Positions 1-64,000 of a stretch of 64,000 nucleotides of DNA are shown piece after piece (position 1 is the stretch's first letter; each line of letters opens with the position of its first letter). Position numbers and translations under genes: made by a program. A model generated the notes under the pieces. It did no database searches. It was not told where the DNA came from and saw only the letters and a list, made by a program, of their open reading frames with translations. Origin of the DNA: Acidobacteriota bacterium (GTDB lineage: Bacteria; Acidobacteriota; Terriglobia; Acidiferrales; UBA7541); the NCBI GenBank assembly GCA_013286165.1, contig JABDGF010000002.1, positions 30,501-94,500 of the forward strand, read 5' to 3'.

Positions 1-2227
1 GGCCGGCGCAAAACTCAGGCTCGCTGTCCAAGTGGTGGATACCGTCACCGGCACGCACCTGTGGGCCGAAAATTACGAACGTGCATTCAGCTCGGACGCC
101 GTGTTCGAGTTGCAGGACGATCTGGTCCCGCGAATCGTTTCCACCGTCGCCGATTGGTACGGCGTTCTCACGCGCAGCATCAGCGAGGCGCTCCGCAGCA
201 AAAGCGAAGACTCGCTTACGCCGCACGAAGCCGTGCTTCGCGGCTTCAGCTACTTCGCGCGCCTCACCGCCGAAGAACACGCAACCGTGCGCCGCCTGCT
301 CGAACGTGTGGTCCGTGAAAATCCGGATCACGCCGATTGCTGGGCGATGCTCGCGATGATGTACAACGTCGAGTATTCCGACGACTACAACGTGCTGCCC
401 AATACGCTCGAGCGGTCGCTCTCTGCCGCGCAGCGCGCGATCGAACTCGCGCCCTCTCATTCGATGGGTCATTACGCCATCGCCTGGATTTATTTTTTCC
501 TCAAAGATAAGCCCGCATTTCACGCCGCCCTCGAGCGCACGATTGCGCTGAACCCAATGGACGGATACGCGATCGGCATGCTCGGGCTTCTCCTGCTTCA
601 CACCGGCGAGCGGGAACGCGGCATGGAAATGACCGAGACCGCGATCAAACTCAACCCGAATTCTTCCGGCGCGCTGAAGTTCACCCCCTTCACCTATTTT
701 TATATGAAGGGTCAATACAAAGAGGCTCTGGACGCAGCAGTCCGCATCAACATGCCCGGTTTCTTTTATGCGCAAGCCTCGCTCGCTGAAGTTCTCGGTC
801 AGCTCGGCGATCGCGAAGGCGCGCAAAAGGCAGTGAAGGAATTGCTCGCGCTGCGTCCCGACTTCGCCGCCTCCGCCCGCCGCAACTACGCGAAGTGGTA
901 CGAACCGGAAGACGTCGAGCACTTCCTCGACGGCCTCCGCAAAGCCGGCCTCGAGATACCCGTCGAATCCCGTGCGACACCGGGAGGCGGCTCATCGCAA
1001 ATCTCTTCCAAGACGAGTTCCGGCGAGACGCGCATGGATGAAGGCTTCTGGATCGCCGTGCTGCCGTTCAGGCACACAGGCAAAAGCGAAGACCTCGCCG
1101 CGCTCGCCGAAGCTCTCTGCGACGACATCATCACCGGCCTCAACAAGTTTTCTTTCCTGCGCGTGATCGCGCGCAGCTCCACGGCGCGTTATGCGAACGA
1201 AAACGTGGATGTACGCGCAGCGGCGAAAGAGCTCGGCGCGCGTTACGTGCTGGAGGGCAGTCTGCATCACGCCGGAGCGAAGGTGCGAATTGCTGCGCGG
1301 CTGGTGGACGCCACCACCGGCGCGGGACTGTGGGCGGAAACATTCGACCGCGCGTTCACGCCCGATGCGTTGCTCGAATTACTCGACGACGTGGTGCCGC
1401 GAATCGTTTCAACCGTGGGTGATACGCAGGGAATTCTGGTGCTCAGCATGACGGAGATGTTGCGGCATCGCGACCCGAACTCTCTGACGCCTTACGAAGC
1501 TGTGCTACGCAGCTTCGCCTACATGATCCGTGTGAACGAGGCGGACCATCGAGCCTCGCTCGCCGCGCTGGAGCGCGTTTCGCAGGATCCGTCCGCCAGC
1601 GCGGACGTGTGGGCGATGCTGGCTTGGCTCTATCGCGGCGAAACCTCATACGGATTCAACGCGCGCCCGAACCCTCTCGGCCGAGCCCTCGACGCAGCGC
1701 AACGAGCGATCGCAGCTGACCCATCCAACATGATTGCCCACGCGGCGTTGGCAGCCGTCCACTTCAGCCGGGGCGATCTGCCTGCCTTCCGCACGGCGGC
1801 GAAGCGTGCTGTTTCCTTAAACCGCTGCGAAGGCTACGCGCTTGCGTACATGGGACTCTTGCTCGCGTACTCCGGGGAGTGGGAACAAGGATGTGCGTTG
1901 GCCGAGCAAGCAACACAGCTAAATCCGAATCATCCGGGATGGTATTGGGCGCCGATCGCGCTGAACGCGTACCGGCAACGCGATTACAAACGTGCGTTCG
2001 AGTTCGCGCTTCACATGAATACGCCGGGGATTTGGTCGATCCACCTGATCTTCGCGCTGATCTACACTCAGCTCGGAGACGCGGAAAAAGCGCGAGCCGC
2101 TTTGAAGGACCTGTTGGCCATACGGCCGGCGTTCAGCGACAACCCGCGAAAAGAATTGCAGGTTTGGTTTCAACCGGAAATGGTTGAACGAATGCTCGCC
2201 GATCTGAAACCACTCGGCATTGAGTGA
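1..2227 (+). CDS. TPR-repeat protein with duplicated TolB-N-like + TPR modules (5' end outside window)
   Basis: Frame is open from nt 2 (AGAKLRLAVQVVDTVTG...), so the track start at 32 is internal. The first ~45 aa (VDTVTGTHLWAENYERAF..DDLVPRIVSTVADWYGVL) recur at aa ~415-465 (VDATTGAGLWAETFDRAF..DDVVPRIVSTVGDTQGIL). Each copy is followed by ~270 aa of TPR-like helical repeats. Confidence 0.7.
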   Translation, partial: AGAKLRLAVQVVDTVTGTHLWAENYERAFSSDAVFELQDDLVPRIVSTVADWYGVLTRSISEALRSKSEDSLTPHEAVLRGFSYFARLTAEEHATVRRLLERVVRENPDHADCWAMLAMMYNVEYSDDYNVLPNTLERSLSAAQRAIELAPSHSMGHYAIAWIYFFLKDKPAFHAALERTIALNPMDGYAIGMLGLLLLHTGERERGMEMTETAIKLNPNSSGALKFTPFTYFYMKGQYKEALDAAVRINMPGFFYAQASLAEVLGQLGDREGAQKAVKELLALRPDFAASARRNYAKWYEPEDVEHFLDGLRKAGLEIPVESRATPGGGSSQISSKTSSGETRMDEGFWIAVLPFRHTGKSEDLAALAEALCDDIITGLNKFSFLRVIARSSTARYANENVDVRAAAKELGARYVLEGSLHHAGAKVRIAARLVDATTGAGLWAETFDRAFTPDALLELLDDVVPRIVSTVGDTQGILVLSMTEMLRHRDPNSLTPYEAVLRSFAYMIRVNEADHRASLAALERVSQDPSASADVWAMLAWLYRGETSYGFNARPNPLGRALDAAQRAIAADPSNMIAHAALAAVHFSRGDLPAFRTAAKRAVSLNRCEGYALAYMGLLLAYSGEWEQGCALAEQATQLNPNHPGWYWAPIALNAYRQRDYKRAFEFALHMNTPGIWSIHLIFALIYTQLGDAEKARAALKDLLAIRPAFSDNPRKELQVWFQPEMVERMLADLKPLGIE

Positions 2228-2252
2228 AGCCTACGCACTGCGCGTTGGCGCG

Positions 2253-2696
2253 TTACTGACCCTCAGCTTCGAGGATGAAGTCGATGTTGCCGCGCGTCGC
2301 GTGGCTGTAGGGGCAGATCTTTTCGTGGGTCTCCTGCGCCAGCGCCTTCGCATCCGCAGTCGAGAGACCTGGGACCTTCACGTGCATCTTCACCGCGATG
2401 CCAAAGCCGCCGCCTTCGCGCGGCCCGATCGACGTGCTGCAGGTGATCACCGCATCCTTCACGCTCTGCTTCTTCTGGTGGGCCAGGAATTCCATCGCGC
2501 CGCCGAAGCACGCTGCGTAGCCGGCAGAGAAGAGGTGCTCGGGCGTGGTAGTGTTCGGCAGGCCCGGGCCGCCCATTTCCTTGCGCACCGAGAGATTCAC
2601 GCTCACCGAATGGTCGGTGGTCTCGGAATGTCCGTTGCGGCCGCCGGTGTTGATGGCGACGGCGGTGAGCAGCGGTTGAATCGTGTAAGCAGGCAT
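2253..2696 (-). CDS. ohr: Organic hydroperoxide resistance protein (OsmC/Ohr family)
   Basis: 147 aa; both Ohr cysteines in typical contexts (FSAGYAACF and KICPYSHATRGN). Confidence 0.9.
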   Translation of the reverse strand: MPAYTIQPLLTAVAINTGGRNGHSETTDHSVSVNLSVRKEMGGPGLPNTTTPEHLFSAGYAACFGGAMEFLAHQKKQSVKDAVITCSTSIGPREGGGFGIAVKMHVKVPGLSTADAKALAQETHEKICPYSHATRGNIDFILEAEGQ

Positions 2697-2798
2697 GAAA
2701 TTCCTCCAGGTGAAATTTCGGATTTCAGAAAATTGCGTCGCGATATTCGCGTGCGATGAGTGACTAGTATAGCGCGTTCAAGTAAGCGCAGAGAAAGC

Positions 2799-3122
2799 CT
2801 AGGAGTGATTTGGCGGAGGAGGAACGCCGCGCGCGGCTTCGAGGCTCGTGCGGCCGTCCGGTAATCTCCACCGCCGGCACGCAATGATGAACCACACGAA
2901 ATTTCCCGCGGCGACGATGCATGAGAGCGCGACAATTTTTCCGAACCAGAGACTTTGCTGCGGCACAACGTAGAGCGGCACCACGATGATTACGAATTCC
3001 AGCGCCGCGAAACTCAGCGCAAAGAAAAGCTTCGACCAGCTCCACTCACTGGCCGCCTGTTCCTGCCGGACGCCGCGCACGATGACGATAATCTGCAGCG
3101 CCAAAAACACCAGCCACATCAT
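2799..3122 (-). CDS. Small integral membrane protein, unknown function
   Basis: 107 aa with about three hydrophobic spans. ATGA start/stop overlap with ORF 3119-3436. No family recognised. Confidence 0.5.
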   Translation of the reverse strand: MMWLVFLALQIIVIVRGVRQEQAASEWSWSKLFFALSFAALEFVIIVVPLYVVPQQSLWFGKIVALSCIVAAGNFVWFIIACRRWRLPDGRTSLEAARGVPPPPNHS

Positions 3123-3436
3123 CGCGCGTCCACCGCCTGACCTTTCGCTTCAGACGCCGCGAGGGAAGCGCGATACCGCGCCATGCCTCGCAGATACCAG
3201 CGCGTCCCGAAAATCATGAACAACACAAACGCCAGCACATCGATCCCGATCACTACGTAGAACATCGTGCTCGCCTCGGGATGCTTGTCGTAGTAATTCG
3301 CTGCAGGAACTCCTGTCGCAAACAGAAAAATCGCGAACCCGAATCCGAAAAGCACCACGCGCCACGAAACCATCCCTTTCTGCGCCGAATCGCGCAGCAC
3401 GAAGAAGTCCGTGATCAGCTTGAGCAGTTCCAGCAC
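3119..3436 (-). CDS. Small integral membrane protein, unknown function
   Basis: 105 aa with hydrophobic spans VVLFGFGFAIFLFATGV and MFYVVIGIDVLAFVLFMIFG. Lies 27 nt downstream of gene 3464-4720 on the same strand. No family recognised. Confidence 0.55.
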   Translation of the reverse strand: MLELLKLITDFFVLRDSAQKGMVSWRVVLFGFGFAIFLFATGVPAANYYDKHPEASTMFYVVIGIDVLAFVLFMIFGTRWYLRGMARYRASLAASEAKGQAVDAR

Positions 3437-3463
3437 GCCGTGTCCTCATCCTCTCCGCAAAAA

Positions 3464-4720
3464 TCAGTACGGCTGCCCGTTGCCGTGCACTTTCGTATCT
3501 TCGGTCCAATTACCCTGCAGCACGCCATTCGGATTCGCATTCGCATCGCTGGAGCCGTACCAATACGTCTGGTTTCCGATCGTGGTGGACCACACGTGCG
3601 TATCCTGATTCGAAACTTTCGCGATGCCGTCCGGACCGGCCACCGTCTGCCGGTCGAGCGCGTAGTCCACCCAATCCGACGTATTTGTCGATCGCGCGTT
3701 CATCGAATCGTTTGCGGCTCGCATCGAGCTCTGAAAACTCGATTCCTGCTGTTGCATGAATGCTTCGTGGTTGCGCCTCGACGTTTCCATGAAATCGTCG
3801 TGCTGCTTTTTCAGCATGGACGACCACTGATGCTGCAGCCGGGTCAGCTCTGCCATCATTTCCGAATTCTGCTGGTTCATCCGCTCGAGCAGCGCCTGCT
3901 GCCATTGGTCGCGCGGCTGGTTCTTGATGATGTTGTGCCCATCCACAAACGCAACCAACGCGTCGAGCTTGCCTTTCGGCGCGCGTGTCGCATCCACGCG
4001 AGCCCAGCAATAAATTCCCTGCATTGAGACGTTCAGTTGCGGATTGTCGCGCACCGTGCACTGCACCTGCGCGCGCAACCGCTGCTCGATCACGAATGAG
4101 CCGTTCATTGTTTCGATTCTCAGCGCGGCAGTGTCCGCCGTGGTGCGGCCGTTCATCGGGTTGTTGGAATTGGGATTCGCGGTTCGCGCCATCGCTTGCG
4201 CGTGGTCGGCAAACGTCTGATCCACCGGCATCGGACCGACAACGTGAACTCCGCCTTTGATCAGCTCCACATACTTCTGCAGGAATTCCGCGGCACTCAT
4301 TGTTTGTGAGAAGGGTAGGCATCCGTCGTTCTTCAGGAACCGCGGATCGCGCGCGCCTTTCCAGCCGAAGGTCGGGTTCACGCGAAATTCCAGCAGGCCG
4401 TCCGGCGAATACTCGCGGTACGCGGGGAAGGGAACGTAGCTGCAGGGCGGCATGATTATCGTGCCTTCGATCTTCCAACCGGTCGGGACCGCCAGGTCGA
4501 TTGCCGGCATTCCGTTGAAGGCTGGATCGTTGATCGTCTGAACGCTGGTGGAGGTGGGAATCGGCGCCATTCTCGCCAGCGCCTTCTGCTGGTCCACGCT
4601 GGGATTTGGCGCGCCGCTATTCGCGCCGGCGCTACTCCCGGCAACCATCAATCCCGCTACAACGGAAAGTCGCACCAATTTCGACTCGAGCACTCTGAGC
4701 ATGTGTTGTGTTCCTCGCAA
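3464..4720 (-). CDS. Secreted hypothetical protein
   Basis: 418 aa with a signal-like N-terminus (LVRLSVVAGLMVAGSSAGA) and a long uninterrupted ORF with protein-like composition. No family recognised. Start may be Met7 (nt 4702). Confidence 0.65.
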   Translation of the reverse strand: MRGTQHMLRVLESKLVRLSVVAGLMVAGSSAGANSGAPNPSVDQQKALARMAPIPTSTSVQTINDPAFNGMPAIDLAVPTGWKIEGTIIMPPCSYVPFPAYREYSPDGLLEFRVNPTFGWKGARDPRFLKNDGCLPFSQTMSAAEFLQKYVELIKGGVHVVGPMPVDQTFADHAQAMARTANPNSNNPMNGRTTADTAALRIETMNGSFVIEQRLRAQVQCTVRDNPQLNVSMQGIYCWARVDATRAPKGKLDALVAFVDGHNIIKNQPRDQWQQALLERMNQQNSEMMAELTRLQHQWSSMLKKQHDDFMETSRRNHEAFMQQQESSFQSSMRAANDSMNARSTNTSDWVDYALDRQTVAGPDGIAKVSNQDTHVWSTTIGNQTYWYGSSDANANPNGVLQGNWTEDTKVHGNGQPY

Positions 4721-4931
4721 TAGTCCTAATCGACGTGAACTGTAATGTTTTTAGGGACTTGCAGCAACAGACGTGAAGGGGCAAATCGGGGCACGACAGG
4801 TCATTTGACGACATCTCGCTTGGGGGTGCGGTTGCGCAATGCAGGTTCGAGAGCCCGCTGGGCTCTGCCAGTCTGAATTTGCGGATTCGCTGCAAATTCA
4901 CACGAATGCCGACCCCACGCGGACGTGTTTT

Positions 4932-5030
4932 CGTATCGATTAGAAATGAGGTCGGGTGATTGTTTTGTTGAGGTTACGGCGATTTCTAATGATTTCCAGT
5001 ATCGATTAGAAATTGCGGGTTGGCGGCGGG
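4932..5030. repeat. Extragenic repeat unit A (CGATTAGAAAT-type)
   Basis: About 100 bp, roughly 80 percent identical by eye to unit B (5379-5494). Contains CGATTAGAAAT (4936-4946), its complement ATTTCTAAT (4981-4989) and a second CGATTAGAAAT (5002-5012). Ends in GGTTGGCGGCGGGA. Confidence 0.7.
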
Positions 5031-5056
5031 ACGGCCTTGGCGCGTTGGTGTTGGAC

Positions 5057-5083
5057 GGGGAATAGCCTGCCGCGCAGGCTGTT
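5057..5083. repeat. Palindromic element, left copy (GGGAATAGCCTGCCGCGCAGGCTGTTC)
   Basis: Self-complementary AGCCTGC-CGC-GCAGGCT. From nt 5058 (GGAATAGCC..) it is the exact reverse complement of 5329-5354. Confidence 0.7.
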
Positions 5084-5328
5084 CGCGGGCGAGCGACAGA
5101 CGCATTCAACGCTCGAATTGATCCCGGACCGAGGACGACGAGGGAGCTACCTGTAGGGGCGGGTTGCGCGTGGGTTGAGCGCAAGCCGGCGCAGTTGGCG
5201 ACGTAGCCGAGTACAAGTGGAAAGCGCGCGCTTCGCGAAAGCGGCGAACCGGCCTCTACAGGTGCGCGTTGCTGGATGTGCCGATCGGCCACTGACTTTC
5301 GCGCTGGGCGGAATTGGGGGATCGGAGG

Positions 5329-5354
5329 AGAACAGCCTGCGCGGCAGGCTATTC
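5329..5354. repeat. Palindromic element, right copy (GAACAGCCTGCGCGGCAGGCTATTCC)
   Basis: Exact inverted copy of 5058-5083; the pair brackets about 245 bp. Confidence 0.7.
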
Positions 5355-5378
5355 CACCTGGCAAATCTGTGCTGCGAA

Positions 5379-5494
5379 AGTTGCGATTAGACTTGGGGTC
5401 GGGCGAGTGTTTTGTTGGAGTTACGGCGATTTCTAATCGCGAAAAGTTGCGATTAGAAACGCGGTGTGCGCGCTGGGCAGGGTTGGGCGGCGGG
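5379..5494. repeat. Extragenic repeat unit B (CGATTAGAAAT-type)
   Basis: Direct repeat of unit A. Contains CGATTAGA (5383-5390), ATTTCTAATCG (5428-5438) and CGATTAGAAA (5449-5458). Ends in GGTTGGGCGGCGGGA. Confidence 0.7.
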
Positions 5495-5790
5495 ATGAAG
5501 AAGGATACCCGACGGCCAAAGTGCATGCGCGCTCCCTGGTGGGCTGCCATTAGCGCCCGACTTACGTTAGCATATGTGTACTAGTTTGGAAAGGAAAAAG
5601 GGTGGAGGCGGAGAGATTCCCGAATCGGGAAACTGTGCAGAGGGTCGAAGGGCGGCCTGAAGGCCAGCGCTCTTTTACACAGGCAGGAATGCCTATGCTA
5701 CTCGGCGATCGAGGCGGAGCCGTTAGCCTCCCGCCCCAAATCTCACCGTTCGAGTTGCATGTTTTCCCGTGGTGCTGGACTATTTCACTC

Positions 5791-6753
5791 ATGCAAATTG
5801 TGGTCATGATGCCGGTCTTCGAGGACTGGGACACCGCCATCAAGGTGTGCGAGCGGATCGACAAGCTCTGCCAGACGCAGCCGGACATTCACGCGCGGAT
5901 CATGATGGTCAACGACGGGTCAACGACGCGATTCGAGGCGCCGCACGACATTCACCTTACGGCAATCGATGGAATTTCGATTCTCGAGCTGAAGCGCAAC
6001 CTGGGCCACCAGCGCGCTATCGCCGTCGGGCTCGCGTACCTGCAGCACAATTACAAAGCCGACGCGCTGGTGGTGATGGACGCCGACGGCGAAGACCGCC
6101 CCGAAGACATCGCGGTGCTGCTGGAAGAACTGAAAAGAAACGGCAATCGCAAAGCGGTATTCGCCGAGCGCGGAAAACGCATGGAAAGTTTTGTGTTCCG
6201 CACGCTATACCAGGTGTACCGCGGATTGCATCGAATGCTCACGGGCCGCGACATCCGGTTTGGCAATTTCAGCGTGTTGCCGTGGGCCGATTTGGAGAGC
6301 CTGGTGGTGTTTCCCGAGCTGTGGAACCACTACGCGGCCACCTTCATCAAGTCGCGGTTGCCTTACACGCGAGTGCGCTGCCCACGCGGCACTCGAATCG
6401 GCGGGGAATCGCGGATGGGATTTGTGGGCCTGGTGGTTCACGGACTTTCGGCGCTGTTTTCGAATCAGGAGATTGTGGGAACCCGGCTCCTGATATTGAA
6501 TTTGCTGCTCGCAGCGGCCATTTTTTTCATGATCGTTGTGGTGGTGGCAGTAAAAATGTTCACCGGTCTTGCGATTCCCGGATGGGCGACGAATACGATC
6601 GGGCTACTTCTGATTCTTGTGAGCCAGTCTTTGCTTGTATCCTTGATGCTGATTTTTTCGATCATGATGAACCGCAACCACCTCGGATTCCTGCCCATTC
6701 GCGATTATGGATTTTTCATATCGCGGGAAGCGACTGTCTTCCAGCGCTCATGA
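5791..6753 (+). CDS. Family 2 glycosyltransferase with C-terminal TM helices (GtrB/ArnC-like polyprenyl-phosphate glycosyltransferase)
   Basis: GT2 motifs MPVFEDW, NDGSTT and VVMDADGEDRPEDI (DxD), plus C-terminal hydrophobic helices. Start moved to ATG 5791 (MQIVVMMPVF); the track start 5602 adds 63 aa with no family resemblance. Confidence 0.8.
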   Translation: MQIVVMMPVFEDWDTAIKVCERIDKLCQTQPDIHARIMMVNDGSTTRFEAPHDIHLTAIDGISILELKRNLGHQRAIAVGLAYLQHNYKADALVVMDADGEDRPEDIAVLLEELKRNGNRKAVFAERGKRMESFVFRTLYQVYRGLHRMLTGRDIRFGNFSVLPWADLESLVVFPELWNHYAATFIKSRLPYTRVRCPRGTRIGGESRMGFVGLVVHGLSALFSNQEIVGTRLLILNLLLAAAIFFMIVVVVAVKMFTGLAIPGWATNTIGLLLILVSQSLLVSLMLIFSIMMNRNHLGFLPIRDYGFFISREATVFQRS

Positions 6754-7454
6754 ACTCGAACTACGTCGGCCAGGAACTGGACACATTCGCGCACGCGCGA
6801 AACTGGAAGAAATACTGGTCGCGGCAGATCGAACCTTATCTTGCGGGCGACATTTTGGAAGCTGGCGCAGGGCTTGGCGCGAATACCGAATTTTTGATGT
6901 CGAGCCGAATCGTGAGATGGGTGGGGCTGGAGCCCGATCCGGAACTCGCCGCGCGAATGCGGACGCTTTTCGCCGCGAGCCCTGAGTTCGCGAAGTGCAC
7001 GGCGGAAGTGGGCATCACAAGCACGATCGATCTCAGCCGGAAATTCGACGCCATCCTCTATATAGACGTGCTGGAGCACATCGAACACGATTCCGAAGAG
7101 CTAGCCCGCGCCGCGACACTTTTGAAGAAAGGCGGAAAGATCATCGTGCTCGCGCCGGCGCATCAGTGGCTTTACACCCCGTTTGATAAAGCGATTGGCC
7201 ATTTTCGTCGCTACAGCAAAGCGAGTCTCGTGGCGTGCAAACCGGCCGGTTGTGTGCTGCGGCGGATTGCATACCTGGATGCCGCTGGAGTGCTCGCATC
7301 GACAGGGAATCGGCTGTTTTTGAAGCAAGCCGATCCAACGCTGGAACAGATTTTATTCTGGGACCGGTTTCTCGTTCCCGTTTCGCGCCTCCTCGACCCG
7401 CTCACGTTCCACACCATCGGAAAATCCGTTCTCGCCGTGTGGGAGCGAGAATAA
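6750..7454 (+). CDS. Class I SAM-dependent methyltransferase
   Basis: 234 aa. SAM motif I ILEAGAGLGANT, then ILYIDVLEHIEHD and GGKIIVLAP. ATG 6750 overlaps the GT2 stop (ATGA). Only the last 234 codons of track ORF 5769-7454 are taken as real. Confidence 0.8.
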   Translation: MNSNYVGQELDTFAHARNWKKYWSRQIEPYLAGDILEAGAGLGANTEFLMSSRIVRWVGLEPDPELAARMRTLFAASPEFAKCTAEVGITSTIDLSRKFDAILYIDVLEHIEHDSEELARAATLLKKGGKIIVLAPAHQWLYTPFDKAIGHFRRYSKASLVACKPAGCVLRRIAYLDAAGVLASTGNRLFLKQADPTLEQILFWDRFLVPVSRLLDPLTFHTIGKSVLAVWERE

Positions 7455-7470
7455 TGTTCGGAAGTATTGG

Positions 7471-8820
7471 ATGTTAGGTGGCGCAACAAATCTGATCGGC
7501 ACCGAGCAGCTAGCGCTGCGCAAGCGTTACCTAACGTTTGCGTTGCTGCTGCTCGCGCTGAATACCGCTTCGTCGCTGTTTTTCATGGCGCGCATCACGC
7601 GGCCGGTGTTTGACGACCAGTACAACATCGTTGATGTGAAGCGTTACGCGGCGGACGGCATCACGCGCGATTCGCTCAGCAAGCACGTGAATCCGCCGGG
7701 GCCCGCCAGCTTTGCGTGGATGGCGGGCGCGGTGCGCGCGATTGGCGGTGATTCGGTGCGAGACGCGCGGCTCGGCGCGCTGGTGAGTTGGCTGATTCTC
7801 GCAGGGTGCATCGTCTTCTTCGGACGGCTCGCGCGGCTCGATTCCACCGAACTGTGGTACGCAGCGCTGCTGGTGACGATGGCGTTTCCGCATACGCAGA
7901 TGGCGATGGCTACGGTGCTCACCGAAGGACCTGCGGCGCTGTTTGCGTTGCTCGGCGTGATGGCGTGGGCGGCGTTCATGGCGGCGGAGCAAGTGACGCC
8001 CGCGATTTTTGCGTTGTGCGTGGCGGGAGGATCATCGATCGGGATTGCGGTGACGGCGCGGCAATACTATCTGGCGCTGCTCGCGTGCTGGCCGCTTTTG
8101 ATTTTGTACCGGTGGTGGCGCGGACGGCTCACGGGTGCTGCTGTCGCTGCTGCGTTTGCTTCCGGCGCTGCTGCAGTGATTCCGATTCTTTGTCTGATTG
8201 TGGCGTGGCATGGATTGCAAAGCCCTGGGATGGTTTCCGGCGCGTCGTACGTGAAGTGGAATTCGAAAGTCGGATTCAACGTGATTCGGCCGCTGATCGC
8301 GGCGTTCTATGTGGGGCTTTATTTTTTTCCACTGACGATCACCGAGGCGCTGCGCGACCGGCTTGCGCGGGATAAGAAGGTGTGGGCGCTCGCGCTCTTC
8401 GGCGGAATCGCGATGGCGCTGATCGGCGCGGGCTTCGTGCAGCCTGGTCCGCTTCATACACTGCTGAAAGCGGGTGACCGCATCCCGCATGGCGCGAATT
8501 TGCTACTGGCGCTGATCGCGGCGGTGACGATTTACAATTTCGCGCTCTTTGCGGATTCGGCGTGGGAGCGCCGCAACGAGTTGGTTGCAAAGCCCGTCGC
8601 GCTGATTTCGATTCTGGTGGTCGGATTCTTTGTGCTGGAGCAGGTGGGCGTGGGCGGGAATATCCCGTTTTACGATTTGTACGTGCTGCAGATCGCGCCG
8701 TTTTTGGGAATTGCGGCGTTTGCGGTGTATCCGAGGCTATCTCGTTCGCGGCTGGTGCCGCTGGCGATGCTGTGGGTGATTGGCGAGATCACGCTGTGGC
8801 GCTATTTGTGGCGGACGTAG
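7471..8820 (+). CDS. Polytopic membrane protein, GT-C-fold glycosyltransferase-like (ArnT/PMT-like)
   Basis: 449 aa with ten or more hydrophobic spans. The first loop has the acidic FDDQYN motif and NPPGP, as in GT-C enzymes. Starts 16 nt after the methyltransferase. Confidence 0.6.
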   Translation: MLGGATNLIGTEQLALRKRYLTFALLLLALNTASSLFFMARITRPVFDDQYNIVDVKRYAADGITRDSLSKHVNPPGPASFAWMAGAVRAIGGDSVRDARLGALVSWLILAGCIVFFGRLARLDSTELWYAALLVTMAFPHTQMAMATVLTEGPAALFALLGVMAWAAFMAAEQVTPAIFALCVAGGSSIGIAVTARQYYLALLACWPLLILYRWWRGRLTGAAVAAAFASGAAAVIPILCLIVAWHGLQSPGMVSGASYVKWNSKVGFNVIRPLIAAFYVGLYFFPLTITEALRDRLARDKKVWALALFGGIAMALIGAGFVQPGPLHTLLKAGDRIPHGANLLLALIAAVTIYNFALFADSAWERRNELVAKPVALISILVVGFFVLEQVGVGGNIPFYDLYVLQIAPFLGIAAFAVYPRLSRSRLVPLAMLWVIGEITLWRYLWRT

Positions 8821-8874
8821 ATTCCCGTCTTTGCCAGTTTTTGTAATTAGACAATCTGTCTGTTATTGCGCCGG

Positions 8875-10563
8875 TCAGCGGTAGCGGTACAGGCGCACGC
8901 GGTAGATCCTGCCTTGCGCGAGGTCGGTGGCGAGGAGCTTTAGCGCCTGCCCTTGTGAGTTCTCGTCGCCATTCAGGCGACGGCGCGGCACCCATTCTCC
9001 ATTCACGTAAAACTCTTCATCGATGCTCTCGATGCCGACAATCGGCAGGCCCGGCTTGTCCGTGGAGAAAGTGATTTGTGCTTCGCCCGCGCCTGCGACG
9101 AGGAATTCATTTGGCGCGGTTTGTATGAAGATCGCGGCGACGCGTTTCGAGGCTGTGTTGTCGCTGGTGGATGCCGCGCCGATTCGCGCGAGCGTGATGT
9201 TGTAGTCGCCGAGCTGTACGCGCGCGGCACGTTGCGCTTCGCCTTCGAGCAATGCAGCGGTGATGCCGCCGGATGCTTGCTTCTCGAGGATTAATGGCGC
9301 GAGTTCGGAGAGAACCGTGTACGCCGCGCGGATCGCGTCGTTGTTCGGCAGCTCCGCCGCGTTTGTGATGCCTACCAAGTCGAGCGGCGCGTTGTCGCGA
9401 TCGTCGATGCCAAACGGCGAAAAGCCGATGGCCGCGAGACGGCCGAACGAGTACAACGCATTCGCGGCACCGGCGGCGCCACCTTGCGCTTCGGGAACGA
9501 ACAGCGGATTCCCGGGGCGCGCGTATCGACCTGCCCAGTAAGCAAACTCATTGAAGTAAATATCGGGCGAGAAGAAATCGAGCGACGGCGCGGCTGCGCG
9601 CCAGATGTCGAGAGAGTGAGGAAGCGGGCCGCCGCTGTTGTACTGGCCGGGCTCGTAGTTTGGGCGAATCAGCGCAGCGTTCGCATACATCGGAAGCGCG
9701 TATTCTGATTTGCCCGCGGCGGCGACGCGCTCGATGTATGTGGCGTATTGCCACGCCATGAAGAAGTCGTCGGTGAGCGGCGCGCTGCCAAAGACTTCCT
9801 GCCACGAGCCGGAGGTCTTCGCGCTTGCTGACTCCCACGCTGTGCGCAGCTCGGGCTCGAGCGTCGCTCGCTGCGCCTGTAGATACTTGATCAGCGAGGG
9901 CGGAACTTGCGACTTGAATGCGGCTTCGGCGACGGCGGAGTGGTCGCGCGATTCGGGGATCACACCGACTTCATTCTCCACTTGGACCATGAGCACAGTG
10001 TGCTGGTCGCGGTCGGCATCGCGCAGGTGCGCCATGAGTTTGGCGAAGGCGCGCGCGTCGTCGTCGCGGACGTTTGTGCTGAATGGCGAGAGGCGTTCGG
10101 TGCCGCGGCCGTCGGCGAGTTGGACGCGAGGGAAGCGGTCGAGATTGGATTTCACCCATGCGGGCGCGTAACTCGAGAAGGTGTTCTTCCACGCGCCGAA
10201 CCAGAGCACGATAATCTTCAGATTGTTGGCGCGCGCGCCTTCCAGCAAGCCGTCCACATTGCTGAAGTCGAATTGGCCTTCGCTCGGCTCGATGGTCTCC
10301 CACGCAATGGGAAGCAGCACGGTATTCAGGTGCATGGCGGCGAGACGCGGCCAAACGGGTTTCATGTACTCGACGCTGGAGGAGCTGGAATTGTGGACTT
10401 CGCCGCCGAGGATTAGGAACGGCTTACCGTCGACGATGAGTTGCGTGGCGCTGCCGTGTTTTTCTAAGTGAGGAGCGGCGGTAGATTGGGCGGCGCTTTC
10501 ACTGGCGCAAATGAGTGCGGCGCAGACCGCGAGACACGCGAGAAGTGTGGATTTTCGATTCAT
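8875..10563 (-). CDS. Secreted glycoside hydrolase, GH35-like beta-galactosidase family with DUF5597-like C-terminus
   Basis: Signal peptide MNRKSTLLACLAVCAALICASESAAQ from ATG 10563. TIM-barrel GH motifs FLILGGEVHNSSSSS, LPIAWETIEPSEGQFDF, VLWFGAWKN and VQVENEVG. The track start 10719 adds 52 unsupported aa. Confidence 0.75.
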   Translation of the reverse strand: MNRKSTLLACLAVCAALICASESAAQSTAAPHLEKHGSATQLIVDGKPFLILGGEVHNSSSSSVEYMKPVWPRLAAMHLNTVLLPIAWETIEPSEGQFDFSNVDGLLEGARANNLKIIVLWFGAWKNTFSSYAPAWVKSNLDRFPRVQLADGRGTERLSPFSTNVRDDDARAFAKLMAHLRDADRDQHTVLMVQVENEVGVIPESRDHSAVAEAAFKSQVPPSLIKYLQAQRATLEPELRTAWESASAKTSGSWQEVFGSAPLTDDFFMAWQYATYIERVAAAGKSEYALPMYANAALIRPNYEPGQYNSGGPLPHSLDIWRAAAPSLDFFSPDIYFNEFAYWAGRYARPGNPLFVPEAQGGAAGAANALYSFGRLAAIGFSPFGIDDRDNAPLDLVGITNAAELPNNDAIRAAYTVLSELAPLILEKQASGGITAALLEGEAQRAARVQLGDYNITLARIGAASTSDNTASKRVAAIFIQTAPNEFLVAGAGEAQITFSTDKPGLPIVGIESIDEEFYVNGEWVPRRRLNGDENSQGQALKLLATDLAQGRIYRVRLYRYR

Positions 10564-10980
10564 CACTGGACGGAAATGTAGCACATGGGGTGCAAAACAA
10601 TGGAAGGCGGCGCGAGTGAGTTTCGGGAGCTGAACAGTACGGTGACTCGGCGAGGGAGCCAGCCGGAGGCGGCGGGTAAATGGGGACCGGTGGTCGATGA
10701 ACAAGGCTGCGCGTCGCAAGAGTTTGAAGCGGAGGTCATGCGGTAAGCGGCCCGGCGGTCTCCCGCAGTCCCGAATGGAGCGGCACGGCTATGAAATGCG
10801 TCGAGGAATTGATGGCGCACAAGTGGGTGTTCATTAGCGGACGCTCGATACACGCACGCAATTTTTCCGCGGAAATCGCCACCACTTCGGAACTTTCACC
10901 GTCACAGCCGCGTAACAGTGAGTGGGTGTAGTCCGCCCAGGCCCACAAGATCCGACGACAGCCGCAAGACGGAGGCACCG

Positions 10981-13458
10981 ATGGGGACGTTCACCTCGCA
11001 ACTCAGGCAAGTGCTACGGCGGCTGGGCCGCGCGCCGCTTTTCACGATTGTGACGATCATCACGCTGGCCGTGGGCATCGGGGCGAATGCCGTGATCTTC
11101 GGCGTATTGAACGGGGTGCTGCTGAAACCGCTGCCCTATTCAAAGCCCAACGAACTCGTGGGCGTGTGGCTCAACGCTCCGGGCATCAATTTGCCGGTGC
11201 TGAATTTCTCGCCGTCCACTTACCTGATCGTCCGCGAACAGGGCGAATCCTTTCAGGATATCGCCGTGTACACGGGTGACGCTGCCACCGTGACCGGCAG
11301 CGGTGAGCCGGAACACGTGGATGGTCTCGACGTGACGGACGGAATGCTGGGCATTCTGGGCACGAAGCCTGCGCTGGGCCGCGGGTTCGCGCGCGCCGAT
11401 GACGAACCGGGCGCGCCGGAAACCGTCGTGATTACTTACGGTTACTGGACGAATAAATTCGGCTCCGATCCGAATGTGATCGGGCGCTCGATCACGATGG
11501 ATGGAACTCCGCGCCAAATCATCGGCGTGCTTCCGAAAGACTTCCGTTTTCTCGATTACCACGACGCGCAGTTCATGATTCCGTTCCATTTCGATCGCGC
11601 GAAACTCAAGCTCGGAAACTACAGCTTCAACGGAATCGCGCGTTTGAAGCCGGGCGTGACGCTCACGAAGGCCAACGCCGATCTTGCGCGGCTACTTCCC
11701 GTGGTGATTCGCAGCTTTCCGCTGCCCGATGGATTCAGCATGCAACTCTTCAACAGCGCGAGGATCGGGCCGGACGTTCATCCGCTGAAGCAAGACGTGG
11801 TGGGAGACGTCGGCAGCGTGTTGTGGCTTCTGATGGCGTCGATTGGCGGGGTGCTGCTGATCGCGTGCGCGAATGTGGCGAATCTTTTGCTCGTGCGCGT
11901 GGAAGGGCGGCGGCAGGAACTTGCGGTGCGATCGGCGCTGGGAGCGGGCTGGCGGCAGATCGCCAGTGACTTACTTTTTGAGAGCGCAACGCTCGGCGCG
12001 ATTGGAAGCGTGTTCGGCCTCGTGATCGCGTACGCCGGGTTGCGCCTACTCGTTTCGATGGCGCCCGATGGTTTGCCGCGGATCAATGAAATTGGTATCG
12101 ACGGTCCGGTGCTGCTTTTCGTTTTCGGCATTTCGATTCTGGTGAGCCTGCTGTGCGCGGTGATTCCGATTTTCAAGTACGCGCGCGCGCACGTCACCAC
12201 GGGCCTCCGCGAAGGCGGCCGCGCAATGAGCGGGTCGCGCGATCAGCACCGCGCACGCAGCGTGCTGGTGATCGCGCAGGTCGCGCTTGCGCTGGTGCTG
12301 CTGATCTGCTCGGGCTTGATGATCCGGACGTTCCGCGCGCTGACGCAGGTGAATCCGGGATTCACGGACCCGAAGACGATCGCGTCGTTCCGCATCAGCA
12401 TTCCCGAAGCAATCGTGGCGAAAGATAAGGACGACGAGCTTCTGCGTTTCGAGGAGCAGATTCTGCAGAAGATTCAGGCGATTCCCGGCGTGCAGTCGGC
12501 GGCGTTCTCCTCGAAAGTGCCGCTCGATGGAAATGGTGCGAACGATCCTGTGTTCGCCGAAGACAAAACCTATCAAGATGGCGCAGACATGCCGTTGACG
12601 CGCTTCATTTTTATGACTCCCGGCTATTTGCAGACGATTGGCACTCCACTGATCGCCGGCCGCGATTACACCTGGGACGATCTCTACAACAAAAAGCCCG
12701 TCGCGATGGTTTCTGAAAATCTGGCGAAAAAAAACTGGGGCTCCGCGGAAGCGGCGATTGGCAAGCGCGTTCGCGTCGCGTCGGTTGACGATTGGCGCGA
12801 GGTCGTCGGCGTGGTGGGCGACATTCACCAGGACGGGATGAATAAGGACGCGCCGCGCACCGCTTTCTGGCCGATCCTGATGTCGAAATTCGAGGGCCAA
12901 CCGATGCGCTCGGAACGCTACGTCGGCTACGTGATTCGCAGCCCACGTGCCGGGTCGGAAGCGTTTATGAGCGAAGTGCGGCAGGCGGTGTGGAGTGTGA
13001 ATGCGAATCTGCCGCTATCGAATGTTCACACGGTGGAATTTTATTATCAGTCCGCAATGGCGCGCACGTCGTTCACGCTGATCATGCTGGTGGTGGCGGG
13101 TGCGATGGCGCTGATGCTGGGCGTTGTGGGAATCTACGGCGTGATTGCGTACTCGGTGTCGCAGCGGAAGCGCGAAATCGGGATTCGCATGGCGCTCGGT
13201 GCGCAGCGCGAGACAGTGAGCGGCATGTTTGTGCGCGACGGGCTGATTCTCACTGGCATCGGAGTGGCGTGCGGATTGATCGGCGCGGCAGTCGCGATGC
13301 GGCTGATGGCGTCGGTGCTTTTCCATGTGAAGCCGGTGGACCCGGTCACTTACGTCGGGATGTCGATTGGCGTTGTGGCTGTGGCCTTCGTGGCGAGCTA
13401 CTTGCCGGCGCGGCGGGCGTCGTCTGTGGATCCGATCGAAACACTTCGCGGCGAGTAG
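10981..13458 (+). CDS. ADOP-family duplicated FtsX/MacB-type ABC permease
   Basis: 825 aa from ATG 10981, with GGAGG at 10971-10975. N-terminus LRRLGRAPLFTIVTIITLAVGIGANAVIF, followed by two tandem MacB-periplasmic-domain + FtsX TM modules. This is the architecture of the acidobacterial duplicated orphan permeases. Confidence 0.9.
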   Translation: MGTFTSQLRQVLRRLGRAPLFTIVTIITLAVGIGANAVIFGVLNGVLLKPLPYSKPNELVGVWLNAPGINLPVLNFSPSTYLIVREQGESFQDIAVYTGDAATVTGSGEPEHVDGLDVTDGMLGILGTKPALGRGFARADDEPGAPETVVITYGYWTNKFGSDPNVIGRSITMDGTPRQIIGVLPKDFRFLDYHDAQFMIPFHFDRAKLKLGNYSFNGIARLKPGVTLTKANADLARLLPVVIRSFPLPDGFSMQLFNSARIGPDVHPLKQDVVGDVGSVLWLLMASIGGVLLIACANVANLLLVRVEGRRQELAVRSALGAGWRQIASDLLFESATLGAIGSVFGLVIAYAGLRLLVSMAPDGLPRINEIGIDGPVLLFVFGISILVSLLCAVIPIFKYARAHVTTGLREGGRAMSGSRDQHRARSVLVIAQVALALVLLICSGLMIRTFRALTQVNPGFTDPKTIASFRISIPEAIVAKDKDDELLRFEEQILQKIQAIPGVQSAAFSSKVPLDGNGANDPVFAEDKTYQDGADMPLTRFIFMTPGYLQTIGTPLIAGRDYTWDDLYNKKPVAMVSENLAKKNWGSAEAAIGKRVRVASVDDWREVVGVVGDIHQDGMNKDAPRTAFWPILMSKFEGQPMRSERYVGYVIRSPRAGSEAFMSEVRQAVWSVNANLPLSNVHTVEFYYQSAMARTSFTLIMLVVAGAMALMLGVVGIYGVIAYSVSQRKREIGIRMALGAQRETVSGMFVRDGLILTGIGVACGLIGAAVAMRLMASVLFHVKPVDPVTYVGMSIGVVAVAFVASYLPARRASSVDPIETLRGE

Positions 13459-13474
13459 CCCATCGCGGAGACAC

Positions 13475-13524
13475 GCGGCGGCAGCGGAAGGGAAGCAAAC
13501 GTACGCGCCCGCCGCTGCCGCCGC
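13475..13524 (+). terminator. GC-rich hairpin downstream of permease gene (possible terminator)
   Basis: Perfect 13-bp stem GCGGCGGCAGCGG (13475-13487) / CCGCTGCCGCCGC (13512-13524), 24-nt loop, starting 17 nt after the stop. No U-tract directly follows, so factor-independent termination is uncertain. Confidence 0.3.
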
Positions 13525-13610
13525 ACGCGTTAGAAGAGTTGAAGCCAGCCCCGCGCGCGAGCGCGGAAGCCCACCTGAGCAGTACGTTTTTTCGTTCATC
13601 CACAAGTGCC

Positions 13611-13640
13611 TTGACACGCGTTCGGCGCGTGTACTATAAG
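13611..13640 (+). promoter_or_regulatory. Sigma70-like promoter with embedded palindrome upstream of iolB
   Basis: Consensus -35 TTGACA (13611-13616). -10 candidates TACTAT/CTATAA/TATAAG (13632-13640) at 15-18 nt spacing. Palindrome ACACGCG-TTCGG-CGCGTGT (13614-13632) fills the spacer. Confidence 0.4.
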
Positions 13641-13747
13641 CATGGCTCAGCTAACCGCTTATATGTTTTGCGAGTTTTGCGCGCGCCGCACGATCCGGCG
13701 AGCGCGACTCTGCCGCGAGCGGTGGCACAGCTTTTCAGAGAGCGACT

Positions 13748-14614
13748 TTGAGCCTGAAAAACGAAAACGTGGTGCGGTCGCGCGGTTTGAAGGCCGGAGT
13801 TGGCGGGGAACTGGTGGGATTCTCGCGCGAGGCCGTCGGGTGGGAGTGGATGAGTTTCGCGGCGCACCGTTTGCTGCCGGGCGACGCGTGGACCTGCAAA
13901 CATCCGGGCGAAGAGACGGCGTGCGTCGTGCTGTCCGGCGTTTGCTCGGTGACGATCGACGGAAAAACGCAGGACATTGGCGAGCGCAAAAGCGTCTTCG
14001 ACGGACTTCCTTATGCGGTGTACGTGGCGCCGGGCTCCGCGGTGGAATTCAAAGCCAAAACGATTTGCGAAATTGCCGAGTGCCACGTGCCATCGACAGC
14101 GACGCATCCTTCGCGGATCGTGACGCCGCGCGACGTGTTCTCGGCGTTTCGCGGTGGCGGCAATGCGTCGCGCCAGGTGGTGGATGTGATGCGTCCGGAT
14201 TTTCCGGGCGACCGGCTGATGGTGATCGAGGTTTATACACCGGGCGGAAATTGGTCGAGCTACCCGCCGCACAAGCACGAAGTGCACAACCCGCCGCAGG
14301 AAGTGGATCTCGACGAAATTTATTACTACCGCGCGAACCATCCGAACGCGTTTGCGCTGCAGCGACTTTATTCTTCAGACGGAAAGCGCGACATCGTAAT
14401 CAACGCGCGCGACAACGATGTGGTGCTGGTGCGCGACGGATTCCATCCTGTGGTGGCCGGGCCCGGCTACGACATCTACTATCTGAATTTTCTGGCGGGC
14501 AGCGCACGCGCGCTTTCAGTCACTGAGGATTCGGATCACGTGTGGCTGAAATCGACGTGGAAAGAAATCGATCCGCGCCTGCCGGTGGTGGCGCTCACGG
14601 AAAATAAATCCTAG
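13748..14614 (+). CDS. iolB: 5-deoxy-glucuronate isomerase
   Basis: 288 aa with a TTG start. KduI/IolB cupin motif GGNWSSYPPHKHEVHNPPQEVDLDEIYYYR. Confidence 0.85.
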   Translation: MSLKNENVVRSRGLKAGVGGELVGFSREAVGWEWMSFAAHRLLPGDAWTCKHPGEETACVVLSGVCSVTIDGKTQDIGERKSVFDGLPYAVYVAPGSAVEFKAKTICEIAECHVPSTATHPSRIVTPRDVFSAFRGGGNASRQVVDVMRPDFPGDRLMVIEVYTPGGNWSSYPPHKHEVHNPPQEVDLDEIYYYRANHPNAFALQRLYSSDGKRDIVINARDNDVVLVRDGFHPVVAGPGYDIYYLNFLAGSARALSVTEDSDHVWLKSTWKEIDPRLPVVALTENKS

Positions 14615-14634
14615 CCCGTTGCGCGCGCGGATTT

Positions 14635-15705
14635 TTAGGCGTGTGTGGTGGCTTTGTGAACGACGCGCAGAAATCCGCAGGAATCGCGAACGCGCAGCTG
14701 CGGCTGCAGCGTAACGGTGCGCGGGCGGCCCTTTTCGCCCTGTATGCGATCGAGCAGCAGATTCACGGCGGTTTCGCCCAATTCGTACTTGGGTAGTTCG
14801 ATCGTGGTGAGGCGCGGCGTGAAGCAGCCGAGCCAGGGATAATCGTCGAAGCTCACGAGGCCGAAATCTTCGGGGCAGCGCATTCCCATTTCGTTTGCGG
14901 CGGTCATGAAGCCGACGGTCATCAGGTAGTTGGTGACGAGCACGGCATCGGGACGCAGCGGCAAGAGCGCGAGGCCGGCGCGATGGCCGGAATCGATGCG
15001 GTAGTCGCCGTGAAATTCGAGCGCGGGCTCGATGGAGAGGCCGGCTTCTTCTAGAGCTTTGCGGTAACCGTGGCGGCGCGAGATGGCGTTGCTTACGTGT
15101 TCTGGACCGCCGACGAGCGCGATGCGGCGATGGCCGTTCCGGATTAAGTGCGCGACGGCATCGTGCGCGCCTTTTTCGTCGTCGGTTTGCACGATGTCTG
15201 CTTTGAGGTTCGGGCATGAGCGCATCAGCAGCGCGACGGGAATCTGGGCGTCGCTGAGCATCTTGCGATGCACGGCGGAAAGTTCGCCCGGCGTTTTATT
15301 GAGAATGATTCCATCAACGCGCTTTGAGATCAGCAAGTCGAGATAGAGAGTTTCTTTTTCCTGCTTGTCGTCGCTATTGCAGAGCAGCACGCTGTAGCCG
15401 GCTTTTTGCGCGGCGTCTTCGGCGGCGCGAACGATGGCGGGGAAGAACGGGTTCGCGATATCGGTGACCACCATGCCGATGGTGTGGGTCTGATGTTTCG
15501 CGAGGCTGCGCGCGAGAAGGTTGGGGCGGTAATTGAGTTTGGCGACGGCGGCCTTGACGCGTCGGACCAGCGTGGCGCTGACCCAAGTTTTATTGTTGAT
15601 GACGGCGGAGACGGTGAAGACGGAGACTTTGGCCTCGCGCGCGACGTCGTAAATGCTGGGAGCTTTCGATCCGGCGGATCGTTTGCGGTTTTTTTTCTCG
15701 GGCAT
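14635..15705 (-). CDS. LacI-family transcriptional regulator
   Basis: 356 aa. N-terminal HTH SIYDVAREAKVSVFTVSAVINN plus a sugar-binding PBP-like core. Confidence 0.9.
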   Translation of the reverse strand: MPEKKNRKRSAGSKAPSIYDVAREAKVSVFTVSAVINNKTWVSATLVRRVKAAVAKLNYRPNLLARSLAKHQTHTIGMVVTDIANPFFPAIVRAAEDAAQKAGYSVLLCNSDDKQEKETLYLDLLISKRVDGIILNKTPGELSAVHRKMLSDAQIPVALLMRSCPNLKADIVQTDDEKGAHDAVAHLIRNGHRRIALVGGPEHVSNAISRRHGYRKALEEAGLSIEPALEFHGDYRIDSGHRAGLALLPLRPDAVLVTNYLMTVGFMTAANEMGMRCPEDFGLVSFDDYPWLGCFTPRLTTIELPKYELGETAVNLLLDRIQGEKGRPRTVTLQPQLRVRDSCGFLRVVHKATTHA

Positions 15706-15947
15706 CGAAGACGGTTTTCCGCTACGCCTTTCCTAGATTGTTAGGTGCTGCAGCGGCAACTCGGTTGCGGCGGCAACCCCAAGCTACGACAAAAGTGCGG
15801 TGCCTGTCAAAGCGGTTAGAGGGGCAATCGAGGCAGCGGGTGGCGGTTTCAAGCTGCATCGCTGTTCTCTCGTCTAAGCGGCTGCGGAAAATGGCGAGTT
15901 ATCTAAGCGGTTTTTTCATTGGAGATTTCTTTGGCGTCAGCTAAGGT

Positions 15948-17435
15948 GTGGGGAATGTCGCCGCGCATTCGAGGCCGGGCCTGAAATTGGATACGCCTCT
16001 CACCCCTGCTGTAGCCGCCCCGAACGCTCCCGAGCGGATGGTGCGCCGGCTCGGCCTGCTCAACGCGATTTCCATCAACATGTCGAACATGGTCGGGACG
16101 GGACCGTTCATCACGGTGCCGGCGATTCTGGCCACGATGGGCGGGCCGCAGGCGCTGCTGGCGTGGGGCGTTGGCGCGATGCTGGCGATTGCGGACGGAC
16201 TGGTGTTCGCGGAGCTGGGCGCGGCGATTCCCGCGTCGGGTGGATCGTACATTTTTCTGCGCGAGACTTTCGGCCGGCAAAAATGGGGCCGGATGCTGGC
16301 GTGGGTGTTCGTGTGGCAATTTCTTTTCAGCGGCACGCTCGAGATCGCGACGAGCAGCATTGGCATGGCGGAGTATTTCGGTTTTCTGTGGCCGGGCCTG
16401 CTGAAATACGCGTGGGGCATCAAGTTGGTAGCGGCGGCGGTGACGGGCCTCGCGATGCTGGCGCTCTACCGGAAAATTCAAGACATCGTGAAGCTGATGC
16501 TGATTCTGTGGATCGGCATGCTGCTGACAGCGGCGTGGGTGATCGTAACCGGCTTCATGCACATGAACCCGAAGCTGCTGCTGGATTTTCCGCCGGGCGC
16601 GTTCACGCTGGGGATTCCGTTCATTCTCGGCTTGGGGAACGGGACGATCCTCGTGATGTTTAATTTTCTCGGGTACTACCAGATCTGCTACCTAGGCGAC
16701 GAAGTGAAGCAGCCGCAGCGGACGATTCCGTACGGCGTGATCGTTTCGATTCTGGTGGTGATGGTGATCGATTTCCTCATTTCGATCAGCTTCACTGGCG
16801 TGATTCCGTGGCGAGAAATGATTCAGCCGGGGACGATGGCGTACAACGCGATCGGGTCGGTGTACATGCAGCGCATTGGTGGGCCGTGGTGGTCCGCGCT
16901 GATGACGATCATGGTGGAGATCACGGCGTTTGCGGCGACGTACGCGATGATGCTGGGCTATTCGCGATTGCCTTACGCTGCGGCGCTGGATGGCGCGTTC
17001 TTCCGGTGGTTTGCGAAGCTGCATCCGACGCGGCAGTTTCCGCACCGGTCGCTGCTGCTCGTCGGGTTTCTGTGCATGATCCCGTGCTGCTTCGATCTGG
17101 TGCAGGTGATCACGGCGCTGATGCTGGCGCGCATTTTGTCGATGTTCGTCGCGCAAATTATTGGGCTATTGATCTGGCGGCACTCGAAGCCGGATTCGCC
17201 GCGGCCATTTCGCATGTGGCTGTATCCGGTGCCCGCGCTGTTCGCGCTGGCGGGGTGGATCATGGTTTTCGTTACGCCGGCGTTGCAACCGGGCGGCTGG
17301 CGTTACATGCTTTACGCGTTTGGGACGATCTTTCTGGGATTCGCGGCGTTTCTGATTTTGGCGTGGCGGAAAAAGGAATGGCCGTTTGGTAATGCGGAAG
17401 AGGAAATCCGTCCCGCGCCTGCGCCCGCGATTTAA
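15948..17435 (+). CDS. APC-superfamily amino acid/polyamine permease
   Basis: 495 aa with about 12 TM helices. APC-type N-terminus LGLLNAISINMSNMVGTGPFITVP. Start is either GTG 15948 or ATG 16038. Confidence 0.85.
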   Translation: MGNVAAHSRPGLKLDTPLTPAVAAPNAPERMVRRLGLLNAISINMSNMVGTGPFITVPAILATMGGPQALLAWGVGAMLAIADGLVFAELGAAIPASGGSYIFLRETFGRQKWGRMLAWVFVWQFLFSGTLEIATSSIGMAEYFGFLWPGLLKYAWGIKLVAAAVTGLAMLALYRKIQDIVKLMLILWIGMLLTAAWVIVTGFMHMNPKLLLDFPPGAFTLGIPFILGLGNGTILVMFNFLGYYQICYLGDEVKQPQRTIPYGVIVSILVVMVIDFLISISFTGVIPWREMIQPGTMAYNAIGSVYMQRIGGPWWSALMTIMVEITAFAATYAMMLGYSRLPYAAALDGAFFRWFAKLHPTRQFPHRSLLLVGFLCMIPCCFDLVQVITALMLARILSMFVAQIIGLLIWRHSKPDSPRPFRMWLYPVPALFALAGWIMVFVTPALQPGGWRYMLYAFGTIFLGFAAFLILAWRKKEWPFGNAEEEIRPAPAPAI

Positions 17436-17496
17436 ACGTACGCAAATGTTTTTGTGAAAGTTGTGATTTGTTTTTGACTTTGGCGGCAGGTGAGAC

Positions 17497-19365
17497 ATGG
17501 CCATTCGATTGACCACCGCGCAGGCGATTGTGCGGTTCCTGAAAGTCCAATACAGCTCGCGCGACGGAGTGGCGCAGCCGTTCTTCGCGGGGTGCTTCGG
17601 CATTTTCGGCCACGGCAATGTGGCGGGCATCGGCGAGGCGCTGCAGGAGAATCCGGACCTTCCTTATTACTTGTGCCGCAACGAGCAGGCGATGGTTCAC
17701 ACCGCCGCTGCGTTCGCAAAAATGAGCAACCGGTTGCGCACGCTTGTGTGCACCACGTCGGTGGGCCCCGGTGCAACGAACATGGTGACGGGCGCGGCAG
17801 GCGCGACGATCAACCGGCTGCCGGTGCTGCTGCTTCCCGGCGATATTTTCGTGCGCCGCAACGTGGCGCCGGTGCTGCAGCAACTCGAATCGCCATCGTC
17901 GCAAGACGTTTCGGTGAACGATTGCTTCAAGCCCGTCTCGCGCTACTGGGATCGCATCTCGCGGCCTGAACAAATTCTGTACGCGTTGCCGGAAGCGCTG
18001 CGTGTGCTCACGTCGCCGAGTGAAACGGGCGCGGTGACGCTGGCCCTGCCGCAGGACGTGCAAGCCGAGGCATACGATTTTCCGGAGTCATTCTTCGAGA
18101 AGCGCGTGTGGAACGTACCGCGAGCGCGCGCCGACGTGAAGCAGCTCGAACGCGCAGTGAAGTGGATTCAGGCGGCGAAGCGTCCGCTGATCGTTGCGGG
18201 CGGCGGCGCGATTTATTCGGGCGCGACGGACGCGCTTGCGGCGTTCGCGTCGAAGACGGGAATTCCTGTTGGCGAGACGCAGGCAGGGAAGGGCTCGCTG
18301 AATTTCGATCACGCGCAGTGCGCGGGCGCGATTGGAGCGACGGGCACTTCCGCTGCGAACAAGCTCGCGGACCAAGCCGATCTGATTATCGGGATCGGCA
18401 CGCGCTACAGCGACTTCACTACGGCATCGGTGACTGCGTTTCAAAATCCGGCGGTGCGATTCATCAATATTAATGTGGCGGAATTCGACTCGGCGAAGAA
18501 CGGGGCGCTGCCGCTCACGGCCGACGCGAAAGTTACGCTCGAAGAACTCGGCGCGGCGCTCGGTTCGTATGCTGTAGCGAAACCGTACGCGGAAGAAATT
18601 GGGAAGCTCCGAACCGAGTGGGACGCGGAAGTCGATCGCATCTACGCGCGGCGCGTGGGACCGCCGCTGAGCCAGGGCGAAGTGGTCGGACTGCTCAATC
18701 GGACGCTTGGCGCGAAAGACGTGATCGTGTGCGCCGCGGGCAGTCTGCCCGGCGACCTACATAAATTGTGGCGCACGCGCGATCCCAAGGGCTACCACAT
18801 GGAGTACGGCTACTCGTGCATGGGCTACGAAATCGCGGGCGGCTTGGGCGTGAAGATGGCGGACCCGTCGCGCGAGGTTTACGTGCTGGTCGGCGACGCG
18901 TCGTACTTGATGATGTCGCAGGAAATCGTCACGGCAGTGCAGGAGCGCATCAAGATCAATGTCGTGCTGCTCGATAACCACGGATTTTCGAGCATCGGTG
19001 GGCTGAGTCGCACTGTGGGCAGCGGCGGATTCGGCACCGAGTATCGCTTCGCCGGTGGAGATCACAACAGCACGCCGCTGCCGATTGATTTTGCGGCGAA
19101 TGCGGCGAGCCTCGGCGCGCACGCTGTTCGTGCGAAGACGCTTGATGACGTGAAAGCCGCGCTTGCCGTGGGCAAAAGTTCAACACAGACGATCGTGATC
19201 GTCGTCGAGACGGACTACAACGACCGCGTCGGCGGCTACAACTCATGGTGGGATGTGCCCGTGTCTGAAGTGTCTACGATTCCCGCGGTGCAGGAAGCGT
19301 CGCGGAAATATCAGGAAGCGAAGCGCCGCGAACGGTACTTTGTTCCTCCTCGCGATGAGAATTAG
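17497..19365 (+). CDS. iolD: 3D-(3,5/4)-trihydroxycyclohexane-1,2-dione acylhydrolase (ThDP-dependent)
   Basis: 622 aa. N-terminus MAIRLTTAQAIVRFLKVQY..FGIFGHGNVAG and ThDP-binding GDASYLMMSQEI..LDNHGF, as in IolD. Confidence 0.9.
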   Translation: MAIRLTTAQAIVRFLKVQYSSRDGVAQPFFAGCFGIFGHGNVAGIGEALQENPDLPYYLCRNEQAMVHTAAAFAKMSNRLRTLVCTTSVGPGATNMVTGAAGATINRLPVLLLPGDIFVRRNVAPVLQQLESPSSQDVSVNDCFKPVSRYWDRISRPEQILYALPEALRVLTSPSETGAVTLALPQDVQAEAYDFPESFFEKRVWNVPRARADVKQLERAVKWIQAAKRPLIVAGGGAIYSGATDALAAFASKTGIPVGETQAGKGSLNFDHAQCAGAIGATGTSAANKLADQADLIIGIGTRYSDFTTASVTAFQNPAVRFININVAEFDSAKNGALPLTADAKVTLEELGAALGSYAVAKPYAEEIGKLRTEWDAEVDRIYARRVGPPLSQGEVVGLLNRTLGAKDVIVCAAGSLPGDLHKLWRTRDPKGYHMEYGYSCMGYEIAGGLGVKMADPSREVYVLVGDASYLMMSQEIVTAVQERIKINVVLLDNHGFSSIGGLSRTVGSGGFGTEYRFAGGDHNSTPLPIDFAANAASLGAHAVRAKTLDDVKAALAVGKSSTQTIVIVVETDYNDRVGGYNSWWDVPVSEVSTIPAVQEASRKYQEAKRRERYFVPPRDEN

Positions 19366-19469
19366 CGACCGCGGCGCCGCATAACCTGCCCGGTCCTGCC
19401 CTGTAGGCGGGGCCGTCCGTTGCAGGTGCCGATGTTTGAGCGAACGCACGTTGCGGTACAATCCGCGCC

Positions 19470-21188
19470 ATGAAACGATCCCGCGTTGTAACGCGCCTCG
19501 GCTCGGTCGCTATTTCGGCTGCGATTCTCGTCGCGCCGGTCATTCTTAAATCGCAATCGCCCGCCAGCTTCGACGTCCTTATTAAAAATGGCCACATCCT
19601 CGACGGCACCGGCAGCCCGTGGTACGCCGCCGACGTGGGTATCCGCGGCGACCGCATCGTCGCCATCGGAAGGCTAGGTGATGCGCGCGCCGCGAAAACG
19701 ATCGATGCGCAGGGATTGATCGTCGCGCCGGGCTTCATCGACATGCTCGGCCAATCCGAAATGTCGCTGCTGATCGACAACCGGTCGCTCAGCAAACTCT
19801 CGCAGGGAATCACGACGGAAATCACCGGTGAAGGCGGATCGATCGCGCCGCAGGACGCGAAGACGATTGCGTCGATGCAGCCGGTGCTCGATTACTTCCA
19901 CCTCACCGTAGACTGGACCACGCTCGACGGCTACTTCGCGCGGCTCGCGAAAAAAGGCACGCCGATCAACATCGGGACGTACGTGGGCGCCGCGCAGGTT
20001 CGCGAAGCGGTGATCGGCGACGACAACCGCGCGCCCACGCCTGAGGAACTGGAACAAATGAAAGCTCACGTGGCGCAGGCGATGAAAGACGGCGCGATGG
20101 GCCTTTCCACTTCGCTGATTTATCCGCCGGGAATTTACGCGAAGACGGACGAGCTGATCGCGCTCGCGAAAGTGGCGTCAGAGTACGGCGGCCTTTACGC
20201 GTCTCACATGCGCAGCGAAGGCGCGACGGAATCTGAAGCGCTCGACGAAGCGATTCGCATTGGCCGTGAAGCGAATCTTCCCGTCGAGATTTTCCACATG
20301 AAGGTGAGCGGCAAGCCGCGCTGGGGCGACATGCCGAAAGTGGTGGAGAAAATTGAGGCGGCGCGCGCGTCGGGGCTCGACATTCGCGCTGACCAGTATC
20401 CTTACATCGCCGGCGGCACTTCGCTTGCCGCGTCGATGCCGCCGTGGGCTGCTGACGGCGGAAACGAAAAGCTAGTGGCGCGACTGCACGATCCGCAGAC
20501 GCGCGAGAAAATCAAACAGGATCTGGCCACCGATCACAAAGATTGGGAAAACCTTTATTTCGACGTCGGCGGCGGCTCGGGAGTCATGATTTCGAGCGTC
20601 CTCGCGCCCGACCTAAAAAAATACACGGGGCAGACGATCGCGGAAGTGGCGAAAGCGCAAGGGAAGCCGGAACTCGACGCGCTGTTTGATTTCATCATCG
20701 CGGACAACGCGCAGACTGGTGCGCTCTACTTCATGGCGAGCGAAGCCGACCTGACGTACGGGATGAAGCAGGCGTGGACGTCGATCGGGCTTGATGCGGG
20801 AGAGGCGTCGCTCGATGGGCCGCTGTACGAGGCGCACACGCATCCGCGCGAATGGGGTTCGATGCCGCGTTTCCTGGGGCACTACGTTCGCGACGAACAT
20901 TTGCTACCGCTCGATCAGGCCATCCGCAAAATCACGTCGATGCCTGCGACCCGCGAACACCTCACCGACCGAGGGCAGATTCGAGTGGGCGCATATGCCG
21001 ACGTGGCAGTGTTCAATGCCGACACAATCATCGACCGCGCGACGTACGCTGAGCCGGCGAAACTATCGGAAGGCGTGAGCTACGTTTTTGTAAACGGCAA
21101 GCTGGAATACGACAACGGGAAGCTGACGGGAGAGACGGCAGGACGCCCGATGCGCGGCCCGGGATACACGGGCGCTGCGTCACATTAA
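19470..21188 (+). CDS. Secreted N-acyl-D-amino-acid deacylase (D-aminoacylase, amidohydrolase superfamily)
   Basis: 572 aa with a signal peptide. Motifs DVLIKNGHILDGTGSP, GFIDMLGQSE, SHMRSEG and VFNADTIIDRATY. Confidence 0.85.
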   Translation: MKRSRVVTRLGSVAISAAILVAPVILKSQSPASFDVLIKNGHILDGTGSPWYAADVGIRGDRIVAIGRLGDARAAKTIDAQGLIVAPGFIDMLGQSEMSLLIDNRSLSKLSQGITTEITGEGGSIAPQDAKTIASMQPVLDYFHLTVDWTTLDGYFARLAKKGTPINIGTYVGAAQVREAVIGDDNRAPTPEELEQMKAHVAQAMKDGAMGLSTSLIYPPGIYAKTDELIALAKVASEYGGLYASHMRSEGATESEALDEAIRIGREANLPVEIFHMKVSGKPRWGDMPKVVEKIEAARASGLDIRADQYPYIAGGTSLAASMPPWAADGGNEKLVARLHDPQTREKIKQDLATDHKDWENLYFDVGGGSGVMISSVLAPDLKKYTGQTIAEVAKAQGKPELDALFDFIIADNAQTGALYFMASEADLTYGMKQAWTSIGLDAGEASLDGPLYEAHTHPREWGSMPRFLGHYVRDEHLLPLDQAIRKITSMPATREHLTDRGQIRVGAYADVAVFNADTIIDRATYAEPAKLSEGVSYVFVNGKLEYDNGKLTGETAGRPMRGPGYTGAASH

Positions 21189-21192
21189 AGTC

Positions 21193-21247
21193 GAACGCCG
21201 CCGTGCTACCGCGAATTCGCGGCAAACAAGGCGGCGTTTTCATTTTC
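21193..21247. terminator. Bidirectional rho-independent terminator between convergent genes
   Basis: Stem GAACGCCGCC (21193-21202) / GGCGGCGTT (21230-21238) enclosing an inner palindrome CCGCGAATTCGCGG, followed by TTTTCATTTT. Lies between the D-aminoacylase stop and the DUF892 stop. Confidence 0.6.
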
Positions 21248-21269
21248 ACATCAGCAGCAGAACGGCAGA

Positions 21270-21830
21270 CTACCGGCCTGCCTTCGCCTTCATCACGCGA
21301 GGACGTTCAGTTTCCTGTTCAGAATCATTGTCCTCCGACGCCCCGTTCGCTTCCGCGTTGATTTCGGCTGCGAGTTCGGTGAGCTTTTCGTCCGTCTCCT
21401 GCTCTTCGTCGAGAGTTTCGGTCAAAAGATTCACTGCATCCGTCTCACCGAGCAATTCAGCGAACGAGCGAACGCCCGAGTAGCCGGCCATTTCGTAGTG
21501 CTCCACGCGACGAGCGGCAGCGATCAGGTCGGAGTCCTTCACGGCGCCTTCGAAATCGCTTTCGATGGCTTCGCCGCCCTCGGCCACAAGCCCTTCCATT
21601 GCCTTGCACTTCTGTCCTGTGGGCTTTTCGCCGAGTGCTTCGAAGATCTTTTCGAGCCGCTGTGCGTGGCCGCGCGTCTGTTCGAGATGTTCTTCGAAGC
21701 CGCCGCGAAGCTGTTCGTTGGTTGCCGCTTTCGCCATTTTCGGCAGAGCCTTGATGAGCTGCTGCTCGGCGTTATAGAGGTCCCGCAATTGTTCTAAATA
21801 AAGGTCCCGGAATGTTTCTTGCTGTGCCAT
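21270..21830 (-). CDS. Ferritin-like DUF892 (YciE/YciF) family protein
   Basis: 186 aa. LYLEQLRDLYNAEQQLIKALPKMA..EEHLEQTRGHAQRLE, with an acidic C-terminal tail. Confidence 0.85.
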   Translation of the reverse strand: MAQQETFRDLYLEQLRDLYNAEQQLIKALPKMAKAATNEQLRGGFEEHLEQTRGHAQRLEKIFEALGEKPTGQKCKAMEGLVAEGGEAIESDFEGAVKDSDLIAAARRVEHYEMAGYSGVRSFAELLGETDAVNLLTETLDEEQETDEKLTELAAEINAEANGASEDNDSEQETERPRVMKAKAGR

Positions 21831-22055
21831 GAATGCCTCCCAATCGGATGAAGTACGCTACACAGATCGAGAATAGGGAAGCGGCGCGATGCGAGCTATC
21901 GGGCGAATGGACTAACCTTTGAGCAAGAATCCCTTAATCGAGGAGGCGCAAACCTCTAGTTTGTGGCGGCTACGCGGCGAAAATTCGCGTCGCGCGCGGG
22001 CAAGATGCTATTCTCTCGGCTCGAAATTTCTCGACTGCTCGTGAAATGGCGTGAA

Positions 22056-22706
22056 ATGAGCACAGAACACCACGAACCCATCGATCGAGGCGCAATCGGC
22101 CTCAGCCGCCTGATCAACATCAGCGATGGCGTGTTCGCGGTCGCAATGACGTTTCTCGCATTCACGATCCGGCTGCCAGCCATCGCGCCTGATACTGTGC
22201 GGCCGCCTTTCAGCCAGACGCTCGCGCAGATGTTGCCTCAGATTTATATGGTGGGAATTGCCTTCGTTGCGTGCGCGCGATTCTGGGTAATTCACTTGCG
22301 GATTTTTTCGTTCATGAGGCGCGCCGACGGCGCGGTAACGGGATTGAATTTGATCGGCCTGCTGACGCTCGTGCTGCTGCCGATTTCTGGAGATTTCGTC
22401 GCTGCCTATTCGCAAGAGCCGATCGCGGTGGCGCTTTTTGCAGCGAACATGGCACTGATCGGCGGGGCGAATATGGCCATCTGGGTGGTCGCGAGCCGCC
22501 GCGGATTGCTGAACGAGAGTGCGACACGCCGCGATGTGCGCGACGGCCACTGGCTGGGCGGGCTTTCTACGGGAGTTTTCGTCCTATCCATTCCAATGTG
22601 TTTCGTGAACGTCAAGGCTGCGAAAGCGATGTGGCTGGCGATGATCCTTATTATCTTCATGTATCGCACTGTGGAAGAACACAAGCACAAGCCCGCAAAG
22701 GCCTGA
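22056..22706 (+). CDS. TMEM175-family potassium channel (DUF1211)
   Basis: Signature RLINISDGVFAVAMTFLAF and about six hydrophobic spans. ATG 22056 preferred over track start 21963. Confidence 0.75.
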   Translation: MSTEHHEPIDRGAIGLSRLINISDGVFAVAMTFLAFTIRLPAIAPDTVRPPFSQTLAQMLPQIYMVGIAFVACARFWVIHLRIFSFMRRADGAVTGLNLIGLLTLVLLPISGDFVAAYSQEPIAVALFAANMALIGGANMAIWVVASRRGLLNESATRRDVRDGHWLGGLSTGVFVLSIPMCFVNVKAAKAMWLAMILIIFMYRTVEEHKHKPAKA

Positions 22707-22982
22707 AAACGGCCCGTTTCGCGCTTCCAGAAGTGCAATAGCACTCTGCACACGACCCCCGTTCCTTCTATCTAACGCTTGACCTCGCTACCCCTATCAT
22801 TACTGAAGAGTCCTACCCGCACGCTCGATGCGGTTACTGAACGGTAAGTCCCGATCGCGGATATTTGTCTTTCCGCATCAGGCAACGTAGCCGATGTGCA
22901 CATCGAAAGCGGTTTGCGGTTGGGATTGGCCGGCGTGTTAGGCACACGACGGCGGTAGAAATCAGGCGATCAGGACACTAAC

Positions 22983-23276
22983 TTGGGAAACTCACCGGAA
23001 GCCCGCGTACGCCGCAGTTCAAATGTTGTCTCCCGCGTAGTCGCTGATGAAGCGATCGTGATTCCAATTCGCCGAGGCGCGGCGGATATGGATTCGATTT
23101 TCACGTTCAACGAAACGGGGACCAAGCTTTGGTCGCTCATCGCAGAAGGCCAGAGTCCGGAAGCACTGGCGGCGCACCTCGAGGGGGAGTACGGGCTTTC
23201 GCCGCAGCGAGCTGCAAACGACGCGGCAGCATTTATCGGTGAGCTCAAGCTGGAAGGATTGGTCGAATCCGTTTAG
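22983..23276 (+). CDS. PqqD-family peptide chaperone (RiPP recognition element)
   Basis: 97 aa with a TTG start (AGGA 8 nt upstream). PqqD-like layout FTFNETGTKLWSLIAEGQSPEALAAHLEGEYGLSPQRAANDAAAFIGELKLEGLV. Confidence 0.8.
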   Translation: MGNSPEARVRRSSNVVSRVVADEAIVIPIRRGAADMDSIFTFNETGTKLWSLIAEGQSPEALAAHLEGEYGLSPQRAANDAAAFIGELKLEGLVESV

Positions 23277-23317
23277 CTCGACGTTTTGTTTGAACCCTGC
23301 AGGGGCAGGGACTTGGG

Positions 23318-24610
23318 ATGAACGAACAAACTTACGCCGCATTCAGCAGCGGCCTTCACAGCCGCTACTTTGGAAAACGCTCGCCGGTCGAAGTGTCGAT
23401 CGAGCTGACGCGCCGTTGCCCGCTGGAATGCAAGCACTGCTACAACAATCTTCCGATGGCGGACGCCGCCGCTCGCAAGGGCGAGTTGACGTTTGCGGAG
23501 TACCGCCGCCTGCTCGACGAACTCGTGGAAGAAGGCTGCCTGTGGATCTGCTTCACCGGCGGCGAGATTTTCGCACGCGCCGATTTCCTGGACATCTACC
23601 AATACGCAAAAAATAAGGGCTTCCTGATCACGCTGTTCACCAACGGCACGATGGTGACCGAGCGGATTGCGAATTTTCTGGCCGAATGGCGGCCGTTCGC
23701 GATTGAAATCACTTTGTACGGCGCGACCAAAGAAACGTATGAAGCGCTGACACAAATTCCCGGCTCGTACGCGAAATGCATGCGCGGCATTCGCATGCTG
23801 AAGGAACGCGGGCTGCCGCTAAAGCTCAAGACGGTTCCCACGACAATCAACCGCCATGAAGTTTTCGAGATGAAGCGCATGGCGGAAGAGGATTTCGGCG
23901 TCGAATTCAAATTCGATCCGCTGGTGAATCCGCGCATTGACTGCTCGCAGAGTCCCGTGGAAGTACGGCTCGCGCCGGAAGAAGTGGTGGCGCTCGATTT
24001 CCACGACCCGAAGCGCGAACGCGACTACGGCAATTTGCTCGCGCGTGATATGGCGAAGCCGGTGACGCCGGGCGATGGGCAGGTTTACACCTGCGGCGGC
24101 GGCGTGACGGCGTTTGCGATCGATCCTGAGGGGCGCATGAGCATCTGCGTGCTCTCGCATAAGCAGACGTACGACTGGCGCAATGGCTCGGTTCACGAAG
24201 GATGGAACGATTTTCTGTGGCGCACGCGCACGCAGCCGAAGACACGCGCAACGAAGTGCGATTCGTGCCGGATCAAGTCGCTGTGCAGCATGTGCGCGGC
24301 GAACGGCGAGCTGGAGAATGGTGACGCCGAATCGCCGGTGGATTTCCTCTGCGAAGTGGCGCACCTGCGCGCGATGACGCTCGGCACGGAAATTCCAGCG
24401 CACGGCGATTGCGAATGCTGCAAAGGCGGCACGTCGTACGAACCCCTGCGGCGCTCGTCGGAAAAGATCCGGAATCGGCAAATTGATGTTGGTAGTTGGA
24501 CTCCCGCAATTCCCACCGTTGCTGCAACGCTGCTTCCGATCATCTCGGATGCGGGATCTTGCGGCTCAGCCCCCGGTGGCGGCTGCGGATCCTGTGGATC
24601 ACACAGATAA
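23318..24610 (+). CDS. Radical SAM/SPASM-domain peptide-modifying enzyme
   Basis: 430 aa. CPLECKHC (Cys codons 23417, 23429, 23438). SPASM-type cysteines YTCGGG..MSIC..KCDSCRIKSLCSMC..FLCEVAH. An extra 68-aa Cys/Gly/Ser-rich tail. Confidence 0.9.
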   Translation: MNEQTYAAFSSGLHSRYFGKRSPVEVSIELTRRCPLECKHCYNNLPMADAAARKGELTFAEYRRLLDELVEEGCLWICFTGGEIFARADFLDIYQYAKNKGFLITLFTNGTMVTERIANFLAEWRPFAIEITLYGATKETYEALTQIPGSYAKCMRGIRMLKERGLPLKLKTVPTTINRHEVFEMKRMAEEDFGVEFKFDPLVNPRIDCSQSPVEVRLAPEEVVALDFHDPKRERDYGNLLARDMAKPVTPGDGQVYTCGGGVTAFAIDPEGRMSICVLSHKQTYDWRNGSVHEGWNDFLWRTRTQPKTRATKCDSCRIKSLCSMCAANGELENGDAESPVDFLCEVAHLRAMTLGTEIPAHGDCECCKGGTSYEPLRRSSEKIRNRQIDVGSWTPAIPTVAATLLPIISDAGSCGSAPGGGCGSCGSHR

Positions 24611-24626
24611 AGAGGGCCCGCGAATT

Positions 24627-24833
24627 ATGAGTGAAGAAAAAAACAACCACGCAGGACACGGCGACTCGGTCGCGGCGGCGAAGTCTGAACCGTCGGCGTA
24701 CGAGCCACCGAAGATGATCCGCGTCAGTCTGCGCCCGGAAGAAGCCGTCCTGGGTCACTGCAAGATTCCCGGTTCGGCCGGGCCGGTCAGCGCGAGCTGC
24801 ACGGCCACCACGTGTCAATCGTTTGGATCGTGA
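24627..24833 (+). CDS. Candidate RiPP precursor peptide (68 aa)
   Basis: MSEEKNNHAGHGDSVAAAKSEPSAYEPPKMIRVSLRPEEAVLGHCKIPGSAGPVSASCTATTCQSFGS. The ATG is 16 nt after the rSAM stop, with AAGAGGG at 24610-24616. Charged Cys-free N-terminal part; C-terminal 25 aa hold all 3 Cys and end in Ser. Confidence 0.7.
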   Translation: MSEEKNNHAGHGDSVAAAKSEPSAYEPPKMIRVSLRPEEAVLGHCKIPGSAGPVSASCTATTCQSFGS

Positions 24834-25786
24834 TCGCTGCGCCAATGATCGCTACTGACTCCATTCTCGAACTGTCTGCCGCGAATCGCACGCGCACGCG
24901 GTTTGCCGCGCGCATCGGCGGAATCACGCTCGGCGTCACGTCCGGCCACGCAAATCTTTCGATCGTTCCCGATTCTGAATTGAGCAAGTTTCTGATTCCG
25001 GACCAGCGCTGCGACATCGAGTGCACGGCGCGCTTTGTCCGCGAGGTGACGGATTTTAGCGGCGAGCTGGTTTTCGATTCCGGCGGACTGTGGAAGCTCT
25101 ATCGCAATTCCGGCGGCTACTGCTTCCGCTTCGCGACAAGCTTTTTGGGCGACGCGCCGTACAAACAGGCGATCGTCTCGCCGGATTTCACGAAAGTGCG
25201 TATCGATTTGGTGGAGCGCTTCTACGACTCGTCCAAACCCTGGAATCCGCTGGAATATCCGCTCGACGAATTGTTGTGGATTCACCGCCTCTCGACGAAA
25301 CAGGGCGTCGAGATGCACGGCTGCGGCGTGATCACGCCGGACGGTCGAGGTTTTCTGCTCACGGGTCATTCGGGAGCGGGCAAGAGCACTTCCGCGCGCA
25401 TGTGGGCGCGCAATCCTGAGACGCGCGTACTGAGCGACGACCGCATCATCCTGCGCGCAGAAGGCAATCGCATCTGGATGTACGGCACGCCGTGGCACGG
25501 CGACGCCGGCATCGCCGAAGCCGACCGTTTCCCGCTGGACGGAATTTTCGTGCTCGAGCACGGCACGGAGAATCGGTTGCAGCCTCTCAGTGCCACGAAA
25601 GCGTCCGCCGAACTTTTCGCGCGCAGCTTCGTGCCGCATCACTCGGTTGCGGGCCTCAATTACGTTTTGGAATTCTTCGACCACCTCACGTCGCTCGTTC
25701 CATGCCATTCGTTCTCATTCGTGCCGAACGCCACTGCCGTGGAGGCGCTGCTTGGATCAAGCACCGGAAAAATCGCAGCGGCGTGA
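24812..25786 (+). CDS. HPr-kinase-like P-loop protein (putative peptide Ser kinase)
   Basis: MHGCGVITPDGRGFLLTGHSGAGKSTSARMW..VLSDDRIIL mirrors the HprK C-terminal domain (P-loop nt 25364-25390). Start ambiguous: GTG 24812, GTG 24830 (GTGA overlap with the peptide stop) or ATG 24845. Confidence 0.75.
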   Translation: MSIVWIVIAAPMIATDSILELSAANRTRTRFAARIGGITLGVTSGHANLSIVPDSELSKFLIPDQRCDIECTARFVREVTDFSGELVFDSGGLWKLYRNSGGYCFRFATSFLGDAPYKQAIVSPDFTKVRIDLVERFYDSSKPWNPLEYPLDELLWIHRLSTKQGVEMHGCGVITPDGRGFLLTGHSGAGKSTSARMWARNPETRVLSDDRIILRAEGNRIWMYGTPWHGDAGIAEADRFPLDGIFVLEHGTENRLQPLSATKASAELFARSFVPHHSVAGLNYVLEFFDHLTSLVPCHSFSFVPNATAVEALLGSSTGKIAAA

Positions 25787-28700
25787 ACGGCGCGACTCGC
25801 GCCTGTTCACACAGATCGCCGGAGAGCTTCTCCGCGATGGTGTGCCGGTGCGTTTCCGCGCCGAGGGGCAAAGCATGACGCCCACGCTTGACGGCGGCGA
25901 ACTGCTCACCGTGGAACCGGTGCGCGCCGGGGAAGTGCAGGCGGGAAACATCGTGCTGACGAACGAAGCGAATTGTTTGCAAGCGCATCGCGTGGTTTCA
26001 ACGTGCAACGGCAGCAATGGCGGGAGCGACGTGCTGGCAATCCAGGGCGACGCCGGCTGGCACTCCGAAAACGTGTCGCGCGAAAGCGTGCTGGGCAGAA
26101 TTACTCAATCCGAGAAAGACGGGCACATTATGAAACTCGACAGCCGCGCCGCCTACTGGCGCGCCGCCGTACACACGTTCACACGCCGCGCAGCCGTTGC
26201 CGTGGCGCTCAGGCTCCGTCGCGCCGCTCCGCTCACAGCGATTGCGCTCACCGCGTGCGCGATCTTTGCTGCATCCGCGCCGGCCGTGCGGGCGCAGACG
26301 GATCTGGCACTCACGTCTTCGGCATTGCCCTCGACGGCCACTCCTTCGGGAACGATCACCTACACGCAAGTGGTGACGAACAACGGACCGAATGCGGCGA
26401 CCACCGCCGTCCTGTATCAGCAGACGCCGCCGGGCACGACCTTCACATCGATTTCCACGCCCGCCAACTGGAGCTGCGCAACTCCGGGAGCGGGCAACAC
26501 CGGCGCCGTCACGTGCACAGACGGTGCGAACATGAACGCGAACACGTCGGTGACGTTCACCTACGTCGTCACGGTAAATTCCTCCGCGACCGCCGGTTCG
26601 ACGATATACAACTGGACGAACATTACATCGCAGACCACCGACACCGTTCCGGCCAACAACAGCGCCACGGTCGGCACGCTGGTGGAAACTGCGGGAGACG
26701 CGGATTTGGGCGTTACGGTATCGGCGTCGCCGACGCCGGTCTTCGTCACTTCGCCGCTCACGTACAAAATCGTCGTCACGAATTACGGCCCATCCGCGAC
26801 CACAGCTTCGACTCTGACCGACGCGCTGCCAACTGGTTTCACGGAATCTTCCGTCGTGGCGACGCCATCGACTGTCTCTTGCTCCGGCACCACCACAGTC
26901 ACGTGCTCGCTCGGCGCGATCGCCAACGGCGGCACCGCGACGATCACCATTTCCGGAACAAGCTCGGGCACGGCGTCCACGCTCACAAATACGCCCAAGC
27001 TTACCGGCACCACTCCAACCGATCCGTACTCGGGGAACGACGCCGCCACCGTGATCACCGTCGTGCAGCCGCTGGTTTGCGCGAATCCCGGCAACGACGG
27101 CGCTGCCCCGACATTTACCGGCATCGTGAACTCTTACTATCCACCGGGCGCAACGGGCACGCTCGCATCCGGCGCTACTGCGATCAAAGTGGGCACCGTA
27201 GCGGCAGGTGGCGCGACGAAAGCCATCGCCAACGGCGACTTGGTCCTCATCATTCAAATGCAGGCCGCTACGATCAACCCTGACAATGGCAGCGACTACG
27301 GCGATGGAGTCTCCGGAGATCCCGGATACGGATCGACGGCGCTGAACGGCGTCGGCAATTACGAATTTGTGACGGCGACCTCCAACATCAAAAATGGTTC
27401 GTTCAACATTTCCGGCGCAGGCGTAGGTGGCGGGCTGCTCTATTCGTATCTCGACAACGTCGCCACATCGACGCAAGGCGCACAGACGTATCAGATCGTT
27501 CGCGTGCCGCAATACACGTCCGCGACTCTGAACTCCGCATTGGCTGCTCTTCCGTGGAATGGAACAGTCGGTGGCATTCTCGCAATCGACGTGCAGAATC
27601 AGCTCACGCTCGGCGGTACCGTCGTGCTCGATGGCGACGGTTTCCGTGGAGGCGGCGGCCGCGAACTGGGCGGCGCGACCGGACTGCTGGCCACCGACTA
27701 CGTTTCCGTCTCGACAAAAAATGCGAACGGTTCAAAGGGCGAAGGCATCGCGGGAACTCCCGCTTACGTAACGCCGGTTCCATTCTCAGGAATCACCAAC
27801 ACCAGCACGCCGACGGCGACGGCGCAAACTTACGCGGAAGGAATTCCGTCGGGCAGTTACGCGCGAGGCGCTCCGGGTAACGCGGCGGGCGGCGGCACGG
27901 ACGGAAATCCAGGATCGAACAACGAAAATAGCGGCGGTGGCGCGGGGGGCAACGGCGGCATCGGCGGCAACGGCGGATTCGCGTGGCAGTCTGCCGGCAT
28001 CGGCGGCGGGTTCGGCGGCTACCTATTTCCTGCGACGACCAGCTCGCTGGTGATGGGCGGGGGCGGCGGCGCAGGCACTACGAACGACGGCTCCTACTAC
28101 ACCAGCAGCGGCGGCAACGCGGACTGCACCGGTTGCAATGGCATTTACAGTAGCGGCGCGCCCGGCGGCGGTATCGCGATCATTCGCGCCGGGTCCGTGA
28201 CCGGCACGGGAACAATTACTTCGAACGGCGCGACCGCTCTCAGCGTGGAAAATGATGGCGGCGGTGGCGGCGGCGCGGGCGGATCGATTTTGATTTATTC
28301 GAATTCCGGCACGCTCGCGGGCCTCACAGTCGCTGCGAACGGCGGCCTCGGCGGCCACACTTGGGAAACGTCGGCTCCTGGCGCATTTCCTGGCAACCGG
28401 CATGGTCCGGGTGGCGGCGGCGCGGGCGGCGTGATTTTCCTCTCGTCGGCTCCAGCGAGCGCATCGGTTGCCGGCGGCGCGAACGGATATTCGACCACCG
28501 CGAACGATTCCTATGGTGCTACGCCTGGCGCGGCCGGGTTCGTTTCGCAAAATTATTCCATCACGCAGGCTCCGGGCGTCCAGTCTGGCGCATATTGCAC
28601 AAGCGCGGACCTCAGCGTCACGAACGTCGGGACGCCGAATCCGGTTCAGCCCGGCGGCACGATCACGTACACGCAGGTGGTGACGAACAACAGCACCACC

Positions 28701-31700
28701 AACGACGCGATCAACGCCGTCTTATCTGAAAATATTTCGCAGAACACTACGTTTACGTCGATCACCGCGCCTACGGGCTGGTCGTGCGTCACCCCGGCAG
28801 TCGGCGCCACCGGTTTGATCACCTGCACCAACCCGGATTTTACAGAGGGAACGAACGCGACTTTCAAAGTCGTCACCGGCGTACCGGCAGCAACCGCGAG
28901 CGGTACGCAGATTCTTAACACGGCGTCGATAGGCTCCGGCACCAACGATCCGAATCTCGCGAACAACACTGCGAGCGTGCTCACTCTTGTCGCGGCATCG
29001 ACCTCCGCCGACATTCAGGTGACCAAGACCGCGAGCGTCACTCAAGTCGCGCCAGGCAACACGATCACCTACACCATCGTCGTGAAAAACAACGGCCCGG
29101 CCGCTGCGCTCAACGTTACGTTCACTGACGCGACTCCGGGCACCACGACTTTTGTGTCAGGCGCGCAAATCGGAACGGTTTGGCCGACCTGCTCGACACC
29201 GACCGTGGGCAGCGCGGGCACGAGCACGTGCTCGATCGCGTCTTTCGCTTCCGGTGCGTCCACCACTTTCACTTTGATTGTCACTGTACCAACGGGCACT
29301 ACGTCAGGAACGGTGATCACGAACTCGGCGAATGCTGCGTCGGCCTCGACTCCCGACCCGAACCCGAACAACAACACCGGCACGGCCAGCACGACGGTGA
29401 TTTCTTCCACGCAAAATAATCTGAGCATCACGAACACCGTGACGCCCAATCCGATCTACGCGGGCCAGAATGCCGTTTTCACGCAGGTGGTGACGAACTC
29501 CGGTCCTGCGGCCGCGACGACTCTCACGGTGACCGGCAACGTTCCCACAGGCTCGACTTTCGTTTCACTCACAGCTCCGACCGGATGGACGTGCACTAAA
29601 CCTGCGGTCGGCGCCACCGGCACCTACACTTGCAAATACACCGGCAATGGCGGCAGTTTCGCTTCCGGCTCGACCGGCACATTCACGCTCAACGTTCTTG
29701 TTCCCACGGGCACCGCCGGCGGCACTTCGATTACGAACACCGTCACTGCCACGGAAGCTTCGGGCGTGGACGTTTCCACCGCGAACAACAGCGCCACCGC
29801 GACCACTGTCGTTTACGGTTTGACGCAAGCGGACGTTGCCATCGTGAAAACGGCGGCGCCGAATCCGGTCGATCAGGGCACCAACCTTACTTACACGCTG
29901 CAAGTGACGAACAACGGTCCCGCGTCTGCGCAGAACGTGGTCGTGTCCGATCCGCTGCCGACGCAAGTCACTTACGTTTCGGCCAGCACGTCGCAGGGAA
30001 CTTGCGTGCAAGCGAGCGGGACAGTCACTTGCAATCTCGGCACGCTCACCAACGGCGCTTCCGTGACGGTGACGATCAATACGACCGCCACGACGTTCAG
30101 CTCCAGCAGCTTCGCTGCGAACACGGCGAGCGTTACTTCATCGACGTCCGACCCGAACCTCTTGAACAACTTTTCATCGACCATCACCACGATCGTCTCG
30201 CCCACGGCTGTGACCGTGACCGGTTTCCACGCCACGGCTCAATCCGGCGGAGTGGTGCTGGAATGGAAGACCAGCTCCGAGCTGCGCAACCTCGGCTTCC
30301 ACATTTATCGTGAAGATGCGGCGGGCCGCCACCAAGTGGATCCGTCTCTCATCGCCGGAGCGGCACTGTTTGCGCGCGGCGCACAGCCGCAGCACGCAGC
30401 GAAAACGTACCGGTGGGTCGATCCCCAGGGAACCACGCAATCGACGTACACACTCGAAGACGTGGATCTCTCCGGAACGCGCACGACGCACGGGCCTGCT
30501 GTCGCCGAGTCTTCGAATGAAACCTCGACGGCTGCATCGATAGCGCAGCCGCAAGCCGCGCTGCTCACGCAATTCAATCAGCTGTATCACTCGACATTGA
30601 CGGTTCGCACCACGCCGCGCGTTGTGAACGTCACTTCGCCCGCGCCCGTCGCGGAAGTCACTTCCGGCTCATTGAACGAAATGCCCGCCGTGAAAATTTC
30701 GGTGCAGTCGGAAGGCTGGTACACGGTCTCCGCGAGCCAACTCGCGGCTGCGGGATTCAACGCTTCCGGAAATGCCGCCACGCTCAAGCTCTATGCGGAA
30801 GGCGTCGAGCAGCCGTTCCTAATTGTTGGTGGTCAGTCCGGCGCGCTGGGTTCCAACGGTTCGATCCAGTTCTACGGAACGCCGATCGATACTCCATTCA
30901 GCGGCACGCGCGTGTACTGGCTCGTAAACGCCACGTCGGCGGGAAAGCGCATCGTCACCGCCGTCGCGCCTAATTCTGCGCCGGCGGCGCCCGCGGATTT
31001 CCTTTCGACCGTGGTGCTCGAGCAGCGCACGACATACTTCGCCGCGCTTCTCAACGGCCAGAACAACGACAATTTCTTCGGTGCTTCGGTGACCACCGAA
31101 CCGGTGGATCAGGTTCTCACCGCGACGCATACCAATCCTTCGTCGAGTTTGCAATCGTCGATCGACGTCACACTCCAGGGTGTCACCGCCGGTGCTCCGC
31201 ATTCGGTGAGCGTACAGCTCAACGGTTCCACGCTCGGCTCGATGGAGTACACGGGCCAGTCGAATGTGACGAACACATTCCCGGTGCAGAATTCGCTGCT
31301 TCAGGAAGGGAACAACACCGTCACCTTGACCGCGAACGACGGCGAGAACGACGTCAGCCTCGTCCAATCGATCGCGCTGCACTATCCGCACACCTACAAC
31401 GCAGACTCGGATTGGCTGGAAGCCACCGCGCCTGCCAATACGAAAGTCGCGATTGGTGGATTCGCAAACGCCGGCGTCCAGGTGTTCGACATCACCGACC
31501 CGCTGAACATCGTGGCGTTGCAGGCGACGGTGGCGCAATCGAACTCGGCCTACACCGCGACCGTGATCGCACCTGCCGGAAGCGGCGGCGCGTCGCGCAC
31601 GTTGCTTGCGGTGGCGAACGACCAGCTGTCGCAGCCTTCGGGGTTGACCTATCACGCACCGAACCCGCTGATCTCCTCGCGCGCGGGAGCGGACGAAATT

Positions 31701-32735
31701 ATCGTCACCACCGAAGATTTCCAGCAGACGCTTCAGCCGCTGCTCAGCCTGCGCCAGTCGCAGTCGCGCACGGCCACAGTCGTCTTGATGGATCAAATTT
31801 ACGACCAGTACAACTATGGCGAACGTTCGCCATTCGCTTTGCAGACGTACCTGCACCTCGCCTCCACTGAGTGGCGCACTCATCCGCAGGATGTGCTGCT
31901 GGTGGGCACGGCGTCGGTGGATCCGCGGAACTACCTCGGCTTCGGCTACTTCGATTTCGTGCCGACGCGCTTGATCGAAACGCAGGCATTCAAAACGGCT
32001 TCCGACGACTGGCTGACCGACTTCGATTCATCGGGCTTTGCGACGATGGTGATGGGACGTTTGCCGGTGCGCACCGCAGCCGATGCGTCACTGGTGATTT
32101 CGAAGATCGTCAACTACGAGCAGGGAAATTCAAATGGCTCGTGGAATGCACAGGCACTGTTCGTCGCGGACCAGAATGTCGGCGCGAACTTCTCGCAGGC
32201 CACTACGACGCTTGTGCCGCTGTTGCCGGCGTCCGTATCGAAGACGACGATTCTAGCGGACACGCTCGACCCAACCACCGCGGAGCAGCAGATTCTCGCG
32301 GGTCTGAACGCAGGTGCGGTGCTGGTGAATTATTCGGGCCACGGCGCGGAGCAGCAGTGGTCGTTCGAGGACCTTTTCGACGACACTACCGCCGCGGGAC
32401 TGACCAACGGCAACAAGCTGCCTGTGTACGTGCTGATGGATTGCTTGAACGGATTCTTCCACGACGTTTACGCGGAAAGCCTTTCCACTTCGTTGATGCT
32501 CGCGCCGAAAGGAGGAGCGGTCGCGGTGTGGGCGTCTTCCGGATTCACCACGCAGCCGCCGCAGGCCGCCATGAACCAGGCGTTCCTCGTGCAGCTCGCG
32601 GCGAACCCGAAGACTCCGCTCGGACTCGCCACGCTGCTCGCAAAACGGGGAGTGGGGGACGCGGACGTTCGGCGTACGTGGATTCTGTTTGGCGACCCGT
32701 GGATGATCGTCGCGTTTCCGGGCGCGACGAAGTAG
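25752..32735 (+). CDS. Giant multidomain protein: N-terminal S26B/SipW-like peptidase domain, TM/signal segment, DUF11 repeat arrays, Gly-rich block, C-terminal peptidase C25-like domain
   Basis: 2327 aa from TTG 25752 (GGAGG 25741-25745). Peptidase boxes GQSMTPTL (Ser codon 25872), AHRVV (His codon 25986) and IQGDAG. Internal ATG 26130 plus a signal-like segment ending AVRA-Q (26297). DUF11-type repeats (TYTQVVTNNGP.., TYTIVVKNNGP..) at ~26.3-27.0 and ~28.6-30.2 kb. Gly-rich block at ~27.9-28.5 kb. C25-like YSGHG (His codon 32340) and MDCLNG (Cys codon 32442). Confidence 0.75.
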   Translation: MDQAPEKSQRRERRDSRLFTQIAGELLRDGVPVRFRAEGQSMTPTLDGGELLTVEPVRAGEVQAGNIVLTNEANCLQAHRVVSTCNGSNGGSDVLAIQGDAGWHSENVSRESVLGRITQSEKDGHIMKLDSRAAYWRAAVHTFTRRAAVAVALRLRRAAPLTAIALTACAIFAASAPAVRAQTDLALTSSALPSTATPSGTITYTQVVTNNGPNAATTAVLYQQTPPGTTFTSISTPANWSCATPGAGNTGAVTCTDGANMNANTSVTFTYVVTVNSSATAGSTIYNWTNITSQTTDTVPANNSATVGTLVETAGDADLGVTVSASPTPVFVTSPLTYKIVVTNYGPSATTASTLTDALPTGFTESSVVATPSTVSCSGTTTVTCSLGAIANGGTATITISGTSSGTASTLTNTPKLTGTTPTDPYSGNDAATVITVVQPLVCANPGNDGAAPTFTGIVNSYYPPGATGTLASGATAIKVGTVAAGGATKAIANGDLVLIIQMQAATINPDNGSDYGDGVSGDPGYGSTALNGVGNYEFVTATSNIKNGSFNISGAGVGGGLLYSYLDNVATSTQGAQTYQIVRVPQYTSATLNSALAALPWNGTVGGILAIDVQNQLTLGGTVVLDGDGFRGGGGRELGGATGLLATDYVSVSTKNANGSKGEGIAGTPAYVTPVPFSGITNTSTPTATAQTYAEGIPSGSYARGAPGNAAGGGTDGNPGSNNENSGGGAGGNGGIGGNGGFAWQSAGIGGGFGGYLFPATTSSLVMGGGGGAGTTNDGSYYTSSGGNADCTGCNGIYSSGAPGGGIAIIRAGSVTGTGTITSNGATALSVENDGGGGGGAGGSILIYSNSGTLAGLTVAANGGLGGHTWETSAPGAFPGNRHGPGGGGAGGVIFLSSAPASASVAGGANGYSTTANDSYGATPGAAGFVSQNYSITQAPGVQSGAYCTSADLSVTNVGTPNPVQPGGTITYTQVVTNNSTTNDAINAVLSENISQNTTFTSITAPTGWSCVTPAVGATGLITCTNPDFTEGTNATFKVVTGVPAATASGTQILNTASIGSGTNDPNLANNTASVLTLVAASTSADIQVTKTASVTQVAPGNTITYTIVVKNNGPAAALNVTFTDATPGTTTFVSGAQIGTVWPTCSTPTVGSAGTSTCSIASFASGASTTFTLIVTVPTGTTSGTVITNSANAASASTPDPNPNNNTGTASTTVISSTQNNLSITNTVTPNPIYAGQNAVFTQVVTNSGPAAATTLTVTGNVPTGSTFVSLTAPTGWTCTKPAVGATGTYTCKYTGNGGSFASGSTGTFTLNVLVPTGTAGGTSITNTVTATEASGVDVSTANNSATATTVVYGLTQADVAIVKTAAPNPVDQGTNLTYTLQVTNNGPASAQNVVVSDPLPTQVTYVSASTSQGTCVQASGTVTCNLGTLTNGASVTVTINTTATTFSSSSFAANTASVTSSTSDPNLLNNFSSTITTIVSPTAVTVTGFHATAQSGGVVLEWKTSSELRNLGFHIYREDAAGRHQVDPSLIAGAALFARGAQPQHAAKTYRWVDPQGTTQSTYTLEDVDLSGTRTTHGPAVAESSNETSTAASIAQPQAALLTQFNQLYHSTLTVRTTPRVVNVTSPAPVAEVTSGSLNEMPAVKISVQSEGWYTVSASQLAAAGFNASGNAATLKLYAEGVEQPFLIVGGQSGALGSNGSIQFYGTPIDTPFSGTRVYWLVNATSAGKRIVTAVAPNSAPAAPADFLSTVVLEQRTTYFAALLNGQNNDNFFGASVTTEPVDQVLTATHTNPSSSLQSSIDVTLQGVTAGAPHSVSVQLNGSTLGSMEYTGQSNVTNTFPVQNSLLQEGNNTVTLTANDGENDVSLVQSIALHYPHTYNADSDWLEATAPANTKVAIGGFANAGVQVFDITDPLNIVALQATVAQSNSAYTATVIAPAGSGGASRTLLAVANDQLSQPSGLTYHAPNPLISSRAGADEIIVTTEDFQQTLQPLLSLRQSQSRTATVVLMDQIYDQYNYGERSPFALQTYLHLASTEWRTHPQDVLLVGTASVDPRNYLGFGYFDFVPTRLIETQAFKTASDDWLTDFDSSGFATMVMGRLPVRTAADASLVISKIVNYEQGNSNGSWNAQALFVADQNVGANFSQATTTLVPLLPASVSKTTILADTLDPTTAEQQILAGLNAGAVLVNYSGHGAEQQWSFEDLFDDTTAAGLTNGNKLPVYVLMDCLNGFFHDVYAESLSTSLMLAPKGGAVAVWASSGFTTQPPQAAMNQAFLVQLAANPKTPLGLATLLAKRGVGDADVRRTWILFGDPWMIVAFPGATK

Positions 32736-32820
32736 CGGCTTGTTCGCTGGTGGCCAGCCGTAGGGCTACGCCAGCGCGCCTGAATCCATTACAATCGCGG
32801 GATATGGTCTTCGCGCGCGA

Positions 32821-33216
32821 ATGATCTCCGGCTCAAAACTTCAACGCATCATTCTCGGCGCGCTCGTAGCCGCGTTTGTGCTGTACGGCGGCGACTGGGC
32901 CATCCTGAAAGCCCGCGGCGCGGCCGGATTCGACACCGTCAACATCACTCTGGGCACGCCGATGAAAGACGGCCGCGTGCAGATTTTCACCGGGGCCAAT
33001 CAGACGCAGATCTGCGTGAAGTCGCTGTTCCCGCACTTCGGATATAACCCGTGCTGGTATGTGCGGCAGAATTCGACGCAGCTGGTGGACCGGCGTGATT
33101 CGAAACCGGCTAGCGCGAGGCTAGCATTTGTGCGAGCGCGCGATTTTTGCGGTGGTGATCGCCTGGCCCACATGTCGCTGCGTGTGATCGGCGATGTGAA
33201 CGAGCAGCCCGCCTAG
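32821..33216 (+). CDS. Hypothetical membrane-anchored protein
   Basis: 131 aa with N-terminal TM IILGALVAAFVLYGG. The 3' 96 nt overlap the convergent DinB gene, so the C-terminus is doubtful. No family recognised. Confidence 0.4.
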   Translation: MISGSKLQRIILGALVAAFVLYGGDWAILKARGAAGFDTVNITLGTPMKDGRVQIFTGANQTQICVKSLFPHFGYNPCWYVRQNSTQLVDRRDSKPASARLAFVRARDFCGGDRLAHMSLRVIGDVNEQPA

Positions 33217-33642
33217 GGTCGTTGGGATTTTCTTTGCGCCGACCAGCCGCGGCTTTTCGAACTCCGATGGCGCGAACGCCCGCACCCGCCGCGACGCTTT
33301 CTGCAGCGCTTCGTGCAACTCCCCGAAAAGCTCCGAGTGTTTTCCGCCTTCGTCCATCTCCGCCGAGAGCGCCCACGTCTGCGTGGAGTTCAATTCGTTT
33401 CCTTCCGCGTAAGTGAGCAGCCTGTCAAGGCTGCGCGCGATGTGGCGCAGGTGAAATGCCACGGGCGCAACGCCGCCGGGCCGCGCGTTTAATTCGGCGT
33501 CGGTGAGCGGAGCGCACCAGCGATCGAGATCCTCGCACGCGAGTTCCAGCGCGTGGACGACGGCGCGTTGCACGGCCGGAACATCGGACCACATGCCTCG
33601 GAGCCAAGGCTCAGGTAGGTTTGCGACAGACATAAAACACAC
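33121..33642 (-). CDS. DinB-family (DinB/YfiT-like) protein
   Basis: 173 aa. AVVHALELACEDLDRWCAPLTDAELNARPGGVAPVAFHLRHIARSLDRLLTY..HIADHTQRHVGQ, with the His triad pattern of the DinB fold. Confidence 0.85.
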   Translation of the reverse strand: MCFMSVANLPEPWLRGMWSDVPAVQRAVVHALELACEDLDRWCAPLTDAELNARPGGVAPVAFHLRHIARSLDRLLTYAEGNELNSTQTWALSAEMDEGGKHSELFGELHEALQKASRRVRAFAPSEFEKPRLVGAKKIPTTLGGLLVHIADHTQRHVGQAITTAKIARSHKC

Positions 33643-33693
33643 CTCTTACTCACACTTTATCGCATTCGCAGCGCCAGAGGTGCGTTTCCAGCG

Positions 33694-34749
33694 CTAATTT
33701 TGTGGTTTGTCTATTGGTTTGTCGGTGGGTTTGCCGGGCGCTGGGGATGGCGGTGCTGACGCAGGCGGCTGCGTTTTCTCGTTCATCTTTTCCACCGCGC
33801 GCCGCACTTCCTCCATCGACATCGTTGCCGGCGCAGTTTGTTTCGCGGGCGATTTCTTCGCGTCAGACGCGGTGCTCGTGGGCGGGATGGGATTCGTCAC
33901 GCTCGGTGCCAGCGGCTTCACGGACGATTCCGGCGCAGTCGCGTCGGTGTGCGGCGCGTTCGAATCTTCCGTGGCGGCAGGCGGCGCAGCCGCATCCGAG
34001 GTAGCCGCTCCGCCCGTCGTTCCGGTGTCGTCCTGATACAAAACGATCAGCGAGATTCGCCGGTTCGCAGGATCAAGCGGCGCGTCCGGCTTCAGCAGCC
34101 TCTGGTCGGCGAATCCGCGCACTTGTGTAATCTGATCGGCGCCGATGCCGTTCTGCTGCATCAGGCGCCGCGTGGAATTCGCGCGATCTGCGGAGAGTTC
34201 CCAGTTACCGTAGTTGCGCCCTGCGGCATAAGCCTTCGAATCGGTGTGGCCTTCGAGCGCGAGTTTGTTGGGCAACTTGCCGAGTTCTCCGGCGAGGACG
34301 GTGATGATTTCCTGCCCGTCGCCATTGAGACTCGGGCTCCCGCTGTCGAAAAACGTGCCGCTTGCGGATTCGGTCAGTTCGATGCGCAGGCCCTCGCTCG
34401 TGATCGTCATCACGATGTGCTTTTTTACTTTGTCGAAATTCGGCATCTGCTTCAGAGCCTTCTCGAGCTTTTGCTTGAGCTGGCTCATGTTGTCGCGCGA
34501 GAGCAGAATCTTTTCGCCGGTGCCGACGAGGCTGCCTCCGGCTTTGTCTTTCGTTCCGGCCGGATCGCGGAAATATCCGGCGATTGCTTGTTGCGTCGCT
34601 TTGCTCGCGGTGCTCAGCAGCCACAGCACGATGAAGAGCGCCATCATCGCGGTCACGAAGTCCGCGTAAGCGACTTTCCACGCGCCGCCGTGATGGCCGC
34701 CGTGTCCGCCCTTCTTCTTGATGATGTAAATCGTCGGTTTCGTGGTCAT
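33694..34749 (-). CDS. motB: Flagellar-type stator protein MotB (OmpA-like peptidoglycan-binding domain) with Pro/Ala-rich tail
   Basis: KKKGGHGGHHGGAWKVAYADFVTAMMALFIVLWLL N-terminus. OmpA-like LEGHTDSKAY..NWELSADRANSTRRLM. About 120-aa low-complexity C-terminus. Confidence 0.85.
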   Translation of the reverse strand: MTTKPTIYIIKKKGGHGGHHGGAWKVAYADFVTAMMALFIVLWLLSTASKATQQAIAGYFRDPAGTKDKAGGSLVGTGEKILLSRDNMSQLKQKLEKALKQMPNFDKVKKHIVMTITSEGLRIELTESASGTFFDSGSPSLNGDGQEIITVLAGELGKLPNKLALEGHTDSKAYAAGRNYGNWELSADRANSTRRLMQQNGIGADQITQVRGFADQRLLKPDAPLDPANRRISLIVLYQDDTGTTGGAATSDAAAPPAATEDSNAPHTDATAPESSVKPLAPSVTNPIPPTSTASDAKKSPAKQTAPATMSMEEVRRAVEKMNEKTQPPASAPPSPAPGKPTDKPIDKPQN

Positions 34750-34793
34750 CGGAGCGAATCAAAATGGAGCGCGCGCTACGGATGAAAGTTGGA

Positions 34794-35666
34794 TCAAGAC
34801 GATGCCGGCGCGTCGCCCTTTTCCTTCATTCGTTTTTCGGCCACCTGGAACGTCGGCCGCACGTGGCTCGGTATGGCCCGCCGACCAATTTCAACGGACA
34901 TGCTCGGCGCCGTGCCTTTCATAAACGCGACGATCATCACGCGCAGCACCTGATAGTAAGAGTGTTCCTCTTCCGCCGCTTTACCCATGTTCGAAGCTAT
35001 GGGGCCGATCAATCCGTAGCAGAGCAGAATCCCAAGAAATGTGCCGACCAGCGCCGCCGCCACTTTGTGCCCGATTTCTTCCGGCGGCCCACCCAGAGCG
35101 CCCATCGTGATCACGACGCCGAGCACCGCAGCGACGATTCCGAGACCTGGCAGGGAATCGGCCATCGTCGAGAGGGCCGTCACAGGTGCAGTCGCGCCGT
35201 GGTGGTGCACGTCCATGTCGTTCTCGATCATTTGGTCGGCATCAAACGGTTCAATGCCGCCGCTCGACGCCATGCGGATCGAATCGCACACAAACGCCAG
35301 CGCGTGGTGATCGTGCAGGAAACTCGGATACTTCGAAAAGATCGCGCTCTGCTCGGGATTGTCGCTGTCGGTTTCGAGCGCCATTAGCCCTTCTTTGCGC
35401 GCGCGTGTAAATAGCTCGTACATCATTTTGAGCGTCAGCAGGTAGCGCTCCTCGGTGAAGCTCGAACCTTTGAACGTGCCCGTGATGCCGCCCGCGATTT
35501 TTTTCAGAATGTGCATCGGGTTCGCGATCAGCACGGTGCCGATGCCCGCACCGCCAATGATGATCAGTTCGGCGGGCTGCACCAACACTCCCAGGGCGCC
35601 GTGCTCCATCAGGTATCCGGCGACCACTGCGCCGAACACCACCAGGATTCCTATGATCGTAAACAT
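34794..35666 (-). CDS. motA: Flagellar-type stator protein MotA
   Basis: 290 aa. MFTIIGILVVFGAVVAGYLMEHG..IIIGGAGIGTVL N-terminus and C-terminal TM pair (GIVAAVLGVVITMGALGGPPEEIGHKVAAALVGTFLGILL), typical of MotA/PomA. Confidence 0.85.
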   Translation of the reverse strand: MFTIIGILVVFGAVVAGYLMEHGALGVLVQPAELIIIGGAGIGTVLIANPMHILKKIAGGITGTFKGSSFTEERYLLTLKMMYELFTRARKEGLMALETDSDNPEQSAIFSKYPSFLHDHHALAFVCDSIRMASSGGIEPFDADQMIENDMDVHHHGATAPVTALSTMADSLPGLGIVAAVLGVVITMGALGGPPEEIGHKVAAALVGTFLGILLCYGLIGPIASNMGKAAEEEHSYYQVLRVMIVAFMKGTAPSMSVEIGRRAIPSHVRPTFQVAEKRMKEKGDAPASS

Positions 35667-35723
35667 CGAACCTCAGCCCTCCACGCTGCGAATTCTGGTG
35701 CGTCTCATATCATCGGCTCGGTT

Positions 35724-36647
35724 TCACGGCGCGATCGTCGTGCAGTTGCCGCCCGACGCGAGGCTCTCGCTCAGCGCCGCCTCAGCGCGCTTGATGATCG
35801 TCACCATCGTGTCGCCCGGACGCACCGTCGTCCCGCCAAACGAAGCCGTTAACGCAATATCATCGCCCCACCATTTCAATTTCGACGAGCCGACGATTGC
35901 GCGCATCCGCTCCGCCACCGCACAGAGTTCCTGCGCGCTGCAATCGGTAAGAATCGTCAAAAACTGGTTTTGCGCCCAGCGCCCCAGAAAATCCGTGGGA
36001 CGCAGCGTGTTCTCCAGCGAATCGGTCACCACGCGCTGCATCGTCACGATCGCCGCCGGCCCATAACTCGCGCGCAGCTTGTCGAGCCCATCGACCTCCA
36101 GGCACAAAATGCTGAACGGAATTGGCAGCTCCGCAAACGTCAGCAAACCTTCGCGCAGATGCGATTCCATGTACGCAGACGACGGCGCGCCCGTCGTCTG
36201 ATCGATCAATCCGTAGTCCTGGAGTTTTTGCTGCCGACGATCGCCCTCGGTGGCTGTAATCGTCGCCGCAAAACTTTCCACCGCGCCGACGATCGACCCG
36301 TGACTGTTCCGTATCGGAACCGCCTGCATCCTCACCGGAATCCTGTGCCCCGCCTTGTGCCTGAGCGACACCTCCGCCACCACAGACTTGCCTTCGCGCA
36401 GCACGGTCTCGAGTGCATTCGCCGCATCCGACGCGATCGGCTGCTCGGCCTCTTTCTCCGCCAGCAGGTTCTCGCGAAACACGCGCCCCACCACTTCCTG
36501 CCGCAGATAGCCGGTAATCCGTTCGGCGCCCTCGTTCCAGAAAACGATTTTCCGCTCCACGTCCACCAGATAAACGCCCGTGGAAAGGTTCTCGAGGACC
36601 GTTCGGTAAATTTCCGGATTGTCGAATGCGGACATCGAGGACTCCAA
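35724..36647 (-). CDS. PAS-domain protein with degenerate GGDEF domain
   Basis: 307 aa. PAS (IYRTVLENLSTGVYLVDVERKIVFWNEGAERITGY). The GGDEF-fold C-terminus has AQNQF in place of GGDEF (nt 35961-35975) and has lost the DxD/GH..GD upstream motifs. Confidence 0.8.
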   Translation of the reverse strand: MESSMSAFDNPEIYRTVLENLSTGVYLVDVERKIVFWNEGAERITGYLRQEVVGRVFRENLLAEKEAEQPIASDAANALETVLREGKSVVAEVSLRHKAGHRIPVRMQAVPIRNSHGSIVGAVESFAATITATEGDRRQQKLQDYGLIDQTTGAPSSAYMESHLREGLLTFAELPIPFSILCLEVDGLDKLRASYGPAAIVTMQRVVTDSLENTLRPTDFLGRWAQNQFLTILTDCSAQELCAVAERMRAIVGSSKLKWWGDDIALTASFGGTTVRPGDTMVTIIKRAEAALSESLASGGNCTTIAP

Positions 36648-36791
36648 AATGAATCATCGGAACTTTTGCTCGCGAGTTTAGGGAAAGCTAAGGCGCCGCT
36701 ACCTGGGCTGCAATATCCGTGCCACGCCGTCGCGTTCGCGCGCCCGTCGCGCCCGTTCGTCTGTAAACCGTGCCGGATGCGCGATACCTGT

Positions 36792-36820
36792 GTTCACGCT
36801 TCCGTAACAAATTTGTATGA
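36792..36820 (+). promoter_or_regulatory. Possible sigma70-like promoter upstream of PurD-like gene
   Basis: TTCACG (36792-36797), 17 nt spacer, TATGAA (36815-36820), about 65 nt upstream of ATG 36886. Pattern match only. Confidence 0.25.
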
Positions 36821-36885
36821 ATCTGTTATCGTTTCGATGTACTGCGCCGTGTGCCGCTTGCACGCACTAGGGGAGAGTCACTCGA

Positions 36886-38172
36886 ATGGAGAAGCGCAAT
36901 TTTCTTTTTGTGTCGCTGACTGGCCTGATCAGCGACATCGCCTGGCAGGTGGCCAAGGAGGGCAACGAAGTCCGCTACTTCATCGGTGATAAAGCCGAGC
37001 GCGACATCGCCGACGGCTTCGTCGCCAAGTCAAAAGACTGGGAGAAAGACATCGACTGGGCCGACATCATTATTTTTGACGACACCTTGGGCCAGGGCGA
37101 GAAGGCCGCGAACCTCCGCAAGCAGGGCAAGAAAGTCGTCGGCGGCACTGCGTACTCCGACCGTCTGGAAGACGACCGCTCGTTTGGCCAGGAAGAACTG
37201 AAAAAAGCGGGCGTCAACATTTTGATGTACAAGGAATTCGATAATTTCGATTCCGCGATCGAACACGTCACGGAAAATCCCGGGCGCTACGTGATCAAGC
37301 CGAGCGGCGAGGCGCAGAACGTGAAGCGCCGCCTGTTCGTCGGCGAAGAGGACGACGGCCACGACGTGATCCACATGCTCGAGGCGTACAAGCGCGCATT
37401 CTCCGAAGAGATCAAAATCTTCCAGCTGCAGCGTCGCGTGACGGGCGTCGAAGTCGCCGTTGGCGGATTTTTCAACGGCAAGAACTTCATCTACCCGATC
37501 AACATCAATTTCGAGCACAAGAAACTTTTCCCCGGCGAAAACGGACCGCCGACGGGCGAAATGGGCACGACGATGTTCTGGAGCGAGCCCAACGAGCTTT
37601 TCACCCGCACGCTTTTGAAGATGGAGCCCAAGCTCGCCGAAGAAGGTTACGTCGGCTACATCGACCTGAACTGCATCGTGAATCACGCCGGAATTTATCC
37701 GCTCGAATTTACGTCGCGCTTCGGTTACCCGACGATCATGATTCAGCAGGCCGGCATGATTACGCCGATTGGCCAGTTTTTCTGGGATCTCGCGAGCGGC
37801 ATCGATCCGAAATTGAAAGTCCGCAGCGGCTTCCAGATCGGCGTGCGCATCGTGATGCCGCCATTTCCGTTTGACGACGATGAAACGTTCGATTCGTTCT
37901 CGAAGAACGCTGTGATCGTTTTCAAAAAGCCGCCCAACGACGAATACCACATCGAAGACGTGAAGATCGTCGGCGGGGAATGGCTCGTTGCTGGCACGTC
38001 CGGTGTGATTCTCACCGTCACCGGCACAGGCCAGACGATGAAGCAGGCCCAGGCGCAAGCCTACTCGCGCATCAAAAATGTGATGATCCCCAACATGTAC
38101 TACCGCACAGACATCGGCGACCGCTGGGTAGAAGACAGCGACCGCCTGCACACCTGGGGCTATCTGCGGTAG
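36886..38172 (+). CDS. ATP-grasp enzyme, non-canonical PurD-like (phosphoribosylamine--glycine ligase-like)
   Basis: 428 aa. ATP-grasp core (RYVIKPSGEAQNVKRRLFVG, VEVAVGGFFNG, NFEHKKLFPGENGPPTGEMGT) resembling GAR synthetase, but without the canonical GGREHA N-terminus. Confidence 0.65.
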   Translation: MEKRNFLFVSLTGLISDIAWQVAKEGNEVRYFIGDKAERDIADGFVAKSKDWEKDIDWADIIIFDDTLGQGEKAANLRKQGKKVVGGTAYSDRLEDDRSFGQEELKKAGVNILMYKEFDNFDSAIEHVTENPGRYVIKPSGEAQNVKRRLFVGEEDDGHDVIHMLEAYKRAFSEEIKIFQLQRRVTGVEVAVGGFFNGKNFIYPININFEHKKLFPGENGPPTGEMGTTMFWSEPNELFTRTLLKMEPKLAEEGYVGYIDLNCIVNHAGIYPLEFTSRFGYPTIMIQQAGMITPIGQFFWDLASGIDPKLKVRSGFQIGVRIVMPPFPFDDDETFDSFSKNAVIVFKKPPNDEYHIEDVKIVGGEWLVAGTSGVILTVTGTGQTMKQAQAQAYSRIKNVMIPNMYYRTDIGDRWVEDSDRLHTWGYLR

Positions 38173-38300
38173 GCGCGCCCCGCGTGGGGTAGCCAGTTCT
38201 GGCTGCGCAACGTCGGCCGGACCGCCGCACCGTGTGCGTGCGCACGCGTCGTCCATCTTGTCACAGGCGCGCCGTCGCGCTAAAGTACGCCTCCCAAGAC

Positions 38301-38852
38301 ATGCCCGTCGCACACGAAAACGAAAAACTCAAAATCCTGATTCGCAGCACCGCGATCCACAAGCGTGTCGTGCAAGTCGCCTGTAAAATCACGCGAGACT
38401 ACAAAGGCGAGCGCGTCCATCTCGTCGGCGTTCTGAAAGGCGCGTGCATCTTCCTCTCCGACCTGGTCCGCGAAATCAATCTCGAAACGTCTATCGACTT
38501 CATGGCGGTCTCCAGCTACGGCAAGAAAAAAGAAAGCTCCGGCCAGGTTCGCGTGCTGAAAGACCTCGAGAGCAGCATCGAGGGGCTGCACGTGATCGTC
38601 GTCGAAGACATACTCGATACCGGCCTCACGCTCAGCTACCTGCTGCGCGTGCTGCAGCAGCGCCGGCCTGCATCACTGCGCATCGCCGCGCTGCTCGATA
38701 AGCCGTCTCGCCGCATCAAGCCGGTGAAAGGCGATTACGTCGGCTTTCAGATTCCGAATGAGTTCGTGGTCGGCTACGGCCTCGACTACGCTGAGCGTTA
38801 CCGCAACCTCAAAGATGTCTGCGTCCTGACGCTTCCGGAAGGCGCGCAATGA
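38301..38852 (+). CDS. hpt: Hypoxanthine phosphoribosyltransferase
   Basis: 183 aa from ATG 38301. [21 protein letters not shown] motif [17 protein letters not shown], and [15 protein letters not shown]. Confidence 0.9.
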
Positions 38853-39583
38853 GAGAACTAACCCCAGTCGAAGTCGCCGCTCTGATCGACCACACACTAC
38901 TGAAGCCCGACGCCACCGAGGCGGACATCCGCAAACTCTGCGCGGAGGCGCGCGAGTACGGGTTTGCGTCCGTGTGCATCAATCCAAGCTGGGTGCCGCT
39001 CGCCGCAAAATTGCTCGCCGGGGCGAAATCAAAAGTCTGCACGGTGATCGGATTTCCTCTCGGCGCGACCAGCACGATCGCCAAAGTGTGCGAGAGCGAA
39101 GAGGCCATCGCCGACGGCGCAAAAGAACTCGACATGGTGATCAACGTCGGCCTCTTGAAGTCCGGCAATAGCGTGTCGGCCGGCCACGACATCCGCGCGG
39201 TCTGCGAAGCCGCCCACAAATCCGGCGTGCTCCTGAAAGTGATCATCGAGAGCTGCCTGCTCACGCGCGAAGAAAAGATCCTCGCCTCGCAGCTGGCCAA
39301 AGCCGCCGGCGCAGACTTCGTGAAAACTTCCACCGGCTTCAGCACGGGCGGCGCGACGACAGACGACGTGAGGCTCATGCGCGAAACCGTCGGACCGGCG
39401 ATGGGCGTGAAGGCCTCCGGCGGCATTCGCACACTCGCAGACCTGCTGGCGATGGTCGCCGCAGGTGCGACACGCATCGGCGCCAGCGCCGGCGTGAAAA
39501 TCGTCGAGGAAGCGCGCTCAGGCTCCTCAGGATCGTCGTCCGCCGCGGCAGGCGGCAGCGCGTCACCCAAAAATTCCTACTAG
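38849..39583 (+). CDS. deoC: Deoxyribose-phosphate aldolase
   Basis: [34 protein letters not shown], Schiff-base Lys context [21 protein letters not shown] overlap with hpt. Gly/Ser-rich C-terminal tail. Confidence 0.9.
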
Positions 39584-39641
39584 CTCACGCCGAAAAAAGT
39601 TTCAGGTTCTCGCTCTCTCGCCCCGGCCCGCGCAACGCACC

Positions 39642-39650
39642 TGTTATAAT
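39642..39650 (+). promoter_or_regulatory. Extended -10 element (TGTTATAAT)
   Basis: TGn + perfect TATAAT (39645-39650), about 90 nt upstream of ATG 39739. No convincing -35. Confidence 0.3.
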
Positions 39651-39738
39651 GTCCGCATTCAAACGCACGTTCGGCGTAACTGTTTCTTTCTGAATGTGTT
39701 ATGAACCATCCTCAGCGGGGGCTGAGGCGCGCTCGACG

Positions 39739-41490
39739 ATGGATACCGCCAAACTCAATCCGAAACTCGATGTGCCCGCCGAAACGCTGGCCATCCTCGC
39801 CGAGATTACCCAGGAAATTAATACTTCGCTGAATCTCGATGAAGTGCTTGCCGCGGCCGCCGCGCAAATCAAGCGACTCATCGATTACGAAATTTTCGCG
39901 GTGCTGCTCCCCGAAGAAGGCACGAACCAGCTTTATTTTCGTTTCGCGATTGGCCACAAGCCGGAAGTCGTGGAGCACTGGCGCATTCCGCTCGGCGACG
40001 GAATCATCGGCGCCGCGGCCGCGACGGGCCTCGCGGTTCGCGTTGGCGATGTGCATGGCGACCCGCGCTATTTGAGCGCCGTCGAAGGCGTGCGCTCTGA
40101 ACTCGCCGTCCCGCTGATTGTGCGTGGCCGCATCGTCGGCGTGCTCGACATCGAAAGCAGCCAGCCGGATTATTTCACGCCCGACCAGCAAAATATTCTT
40201 ACGCTCGTAGCCTCGCGCATCGGCACGGCGATCGAAAACGCGAAGCTCTTCGAACACGAGCGCAATCAAGCCGAGACGCTGCTGCTTTTGAATGAAGTCG
40301 GCCGCGAGGCGAACTCCACGCTCTCCGTGGAAGAAGTGTTGCGTCGCGCTGCTGAGCTGACCAAGCGCCTCATCGACTACCAAATTTTCTCGATCCTGCT
40401 GTACGACGAGGCCGACAACGTCTTCCGCCACCGCGTCACCGTAAAATTCGGCCAGCGGGTGCAGGAAAAATTCGCAGTGCCCGCGCATGGCGGCATCGTC
40501 GGCGCGGCTGCGTCGCTGAAGCGGCCGGTCGTCGTGCCGGACGTGACGCTCGACCCGCGCTACCTGCTTATCAATCCCGAGACGCGCTCGGAGCTCGCCG
40601 TCCCGATGCTGCTCAAAGACCGCGTTGTTGGTGTGATGGACCTCGAAAGCCCGCAGCTCAATTACTTCACGCCGGATCACGTGCAGGTGCTTTCGATTCT
40701 TGCGGCGCATCTCGCCGTCTCGATTGAAAACGCGCGGCTTTACGAGCGCGTCGCGAATGACGAAGCGCGCATGGAGCGCGACTTGAGCGCCGCCCGCCGC
40801 ATTCAAGGCGCGCTGCTGCCGCGTTTGCCTGGGCCTGAGTACGGACTCGACATTGCCGCGCGCGTCGTTAGCTCGCGCGAATTGAGCGGCGACCTTTACG
40901 ACTTTCTCCGTTACGGTCCACAGGAACTGGGCGTCGCGGTGGGTGACGTCGCCGGGAAGGGAAGCGCCGCGGCGCTTTACGGAGCAGTCGCGATCGGCAC
41001 GCTGCGCAGCCTCGGCCCGCAGAAACATCGCCCGGCCGAAATGCTGCGCGCGATCAACGGATTTCTCGGCGAACGCCGCATCGAAGGCCGGTTCATGACG
41101 CTCTGCTTCGCGACATGGCATCGCGGTCGTCGCAAACTTCGCGTCGCAAATGCCGGCCAGGAGCAGCCGCTGCTGTGCCACGCGGGCAAGTGCGAGCGCG
41201 TCGACCTATCTGGATTTCCACTCGGTATGTTTGAAGATGCGGAGTACGAGCAGCGTAGCTTCATTCTCGATCCCGGCGACGTGGTGGTTTTCCACTCGGA
41301 CGGCATCGGCGACGCGCAAGATCATGCCGGAGAATTTCTCGGCCACGCAGGCCTGGCGAAGATCGTCGCAAGCCACTACCAACTCAGCGCCGATGGCCTC
41401 GCAGACAAAATCCTCGAAGAAGTGGACATCTACTCCGGCGGGAAGCATCCCGCCGACGACCGCACGCTCGTCGTCCTAAAAGTAAAGTAG
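39739..41490 (+). CDS. Tandem-GAF PP2C/SpoIIE-family protein phosphatase (RsbU-like)
   Basis: Two GAF domains (each ..SELAVPL(I/L)..VGVLD(I/L)ES..YFTPD). C-terminal PPM domain (SGDLYDF, GDVAGKGSAAA, FHSDGIGD, DDRTLVVLK). ATG 39739 preferred over track start 39694. Confidence 0.85.
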   Translation: MDTAKLNPKLDVPAETLAILAEITQEINTSLNLDEVLAAAAAQIKRLIDYEIFAVLLPEEGTNQLYFRFAIGHKPEVVEHWRIPLGDGIIGAAAATGLAVRVGDVHGDPRYLSAVEGVRSELAVPLIVRGRIVGVLDIESSQPDYFTPDQQNILTLVASRIGTAIENAKLFEHERNQAETLLLLNEVGREANSTLSVEEVLRRAAELTKRLIDYQIFSILLYDEADNVFRHRVTVKFGQRVQEKFAVPAHGGIVGAAASLKRPVVVPDVTLDPRYLLINPETRSELAVPMLLKDRVVGVMDLESPQLNYFTPDHVQVLSILAAHLAVSIENARLYERVANDEARMERDLSAARRIQGALLPRLPGPEYGLDIAARVVSSRELSGDLYDFLRYGPQELGVAVGDVAGKGSAAALYGAVAIGTLRSLGPQKHRPAEMLRAINGFLGERRIEGRFMTLCFATWHRGRRKLRVANAGQEQPLLCHAGKCERVDLSGFPLGMFEDAEYEQRSFILDPGDVVVFHSDGIGDAQDHAGEFLGHAGLAKIVASHYQLSADGLADKILEEVDIYSGGKHPADDRTLVVLKVK

Positions 41491-41492
41491 CG

Positions 41493-42596
41493 CTATTTTT
41501 TCGAAGCAGGGGCAGCCGCAGACACTGCAGGTGCGAGCGTGCTCGACGCCGGCGGGAAAAGAAAATTCCGCACAGCGTCGTTGAACATCGTCGTCTGATC
41601 TATGAATGTCAGGTGCCCGCTCTTCGGCAGCACCAACATCTGCGATCCTTCGATTTTCTGGTGCATTTGCAACGAGAGCGACTGGTCCACCTCGTCGTGA
41701 TCGCCTACGATGATCAGCGTCGGCACTTTAATGGTGGACAACTTGTCCACATATTCCGCCGACTTCAAATTGCCGTCGATCACGAACTCGCCGTTTGAGC
41801 CCCACATCTCGCGATAAACGTCCCACGCCATTTTGCCATCGTCCACTGGGTCGTAATTCGGGTCGGGGTGATTCACAGACACGTACGGAAAGTAACCCTC
41901 GCCCCAGGCAGCGATCATGTATTCAGCGGGATAGCGGCCTTGCTCCCACGGCTTCCCGTGGCCAAACAGGCCCTGCTTTTCCAGCGCGTCGATTCGCGCG
42001 CGCAACTCCGGCGACATGTTCTGCTTGATCTTCGCGAGAATCTGATTCATTTCCGCAGTGCTGGGAAACGTGCTGCACAAAATCAGGTGCGTGAGGTTCT
42101 GCTGATACTTCAGTGCATACGCCTGCGCCAGCACGCCTCCGTAGGAATGCCCGAGCAGCGTAATCTTGCCGAGCACCAGCGCCTGCCGCACGGCTTCGAC
42201 GTCTTCCACCATGTTTTCGACCGTATAACCGGCGGGATCTTCGAGCTGCTGCGATTTTCCCGAGCCACGTTCATCGATGAAGATCAGTTTGTTGCGCCGC
42301 GCGAGCGGCAGCAGATACGGCAAAAAATAATCGTGCGTCTGGCCCGGGCCGCCGTGAACGATCACGATCGGTGCGCCGCGCCCCACAGTCTCGTAGTAAA
42401 TCATCACGCCGCGGGCGTCCACCCAGCCTTCGTGCATCGGGAAATCAATCGCCGCGGCCGGCGGTGCGGGATGTACATCGGAATCGTGCGGGCCGGGAAT
42501 TGCGGCCTGCGCGTTCGCGCGCGTCGCAAGCGTAAGCGAGCAGACCGTAATTGCGCATGCAGCCGCCAGCGACGTCGACGCGGATCGAATCTTCAT
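41493..42596 (-). CDS. Secreted alpha/beta hydrolase (proline iminopeptidase-like)
   Basis: 367 aa with a signal peptide. HGGPG oxyanion motif, nucleophile elbow GHSYGG, and late catalytic-type acid/His residues (GDHDEVD, SGHLTF). Confidence 0.8.
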   Translation of the reverse strand: MKIRSASTSLAAACAITVCSLTLATRANAQAAIPGPHDSDVHPAPPAAAIDFPMHEGWVDARGVMIYYETVGRGAPIVIVHGGPGQTHDYFLPYLLPLARRNKLIFIDERGSGKSQQLEDPAGYTVENMVEDVEAVRQALVLGKITLLGHSYGGVLAQAYALKYQQNLTHLILCSTFPSTAEMNQILAKIKQNMSPELRARIDALEKQGLFGHGKPWEQGRYPAEYMIAAWGEGYFPYVSVNHPDPNYDPVDDGKMAWDVYREMWGSNGEFVIDGNLKSAEYVDKLSTIKVPTLIIVGDHDEVDQSLSLQMHQKIEGSQMLVLPKSGHLTFIDQTTMFNDAVRNFLFPPASSTLAPAVSAAAPASKK

Positions 42597-42651
42597 AAGG
42601 CACCTCAGAAGGGAATTGCCTCTCGCAAATCTTCACAACCAGCGGCGCGGA

Positions 42652-43524
42652 CTAGCGCTCGCTCCACCGCAGCTTGCTCCGCAAAATTTCGTAGTACGTC
42701 ATCGTCGGCGGCTTCACCACCTGCACTTTGTTCGACGACTTGGTGATGATCACGCGGTCCTTCGCGTCCAGCTGAAATCCGATCTGCCCATCCATCGTCA
42801 GGTACACCGGCTCGTGCGACACCGCGAAATCCAGTTCCACGCGCGCCGTGTCCGGCACCACGAGCGGACGATTCGTCAGCATGTGCGGACAGATCGGCGT
42901 GATCACAAACGCTTTCAGGTCGGGATGAATGATCGGCCCGCCCGCGGCGAGCGAATACGCCGTCGAACCCGTCGGCGTTGCGACGATCAAACCGTCCGCG
43001 CGGTACCGACCCACGTGATGACCATCGACGTGCACGTCGAAATCGAGCATGCGCGCGAGCGCCGCCTTATTCGCCACCGCATCGTTCAACGCGATCTGTT
43101 TGTCGGAAGTTTTTCCGTCGTGCAGGATTTCTGCCTGCAGCATCATCCGCTCGCTCAGGTTCGGCTTGTCCGCGAGCACGTTTTCCATCACTGGATACAG
43201 CTCGTCGAGCGTCACGCTCGTCAAGAATCCCAGCCCGCCGAGATTCACTGCGAGGATCGGCACTTGATTTGGCCCCATCGCGCGCGCGGCGGAAAGCAGC
43301 GTACCGTCTCCGCCAAGCACGATCAGCCAGTCCACTTTTCCGCCCATCTCGTCGCGCCGCAGGCCGCGGTCGTGCGCGCCGATGGTCGTCGCGGTCTGCT
43401 GGTCGAGGTACGAATTCACGCCGCGCGCGGCGAGCCACGCCATCAGCGGCGGCACCACCGTGGACACCATCTCTTTGATGGGCTTGCAGATAATTCCAGT
43501 TGTGCGGATCATCGTAGGCCGCAA
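42652..43524 (-). CDS. nadK: NAD kinase
   Basis: 290 aa. GGDGTLL, NLGGLGFLT and ATPTGSTAYSLAAGGPI motifs. Confidence 0.9.
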   Translation of the reverse strand: MRPTMIRTTGIICKPIKEMVSTVVPPLMAWLAARGVNSYLDQQTATTIGAHDRGLRRDEMGGKVDWLIVLGGDGTLLSAARAMGPNQVPILAVNLGGLGFLTSVTLDELYPVMENVLADKPNLSERMMLQAEILHDGKTSDKQIALNDAVANKAALARMLDFDVHVDGHHVGRYRADGLIVATPTGSTAYSLAAGGPIIHPDLKAFVITPICPHMLTNRPLVVPDTARVELDFAVSHEPVYLTMDGQIGFQLDAKDRVIITKSSNKVQVVKPPTMTYYEILRSKLRWSER

Positions 43525-43532
43525 ATTTTACT

Positions 43533-44282
43533 CTACCGCGCGCGGGCGTGCAGGAAAAACTCCTGGTTGCCCTCGGTTCCCGCAATGTGGCTCGGTTTTA
43601 CGCCCAGAATCTCGAGGCCGAGCGTTGCTGCGGCCTGCGTTACGTTGTCGATCGCCTTTTGGTGCAGCGCGGCGTCTTTTACGATGCCGCCCTTGCCGAT
43701 CTCGCCCTTCGCCAGCTCAAACTGCGGCTTGATTAACACGAGCAGCTCCGCTTGCGGCGCGACCGCAGCGACGAGCGCCGGCAGCACTTTCGTCGCCGAA
43801 ATAAACGACACGTCCATCACCGCCAGTTGCGCGCGCTCCGCCACGTCGCCCGGCTCCAGGTACCGCGCGTTCTTCTCGATGAACACCACGCGCGCATCCT
43901 GCCGCAGCCTCCAATCCAGCTGATCGTTCGAGACGTCCACGGCGTACACGCGCGTCGCGCCGCGCTGTAACAGACAATCTGTAAATCCGCCTGTCGAGCT
44001 GCCCACATCGAGGCAAATCTTCCCCTCGGGCGACACGTCAAAATCCTCCAGCGCGCCCTCTAGCTTCAACCCGCCGCGGCTCACATACTTCTGCGGCTCG
44101 CCGATCATTTCCACGCGAGCGTCCGATAAAACCTGCGTACCCGGCTTCGTCGCCTTCTGCCCGTTCACCAAAATGCTTCCCGCCAGCAGCAGCGCCTGCG
44201 CGCGCTCCCGCGAAGGCGCAAGCCCGCGCTCGTGCACCAGCACATCCAGCCTGATTTTTGTGGGTTTGTCGCGATTGCTCAT
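43533..44282 (-). CDS. tlyA: TlyA-family 16S/23S rRNA (cytidine-2'-O)-methyltransferase
   Basis: 249 aa. S4 domain (IRLDVLVHERGLAPSRERAQALL) plus FtsJ-type MTase (CLDVGSSTGGFTDCLLQRGA). Confidence 0.9.
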   Translation of the reverse strand: MSNRDKPTKIRLDVLVHERGLAPSRERAQALLLAGSILVNGQKATKPGTQVLSDARVEMIGEPQKYVSRGGLKLEGALEDFDVSPEGKICLDVGSSTGGFTDCLLQRGATRVYAVDVSNDQLDWRLRQDARVVFIEKNARYLEPGDVAERAQLAVMDVSFISATKVLPALVAAVAPQAELLVLIKPQFELAKGEIGKGGIVKDAALHQKAIDNVTQAAATLGLEILGVKPSHIAGTEGNQEFFLHARAR

Positions 44283-44311
44283 GAAGCAGCGTTACGCAAA
44301 ATTGGGAAGCG

Positions 44312-45193
44312 CTACGCCCTGCGCGCCACAAGAAACTTCGCGAGCGTCCGCAAACTTTCCGCGCGCTCGCCAAACGCGTCCAGTTCTTTCAGCGCCTTCG
44401 TCTCTAGCTCCGTCGCGATGTCCTTCGAAACTTCCATGCCGTGCAGCGCCGGGTACGTCGCCTTCTTCTGCTTCTGATCTTTGCCCGCCGTCTTGCCCAG
44501 CGTCGCAGACGACTCTTCCACGTCCAAAATGTCGTCCACCACCTGAAACGCCCATCCAATATTTTCGCCGAAGGTGAGCAGCCGCGTCACATCGCTGCGT
44601 TCCGCGCCGCCCACAATTCCGCCCGCCACGATCGACGCGCGAATTAGCGCCGCCGTCTTCGACCGGTGAATATATTCGAGCGTCGCGTGGTCGCAGTCCT
44701 TGCCCTCGGCTTCGATGTCCGCCACCTGCCCGCCGATCATTCCGCGATTCGTCCCCGACGCTTCCGCGATCATCGCCAGCAGCGTGATTCGCCGTTGCGG
44801 TTCCACAGCACTCATCGCCAGCACTTGAAACGCGAGCGTGAGCAGCGCGTCGCCTGCCAGAATCGCCATCGCTTCGCCAAATACTTTGTGATTCGTCGGC
44901 TTGCCACGGCGCAGATCGTCGTTGTCGAGCGCAGGCAGGTCGTCGTGGATCAGCGAGTACGTGTGAATCAATTCCATCGCGCAGCCCACGTGCACGGCCG
45001 CCACGGGCTTCGTGGAAAAAATGCGCGCCGCCGCAATGCACAGGAGCGGCCGCACGCGTTTTCCGCCGGCGAACACGCTGTAGCGCATCGCCTTGTGAAT
45101 CGAACTCGGCGTCGTCGATTCCGGGGGCAGAATCTGCTGCAGCGCGGCCTCCACGGTCGCGTGGTCTTTTTCAAACTGTTCGGGAAGTTTCAT
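44312..45193 (-). CDS. ispA: Polyprenyl (farnesyl) diphosphate synthase
   Basis: 293 aa. First DDxxD (LIHDDLPALDNDDLRRG) and second DDxxD (FQVVDDILD) motifs. Conserved xseB-ispA order. Confidence 0.9.
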   Translation of the reverse strand: MKLPEQFEKDHATVEAALQQILPPESTTPSSIHKAMRYSVFAGGKRVRPLLCIAAARIFSTKPVAAVHVGCAMELIHTYSLIHDDLPALDNDDLRRGKPTNHKVFGEAMAILAGDALLTLAFQVLAMSAVEPQRRITLLAMIAEASGTNRGMIGGQVADIEAEGKDCDHATLEYIHRSKTAALIRASIVAGGIVGGAERSDVTRLLTFGENIGWAFQVVDDILDVEESSATLGKTAGKDQKQKKATYPALHGMEVSKDIATELETKALKELDAFGERAESLRTLAKFLVARRA

Positions 45194-45255
45194 CGGGTCC
45201 CAAGATTGAAGTCACACAAACAACGCCGCGCATGGTGCGGTGCCACGCAAGCGGC

Positions 45256-45525
45256 CTACTTCTCGTCTTCCACGTCAAACCGCTCGGCGATCACTTTGCC
45301 GTCCGCCTTCTTGAGCAGAATTTCCACGCGCCCTTCCGCCTCTTCGAGTTGCTTCTGGCAGTCGCGCGAAAGCTTCACGCCTTCCTCGAAAAATTTCATC
45401 GCTTCGTCAAGCGAAAGGTCCGCGCTCTCCAGGCGCTTCACAACTTCTTCCAAGCGCGCCAGAGATTTTTCGAAGTCGCCTTTCTTCGGCGCCTCCACCA
45501 CAGCTTTATTCGGAGCAGGATTCAT
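45256..45525 (-). CDS. xseB: Exodeoxyribonuclease VII small subunit
   Basis: 89 aa. FEKSLARLEEVVKRLESADLSLDEAMKFFEEGVKLSRDCQKQL. Confidence 0.9.
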   Translation of the reverse strand: MNPAPNKAVVEAPKKGDFEKSLARLEEVVKRLESADLSLDEAMKFFEEGVKLSRDCQKQLEEAEGRVEILLKKADGKVIAERFDVEDEK

Positions 45526-45556
45526 CGTTCCTCGTCTTCCATCGAAATGGAGCGCG

Positions 45557-46390
45557 CTATTTCTGGCACGCTTTGCACCAAAAAGTCGAGCGCCCGCCCT
45601 GCTCGCTGCGCAGGATCGGATGCCCGTCGCGCCGGCATTTCAGGCCCTCGCGCCCATATAGATTCAGAATATCTTCGATTCCCTGAAACCACCAATTCGG
45701 GTCGCGAAAATTCGGCGCGGGGTGTAAGCAGCATTCTAACGCACGTCGCAAAATCGAACCAATGCTCTTGTAGAGCCGCGCTACTTCGGCGGGCTTCAAA
45801 CTGCTCGCGCGACGCATCGGCTTCAACCTCGCGAGCCACATCGCCTCGTTCGAATAAATGTTGCCGATGCCCGCTACCTTTTTCTGATCGAGAAGGAAAA
45901 GCTTCAGCGGCAGCGACGACTTCGCCAGCAGTTCCGCGAATCGTGGCCGCGTGAATTCCTTCGACAGCGAATCGACGCCGAGCTTTTTCAAGCCTGCGAT
46001 TTGGCTCTGATCCTCCTCGAACTCCACGCGCCCAAAATGCCGCCCATCCACAAATCCCAGCGTCCCTGCGCCACCGAACCCAATCGCCACGTCGATGTGT
46101 CCCGTTGTTTTCGTCGCCTCAAACCAGACGAGTTGTCCATCGAGGCGAAAATGCATCGCAATCACGCCGCGATCGAGCGGCATCAGCAAAAATTTCCCCA
46201 GCCGCGTCACGCCCACCACTCGCCGCCCGGGCAGCGCCCGTTCGATCCGCGCGGCAGCCGCCCGAGCGCCACGCCCCGAGGACGGCCTCACCGCAATCGG
46301 ATGCAGCACGTGGCAGCTTGTAATTTTGCGCCCCACTACAAACGGCCGCAGTGTCCGCACCACCGCCTCGACTTCAGGAAGTTCTGGCAT
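45557..46390 (-). CDS. mutM: Formamidopyrimidine-DNA glycosylase
   Basis: 277 aa. N-terminal MPELPEVE, H2TH region, and C-terminal zinc finger CRRDGHP..STFWCKACQ. Confidence 0.9.
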   Translation of the reverse strand: MPELPEVEAVVRTLRPFVVGRKITSCHVLHPIAVRPSSGRGARAAAARIERALPGRRVVGVTRLGKFLLMPLDRGVIAMHFRLDGQLVWFEATKTTGHIDVAIGFGGAGTLGFVDGRHFGRVEFEEDQSQIAGLKKLGVDSLSKEFTRPRFAELLAKSSLPLKLFLLDQKKVAGIGNIYSNEAMWLARLKPMRRASSLKPAEVARLYKSIGSILRRALECCLHPAPNFRDPNWWFQGIEDILNLYGREGLKCRRDGHPILRSEQGGRSTFWCKACQK

Positions 46391-46463
46391 CGTTATTCGA
46401 GATTACTCTCCGAGGCCCAGTCGGCCAAATCAGGCGTTGCTCGTATGGCATAATCCCGCCCTG

Positions 46464-46874
46464 ATGGAATTGACGCCAGAACTCGCCACAATTCAACGAG
46501 CGTGGGAGCTTTTCGATTGGTTCAGCTACTGGCCTAGCTTTCACGACGCCGAAATCGTGCGCCTCGACCTGCACCGCCGCAGACCGTCGTCCCTGGTTGT
46601 CGCGACATGGGAGATGACGAATTAGACAGACCCTCGTGGCTACTTCGTTCTCGCGAAGCATGTTGTTGTCACTTTTCTCCTGGACGAAATCGAAGGCCTC
46701 GAACTCGCGGAGTTCAGCAGTCAGAATGTGGTGTCTGGGATCGACGTAAAAATTACGGACGGCAAATTCTGTCTGACGATTGAACCGTGCTACGGTCTCG
46801 CAGGTTCCATCACAGCGCGCAAGCTCTCGATTCAGTTGTCGCCCGGTCCACCTCCGGACAAGCCAGCGAAGTAG
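46464..46874 (+). pseudogene. Imm50-like immunity-protein ORF interrupted by an in-frame TAG
   Basis: MELTPELATIQRAWELFDWFSYWPSFHDAEIVRLDLHRRRPSSLVVATWEMTN-TAG(46623-46625)-TDPRGYFVLAKHVVVTFLLDEIEGLELAEFSSQNVVSGIDV..., all in one frame, with the stop at 46872-46874. The WPSFHDAEI and TWEMT..GYFVL motifs recall Imm50-family proteins (from memory, not searched). Confidence 0.5.
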
Positions 46875-47071
46875 TCCCCGCTGGTAAGTCCCGTTCCCGT
46901 GACGAAACGCGCCGAGCCTCACTGCTATCCGCCGCCGCCCACGCTTGCTAAAATGTTGAAGATGGGCCCTTCTTTAGCACTCCCATCGCATCCGGCTTGC
47001 CTCACCTCGAGGCGGTGCGACGCGCGCGCGCTTACGCACGCCCCGCTCCGTAAAAGGGAAGCCGCCCGCCC

Positions 47072-48526
47072 ATGATCGCCCTCCACCTCTTCGCGGTCCT
47101 CGCGCTCGTCAGCATCAACGCGTTTTTCTCCGCCGCCGAATTTTCGCTCGTCGCCGTGCGCCAGTCGCGTGTCCGCCAACTCGTCGAAGAAGGCGACGCC
47201 CGCGCCCGCGTGGTCGAACAGCTCCTCAGCGACCTGAGCCGCGTGGTCTCCGGCGTGCAAGTCGGCATCACGCTCGCCAGCCTCTCGCTCGGCTACCTTG
47301 GCGAAGTCACGCTCGCCGGCATCATCGCGCCGCTCATGCAGACATTCACGAAGCCCTGGGCCGCGATGGTCACGCACGGCGTCGCGCTCGTGATCGCGTT
47401 CACACTACTCACGATCTTGCAGGTCGTCCTCGGCGAACTCGTCCCGAAATCCCTCAGCCTTGCGCGCGCCGAACGCGTCGCGCTGCTCATCGCGCGCCCA
47501 TTCTCGTGGTTTCTCACTACGTTCAGCTGGGCCATCCGAATTCTGGACAACGCCGCCGAACGCATCGTGCGCGCTCTCGGCGTCGTCGCGCCACACGATC
47601 ACACGGCAGCACGCTCCACTGAAGAGCTGCAGGTGATGATCCAGCAGGCGCATGATCGAGGACTGCTTCCCGCCGCCGAAGTGAAAGTCATCCAGTCCGC
47701 CATGCAGATGGGCGAAGTCGCGGTACGCGAAGTGATGATTCCGCGCCCAGACGTGCACGCGCTCTCCAGTATGGCCACCGTCGATGAAGCGATGCGAATG
47801 TTTGCCACGACGCAGCGCTCGCGCATTCCGGTGTACGAAGGCTCGCTCGATCACATTCTCGGCTTCGTCCATATCAAGGACATGATTTGGGTCCTGCTCG
47901 ACCGCTCGCGCCGCATCGAAGATCACCTGCCCGTGCCGGAGTTCAGCATTCGTTCGATGCTTCGCGATACGCTCATCGTTCCCGAATCGAAGTCCGTCAG
48001 CGAACTGCTCGCCGAATTTCGCTCGCGCCGAACCGGCCTCTCCATGGTCGTGGATGAATTTGGCAGCATCCTCGGTCTCGTCACGCTGGAAGATCTGCTC
48101 GAACAAATGGTCGGCGAGATTAATGATGAGTTCGACGTCGTCGAGCGCCCGCTCGAGCTACCTGATGGCGGAGTGGTCTTCGACGCGGCGCTCAAAGTTC
48201 GCGAACTTGAAGGCCGCTACAGCGTCAATTTGCCCGAAGACGATTCGTACCAGACGGTCGGCGGATACGTTTTGAATCGCCTCGGCTTCATCCCGCGCGG
48301 CGGTGAAAGTTTTGAAGACGAAGGCTATCGCTTCACCGTCACCGAAATGGACAATCGCCGCATCTCGCGCGTGAAAATTAAGCGCTTGCCTCCGCCACAG
48401 CCGCTTCTCGTCGAGCCTACCGAGATTTCGCAAGCTGCCGCCGACGCCGAATCCGAAAACTCGGATTCAGAGCGCCATACGGACGACCGGCCGGAGCCTC
48501 GCAAGGCCAAAGGCTCCGCCAAGTAA
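47072..48526 (+). CDS. CNNM/HlyC-CorC family transporter (DUF21-CBS pair-CorC_HlyC)
   Basis: 484 aa. N-terminal DUF21 TM domain (NAFFSAAEFSLVAV), CBS pair, CorC C-terminal domain (GYVLNRLGFIPRGGESF..RISRVKI). Confidence 0.9.
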   Translation: MIALHLFAVLALVSINAFFSAAEFSLVAVRQSRVRQLVEEGDARARVVEQLLSDLSRVVSGVQVGITLASLSLGYLGEVTLAGIIAPLMQTFTKPWAAMVTHGVALVIAFTLLTILQVVLGELVPKSLSLARAERVALLIARPFSWFLTTFSWAIRILDNAAERIVRALGVVAPHDHTAARSTEELQVMIQQAHDRGLLPAAEVKVIQSAMQMGEVAVREVMIPRPDVHALSSMATVDEAMRMFATTQRSRIPVYEGSLDHILGFVHIKDMIWVLLDRSRRIEDHLPVPEFSIRSMLRDTLIVPESKSVSELLAEFRSRRTGLSMVVDEFGSILGLVTLEDLLEQMVGEINDEFDVVERPLELPDGGVVFDAALKVRELEGRYSVNLPEDDSYQTVGGYVLNRLGFIPRGGESFEDEGYRFTVTEMDNRRISRVKIKRLPPPQPLLVEPTEISQAAADAESENSDSERHTDDRPEPRKAKGSAK

Positions 48527-49470
48527 TGGCCGCGCTACGCGTTCCTCCGATCATCCGATTCGTCGGCTTGCGCCTCGTGCTCGCATTGCCCGCGCTCTGG
48601 CTGATCCTCACTATGGTTTTCTTGCTAATCCACATCGTGCCCGGCGATCCCGTTGCGCAAATGCTCGGCGACGGCGCGCGTGCCGACGATCTCCAGCAGC
48701 TCCGCCACGCGTTGAAGCTCGACCAGCCCGTCCAGGTGCAGTATTTCGATTATATTCGCGGCATCTTGCACGGGGATCTCGGGCAGTCATTCCGCTTTCA
48801 GCAGCCTGTCACGCGCGTGATTGCCGATCACTACGCGGCTACGCTTCAACTTTCCTTGGTCGCGCTCGCCGTCTGCGCGTTGATCGGAATTTTCGGCGGC
48901 ATCCTCGCCGCGCAGAAGCGGGGAACTGCAACGGATACGACCGTTAGCGTCCTCACGCTGTTCGGACTCTCCGTCCCGAATTTCGCGCTCGGCCCGGTGC
49001 TGATGCTCGTCTTCGCTGTAATCCTCGGCTGGCTGCCCGTTACGGGACGCGGTGGTCCTGCGTACTTCGTTCTCCCCGCGCTCACGCTCGGCGCCGCTCT
49101 CGCCGCGATTCTCACGCGCATGGTTCGCATTTCCGTGATCGAAGAACTTTCGAGCGACTATGTCCGCACGGCCCGCGCAAAAGGCCTCACCGATTCCGCG
49201 GTGCTTTTCAAACACGCTTTCCGCAACGCGTTGATTCCGATCCTCACGATCCTCGGCCTGCAATTTGGCGCGCTGCTCGCCGGAACCATCGTCACCGAAA
49301 CGATTTTCTCGTGGCCCGGCATCGGCCGGCTCACCGTGCAAGCCATCAACGCGCGCGACTATCCGTTGCTCCAGGGCTGCATTTTGCTGATCGCTGTGAC
49401 GTACGTGTTTGTGAATTTGCTCACGGATGTTGTGTACGCCGTCGTTGATCCGCGCGTGAGGTTCGAATGA
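48526..49470 (+). CDS. ABC transporter permease, DppB/OppB-like
   Basis: 314 aa. N-terminus IRFVGLRLVLALPALWLILTMVFLLIHIVPGDPV and EAA-loop region DYVRTARAKGL. The ATG overlaps the upstream stop (TAATG). Confidence 0.9.
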   Translation: MAALRVPPIIRFVGLRLVLALPALWLILTMVFLLIHIVPGDPVAQMLGDGARADDLQQLRHALKLDQPVQVQYFDYIRGILHGDLGQSFRFQQPVTRVIADHYAATLQLSLVALAVCALIGIFGGILAAQKRGTATDTTVSVLTLFGLSVPNFALGPVLMLVFAVILGWLPVTGRGGPAYFVLPALTLGAALAAILTRMVRISVIEELSSDYVRTARAKGLTDSAVLFKHAFRNALIPILTILGLQFGALLAGTIVTETIFSWPGIGRLTVQAINARDYPLLQGCILLIAVTYVFVNLLTDVVYAVVDPRVRFE

Positions 49471-50330
49471 GCGAGCTGCGGGATTTTCTGAAACACAGCG
49501 CGCCCGGCCGCGTCGGTTTCGCGCTCACGCTGTTGCTCGTGCTCATCGCGATCGCCGCGCCGCTCGTGTCGCGTTACGACCCCGCCGCACAGAATCTTCC
49601 CGCGCGTCTTTCGCCACCCTCCGCCGCGCACTGGATGGGCACCGATGAACTCGGCCGCGACGTGTGGGCGCGCATCATCTACGGCACGCGCGTCTCGATG
49701 ATGGTTAGCATTTGCGTTGTGCTCGGAGCAGGCTTGGTCGGCCTCGCCATCGGCGCTACGGCGGGCTATTTCGGCGGCTGGTTCGACCGCATCAACAACA
49801 TTTTCTTCATCAATGCGTTTCTGTCGTTTCCTGGGATTTTGCTCGCCATCGCGTTCGCCGCGTTCCTGGGGCCAAGCATCAGGAATGTGATTCTCGCTCT
49901 CGTGATTACGGGCTGGGCGGGTTACGCCCGCGTCGCACGCGCACAGTCTTTGCAGGTGAAAGAATTCGAATACGTGCTCGCGGCGCGGTCACTCGGAGCC
50001 TCGCACGCGCGCATTCTCACGCGGCATCTGCTGCCCAATATTCTTCAACCGATTTTGGTCCTCGCGACAGTAGGAATGGCGGGTGCTATCCTCGCCGAAT
50101 CCACGTTGAGCTTCCTTGGCGTCGGCGTGCTAGCACCGATGCCAAGCTGGGGCGCCATGCTCAATGACGCGCGCGGCCACCTTTTTGACGCGCCGCATCT
50201 CGTTATCTTCCCGGCGCTAGCCGTAATGACCGCCGTCCTCGCATTCAATTTGTTAGGCGACGCGCTTCGCGACTGGCTCGACCCGCGCATGCGCAGCTAC
50301 CTAACCGCCGCCGCTTCAGCTCTCCGCTAA
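49467..50330 (+). CDS. ABC transporter permease, DppC/OppC-like
   Basis: 287 aa. HWMGTDELGRDVWARIIYG, and EYVLAARSLGAS EAA-loop. ATGA overlap with the preceding permease. Confidence 0.9.
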   Translation: MSELRDFLKHSAPGRVGFALTLLLVLIAIAAPLVSRYDPAAQNLPARLSPPSAAHWMGTDELGRDVWARIIYGTRVSMMVSICVVLGAGLVGLAIGATAGYFGGWFDRINNIFFINAFLSFPGILLAIAFAAFLGPSIRNVILALVITGWAGYARVARAQSLQVKEFEYVLAARSLGASHARILTRHLLPNILQPILVLATVGMAGAILAESTLSFLGVGVLAPMPSWGAMLNDARGHLFDAPHLVIFPALAVMTAVLAFNLLGDALRDWLDPRMRSYLTAAASALR

Positions 50331-50481
50331 CGCGCACGCATCGAACGCGCAGCAGCATAGGCCTTCCGGCCTGTGTGCCTTTGAACTTGTAGTCAGGAAA
50401 AAATGCAGGCGTTCTGAAATTTCCGATCAGGAGGGAGTTATTCTTGCCACCAGCCACCAATCACTAGCCACTTTCCGTTCC

Positions 50482-51276
50482 TCACCCCAACTCCACCGTC
50501 ACTTCCGATCCTCGCGCTACGCCCAACGCCCGCGCTGCATTCCCCTTATTCACCGAAATTTCCAGATAGCCCGTCGAGCCAATCATCCCCACAGCCTCGC
50601 CCGCAGCGCCCTCCGCAAACGTCGCCACAATTTTCTGCACCACACCCGTACCCACACGAATCGTGAACTTCGCTTCCGGCGCAAACAGCGCGGGCGCATC
50701 CTCGGGCCGCAGATTCGTCACCAAATTTCCAAAGTGATCGACGCGCAGCACCAGGCACTTGATCGTATTTCCGCTGGCCTTCGGCTTCGGAATCGCAAAC
50801 CGGACGTAATCCTCGATCTCTTCGCCAAAGCTCGCTGTCTGCCACGTCTTGCTCAGCCACGCTGCCGTCGGCGCAAAAATGTCTCGCCCGTGAAACGTTG
50901 CGCTGATCGGATTCAAAAAGTAGTGTTCCGCCGTTACGTGCCACGCGTGAATCGATTCGCTCTGGTCGTACACCGCCGAGAGCACACCGTTATCCGGCGC
51001 CACAAAATAGTGCGTGTCGCCCGCCACCAAAATTGGCCGCCGCGCTGTGCCCACGCCGGGATCAACCACCACCAAATGAATTGTGCGGGGCGGGAAGTAC
51101 TTGTGCGCCTGTCCGATCGTCAGCGCGCCGTCCAGAATGTCGTGCGCCAGCACGCTGTGCGAGATGTCCACGATCGTCGCTTCGGGGTTGATGTTTAGGA
51201 TCACGCCCCGCATCACGCCTACGTAGTTGTCGCTGGTGCCGTAATCGGTGGTCAGTGTAATGATCGGGCGAGCCAA
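50482..51276 (-). CDS. SAM hydroxide adenosyltransferase family protein (DUF62)
   Basis: 264 aa. ITLTTDYGTSDNYVGVMRGVI, VVDPGVGT and FHGRDIFAP motifs. Confidence 0.9.
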   Translation of the reverse strand: MARPIITLTTDYGTSDNYVGVMRGVILNINPEATIVDISHSVLAHDILDGALTIGQAHKYFPPRTIHLVVVDPGVGTARRPILVAGDTHYFVAPDNGVLSAVYDQSESIHAWHVTAEHYFLNPISATFHGRDIFAPTAAWLSKTWQTASFGEEIEDYVRFAIPKPKASGNTIKCLVLRVDHFGNLVTNLRPEDAPALFAPEAKFTIRVGTGVVQKIVATFAEGAAGEAVGMIGSTGYLEISVNKGNAARALGVARGSEVTVELG

Positions 51277-51545
51277 GGTTCACTCCGCAGTTGTAGCGTT
51301 GGAAATGTGCTGCACGAGCGCGTACTTCCACGCTAATCGAGGCATCGGGAGTGGTCAACCCCGTTGGACCGATAAGTAAACTCTAATGTGCGCAGAGTCG
51401 CACAGGCCGCACCCCGCCGTGCGCCTTTGAGTTTGCCTCAGACCATTTCCAATCCTGGGAACAAATCCAGTCCTTGCACGATCACGATTGCGACGGACGT
51501 GAGCGGCACAGGCTGGAGTTTGCCTGTGTGCCTTAAGTTTTCTCT

Positions 51546-53480
51546 CTAGTGCCCGCCGTCACCCGGTTTCGCCGCCGTCTCGTGGTTCGCCGCGATCGGC
51601 TTAATAATGTCATCCAGGTAAGCTGGCGTCCCCTCCACGCGCTCCAAAGCCGGATAGCGCTCCCCCTCGTGGTAGTCGAGGTCAATCGTCGAAAGAAACG
51701 TATCCGACTGCACCGTCAGATGAATCGGCTCCGCCTGATTCTTAGCGTTGCGCAACGCCGCGCGAAACCGCTCCGGCGAGAACGCCTGACCATTCACCGC
51801 AAGAATTTTGTCTCCCGGCGTGAGTTTCGCTTTCGCCGCCGGCCCGTTCCAGCGGACGGCCTGCACTTCACCCTGCGCGCCAAGCCCGACTCCCACCGAA
51901 TACCAGGCTTCCACACCGGGAGTTCCATGCCGTGTGGTCAACACCAGCGTCTCCGTCGCGGTGGGCTGGTCGGTGAACACCAGCTTGTATCCCCCGCGCT
52001 CAATCCCGGCAAGGTCCGCGTGCGGCGCGATGCTGTAAATCCGGTCGTGAAAAAATCCCGCCCAGTCATACGGCGCCACCTGGTTCAGGTCCTGCACCAC
52101 CTCGTCCAGCGTGTAGGTCACTATCAGCGGCCCGGTGTTCCCGCCCTTGCCCAGAAAGATGTGCTCGAAATCGTCGAGCGATTTCTGGTTACTCGTGAGC
52201 TTTCGAATCAGCGTATCCGCGTCCAGCCACACAATCTGGCCTTCGTCGTAGTAATCCTGACTTCGCCGCCAATCCGCCCATGCCGGGTCGTTCGCTCGCA
52301 GTACGCTCGCAGCCACCGCTGTGTCCTCCGTCGTGCGCCACTCGCGTCCCGACGTGTAATCGAGAAGCGCCGCGGTAAAGGCGAGGATGTCGCGATACTG
52401 TTGCGGCGATTTCAGCCCTGCCCGCGCCGCCAACACATTGCCCAAATATTGCGTCATGCCCTCATAAACCCACAGCAGCCCGCCTTGCTGCATCGTCGCG
52501 AAATCTGCCTGGTAGAGCCCCGCTGGCCGCCGATACTTGCCGTCCCACGAGTGCGTGTACTCGTGCGGCAGCAGGTCCGCGTCGTACAGCGCGCTGGCCT
52601 CCTCCGAAAGATCCTTTTCTCCCACACCATATTCCGAAGACTGCCCGTGCTCCAGCGTCGTATCCGTTCCGATGAAATCCGACATCGCCACCAGGAAGTG
52701 ATACTGGTTGTAGTGATGCGACTTATACAGCGCGTCCGCCTCGCGCACCAGATTGGCGACGTTGGCAAGCTCCGCCGCCGACAAACTGCAATCCTCGGGT
52801 TGGTCGCACGCCACGTCGATGAAATGCTTGGGCGAAATTTCCGGTGCCAACGCAAACTCCCGAAAATTCTGTCCGATCAGCACCGGCGAATCTTCCAGCT
52901 GCTCCACATTCGTCACCGCAAATTTTGTCGTGCTTCCCGCAGCTGGCAACGGATACGCCGTACCGCCGCTCGGCACCAGCGCCGTCCCGATGCTCCATCC
53001 CGCAGGCACGATCAACGAAGGCTGAACTGCGATGTCGCGCACCGGCGTGTTCGCCGGATACAGCGCCAGCGACTCCCAATCCAGCAGCGCCAGCCGGTGC
53101 GACACGTTCAGCGGCACCAGGCAATCCAGGTGCGCGTGCAGCATCGTCACTCCGGGCGGCACCGTCACGTGAAACTCATACAGATCCACGTCGTCGCGCC
53201 GCCAATCGAGCGTCTTGCCGTTCGCCGTGAACACCACGCCCACAATATTGCTCACCGGCCCAAACGGCTGGTGCGTGCCGGGAATCCACTTCGGCGTGAT
53301 CAGCGTGACTGGCCCGGGCGACACGGGCAGATCGATCTCAGCGCGAACGATTTTGCGCGGCGCGTCGGTCAGGTCCGCAACGAGTTGGATCGGCGTCGAT
53401 TGCTTCTGCGCCCAAGCGGGCGAAACGCAGAGAGCACACAAGACGGCAGCCATCAGAGGAAAACGAGAGTAGTTTTTCAT
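51546..53480 (-). CDS. Secreted M61-family glycyl aminopeptidase with C-terminal PDZ domain
   Basis: 644 aa from ATG 53480 (signal MKNYSRFPLMAAVLCALCVSPAWAQ). Zinc motif LLPHEYTHSWDGKYRRP. PDZ-like C-terminus (GDKILAVNGQAF). The track ORF extends to 54167 with no support. Confidence 0.85.
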   Translation of the reverse strand: MKNYSRFPLMAAVLCALCVSPAWAQKQSTPIQLVADLTDAPRKIVRAEIDLPVSPGPVTLITPKWIPGTHQPFGPVSNIVGVVFTANGKTLDWRRDDVDLYEFHVTVPPGVTMLHAHLDCLVPLNVSHRLALLDWESLALYPANTPVRDIAVQPSLIVPAGWSIGTALVPSGGTAYPLPAAGSTTKFAVTNVEQLEDSPVLIGQNFREFALAPEISPKHFIDVACDQPEDCSLSAAELANVANLVREADALYKSHHYNQYHFLVAMSDFIGTDTTLEHGQSSEYGVGEKDLSEEASALYDADLLPHEYTHSWDGKYRRPAGLYQADFATMQQGGLLWVYEGMTQYLGNVLAARAGLKSPQQYRDILAFTAALLDYTSGREWRTTEDTAVAASVLRANDPAWADWRRSQDYYDEGQIVWLDADTLIRKLTSNQKSLDDFEHIFLGKGGNTGPLIVTYTLDEVVQDLNQVAPYDWAGFFHDRIYSIAPHADLAGIERGGYKLVFTDQPTATETLVLTTRHGTPGVEAWYSVGVGLGAQGEVQAVRWNGPAAKAKLTPGDKILAVNGQAFSPERFRAALRNAKNQAEPIHLTVQSDTFLSTIDLDYHEGERYPALERVEGTPAYLDDIIKPIAANHETAAKPGDGGH

Positions 53481-53639
53481 TTTTTCGCTTATGTAAGAGG
53501 ATGCGCCGGAATTCTTACACCCACCGGCGGCATGGCGCATCCTACGCCGCCCGCGCCCCCCACTCAACAGATTTACGCCCGCGTTTCTTGACCCCGCGCT
53601 CCACGCGCCGCTATTCTGAAATGGAGCACCACCGCCGCC

Positions 53640-54827
53640 ATGCGCGTCTATCTCGATCACAATGCGACCACGCCCGTCGATCCCTCGGTGCTCGACGCGA
53701 TGCAGCCGTTTTTCTCCGACGCCTACGGCAACGCCAGCTCGATTCACTCCGCCGGCCAACGCGCGCGCGCCACAGTGGATGCTGCTCGCACTGCCGTCGC
53801 GCACCTCGTCGGCGCGAAGCCCTCTGAAATCGTCTTCACCAGCGGCGGCACCGAAGCTGACAATCTCGCAATCCTCGGCCTCATCGATTCCGCGCGTGCG
53901 GCGTCTCCTAGGCGCCCACACCTGATCACCACAGCCATCGAACATCACGCCGTGCTCAACGCCGCCGAATACGCCGCGAAGCAGGGCATCGACGTCACCT
54001 TCATCCCCGTCTCCGCAACCGGCGTCGTCGATCCCGCCGACATTCGCGCCGCGCTCCGCCCCGAGACTCTTCTGATCAGCGTGATGCACGCGAACAACGA
54101 ACTCGGCACCATTCAGCCCATCGAAGAAATCGCCAGCGTCGCCGCGGAAGCCGACGTGTACTTCCACACCGACGCCGTGCAGTCCGCGGGAAAACTCCCG
54201 CTCAACGTCAACGCGATGGGCGTCGATCTACTCACGCTCTCCGCGCACAAAATCTACGGGCCCAAGGGCGCCGGCGCGCTCTACGTCCGCAGCGGAACGC
54301 CAATCGTGCCGCAAATGTTCGGCGGCCACCATGAACGCGACCGCCGCCCCGGCACCGAAAACGTTCCGGCCATCGCCGGCTTCGGCCGCGCCGCCGAGCT
54401 CGCGGCGCAGCACCTGGCCACCGCAGACGAATCCACGCGAATCGCGCAGCTTCGCGACAAACTCGAACACGAGATTCTCGCTGCGGTCCCGGGCGCGCGC
54501 GTCAATGACGACCGCGCGCACCGTGTCGCGAACACAACAAACATCTCCTTCGATGGCGTCGCCGGCGAAGCTTTCGTCATCGCGCTCGACCTGCTGGGCA
54601 TCTCCGTTTCCACTGGCGCCGCCTGCTCCTCCGGCGCAATCGAGCCGTCGCACGTCCTCCGCGCGATTGGCCTCACCGATGCTCAAGCCGAATCAAGCAT
54701 CCGCTTCAGCCTCGGCCGCTTCACTACCGCCGCGGAAATCGACTACGTCGCCAGCACGGTGAAGGCCACGGTCGAACGCATGCGCAGCCTCGCCCCAGCG
54801 CACGCAGCGCCCACGCCGCAGCGATAA
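53640..54827 (+). CDS. Cysteine desulfurase (NifS/IscS class, YrvO-like partner of MnmA)
   Basis: 395 aa. MRVYLDHNATTP, PLP-Lys context LSAHKIYGPKG, active-site loop STGAACSSG. Confidence 0.9.
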   Translation: MRVYLDHNATTPVDPSVLDAMQPFFSDAYGNASSIHSAGQRARATVDAARTAVAHLVGAKPSEIVFTSGGTEADNLAILGLIDSARAASPRRPHLITTAIEHHAVLNAAEYAAKQGIDVTFIPVSATGVVDPADIRAALRPETLLISVMHANNELGTIQPIEEIASVAAEADVYFHTDAVQSAGKLPLNVNAMGVDLLTLSAHKIYGPKGAGALYVRSGTPIVPQMFGGHHERDRRPGTENVPAIAGFGRAAELAAQHLATADESTRIAQLRDKLEHEILAAVPGARVNDDRAHRVANTTNISFDGVAGEAFVIALDLLGISVSTGAACSSGAIEPSHVLRAIGLTDAQAESSIRFSLGRFTTAAEIDYVASTVKATVERMRSLAPAHAAPTPQR

Positions 54828-54853
54828 ATACGCTAGAATAGAAGCATCAAAAG

Positions 54854-56056
54854 ATGGCGCCACTCACCCAACTCGAAGCTCGTCCCGACGATTGCCTCGC
54901 CGACCTCCGCCTCGACTCGGCGCCGAGCGCGACCGCCGCCATCACTAGCGCAGGCACCACAGCCGTCGCCATGAGCGGCGGCGTCGATAGCTCCACCGTC
55001 GCCGCCATCCTTCACGACCGCGGCGATTCCGTCGTCGGTCTCACCATGCAGCTCTGGAATCAGCGCCGCCTGCCGCAAATGCAGCCCGCCGCTGATGCCG
55101 CGCCTGCCCACCGCTGCTGCTCGCACGACGACGTGTACGACGCGCGCCGCGTCGCCGAACACCTCGGCATGCCTTTCTACGTCGTGAATTTCGAGCGCGC
55201 TTTCGAACTCACCGTGATCAAGCCGTTCGTCGCCGATTACCTCGAAGGCCGCACGCCGATCCCGTGCACGATGTGCAACAACCACGTGAAATTCGATCAG
55301 TTGCTCACCACCGCTCGCCAAATCGGCGCCGAGCGCATCGCCACCGGCCATTACGCGCGCGTCCGATTCAACGAGCAGACGCAGCGCTACAATTTGCTGC
55401 GCGCGCGCGACGAATCGAAGGATCAGACCTACTTCCTCTTCGGCCTCACGCAGGAGCAGCTCGCGCGCACCGATTTTCCCCTCGGCGAGATGGCGAAGTC
55501 TGATGTACGCGACACCGCGCGCCGCCTGAAAGTTCCGGTCGCTGAAAAGCCCGAGAGCCAAGAAATTTGTTTTGTGCCCAGCGGAAATTACGTGAAGTTT
55601 ATCGCCAGCTATCTCGAAGAGCAGGGAAGCGCGCTGCCTGAGACTCCCGGCGACATCGTCAACACGGCCGGCGAAGTTCTCGGCCGCCACAACGGACTGC
55701 ACAGCTTCACCGTCGGCCAGCGCAAGGGGCTCGGCCTCTCAACTGGCCAGCCGATGTACGTCGTCGCGCTCGATCGCGCGCAGAATCGCCTCGTCGTTGG
55801 AGAAGACCGCGAGCTGCGCAGCACCTCGTGTGACGTGCGCGACATCAACTGGATCTCCTACGCCACGCTCGAATCACCAATCGACGCAATGGTCCGCGTG
55901 CGCAATCGCCACGAACCCGCAGCCGCACAAATCGCGCCCCTCGACGCCACCACCGCCCGCATCACCTTCGCCGACCCGCAGCGCGCCATCACCCCAGGCC
56001 AAGCCGCAGTCTTCTACCGCGGCGACGAAGTCCTAGGCGGCGGCTGGATCCGTTAG
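54854..56056 (+). CDS. mnmA: tRNA 2-thiouridine(34) synthase
   Basis: 400 aa. PP-loop [38 protein letters not shown]. Confidence 0.9.
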
Positions 56057-56183
56057 CCGCGCACTTTCGTGTTTTCCGTCATCCTGAGGCCGTACACGGC
56101 CGAAGGACCTCTCTTCGTATTCGTTAGCACACACCATTACGCGAAATTCACCACGGAGAAAAACTCAGGAGGGAATTACCGGT

Positions 56184-56702
56184 TCAAATAAACAGCTCTT
56201 CGTCTTGCTCGAGGCCTTCGACGTCGACGGACGACCGTCGCTCGCCGCGTACGTTGCGTAGGAGGTCGAGACCGACTTTGATCCCTTTCATCACGGCCGA
56301 AGCCTGCTTGATCGGGCCCCACAAAGTCGAACGGAACTTCGTGCCCGTCTCTTCCACGACCTCAAGCGCGCCACTCAGAATCTGGTCCGCGCGAATCACC
56401 TGAATGCGCAGCCGCTCCACGGCCTCGGTAAAGACGCGGTCCACCTTCTGCGCCTGGCCGCGTGCAATGCGCGTAATCTCCGCGCTGTCGCCCATGATGC
56501 TCGCGATGCGCGTCTCGGAGTCGTCCAAAATCCGGCTCGTGCGCAGCAAGATCGGATCTACGCGCGACTGCAAGTCCGTCGCGATACGCGTGAATTTTTC
56601 GATCGCCGTCTTCATCTGAAAAAACATCGCCATCAAGATGGCCATCTGCAGAAAAATGGCCACCGCAGCGATTACGATGAACGCTTCGACCCAGCCGGGC
56701 AT
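56184..56702 (-). CDS. Membrane-anchored coiled-coil protein (DUF948-like)
   Basis: 172 aa. Single N-terminal TM (VEAFIVIAAVAIFLQMAILMAMFF) followed by a helical region. Family call is tentative. Confidence 0.55.
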   Translation of the reverse strand: MPGWVEAFIVIAAVAIFLQMAILMAMFFQMKTAIEKFTRIATDLQSRVDPILLRTSRILDDSETRIASIMGDSAEITRIARGQAQKVDRVFTEAVERLRIQVIRADQILSGALEVVEETGTKFRSTLWGPIKQASAVMKGIKVGLDLLRNVRGERRSSVDVEGLEQDEELFI

Positions 56703-56723
56703 GTACGCCTCGTTTGTGATTTT

Positions 56724-57017
56724 TTAGGAGACTTTCGATTCGCGCCGGTAAGTTTCCTTGCCGGCTTCCACTGCGGTGTTCACGGCGTCCTTCTGCCGGG
56801 CCATGATTTCCTTGCTGCGCTCGAGCAGGTCTTCGGCGCGTTCACGAAGTTCCTTGGCCTTGCGCTGAGCAAATTCGCGGCCGTCGTCGGCCTTTCCAGT
56901 GAGGTATTCGCGCGTTTCTTCGCCGGACTTAGGGGCGAAAAGAAGGCCCATTAGAGCGCCAATGCCCATGCCCACAATGAAGAAGCTGATCTTGGAACCT
57001 GCGTTGTTGTCACTCAT
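56724..57017 (-). CDS. YtxH-domain protein
   Basis: 97 aa. FFIVGMGIGALMGLLFAPKSGEETREYL followed by a charged helix. Confidence 0.8.
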   Translation of the reverse strand: MSDNNAGSKISFFIVGMGIGALMGLLFAPKSGEETREYLTGKADDGREFAQRKAKELRERAEDLLERSKEIMARQKDAVNTAVEAGKETYRRESKVS

Positions 57018-57181
57018 CTCGCACCTCGCACTGGCGAGAGTAGCACACGCTCCGCGGGAGGCGCAAAGGGGTAAACGCCGTAGTTATAAAATTTTAAGCG
57101 GTCCTCCATACGGAGCCGTACGGTCTTTCCGGGGCATTGGGGTTCTATCTTAATGCGCAGTTTTGCAGGCATGGCTGAACC

Positions 57182-57331
57182 CGTGACCAACTGAGAGTTG
57201 GTCGCGCTCAGACTTGAAAGTCTAAGCTACAGCTCGCTGCGCTCGCCGAAGACACCCCGCTGAGAGCGGGGTGCAGACAGGCTGAGAGCCTTGTCCCACT
57301 GAGCTAGTGATTGACGGCCTGAGAGGCTGTC
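57182..57331. other. Array of four stem-loops sharing the heptaloop CTGAGAG (candidate structured RNA or protein-binding sites)
   Basis: H1 57182-57206 (GACCAA/TTGGTC), H3 57253-57273 (CACCCCG/CGGGGTG), H4 57276-57295 (GACAGG/CCT(T)GTC), H6 57313-57331 (GACGGC/GCTGTC). Loops at 57191-57197, 57260-57266, 57282-57288 and 57319-57325 are identical while the stems differ. Confidence 0.45.
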
Positions 57332-57340
57332 CCAATGGGA

Positions 57341-59209
57341 TCATTTCGCAGCGCCGGCGTCGCCGGGCGAGACCTCTTCTGTATGCAACGCGTTGTACAC
57401 CTTCAACGCCTGCGACTTAGCCACTTCCTCCATCAACTCATCCACCGTCAATTTCCTCAGCTGCGCCACACTCCCAAATCTCCGCAACAGCTTCTTTGCC
57501 GTAGCATCGCCCACACCAGCAATCTCCGTTAGCGAAGTTCTCAACCGCTTCGCCGACCTCCGCTGCCGATGAAACGTCACAGCAAATCTGTGCGTCTCGT
57601 CGCGAATCATTTGTATCAAGTGCAGCACCGGCGAATGGTGGTCGAGAGCAATCGGCTCATTCTCACGCCCGAGCACGTATAAAATTTCTTCCTTCTTGGC
57701 GATGCTCGCGAGCGGCTGGTTGATAATCGCAAGCTTGTCGAGTGCCTTCGCCGCCGCGTGCAACTGTCCAAGCCCACCGTCGATCAAAATCAAACTCGGC
57801 AGCGGCTTATTCTCCGTCTGCAACCGTGAATACCGCCGCGTCACCACTTCTTCCATGCTCGCAAAATCGTCGCGCAAAATTCCCGCGGCCTTCTCGACGG
57901 AGCCCTCGGGCATCGCCTCGCCGCGAATAATAAATTTCCGGTAGTCGGACTTCTTCATCTTGCCCGCTTCCCACACGACCATCGACGCCACTGTGTCCGA
58001 TCCCTGAATGTGCGAGATGTCGAAGCACTCAATTCGTTTGGGCGTTTCGGGCAGATCAAGCGCGCTCTCGAGCGCCTCCGCGATCGCTTCGCCGCTGGGC
58101 TTCAACACGCGGAATCGCTGCGTGAACGAGTGCTTCGCGTTCTTCTCCACCAGCTCCAGAAACGCGTGCTTCAGCCCGCGCTGAGGATTCAAAATCTCCA
58201 CGCGGTGCCCGGCCTTTTCAGTGAGCACCTCTTCGAGCAATTCGCGATCCTCGAATTCGAACGGCGTGTGAATGAATCGCGGCAGGTACGCGGCGTCCAA
58301 ATAGAGCTGCTTCAGCAGTGACGGCAAAAATTCGTTCGCGTCGAACTCCTCGAGGTTCTCCCAATAGAAATCGCGTCGGTCCACCACGCGCCCGCCGCGC
58401 AGGTGAAACACGTTCACCGCCGCTTGGGGAGGCTCCGCGTACCACGCGACCACATCCGTATCGTCGCCCTCAGCCGCCGCGATTTTCTGACGCTCTTCCA
58501 TCTCTTCGAGCGTCTTCAACAGATCGCGATAGCCGGCCGCTTCCTCGAAGCGTTCCTCGTTCGACGCAACCTCCATCCGCGATTCCAGACTTTTCGAAAG
58601 GTCGCTGCGCCGTCCATCCAAAAACAATTTCACGTCGCGCGCCGATTCCGCGTAGCGCTCGTCCGTCACGAGGCCCGCAACGCACGGCCCCAGGCACCGG
58701 TGAATGTAATACTGCAGACATGGTCGCGGGTGAGAACGCGTCAGGTCCACCGTGCACGACGGCACGCGAAAATGTTTGTGGATCAAATGGACGAGCCGGT
58801 AAGCGAGCCGGGCAGGGAAGTACGGCCCAAAATAAATCGAGCCGTCCTTATCGAGCCGCCGCGTCACGTACACGCGCGGAAATTTCTCGTACGCCGTGTA
58901 CTTGATGTACGGGTAGGTCTTGTCGTCGCGCAGCAGAATGTTGAACTTCGGCTTGTGCTGCTTGATCAGGTTGTTTTCGAGCGCCAACGCCTCACGCTGG
59001 TTATCGACCACGATGTACTGCAGGTCCGCGATCTCTCGCACCAGCGAGCCGGTCTTCGCATCCTGCCAGCGCGACTCCAGAAAATACGACCGCACACGGT
59101 TGCGCAGCGAATTCGCTTTGCCCACGTACAGAATCTTCCCGGCGGCGTCCTCGAACAGGTACACACCGGGCTGCAGGGGAAGTTGGGCGACTTTTTCGCG
59201 GAGTTCCAT
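57341..59209 (-). CDS. uvrC: Excinuclease ABC subunit C
   Basis: 622 aa. GIY-YIG N-terminus (PGVYLFEDAAGKILYVGKANSLRNR), UvrB-interacting region, Endo V-like domain and C-terminal (HhH)2. Confidence 0.95.
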   Translation of the reverse strand: MELREKVAQLPLQPGVYLFEDAAGKILYVGKANSLRNRVRSYFLESRWQDAKTGSLVREIADLQYIVVDNQREALALENNLIKQHKPKFNILLRDDKTYPYIKYTAYEKFPRVYVTRRLDKDGSIYFGPYFPARLAYRLVHLIHKHFRVPSCTVDLTRSHPRPCLQYYIHRCLGPCVAGLVTDERYAESARDVKLFLDGRRSDLSKSLESRMEVASNEERFEEAAGYRDLLKTLEEMEERQKIAAAEGDDTDVVAWYAEPPQAAVNVFHLRGGRVVDRRDFYWENLEEFDANEFLPSLLKQLYLDAAYLPRFIHTPFEFEDRELLEEVLTEKAGHRVEILNPQRGLKHAFLELVEKNAKHSFTQRFRVLKPSGEAIAEALESALDLPETPKRIECFDISHIQGSDTVASMVVWEAGKMKKSDYRKFIIRGEAMPEGSVEKAAGILRDDFASMEEVVTRRYSRLQTENKPLPSLILIDGGLGQLHAAAKALDKLAIINQPLASIAKKEEILYVLGRENEPIALDHHSPVLHLIQMIRDETHRFAVTFHRQRRSAKRLRTSLTEIAGVGDATAKKLLRRFGSVAQLRKLTVDELMEEVAKSQALKVYNALHTEEVSPGDAGAAK

Positions 59210-59337
59210 TCTGGCGCGTTACAATAAGGACTGGCTGACGTTCGGAGCGCTCGAGCCGGGCAACGCTCGTGCAACTCCGATGATAACAAAACGAATCTAA
59301 GTCCTACGAATCGGTACCGAGACACCTGAGACAAGCG

Positions 59338-60057
59338 ATGCGCGCTAAAACCCTCACACCGGCGTTCCTGGCAGTTGCAGCGCTAGCGTTTTGCGCCGTG
59401 CCGTCGCGCGCGCAGCAGTCTTCGCAAACGCCGCAGCCGCAGTCCGGCGACTCATCGCAGCCGACGCAGCCCAATCAGGCGAGTCCGCAGGATGGCCCGC
59501 TGCCTCCGCCGCCGGCGGCCAATCCACCGCGCCCTTCAAGCACGTCGGGCAATAACGACGGGCCGCAGTGGTCTTCCTCAAAACGCGCTGACGCGGATGA
59601 CGACGATTCCAGTTCGAGTTCTAAAGACGATTCGAGCGGCGACTCCAACAAAGCCAAGCCCAGACCAAAGACGAACGGCTCTCAATACTCAGACGATACG
59701 TCCGACTCGTCGGATGCAAACGATTCCGGCCCGCGTCCGCCCTCGAAAGCCAAGCCCGGGCAGCTGCCGCCGGAATCCGATTCCGCCTGGGATCCTTTCC
59801 ACGCCGCGCAGGATGTGGACGTCGGAAAGTTCTACATGGACAAAGGCGACTACGACGCGGCCATCACGCGTTTTGAAGATGCGATTCGCCTGCAAGGGAA
59901 TTTCGCGAAGCCGCGCGCGCTGATCGCCGAAGCCTACGAGAAAAAGGGCGACAAGGAAAACGCCGTCCACTACTACCAGGAATATCTGAAGGTCCTACCC
60001 AACGCCGCCGACGCCAAAAAAGTCCAAAAGAAAATCGCCCAACTCCAGTCCAAGTAA
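59338..60057 (+). CDS. Secreted low-complexity/TPR protein
   Basis: 239 aa. Signal peptide, about 130-aa S/D/P/Q-rich region, and C-terminal TPR pair (GKFYMDKGDYDAAITRFEDAIRL..AEAYEKKGDKENAVHYYQEYLKV). Confidence 0.7.
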   Translation: MRAKTLTPAFLAVAALAFCAVPSRAQQSSQTPQPQSGDSSQPTQPNQASPQDGPLPPPPAANPPRPSSTSGNNDGPQWSSSKRADADDDDSSSSSKDDSSGDSNKAKPRPKTNGSQYSDDTSDSSDANDSGPRPPSKAKPGQLPPESDSAWDPFHAAQDVDVGKFYMDKGDYDAAITRFEDAIRLQGNFAKPRALIAEAYEKKGDKENAVHYYQEYLKVLPNAADAKKVQKKIAQLQSK

Positions 60058-60154
60058 CTAGGCCTCGTCCCCGCTTTTCACGTCATCCAGAGGCTCGTTG
60101 ACAGGCCGAAGGCTCTCTGTTCGCTGTTCGCGGGCGACGAGCACCACACTCACC

Positions 60155-60874
60155 CTATCTTCCCGGCATCCGATCCAAAAACCGTATCGCCGCGTTGTAG
60201 TCCACATACTTCTTTTCTTCGCGTCGAAATTCCGGACCGTGCGACTCACGCCTGCACCGCGCGAACTTCATCGGATGCTTCACGTGCAGCATCTCGTGAT
60301 ACATCACATACGCCACCACAAACCGAGGCACAGTGTCCCTGTCGAGCTGCTTATTAATCACGATCTGCTGCAGCGCCGGATCAAAGCACCCCAGCTGCGA
60401 CCGCCACACGCGCGAACTCCACCCCAGCGTCGGCTTCGCCAGTCCACCTTCGAAATACCGCCGGTTCAATTCGTCGAACATCGCGTCCAGATCGTGATGC
60501 CGCCCCGACGGACGATGCGCCGCCCGCCGCCCGCGCGCCTGCCGCAGCGAATGAACTCGATCGCGCACCTCATGCGAGTAGGAAAATTGCCGGTATGTCT
60601 CCACCAATTCGCGCGGCGCGCGCCTTCGATACAAACGCCCCAGCAAAATCGCCGCCGCCGCTTCCACCACCGTCGGCGGGGCATCGTGCAACGCATCGGA
60701 AAGGCGCACGTGCGCCACATCCTCGCGCAGCCGGATCGTCAGCGTGAGCCCGGCGTACGGGTGATACTCCACCACAAACTGCGGCGGCCGCCCCTTGCAA
60801 CCGATGCGCGTGAAAATTCTCTGGAAAATCGTGTCACCGCCCGGCACGGCGACGCGTTCGCGCCTTCTGGTCAA
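60155..60874 (-). CDS. SprT-like zinc metalloprotease
   Basis: 239 aa. FDELNRRYFEGGL..LGWSSR..QLGCF.., HExxH as YHEMLHV, downstream HGPEFRREE. ATGA overlap with the upstream ORF. Confidence 0.75.
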   Translation of the reverse strand: MTRRRERVAVPGGDTIFQRIFTRIGCKGRPPQFVVEYHPYAGLTLTIRLREDVAHVRLSDALHDAPPTVVEAAAAILLGRLYRRRAPRELVETYRQFSYSHEVRDRVHSLRQARGRRAAHRPSGRHHDLDAMFDELNRRYFEGGLAKPTLGWSSRVWRSQLGCFDPALQQIVINKQLDRDTVPRFVVAYVMYHEMLHVKHPMKFARCRRESHGPEFRREEKKYVDYNAAIRFLDRMPGR

Positions 60875-61440
60875 TTCGGCTTCCTCCGCACCGGCACCGG
60901 CGTCAATTCTTTTTGCGCTGCGGTCACGTCGTTGATCGCGTCCTGCGTTCCTTCGAGCGCATCGTCGAGCGTTTCCTTGTAGAGATCGTATTCCGGGCCG
61001 CCTTCATGCAGCTTCTGCAGCTGCGTCATGAAATCCTTGGTCTTCGCGTCCATAATTTTCAGCGCGGGGCGGATATCCACCTGCTTTTCGCGCGCAACGC
61101 TGATTTGATCGGCCGCGTCGTCCACGCAACTCTGATACGCATTCAGTAGCCCGTTCAAAATTTCCGACCGCCGCCCTTCGGGATTCTTGCGGGTCAGCTC
61201 GTACTGAAATTTCTTCAGCCGGTCCTCGGCAAACCCAATGAAAAGTTTCAGTTTGTCGCCCGGCTCGTACGCGTCGCGGATCTTGTCGCTCTCCGCCTGC
61301 GTGAGGTAATCCTTCCGGGTTTCCTGCGCGGTCGCGTGCACGCGCGGTACAAAACTGCCCGCGCTAACCACCGCGCACACAAGCACCGCCGCCGTCATCG
61401 CTCGCATGGAGAATCTTCGCATGACCATTCGCCGCAGCAT
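60871..61440 (-). CDS. Secreted hypothetical helical protein
   Basis: 189 aa. Signal-like MTAAVLVCAVVSAGSFVPRVHA, charged helical body. No family recognised. Confidence 0.6.
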   Translation of the reverse strand: MLRRMVMRRFSMRAMTAAVLVCAVVSAGSFVPRVHATAQETRKDYLTQAESDKIRDAYEPGDKLKLFIGFAEDRLKKFQYELTRKNPEGRRSEILNGLLNAYQSCVDDAADQISVAREKQVDIRPALKIMDAKTKDFMTQLQKLHEGGPEYDLYKETLDDALEGTQDAINDVTAAQKELTPVPVRRKPN

Positions 61441-61449
61441 CGCAACCTC

Positions 61450-62025
61450 CTACGGCTTCGGAGTAGCCGGCGCCGGGGGCTGTCCAGCGTCCCCAGCTCC
61501 CGCCGTTCCAGCCGGCTGTTCGGTCGGTCGCCCAGCGGGCTGGCCCGCTAGTCGTCCACTCACCGCGCCGTCCGGCCGCTTCGGGAAGAGCGCCAGCATT
61601 AACGCCCCATCGATCTCGTTCAAGCTATCGCGCGCTTCCAGAAACGGCTTTTGCTCGTCTAGTGAAAGCGTCGGCAGAATATCCTCGTTGATGCGCCGCA
61701 ACGTCCGCCGAACCGAAATCTGCATTTGCCGGTAGCCATCCGGATGGGCCTCGGGATCGTGAACTTTCTTATCGAGCGCCTCGCGGCATTCCGCCGCCTC
61801 GTCCGCCATTTGTTTTACGATGGCGCCCGCTTCCGCCGCGTTGTCCGACTTCAACAGCCCTTGCACCTCGACGTATTCCGACTCGGCCAGCTGCGGCAGG
61901 ATTTTCGCTTTGTGCACGGCGTTTGTTTCTTTCACGTAGCGCGCGCGAATCTCCGCGGTTTTATCCGGCGTCGCTTGCATGGCAGCGAGCACGAAGGCGA
62001 GAACGAGGATTGTGGGCCGCAACAT
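61450..62025 (-). CDS. Secreted hypothetical helical protein with Pro/Gly/Ala tail
   Basis: 191 aa. Signal-like MLRPTILVLAFVLAAMQA. No family recognised. Confidence 0.6.
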   Translation of the reverse strand: MLRPTILVLAFVLAAMQATPDKTAEIRARYVKETNAVHKAKILPQLAESEYVEVQGLLKSDNAAEAGAIVKQMADEAAECREALDKKVHDPEAHPDGYRQMQISVRRTLRRINEDILPTLSLDEQKPFLEARDSLNEIDGALMLALFPKRPDGAVSGRLAGQPAGRPTEQPAGTAGAGDAGQPPAPATPKP

Positions 62026-62040
62026 TTCGCTGCGGGAATT

Positions 62041-63384
62041 TTACCTCTTTTTCTCGGCTATCTCACGGGTCAGCGTGCGGGCGCGCGCCGAGGCCTCAAA
62101 ATACATGTCCGAATTCTCGTCGGTGTTCATGGAAAGGAACTTCTGATACGCCGCCAGCGCCTCCGGCTTGTGATTCAGGCTGTCCCAGCAGCTCGCGCGG
62201 ACGAACCAGCTTCCCATCGGCAGCGGCGTATGCTTTTCCATCACTTCGAGAAGCTGCAGCGTCGCGGAATAATTTTTGCCGAGATACTCCGCGAGGATCA
62301 GATCCTTCAACACGTCTTCGGAAGAGGGATTCGCTTTCAGCGCGACGATCAGCTCTTTCGCGGCCTCCGCGTAGTCCTTTTTCTCGAGCAGCGCGTGACC
62401 CAGCTCGGCAGGGTAGTCGGGATTCGCGGGCGCAATCGCGATGAGCTTCTGCAGCACGAGAACCATCCCGGCATAATCTTTTTTGTGGAAGAGAATCGCG
62501 ACGCGCAGCCTCATCGCCGATTCGGTCTCCGGCGCCTTTGAAGCGGCCACCGCAGCGTCCAGCGCCGCGAGCGCCTCATCATCCTTGCCCGCCTTCGCAA
62601 GCAGGGAAGCTTGGTCGAGCTGCGAAACCGGATCGTTCGGCCGGAGCGCCGAGTATTTTTTCAATTCTTCGGCGGCCGCGTCGCTCTTACCTTGTAACGT
62701 GAGACTTTGCGAAAGCCCTAGATGGCCCGGCGCGTAGTCCGGCTGAATCGCGAGCGCCGCGCGAAATTCCGTCTCCGCCTGATCCGCTTTCTTTTGCTGC
62801 AGCAACACGCGCGCCAGCCCCGCATGCGCCTCGAAATTCTTTGGATCGATCTTTACTGCCACGGCGTCGAACCTCTCCGCATCCGCCGGCTTATTCGTCC
62901 GCTCGTACGCCGCAGCCAACGCCAGGTTCGCTTCGATCTGATTCGGCTTTAGCGCCACCGCTTGTGAAAGCGGCCCGATCGCCTTTGCCGGATCGGTCTG
63001 CAAAAGCGTCAGCCCCAAATTGAGCTGCGCCTCCGCCATCGACGGATCGATGTCCACCGCTTTCTGGTATTCCGCAACCGCATCCGCAGTCCGCCCCATC
63101 GCGGTGTATGTGTAGCCGAGCTGGAAATGAACGGGAGCGTAATCCGGCTTCTTGGCGAGGAAATCCTGAAAATCTTTCGCGGCCGTCGCGTAATCTTTCG
63201 CGTCCAGCGCCGCCTGCGCATCGGCCAGCAGTTTATTCAGCACGGCTACATCGGGATCTTGCGGGACTTTACGGCGCGACTCTCCCACCACCTGCGCGCC
63301 CGCCGCCACACACCCAAGCGTCGCGCCGCTCATCAGCGCGCAGCACGCGAGCGTTCTGAACATTTTCCCGTACACAGCGTTCAT
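62041..63384 (-). CDS. Secreted TPR-repeat protein
   Basis: 447 aa with a signal peptide and about ten TPR-like units (e.g. [29 protein letters not shown]). The start overlaps the uvrA stop. Confidence 0.8.
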
Positions 63385-64000
63385 GCCTTCGCCGCGTCAG
63401 CATCCACGTCCGTTTCCGAATCCGCCGCAGCGCCCGTTGCCTTGGCGCCGCCACCGCTTCCGCCATTGCCCGCAACAGAGTGATGATGCCCATTCGCGCC
63501 GTTGCCGCCATTCGCCAGCGCCTTCACCAAATATTTCCCCGTGTGCGACTGCGAATTCCGCGCCAGCTGCTCCGGCGTCCCGGCGCCCACCACTTTTCCG
63601 CCCGCGTCGCCACCCTCCGGCCCCATATCGATCATCCAGTCCGCCGACTTAATCACATCCAGGTTGTGCTCGATGATCAGCACTGAAGCGCCGCCCTCCA
63701 ACAATTTCCTGAATGACGTCAGCAGCTTCTGAATGTCGTCGAAGTGCAGCCCCGTCGTCGGCTCATCAAAAATGTAAAGGATGCCCGTGTTGTCCTGCCG
63801 CGTGAGATGCGCCGCCAGTTTCAAGCGTTGCGCTTCGCCGCCCGATAGCGTCGTGCCCGATTGCCCGAGCCGCAAATATCCGAGCCCCACTTCATCCAGC
63901 ACGCGCAACTTCGCCGTCACCTTCGGGTACGGGGCGAAAAACGTGAGCGCCTCGCGCACCGTCATCTGCAGCACGTCGTGAATGTTGTGTTCCTTGTACC
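63381..64000 (-). CDS. uvrA: Excinuclease ABC subunit A, C-terminal part (5' end outside window)
   Basis: The frame stays open to nt 64000 (..[21 protein letters not shown]). ABC signature [12 protein letters not shown], Walker [22 protein letters not shown]. An unusual ~50-aa Gly/Asn/His-rich C-terminal tail. Confidence 0.9.

Follow-up and report, generated by a model that had tools for sequence, protein, structure and literature searches.

A Conserved Acidobacteriota Operon Predicted to Mature a Small Three-Cysteine Peptide

Closest Described Systems

The RiPP family of linear polyphosphorylated peptides (LPPs) is the closest known system to the locus described here. LPP clusters (LppA/B/K/S/D/N) were described as restricted to Bacillota, and their LppS is an experimentally shown, cytoplasmic, RRE-dependent leader peptidase (Popov et al., Nat Commun 2026, PMC13381572). 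Discrete RREs of lasso and LPP clusters are documented to bind the sequence [Y/W]xxPx[LVIAFY]; the HprK-like enzymes of paeninodin and LPP clusters are peptide Ser kinases, usually partnered by NTP_transf_5, and the LPP kinase targets Ser3 of the core, not a C-terminal Ser (PMC13381572). Acidobacteriota relatives of the peptidase and RRE in our window, the 64,000-nucleotide stretch of Acidobacteriota DNA that we analyzed, are already present in supplementary SSN cluster 3 of that study, without analysis there. The window locus and LPP clusters share a discrete PqqD-type RRE, a YxxPx[hydrophobic] leader, a P-loop enzyme of the HprK superfamily, an anchorless SipW-like S26B leader peptidase (the window domain is homologous to LppS, with the triad aligned), and an association with cell-surface or polysaccharide loci (here in related locus L029). 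Unlike the window locus, LPP clusters lack a radical SAM (rSAM) enzyme, a conserved Cys-bearing core, and a C25 protein. Conversely, the window locus lacks the NTP-transferase and exporter of LPP clusters, its leader continues after YxxP as xxRVSLRPEEAVLG rather than VLxHQxIxFET, and its kinase-like protein is of the ScmC type.

Other systems are similar in part. Paeninodin-type lasso clusters likewise combine an RRE and a [Y/W]xxP leader with an HprK-like kinase (PadeK), but the window locus has neither an Asn-synthetase-like lasso cyclase nor a B2 cysteine protease, has an rSAM enzyme, and is predicted to remove the leader with a serine peptidase of family S26B. The SynChlorMet cassette, defined computationally (TIGR04248-04251; PqqD-like ScmD, ScmC, and the rSAM-SPASM proteins ScmE/ScmF), has the same trio of PqqD, rSAM/SPASM, and ScmC proteins, and the window protein belongs to the Pfam ScmC family PF27840. 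However, the four NCBIfam models score far below cut-off for the window and also below cut-off for related locus L027, in which both rSAM and PqqD are encoded twice. To our knowledge, no precursor has been described for this cassette, nor any S26B peptidase or C25 protein associated with it. In the thioether-forming rSAM-SPASM systems (CteB/SkfB sactipeptides, PapB ranthipeptides) and in QhpD/QhpC, an rSAM-SPASM enzyme and an RRE also act on a short Cys-bearing peptide, which in QhpC has three Cys as in the window peptide, and the window enzyme has structural matches to CteB, SkfB, and SuiB. In contrast to these systems, the window enzyme scores far below every family cut-off, the RRE is encoded as a protein of its own instead of forming an N-terminal domain, the core is conserved rather than variable, and the locus also includes an S26B peptidase, a C25 protein, and a kinase-like protein. 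Last, the catalytic residues and folds of SipW/Sec11 (S26B) and of PorU/gingipain (C25) are kept, but the S26B domain lacks the N-terminal anchor of SipW/Sec11 and is predicted to lie on the cytoplasmic side.

Locus Organization and Conservation

The locus is made up of the following features.

22983..23276, + strand: PqqD-family gene, 97 aa, TTG start
23318..24610, + strand: radical SAM/SPASM-type gene, 430 aa
24610..24616, + strand: Shine-Dalgarno-like AAGAGGG, read directly from the sequence, 10 nt 5' of the peptide ATG
24627..24833, + strand: precursor peptide gene, 68 aa
24845..25786, + strand: ScmC/HprK-like gene, 313 aa from ATG 24845; alternative starts GTG 24812, 24830
25752-32735, + strand: giant S26B-C25 ORF, 2,328 aa, a single protein

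The first four same-strand ORFs of the initial annotation, the gaps of 41 nt and 16 nt, and the ribosome-binding site that it assigned to the 68-aa ORF all match the sequence. Its fifth ORF has to be corrected, since position 26129 carries no stop codon and the reading frame continues to 32735, making the supposed stand-alone 126-aa peptidase gene the N-terminus of a 2,328-aa C25 surface protein. Counted by function, each operon has six units: PqqD, rSAM, peptide, ScmC/HprK-like, S26B, and C25.

The units occur in that order across loci. All 21 complete Acidobacteriota genome loci, from Terriglobia-type MAGs to Thermoanaerobaculia, have the same genes in the same order, and synteny extends to five divergent loci and to L023, found via its rSAM homologue on a MAG contig labelled Dongiaceae. 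One of the 28 fetched records (L024) is a cut copy of L023 and was not counted as independent, leaving 27 independent loci (21 complete genome loci and six further) in which the six genes are never apart. All examined loci but one are MAG or metagenome contigs, so some taxonomic assignments (Dongiaceae, for example) may reflect errors in binning. The combination is common in soil metagenomes. Because synteny holds in 21 plus six further independent loci and differences in the peptide ORF are mostly at third codon positions, the operon is not a product of chance. The locus is real and conserved, and no characterized counterpart was found in the literature searched, which yielded no description of a PqqD/rSAM/peptide/ScmC/S26B/C25 gene combination.

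The proposal that this is a candidate uncharacterized RiPP-type pathway is supported: the precursor is conserved beside the rSAM gene, and neither a lasso cyclase, a B2 protease, nor an exporter gene is present within the operon or ∼5 kb on either side. Membership in a characterized class (lasso, LPP, PQQ, mycofactocin, or standard ranthipeptide/sactipeptide) is highly improbable. The leader motif and RRE are of lasso/LPP type, the peptidase is LppS-like, and the rSAM enzyme is similar to MftC, PqqE, and PapB. But besides the missing lasso enzymes, LPP clusters have no rSAM enzyme (radical SAM and Acidobacteria are absent from the main text of PMC13381572), no NCBIfam model reaches cut-off for any protein of the operon, the equivalog models are all far below it (MftC, 95.6 vs 265 bits; PapB, 60 vs 340 bits), and the precursor matches no known family.

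A Conserved Precursor Peptide

The 68-aa ORF contains three elements.

Y25-M30, nt 24699-24716, + strand: leader motif YEPPKM
nt 24729-24755, + strand: invariant junction LRPEEAVLG
nt 24756-24830, + strand: putative 25-aa core HCKIPGSAGPVSASCTATTCQSFGS, with C45, C58, C63, and terminal G67-S68

The peptide is conserved in 22 of 22 aligned sequences, with 18 invariant columns, and has no Pfam or NCBIfam family match. Across the family, the leader has a YxxP motif of lasso/LPP type, the junction reads LRPxEAVLGxCK, the number of Cys is three, and the C-terminus is Gly-Ser; divergent loci retain this pattern. A profile search returned 5,185 clusters. In the best 120, three Cys and YxxPx[LIVMAFY] are present without exception, and 119 of these 120 end in GS. 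The bias of nucleotide differences toward third codon positions (830/460/1856) indicates coding selection on the peptide, and the closest relatives, L001-L004 and L011, have an (A)AGAGGG(C)-like element before their peptide ATG. It is very probable that the operon modifies this small, highly conserved three-Cys peptide.

Predicted Maturation Enzymes

The PqqD protein, encoded upstream of the rSAM gene in every related locus, matches PF05402 above the Pfam cut-off (E 3.8e-13), bearing out its initial assignment. Its best NCBIfam matches, below cut-off, are lasso PqqD chaperones, and it is 28% identical (E 4e-18) to an "other RRE" whose partner is an Acidobacteria SpI-like peptidase (PMC13381572 supplement). 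By homology and motif, the first step of maturation would be binding of the PqqD protein to YxxPx[I/M/V] in the precursor leader.

The radical SAM assignment is likewise sound (PF04055, E 1.2e-18), with the CX3CX2C cysteines C34/C38/C41 invariant in 21 of 21 relatives. The SPASM half that had been proposed is not recovered by the Pfam HMM (E 0.85, not significant), but matches to SPASM enzymes span nearly the full length (MftC, QhpD, and PapB in NCBIfam, and CteB by profile, over residues 26-348), with a further match to PqqE 6c8v (E 7.5e-11). An AF2 model (pLDDT 79.5) has Foldseek matches to PqqE, SkfB, CteB, SuiB, and anSME, all with probability 1.0. Judged by these matches and the model rather than by the Pfam HMM, the enzyme appears to have a SPASM architecture. 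Seven Cys of SPASM pattern (C259, C277, C314, C317, C323, C326, C345) are invariant in 21 of 21 relatives; C154, C209, C365, C368, C423, and C426 are also invariant, and a C-terminal extension has two more CxxC pairs. In the second step, the PqqD protein is predicted to present the peptide to this enzyme, whose action on the 25-aa core would center on the three invariant Cys and most likely yield intramolecular thioether crosslinks of sactionine or ranthionine type.

The third enzyme carries the following motif.

nt 25364-25390, + strand: Walker A GHSGAGKST, in the ScmC/HprK-like protein

Its description as HprK-like stands in part. Hpr_kinase_C is below threshold (E 0.0067), but HprK_rel_B (E 6.6e-6) and ScmC (E 7.8e-6) match, both below the NCBIfam cut-off, a profile alignment to HprK 1jb1 (E 0.002) pairs the His, GxSGxGKS, and DDR motifs, and an AF2 model (pLDDT 85.9) matches PEPCK and HprK 1knx with Foldseek probability 1.0 at TM of only 0.30-0.45. 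PF27840 (ScmC) is precomputed on 119 of 120 listed homologues, and H158, G174-T182, S197-R200, and GTPWHG are invariant. The sequence thus places the protein in the ScmC family of the HprK/PEPCK superfamily rather than with canonical Hpr_kinase_C. As RiPP tailoring enzymes, HprK homologues are not limited to lasso clusters, as the initial annotation had it to its knowledge: LPP clusters also have an HprK-like kinase (PMC13381572).

In the third step, the ScmC/HprK-like protein is predicted to act as an ATP-dependent kinase on a hydroxyl group, with Ser68 the best candidate by analogy with paeninodin. A C-terminal phosphoserine is consistent with Ser68 being the sole invariant Ser/Thr of the peptide, and PadeK reportedly phosphorylates the C-terminal Ser of its precursor. 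There is, though, some tentative chance that, instead of being a peptide Ser kinase, the protein assists the rSAM-RRE complex in an ATP-dependent way as a scaffold or chaperone, is a phosphorylase, or activates a Ser that is then eliminated, which would leave a phosphate-free, purely Cys-crosslinked end product (ranthipeptide-, sactipeptide-, or lanthionine-like). Similarity to HprK is confined to a ∼55-residue core with Hpr_kinase_C sub-threshold, the ScmC family has no characterized member (NCBIfam and Pfam names only), and the PqqD, rSAM, and ScmC sets of the computed SynChlorMet cassette have no known phosphopeptide. Arguing for a kinase are the invariant catalytic His, P-loop Lys/Ser, and Asp-Asp of HprK, the Ser kinase activity of the paeninodin and LPP enzymes, the invariant Ser of the peptide, and an NTP_transf_5 gene in L029, the partner expected of such kinases.

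The Giant S26B-C25 Protein

The features of the giant ORF run from a peptidase domain without a preceding membrane anchor to a second peptidase domain at its C-terminus.

25752..26129, + strand: S26B (SipW/Sec11/LppS-like) domain, N-terminus of the giant ORF, no membrane anchor before it
25872-25874, + strand: predicted triad S41 of the S26B domain
25986-25988, + strand: predicted triad H79 of the S26B domain
26067-26069, + strand: predicted triad E106 of the S26B domain; Asp in most relatives
26226..26288, + strand: sole hydrophobic helix of the giant ORF, aa 159-179, from a Kyte-Doolittle scan
26295..31697, + strand: extracytoplasmic stalk of CLIPPER/DUF11 repeats
~nt 27120-27758, + strand: Gly-rich AgmC-N-like segment within the stalk
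from ~nt 30681, + strand: PorU-like N-terminal region within the stalk
31698..32735, + strand: Peptidase_C25 (gingipain/PorU-type) domain; Pfam match nt 31698-32705, stop codon 32733-32735
nt 32340-32342, + strand: C25 His in YSGHGAE, RgpB H211 counterpart
nt 32442-32444, + strand: C25 Cys in MDCLNG, RgpB C244 counterpart

The S26-like Ser/His motifs noted initially are genuine, with Ser, His, and an acidic residue conserved in relatives. The family profile aligns SMxP, HR, and GD with SEC11C 7p2q (E 1e-6), and hhalign places S29/H68/D93 of LppS onto S41/H79/E106 (probability 98.5%, E 3.7e-15); the domain is also 44% identical to OLE53994.1. Among the best representatives, 149 had a recognizable catalytic Ser motif, and in 148 of them nothing hydrophobic precedes this Ser; in Thermoanaerobaculia the peptidase is a separate soluble 140-aa gene product. 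From these sequences we infer an anchorless, cytoplasmic LppS homologue. In the fourth step, it would cut the leader within the EAVLG junction, probably in an RRE-dependent manner like LppS.

The sole hydrophobic helix follows an Arg-rich stretch, is followed by AVRA|QT, and reads as a signal-anchor or a retained signal peptide with an SPase-I-like site. Stand-alone C25 proteins of L028 and L029 start with ordinary signal peptides, that of L029 ending in ...AGA|QT. This arrangement bears on whether there are instead two independent modules, with the S26B domain serving the giant protein as its own SipW-like signal peptidase, in the way SipW serves TasA, and PqqD, rSAM, peptide, and ScmC a separate RiPP cluster whose leader is cut by another protease. 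The S26B family is by ancestry one of signal peptidases, the domain is always beside or fused with a signal-peptide-bearing protein, and the B. subtilis SipW gene adjoins those of its substrates. However, the domain is on the N-terminal, Arg-rich (cytoplasmic) side of the helix, with no hydrophobic segment before its catalytic Ser, and the stand-alone versions lack any membrane segment, which leaves the active site without access to a signal-peptide cleavage site on the far side of the membrane. The activity of LppS and the unbroken linkage of six genes in 27 independent loci also make two modules very unlikely.

Downstream, PF01345 matches the stalk across six stretches (E 1.9e-105), and the AgmC_N and PorU NCBIfam matches within it are below cut-off. 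DUF11, renamed CLIPPER, is an isopeptide-bonded stalk domain of fibrillar adhesins (PMC12617251). Relatives swap the middle region for DUF4394, Laminin_G_3, or PATR, yet the S26B-C25 link is kept, with C25 fused or adjacent to S26B in the relatives examined where sequence extends far enough. The C25 protein is a conserved sixth component of the operon. Its domain matches PF01364 (E 3.1e-71), PorU 6za2 (E 2.2e-15), and RgpB 1cvr (E 1.6e-14), and GHG and DCLNG align opposite RgpB H211 and C244 with His and Cys conserved. No description of a single polypeptide with both S26B and C25 domains was found in the literature searched.

In the fifth step, the S26B peptidase would be tethered to the membrane by the signal-anchor of the giant protein or encoded beside that protein, whose sole constant part is a C25 cysteine peptidase with catalytic residues intact. 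The conserved linkage suggests that, once the peptide has been exported, this domain probably acts on it in a second step outside the cytoplasm, by processing or attaching it. The peptide's route to it is unexplained because no exporter is encoded in or near the operon.

The same maturation enzymes could serve another fate, in which the crosslinked peptide is not secreted as a free natural product but becomes a prosthetic subunit, a cofactor-like ligand, or a covalent decoration of the cell surface or the giant C25 protein, with a logic like that of QhpD/QhpC (quinohemoprotein amine dehydrogenase) or the PorU sortase. The core is near-invariant in length and pattern over thousands of clusters, as in cofactor precursors but not in antimicrobial cores; a C25 protein always accompanies it, with PorU-type C25 (including NF033707) as the best structural-sequence match; most of the rSAM enzyme can be aligned with the QhpD maturase model, though below cut-off; and an exporter gene is absent. 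Against this, there is no homology to QhpC or other qhp genes and no evidence of attachment chemistry, PorU-type sortase action is known only from type IX secretion, and a peptide made in the cytoplasm still needs an export route. We regard such a fate as unlikely. The probable reading, with the five steps above, is a six-unit, RRE-dependent (RiPP-type) peptide maturation operon, for which we infer a chemistry of thioether crosslinks and a C-terminal phosphoserine. The near-fixed length and sequence of the core point to a conserved physiological function, which could lie at the cell surface, in the matrix, or in signaling, rather than to a rapidly diversifying antibiotic.

Operon structure and boundaries

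Five ORFs on the plus strand form the operon:

22983-23276, plus strand, PqqD-like protein, 97 aa
23318-24610, plus strand, radical SAM (rSAM) enzyme, 430 aa
24627-24833, plus strand, short peptide, 68 aa
24812, 24830 or 24845 (in-frame starts) to 25786, plus strand, HprK-like/ScmC protein
25752 (TTG) to 32735, plus strand, giant protein, 2,328 aa, frame open throughout

The gaps of 41 nt and 16 nt between ORFs reported in the initial annotation have the same values on re-reading of the sequence, and the AAGAGGG ribosome-binding site that it assigned to the peptide is present, ending 10 nt before the ATG. Among the starts of the HprK-like ORF, the ATG at 24845 agrees with the conserved N-terminus of close relatives in alignment. 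The fifth ORF had been described as an S26-like peptidase, within a cluster ending at 26129. This description has to be revised: there is no stop at 26129 and the frame is open from 25752 to 32735; the S26-like peptidase is therefore the N-terminal part (first ∼126 residues) of the 2,328-aa protein.

Genes upstream encode a TPP enzyme, an amidohydrolase, a DUF892 protein, and TMEM175, and genes downstream, on the opposite strand, encode DinB, MotB, MotA, and PAS-GGDEF proteins. None is related to peptide modification, and the functional unit is therefore the gene run at 22983-32735. The MotB-like, MotA-like, and PAS-GGDEF genes are on the minus strand at 33694-36647, directly 3' of the operon. 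A TMEM175-type K+ channel gene is also upstream in four close relatives (only a fragment in one of them, L002); this was the sole flank compared. Minus-strand ORFs at 23273-23755, 23819-24481, 24815-25708, and 25998-27512 were rejected as genes, being high-GC shadows of conserved plus-strand genes. Such stop-poor frames antisense to the operon are expected at roughly 60% GC and should not be annotated. A scan for promoters and terminators was uninformative, with one promoter-like site (2.2 expected) and 18 terminator-like sites (12 expected).

Conservation across genomes

Relatives of the rSAM gene, sought in one genome per species, are present at 22 loci, all in Acidobacteriota MAGs (Acidiferrales/Acidoferrum, Terriglobales, and Thermoanaerobaculia), with 59-98% identity. 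On the basis of tblastn with each window protein, the order of PqqD, rSAM, peptide, HprK-like, S26-like, and giant protein is the same in 21 of 21 complete loci, and this synteny rules out chance adjacency of the ORFs. The RiPP pathway proposed initially depended on rSAM homologues elsewhere having an adjacent conserved short ORF, and the short ORF is conserved at every related locus. In database searches, the rSAM query matched more than 5,500 proteins at E ≤ 1e-20 (the best 120 all at least 62% identical), the HprK-like query had 5,854 matches, and the peptide profile matched 5,185 clusters, all annotated as "hypothetical" with no Pfam domain.

Variation on this arrangement takes several forms. 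On a Thermoanaerobaculia contig (L022:1473-2098), two PqqD-like segments precede the rSAM gene in tandem. The whole operon is also present at locus L023 (contig DATKLU010000001.1, 241 kb), in a MAG labeled as Dongiaceae (Alphaproteobacteria). This copy encodes PqqD, an rSAM enzyme 62% identical to that of the window, a 59-aa peptide, ScmC, and a 2,297-aa CLIPPER/C25 protein. The operon either reached this lineage by horizontal transfer or was binned there in error.

Five divergent loci, L025-L029, delimit what is constant. Here S26B denotes the SipW/Sec11-like serine peptidase and C25 the protease domain found at the C-terminus of the giant protein. Loci L025 and L026 are organized as [rSAM]-peptide-ScmC-(S26B-C25 fusion). 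Loci L028 and L029 have PqqD-rSAM-peptide-ScmC-stand-alone S26B and then a gene for a C25-bearing protein that starts with a separate signal peptide. The two most elaborate variants are:

L027:657-10971, S26B-LamG (Laminin_G)-C25 fusion upstream of PqqD-TPR-PqqD-rSAM-rSAM-peptide-ScmC
L029:1-20450, stand-alone S26B; two C25 proteins, which flank the core genes on either side

The L027 layout resembles the SynChlorMet cassette; it was rejected as a true member because all relevant NCBIfam models are below cut-off. Locus L029 has additional genes for NTP_transf_5, a Wzz/GNVR tyrosine-kinase-type polysaccharide co-polymerase, and three MacB/FtsX-type permeases, and links the operon type to LPP/paeninodin-like accessory genes and polysaccharide export loci (LPP, linear polyphosphorylated peptide). 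From the gene sets of the divergent loci, the stable core therefore consists of six functions: RiPP recognition element (RRE), rSAM, precursor, ScmC, cytoplasmic S26B, and extracytoplasmic C25.

Precursor peptide

The peptide has 18 invariant columns: Y25, E26, P28, L35-R36-P37, E39-A40-V41-L42-G43, C45-K46, G52, C58, C63, and G67-S68. Ser68 is its only invariant hydroxyl residue. Among the best 120 of the 5,185 peptide clusters, exactly three Cys and YxxPx[LIVMAFY] are present in 120 of 120, 25-26 residues follow EAxLG, and the C-terminus is Gly-Ser in 119 of 120. Peptides of L025-L029 retain Y..P......LRPxEAVLGxCK...C...C...GS, that of L027 being the divergent one (64 aa, YAKPKILKVRLSHEQAVLVVC..., with three Cys); it departs from the pattern in having HEQAVLVVC and a C-terminal SS. 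No family in NCBIfam or Pfam matches the peptide.

Differences among 13 peptide ORFs number 830, 460, and 1856 at codon positions 1, 2, and 3, respectively, and synonymous changes exceed non-synonymous ones (1262 vs 953 overall; 710 vs 295 in the Y..CK segment). The excess at third positions and of synonymous changes argues that the peptide ORF is translated and under purifying selection. Since the three-Cys core is near-constant, we suggest that the product has a conserved physiological role (cell surface, biofilm, or signaling) rather than that of an antibiotic, for which diversifying selection would be expected.

PqqD protein and rSAM enzyme

The PqqD protein matches PF05402 above cut-off (E 3.8e-13), and its nearest NCBIfam models, below cut-off, are lasso-peptide PqqD chaperones. 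The rSAM enzyme matches PF04055 (E 1.2e-18) and carries both the CX3CX2C motif (C34/C38/C41) and the 7-Cys SPASM motif for two auxiliary clusters (C259...C277...C314x2C317x5C323x2C326...C345), with all ten Cys invariant in 21 of 21 sequences. The initial assignment of a SPASM-type half is borne out by the seven invariant Cys and by structural matches, but not by the Pfam SPASM HMM, which is non-significant (E 0.85) even on the isolated C-terminal half. The protein aligns along most of its length to the MftC, QhpD, and PapB models and to CteB, and its AF2 model (pLDDT 79.5) matches PqqE, SkfB, CteB, SuiB, and anSME with Foldseek probability 1.0 over 300-430 columns.

Six further Cys are invariant (C154, C209, C365, C368, C423, and C426). 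Of these, C365/C368 and C423/C426 are CxxC pairs that lie past the SPASM domain, in a C-terminal extension (residues ∼365-430; 24410-24607) that is a possible site for an additional metal or cluster. The extension has a Gly/Cys-rich tail, GSCGSAPGGGCGSCGSHR, and AF2 confidence is very low for the last 30 residues. The shorter rSAM relatives in L027 and L028 (337-375 aa) are too short to carry this extension. No NCBIfam equivalog is near its cut-off for the rSAM enzyme, with PapB, AlbA, StsB, and SkfB models all far below, and its chemistry is therefore not readable from homology.

ScmC/HprK-like protein

The call of an HprK-like protein in the initial annotation holds, although Pfam Hpr_kinase_C is below cut-off (0.0067). 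Other curated matches are also weak (HprK_rel_B, 6.6e-6; ScmC, 7.8e-6). The call is supported by a profile match to HprK, invariant catalytic residues, and matches to PEPCK/HprK folds. Specifically, a profile of 16 family members matches Lactobacillus casei HprK (1jb1; E 0.002), with MHG...GDSGVGKSE...ADDR opposite lHGcG...GhSGaGKst...sDDR, and the His, P-loop (GxSGxGKS), and Asp-Asp-Arg residues are invariant across the family. The AF2 model (pLDDT 85.9) matches PEPCKs and M. pneumoniae HprK (1knx) with Foldseek probability 1.0, and TM-scores are low, 0.30-0.45. The protein thus has both the HPr kinase/phosphorylase superfamily motifs and a PEPCK-like fold, and among the matches listed, 119 of 120 homologues have a precomputed PF27840 "ScmC" domain, a newer Pfam family. 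We read it as a P-loop protein of the HprK/PEPCK superfamily whose catalytic core is intact.

Two-protease architecture of the giant protein

The S26-like domain has invariant G-x-S41-M-x-P, H79-R, and G99-D100 motifs and an acidic residue at position 106 (Glu in the window, Asp in most relatives). Its family profile matches human SEC11C at all three motifs (E 1e-6), ahead of LexA and UmuD. The domain in the window keeps these catalytic motifs and has no hydrophobic segment before the catalytic Ser, unlike SipW/Sec11 signal peptidases, whose N-terminal membrane anchor positions the active site on the outer side for cleavage of signal peptides. In an exhaustive search of 1.84 billion representatives (E ≤ 1e-3; 2,030 clusters), the catalytic Ser motif was located in 149 of the best 150 representatives, and 148 of these 149 have no hydrophobic segment before the Ser. 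Among the best 150, 127 are short proteins lacking a membrane segment and 13 are long, with hydrophobic segments only after the catalytic Ser in 12 of 13. Thermoanaerobaculia instead encode the peptidase on its own, as a soluble ∼140-aa protein, with the giant gene downstream.

An Arg-rich stretch lies before the sole hydrophobic helix of the giant protein (aa 159-179) and AVRA|QT after it, an arrangement that places the S26B domain in the cytoplasm and the remainder of the protein outside. A Gln follows the predicted signal-peptidase site here (26283-26303) and among L013-L016 and L029 (LLSA|QV and AGA|QT). In secreted proteins of Bacteroidota, an N-terminal Gln is cyclized to pyroglutamate, and by analogy the mature surface protein could be modified in the same way.

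Outside, the predicted stalk has CLIPPER/DUF11 repeats (PF01345, E 1.9e-105), a type of domain that builds isopeptide-bonded stalks in fibrillar adhesins (PMC12617251), and the protein also carries a Gly-rich AgmC-N-like segment. At the C-terminus is a Peptidase_C25 domain (PF01364, E 3.1e-71) that keeps the catalytic His-Cys dyad of this caspase-like fold, its GHG and DCLNG aligning with H211 and C244 of RgpB; NCBIfam PorU models are below cut-off. Of seven long S26B representatives scanned, five have an N-terminal S26B and a C-terminal Peptidase_C25, with middle regions that all differ (DUF4394, Laminin_G_3, PATR, or no recognized domain). The sixth has DUF11 repeats and no C25 match, and the seventh has the S26B domain at residues 308-416, an Invasin domain at the end, and no C25. 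Judged from sequence, the giant protein belongs to the maturation system, and the recurrent S26B-to-C25 two-protease architecture is a new feature with no described function.

Relationship to known systems

The closest precedent is the LPP family of Bacillota, whose clusters encode a discrete RRE, LppB, and an HprK-like kinase, LppK, that polyphosphorylates core Ser3 (Popov et al., Nat Commun 2026, PMC13381572). Genetic and in vitro data show that leader removal by the SipW-like LppS (S29/H68/D93) requires the RRE, and according to the authors no RiPP pathway had until then been known to involve an SpI-like peptidase (PMC13381572). With the LppS sequence from Supplementary Data 1 of that paper, hhalign of our S26B family alignment gave a probability of 98.5% (E 3.7e-15) and placed S29/H68/D93 onto S41/H79/E106, identifying the domain as an LppS homologue with its catalytic triad; pairwise BLASTP against LppS is not significant (E 0.28), the homology being visible by profile comparison only. 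Similarity between LppB and the RRE of the window is weak (24% identity over 62 aa, E 4e-6). LPP leaders have YxxPxVL... (consensus YxxPxVLxHQxIxFETxxS; PMC13381572), whereas the window has YxxPx[IMV] and xxRVSLRPEEAVLG in place of the remainder. The operon nonetheless departs from the gene set defining LPP, because its conserved core includes an rSAM-SPASM enzyme as an extra member and neither an NTP-transferase nor an ABC exporter is encoded within it or in flanking sequence (NTP_transf_5 was seen in L029 only).

A lasso-peptide cluster was also considered. The PqqD protein and the [Y/W]xxPx[LVIAFY] leader motif (120/120 top peptides) are as in lasso B1-type systems, with chaperone models below cut-off. 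Unlike lasso clusters, the operon has no Asn-synthetase-like macrolactam cyclase (C) and no transglutaminase-like B2 leader protease. Neither these nor an exporter were found in the operon and ten flanking ORFs, and C and B2 are likewise absent from the gene lists of related loci, ruling out this reading. The window also falls short of SynChlorMet equivalog cut-offs (ScmC, 25.4 vs 125 bits; ScmE, 88.6 vs 400; ScmF, 65.8 vs 400), and ScmD matches none of its proteins at E 0.01. The operon is LPP/paeninodin-like in recognition, kinase, and leader removal and sactipeptide-, ranthipeptide-, or QhpD-like in its rSAM step, and is a member of none of these systems; no operon protein reaches an NCBIfam equivalog cut-off.

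Literature searches found no paper joining HPr kinase, radical SAM, PqqD, and RiPP, broader coverage being generic rSAM reviews; matches to SynChlorMet/ScmC were mostly papers on an unrelated "SCMC". Published surveys of acidobacterial BGCs give antiSMASH classes only, and the rSAM compendium PMC10288494 has no mention of a kinase or signal peptidase. We found no paper describing the six-gene set, its only trace being an unanalyzed "SSN cluster 3" in a supplementary table of PMC13381572, the main text of which has no mention of radical SAM, SPASM, or Acidobacteria. This cluster holds anchorless SpI-like proteins of Acidobacteriota, Myxococcota, Chloroflexota, and candidate phyla, several paired with "other" RREs (PMC13381572 supplement). 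One of them, OLE53994.1, is 44% identical to the S26B domain of the window, and its paired RRE matches the window PqqD (E 4e-18). We therefore regard the operon type as one of RRE-dependent RiPP maturation in which the S26B-C25 pairing is new.

Proposed maturation pathway

Comparison of sequences, profiles, or structures establishes the protein families, conserved catalytic residues, topology, and genetic linkage. Half of the operon logic has published precedent in LPP; the chemistry is what we infer. The RRE would bind the YxxP leader, and the rSAM-SPASM enzyme would then act on the Cys-bearing core, most plausibly forming thioether crosslinks (S to C alpha, beta, or gamma), as the three invariant Cys and the enzyme class suggest. 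ScmC may phosphorylate a Ser. Ser68 is the candidate because it is the only invariant hydroxyl and parallels the C-terminal Ser of the precursor that the paeninodin kinase reportedly targets. By analogy to LppS, the S26B domain, assisted by the RRE, would cut off the leader at a site within the invariant EAVLG region. The cut would be after A40 if an LPP-like spacing from the Tyr applies; the signal peptidase -3/-1 rule would favor AVLG|H. Finally, the C25 domain may act on the peptide outside the cell. As the operon encodes no transporter, the C25 step and peptide export are the least secure parts of this scheme.

A more specific reading, which we regard as improbable, is that of a new RiPP class with processing split between two compartments, in which a cytoplasmic SipW-like leader peptidase is physically coupled, by fusion or adjacency, to an extracellular PorU/gingipain-type C25 protease that trims a radical-SAM-crosslinked, possibly C-terminally phosphorylated peptide or ligates it, sortase-like, to the cell surface or its own CLIPPER stalk. 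If true, widespread soil Acidobacteriota would have a peptide that is displayed covalently or matured at the surface.

Acidobacteriota rank with the most abundant bacteria in soil, yet to our knowledge characterized natural products from them are very few. The operon is one of the most conserved acidobacterial RiPP-type loci, with thousands of 90%-identity clusters each for the rSAM enzyme, ScmC-like protein, and peptide, and the combination of genes and their abundance are of note to specialists in RiPPs or Acidobacteria. It would provide a testable substrate for the orphan ScmC family and extend the principle of a SipW-like leader peptidase, described in 2026 for LPPs of Bacillota, to other phyla and to radical SAM chemistry. 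If the role of the peptide is physiological, its conserved core would be a useful entry point into the biology of the acidobacterial cell envelope.
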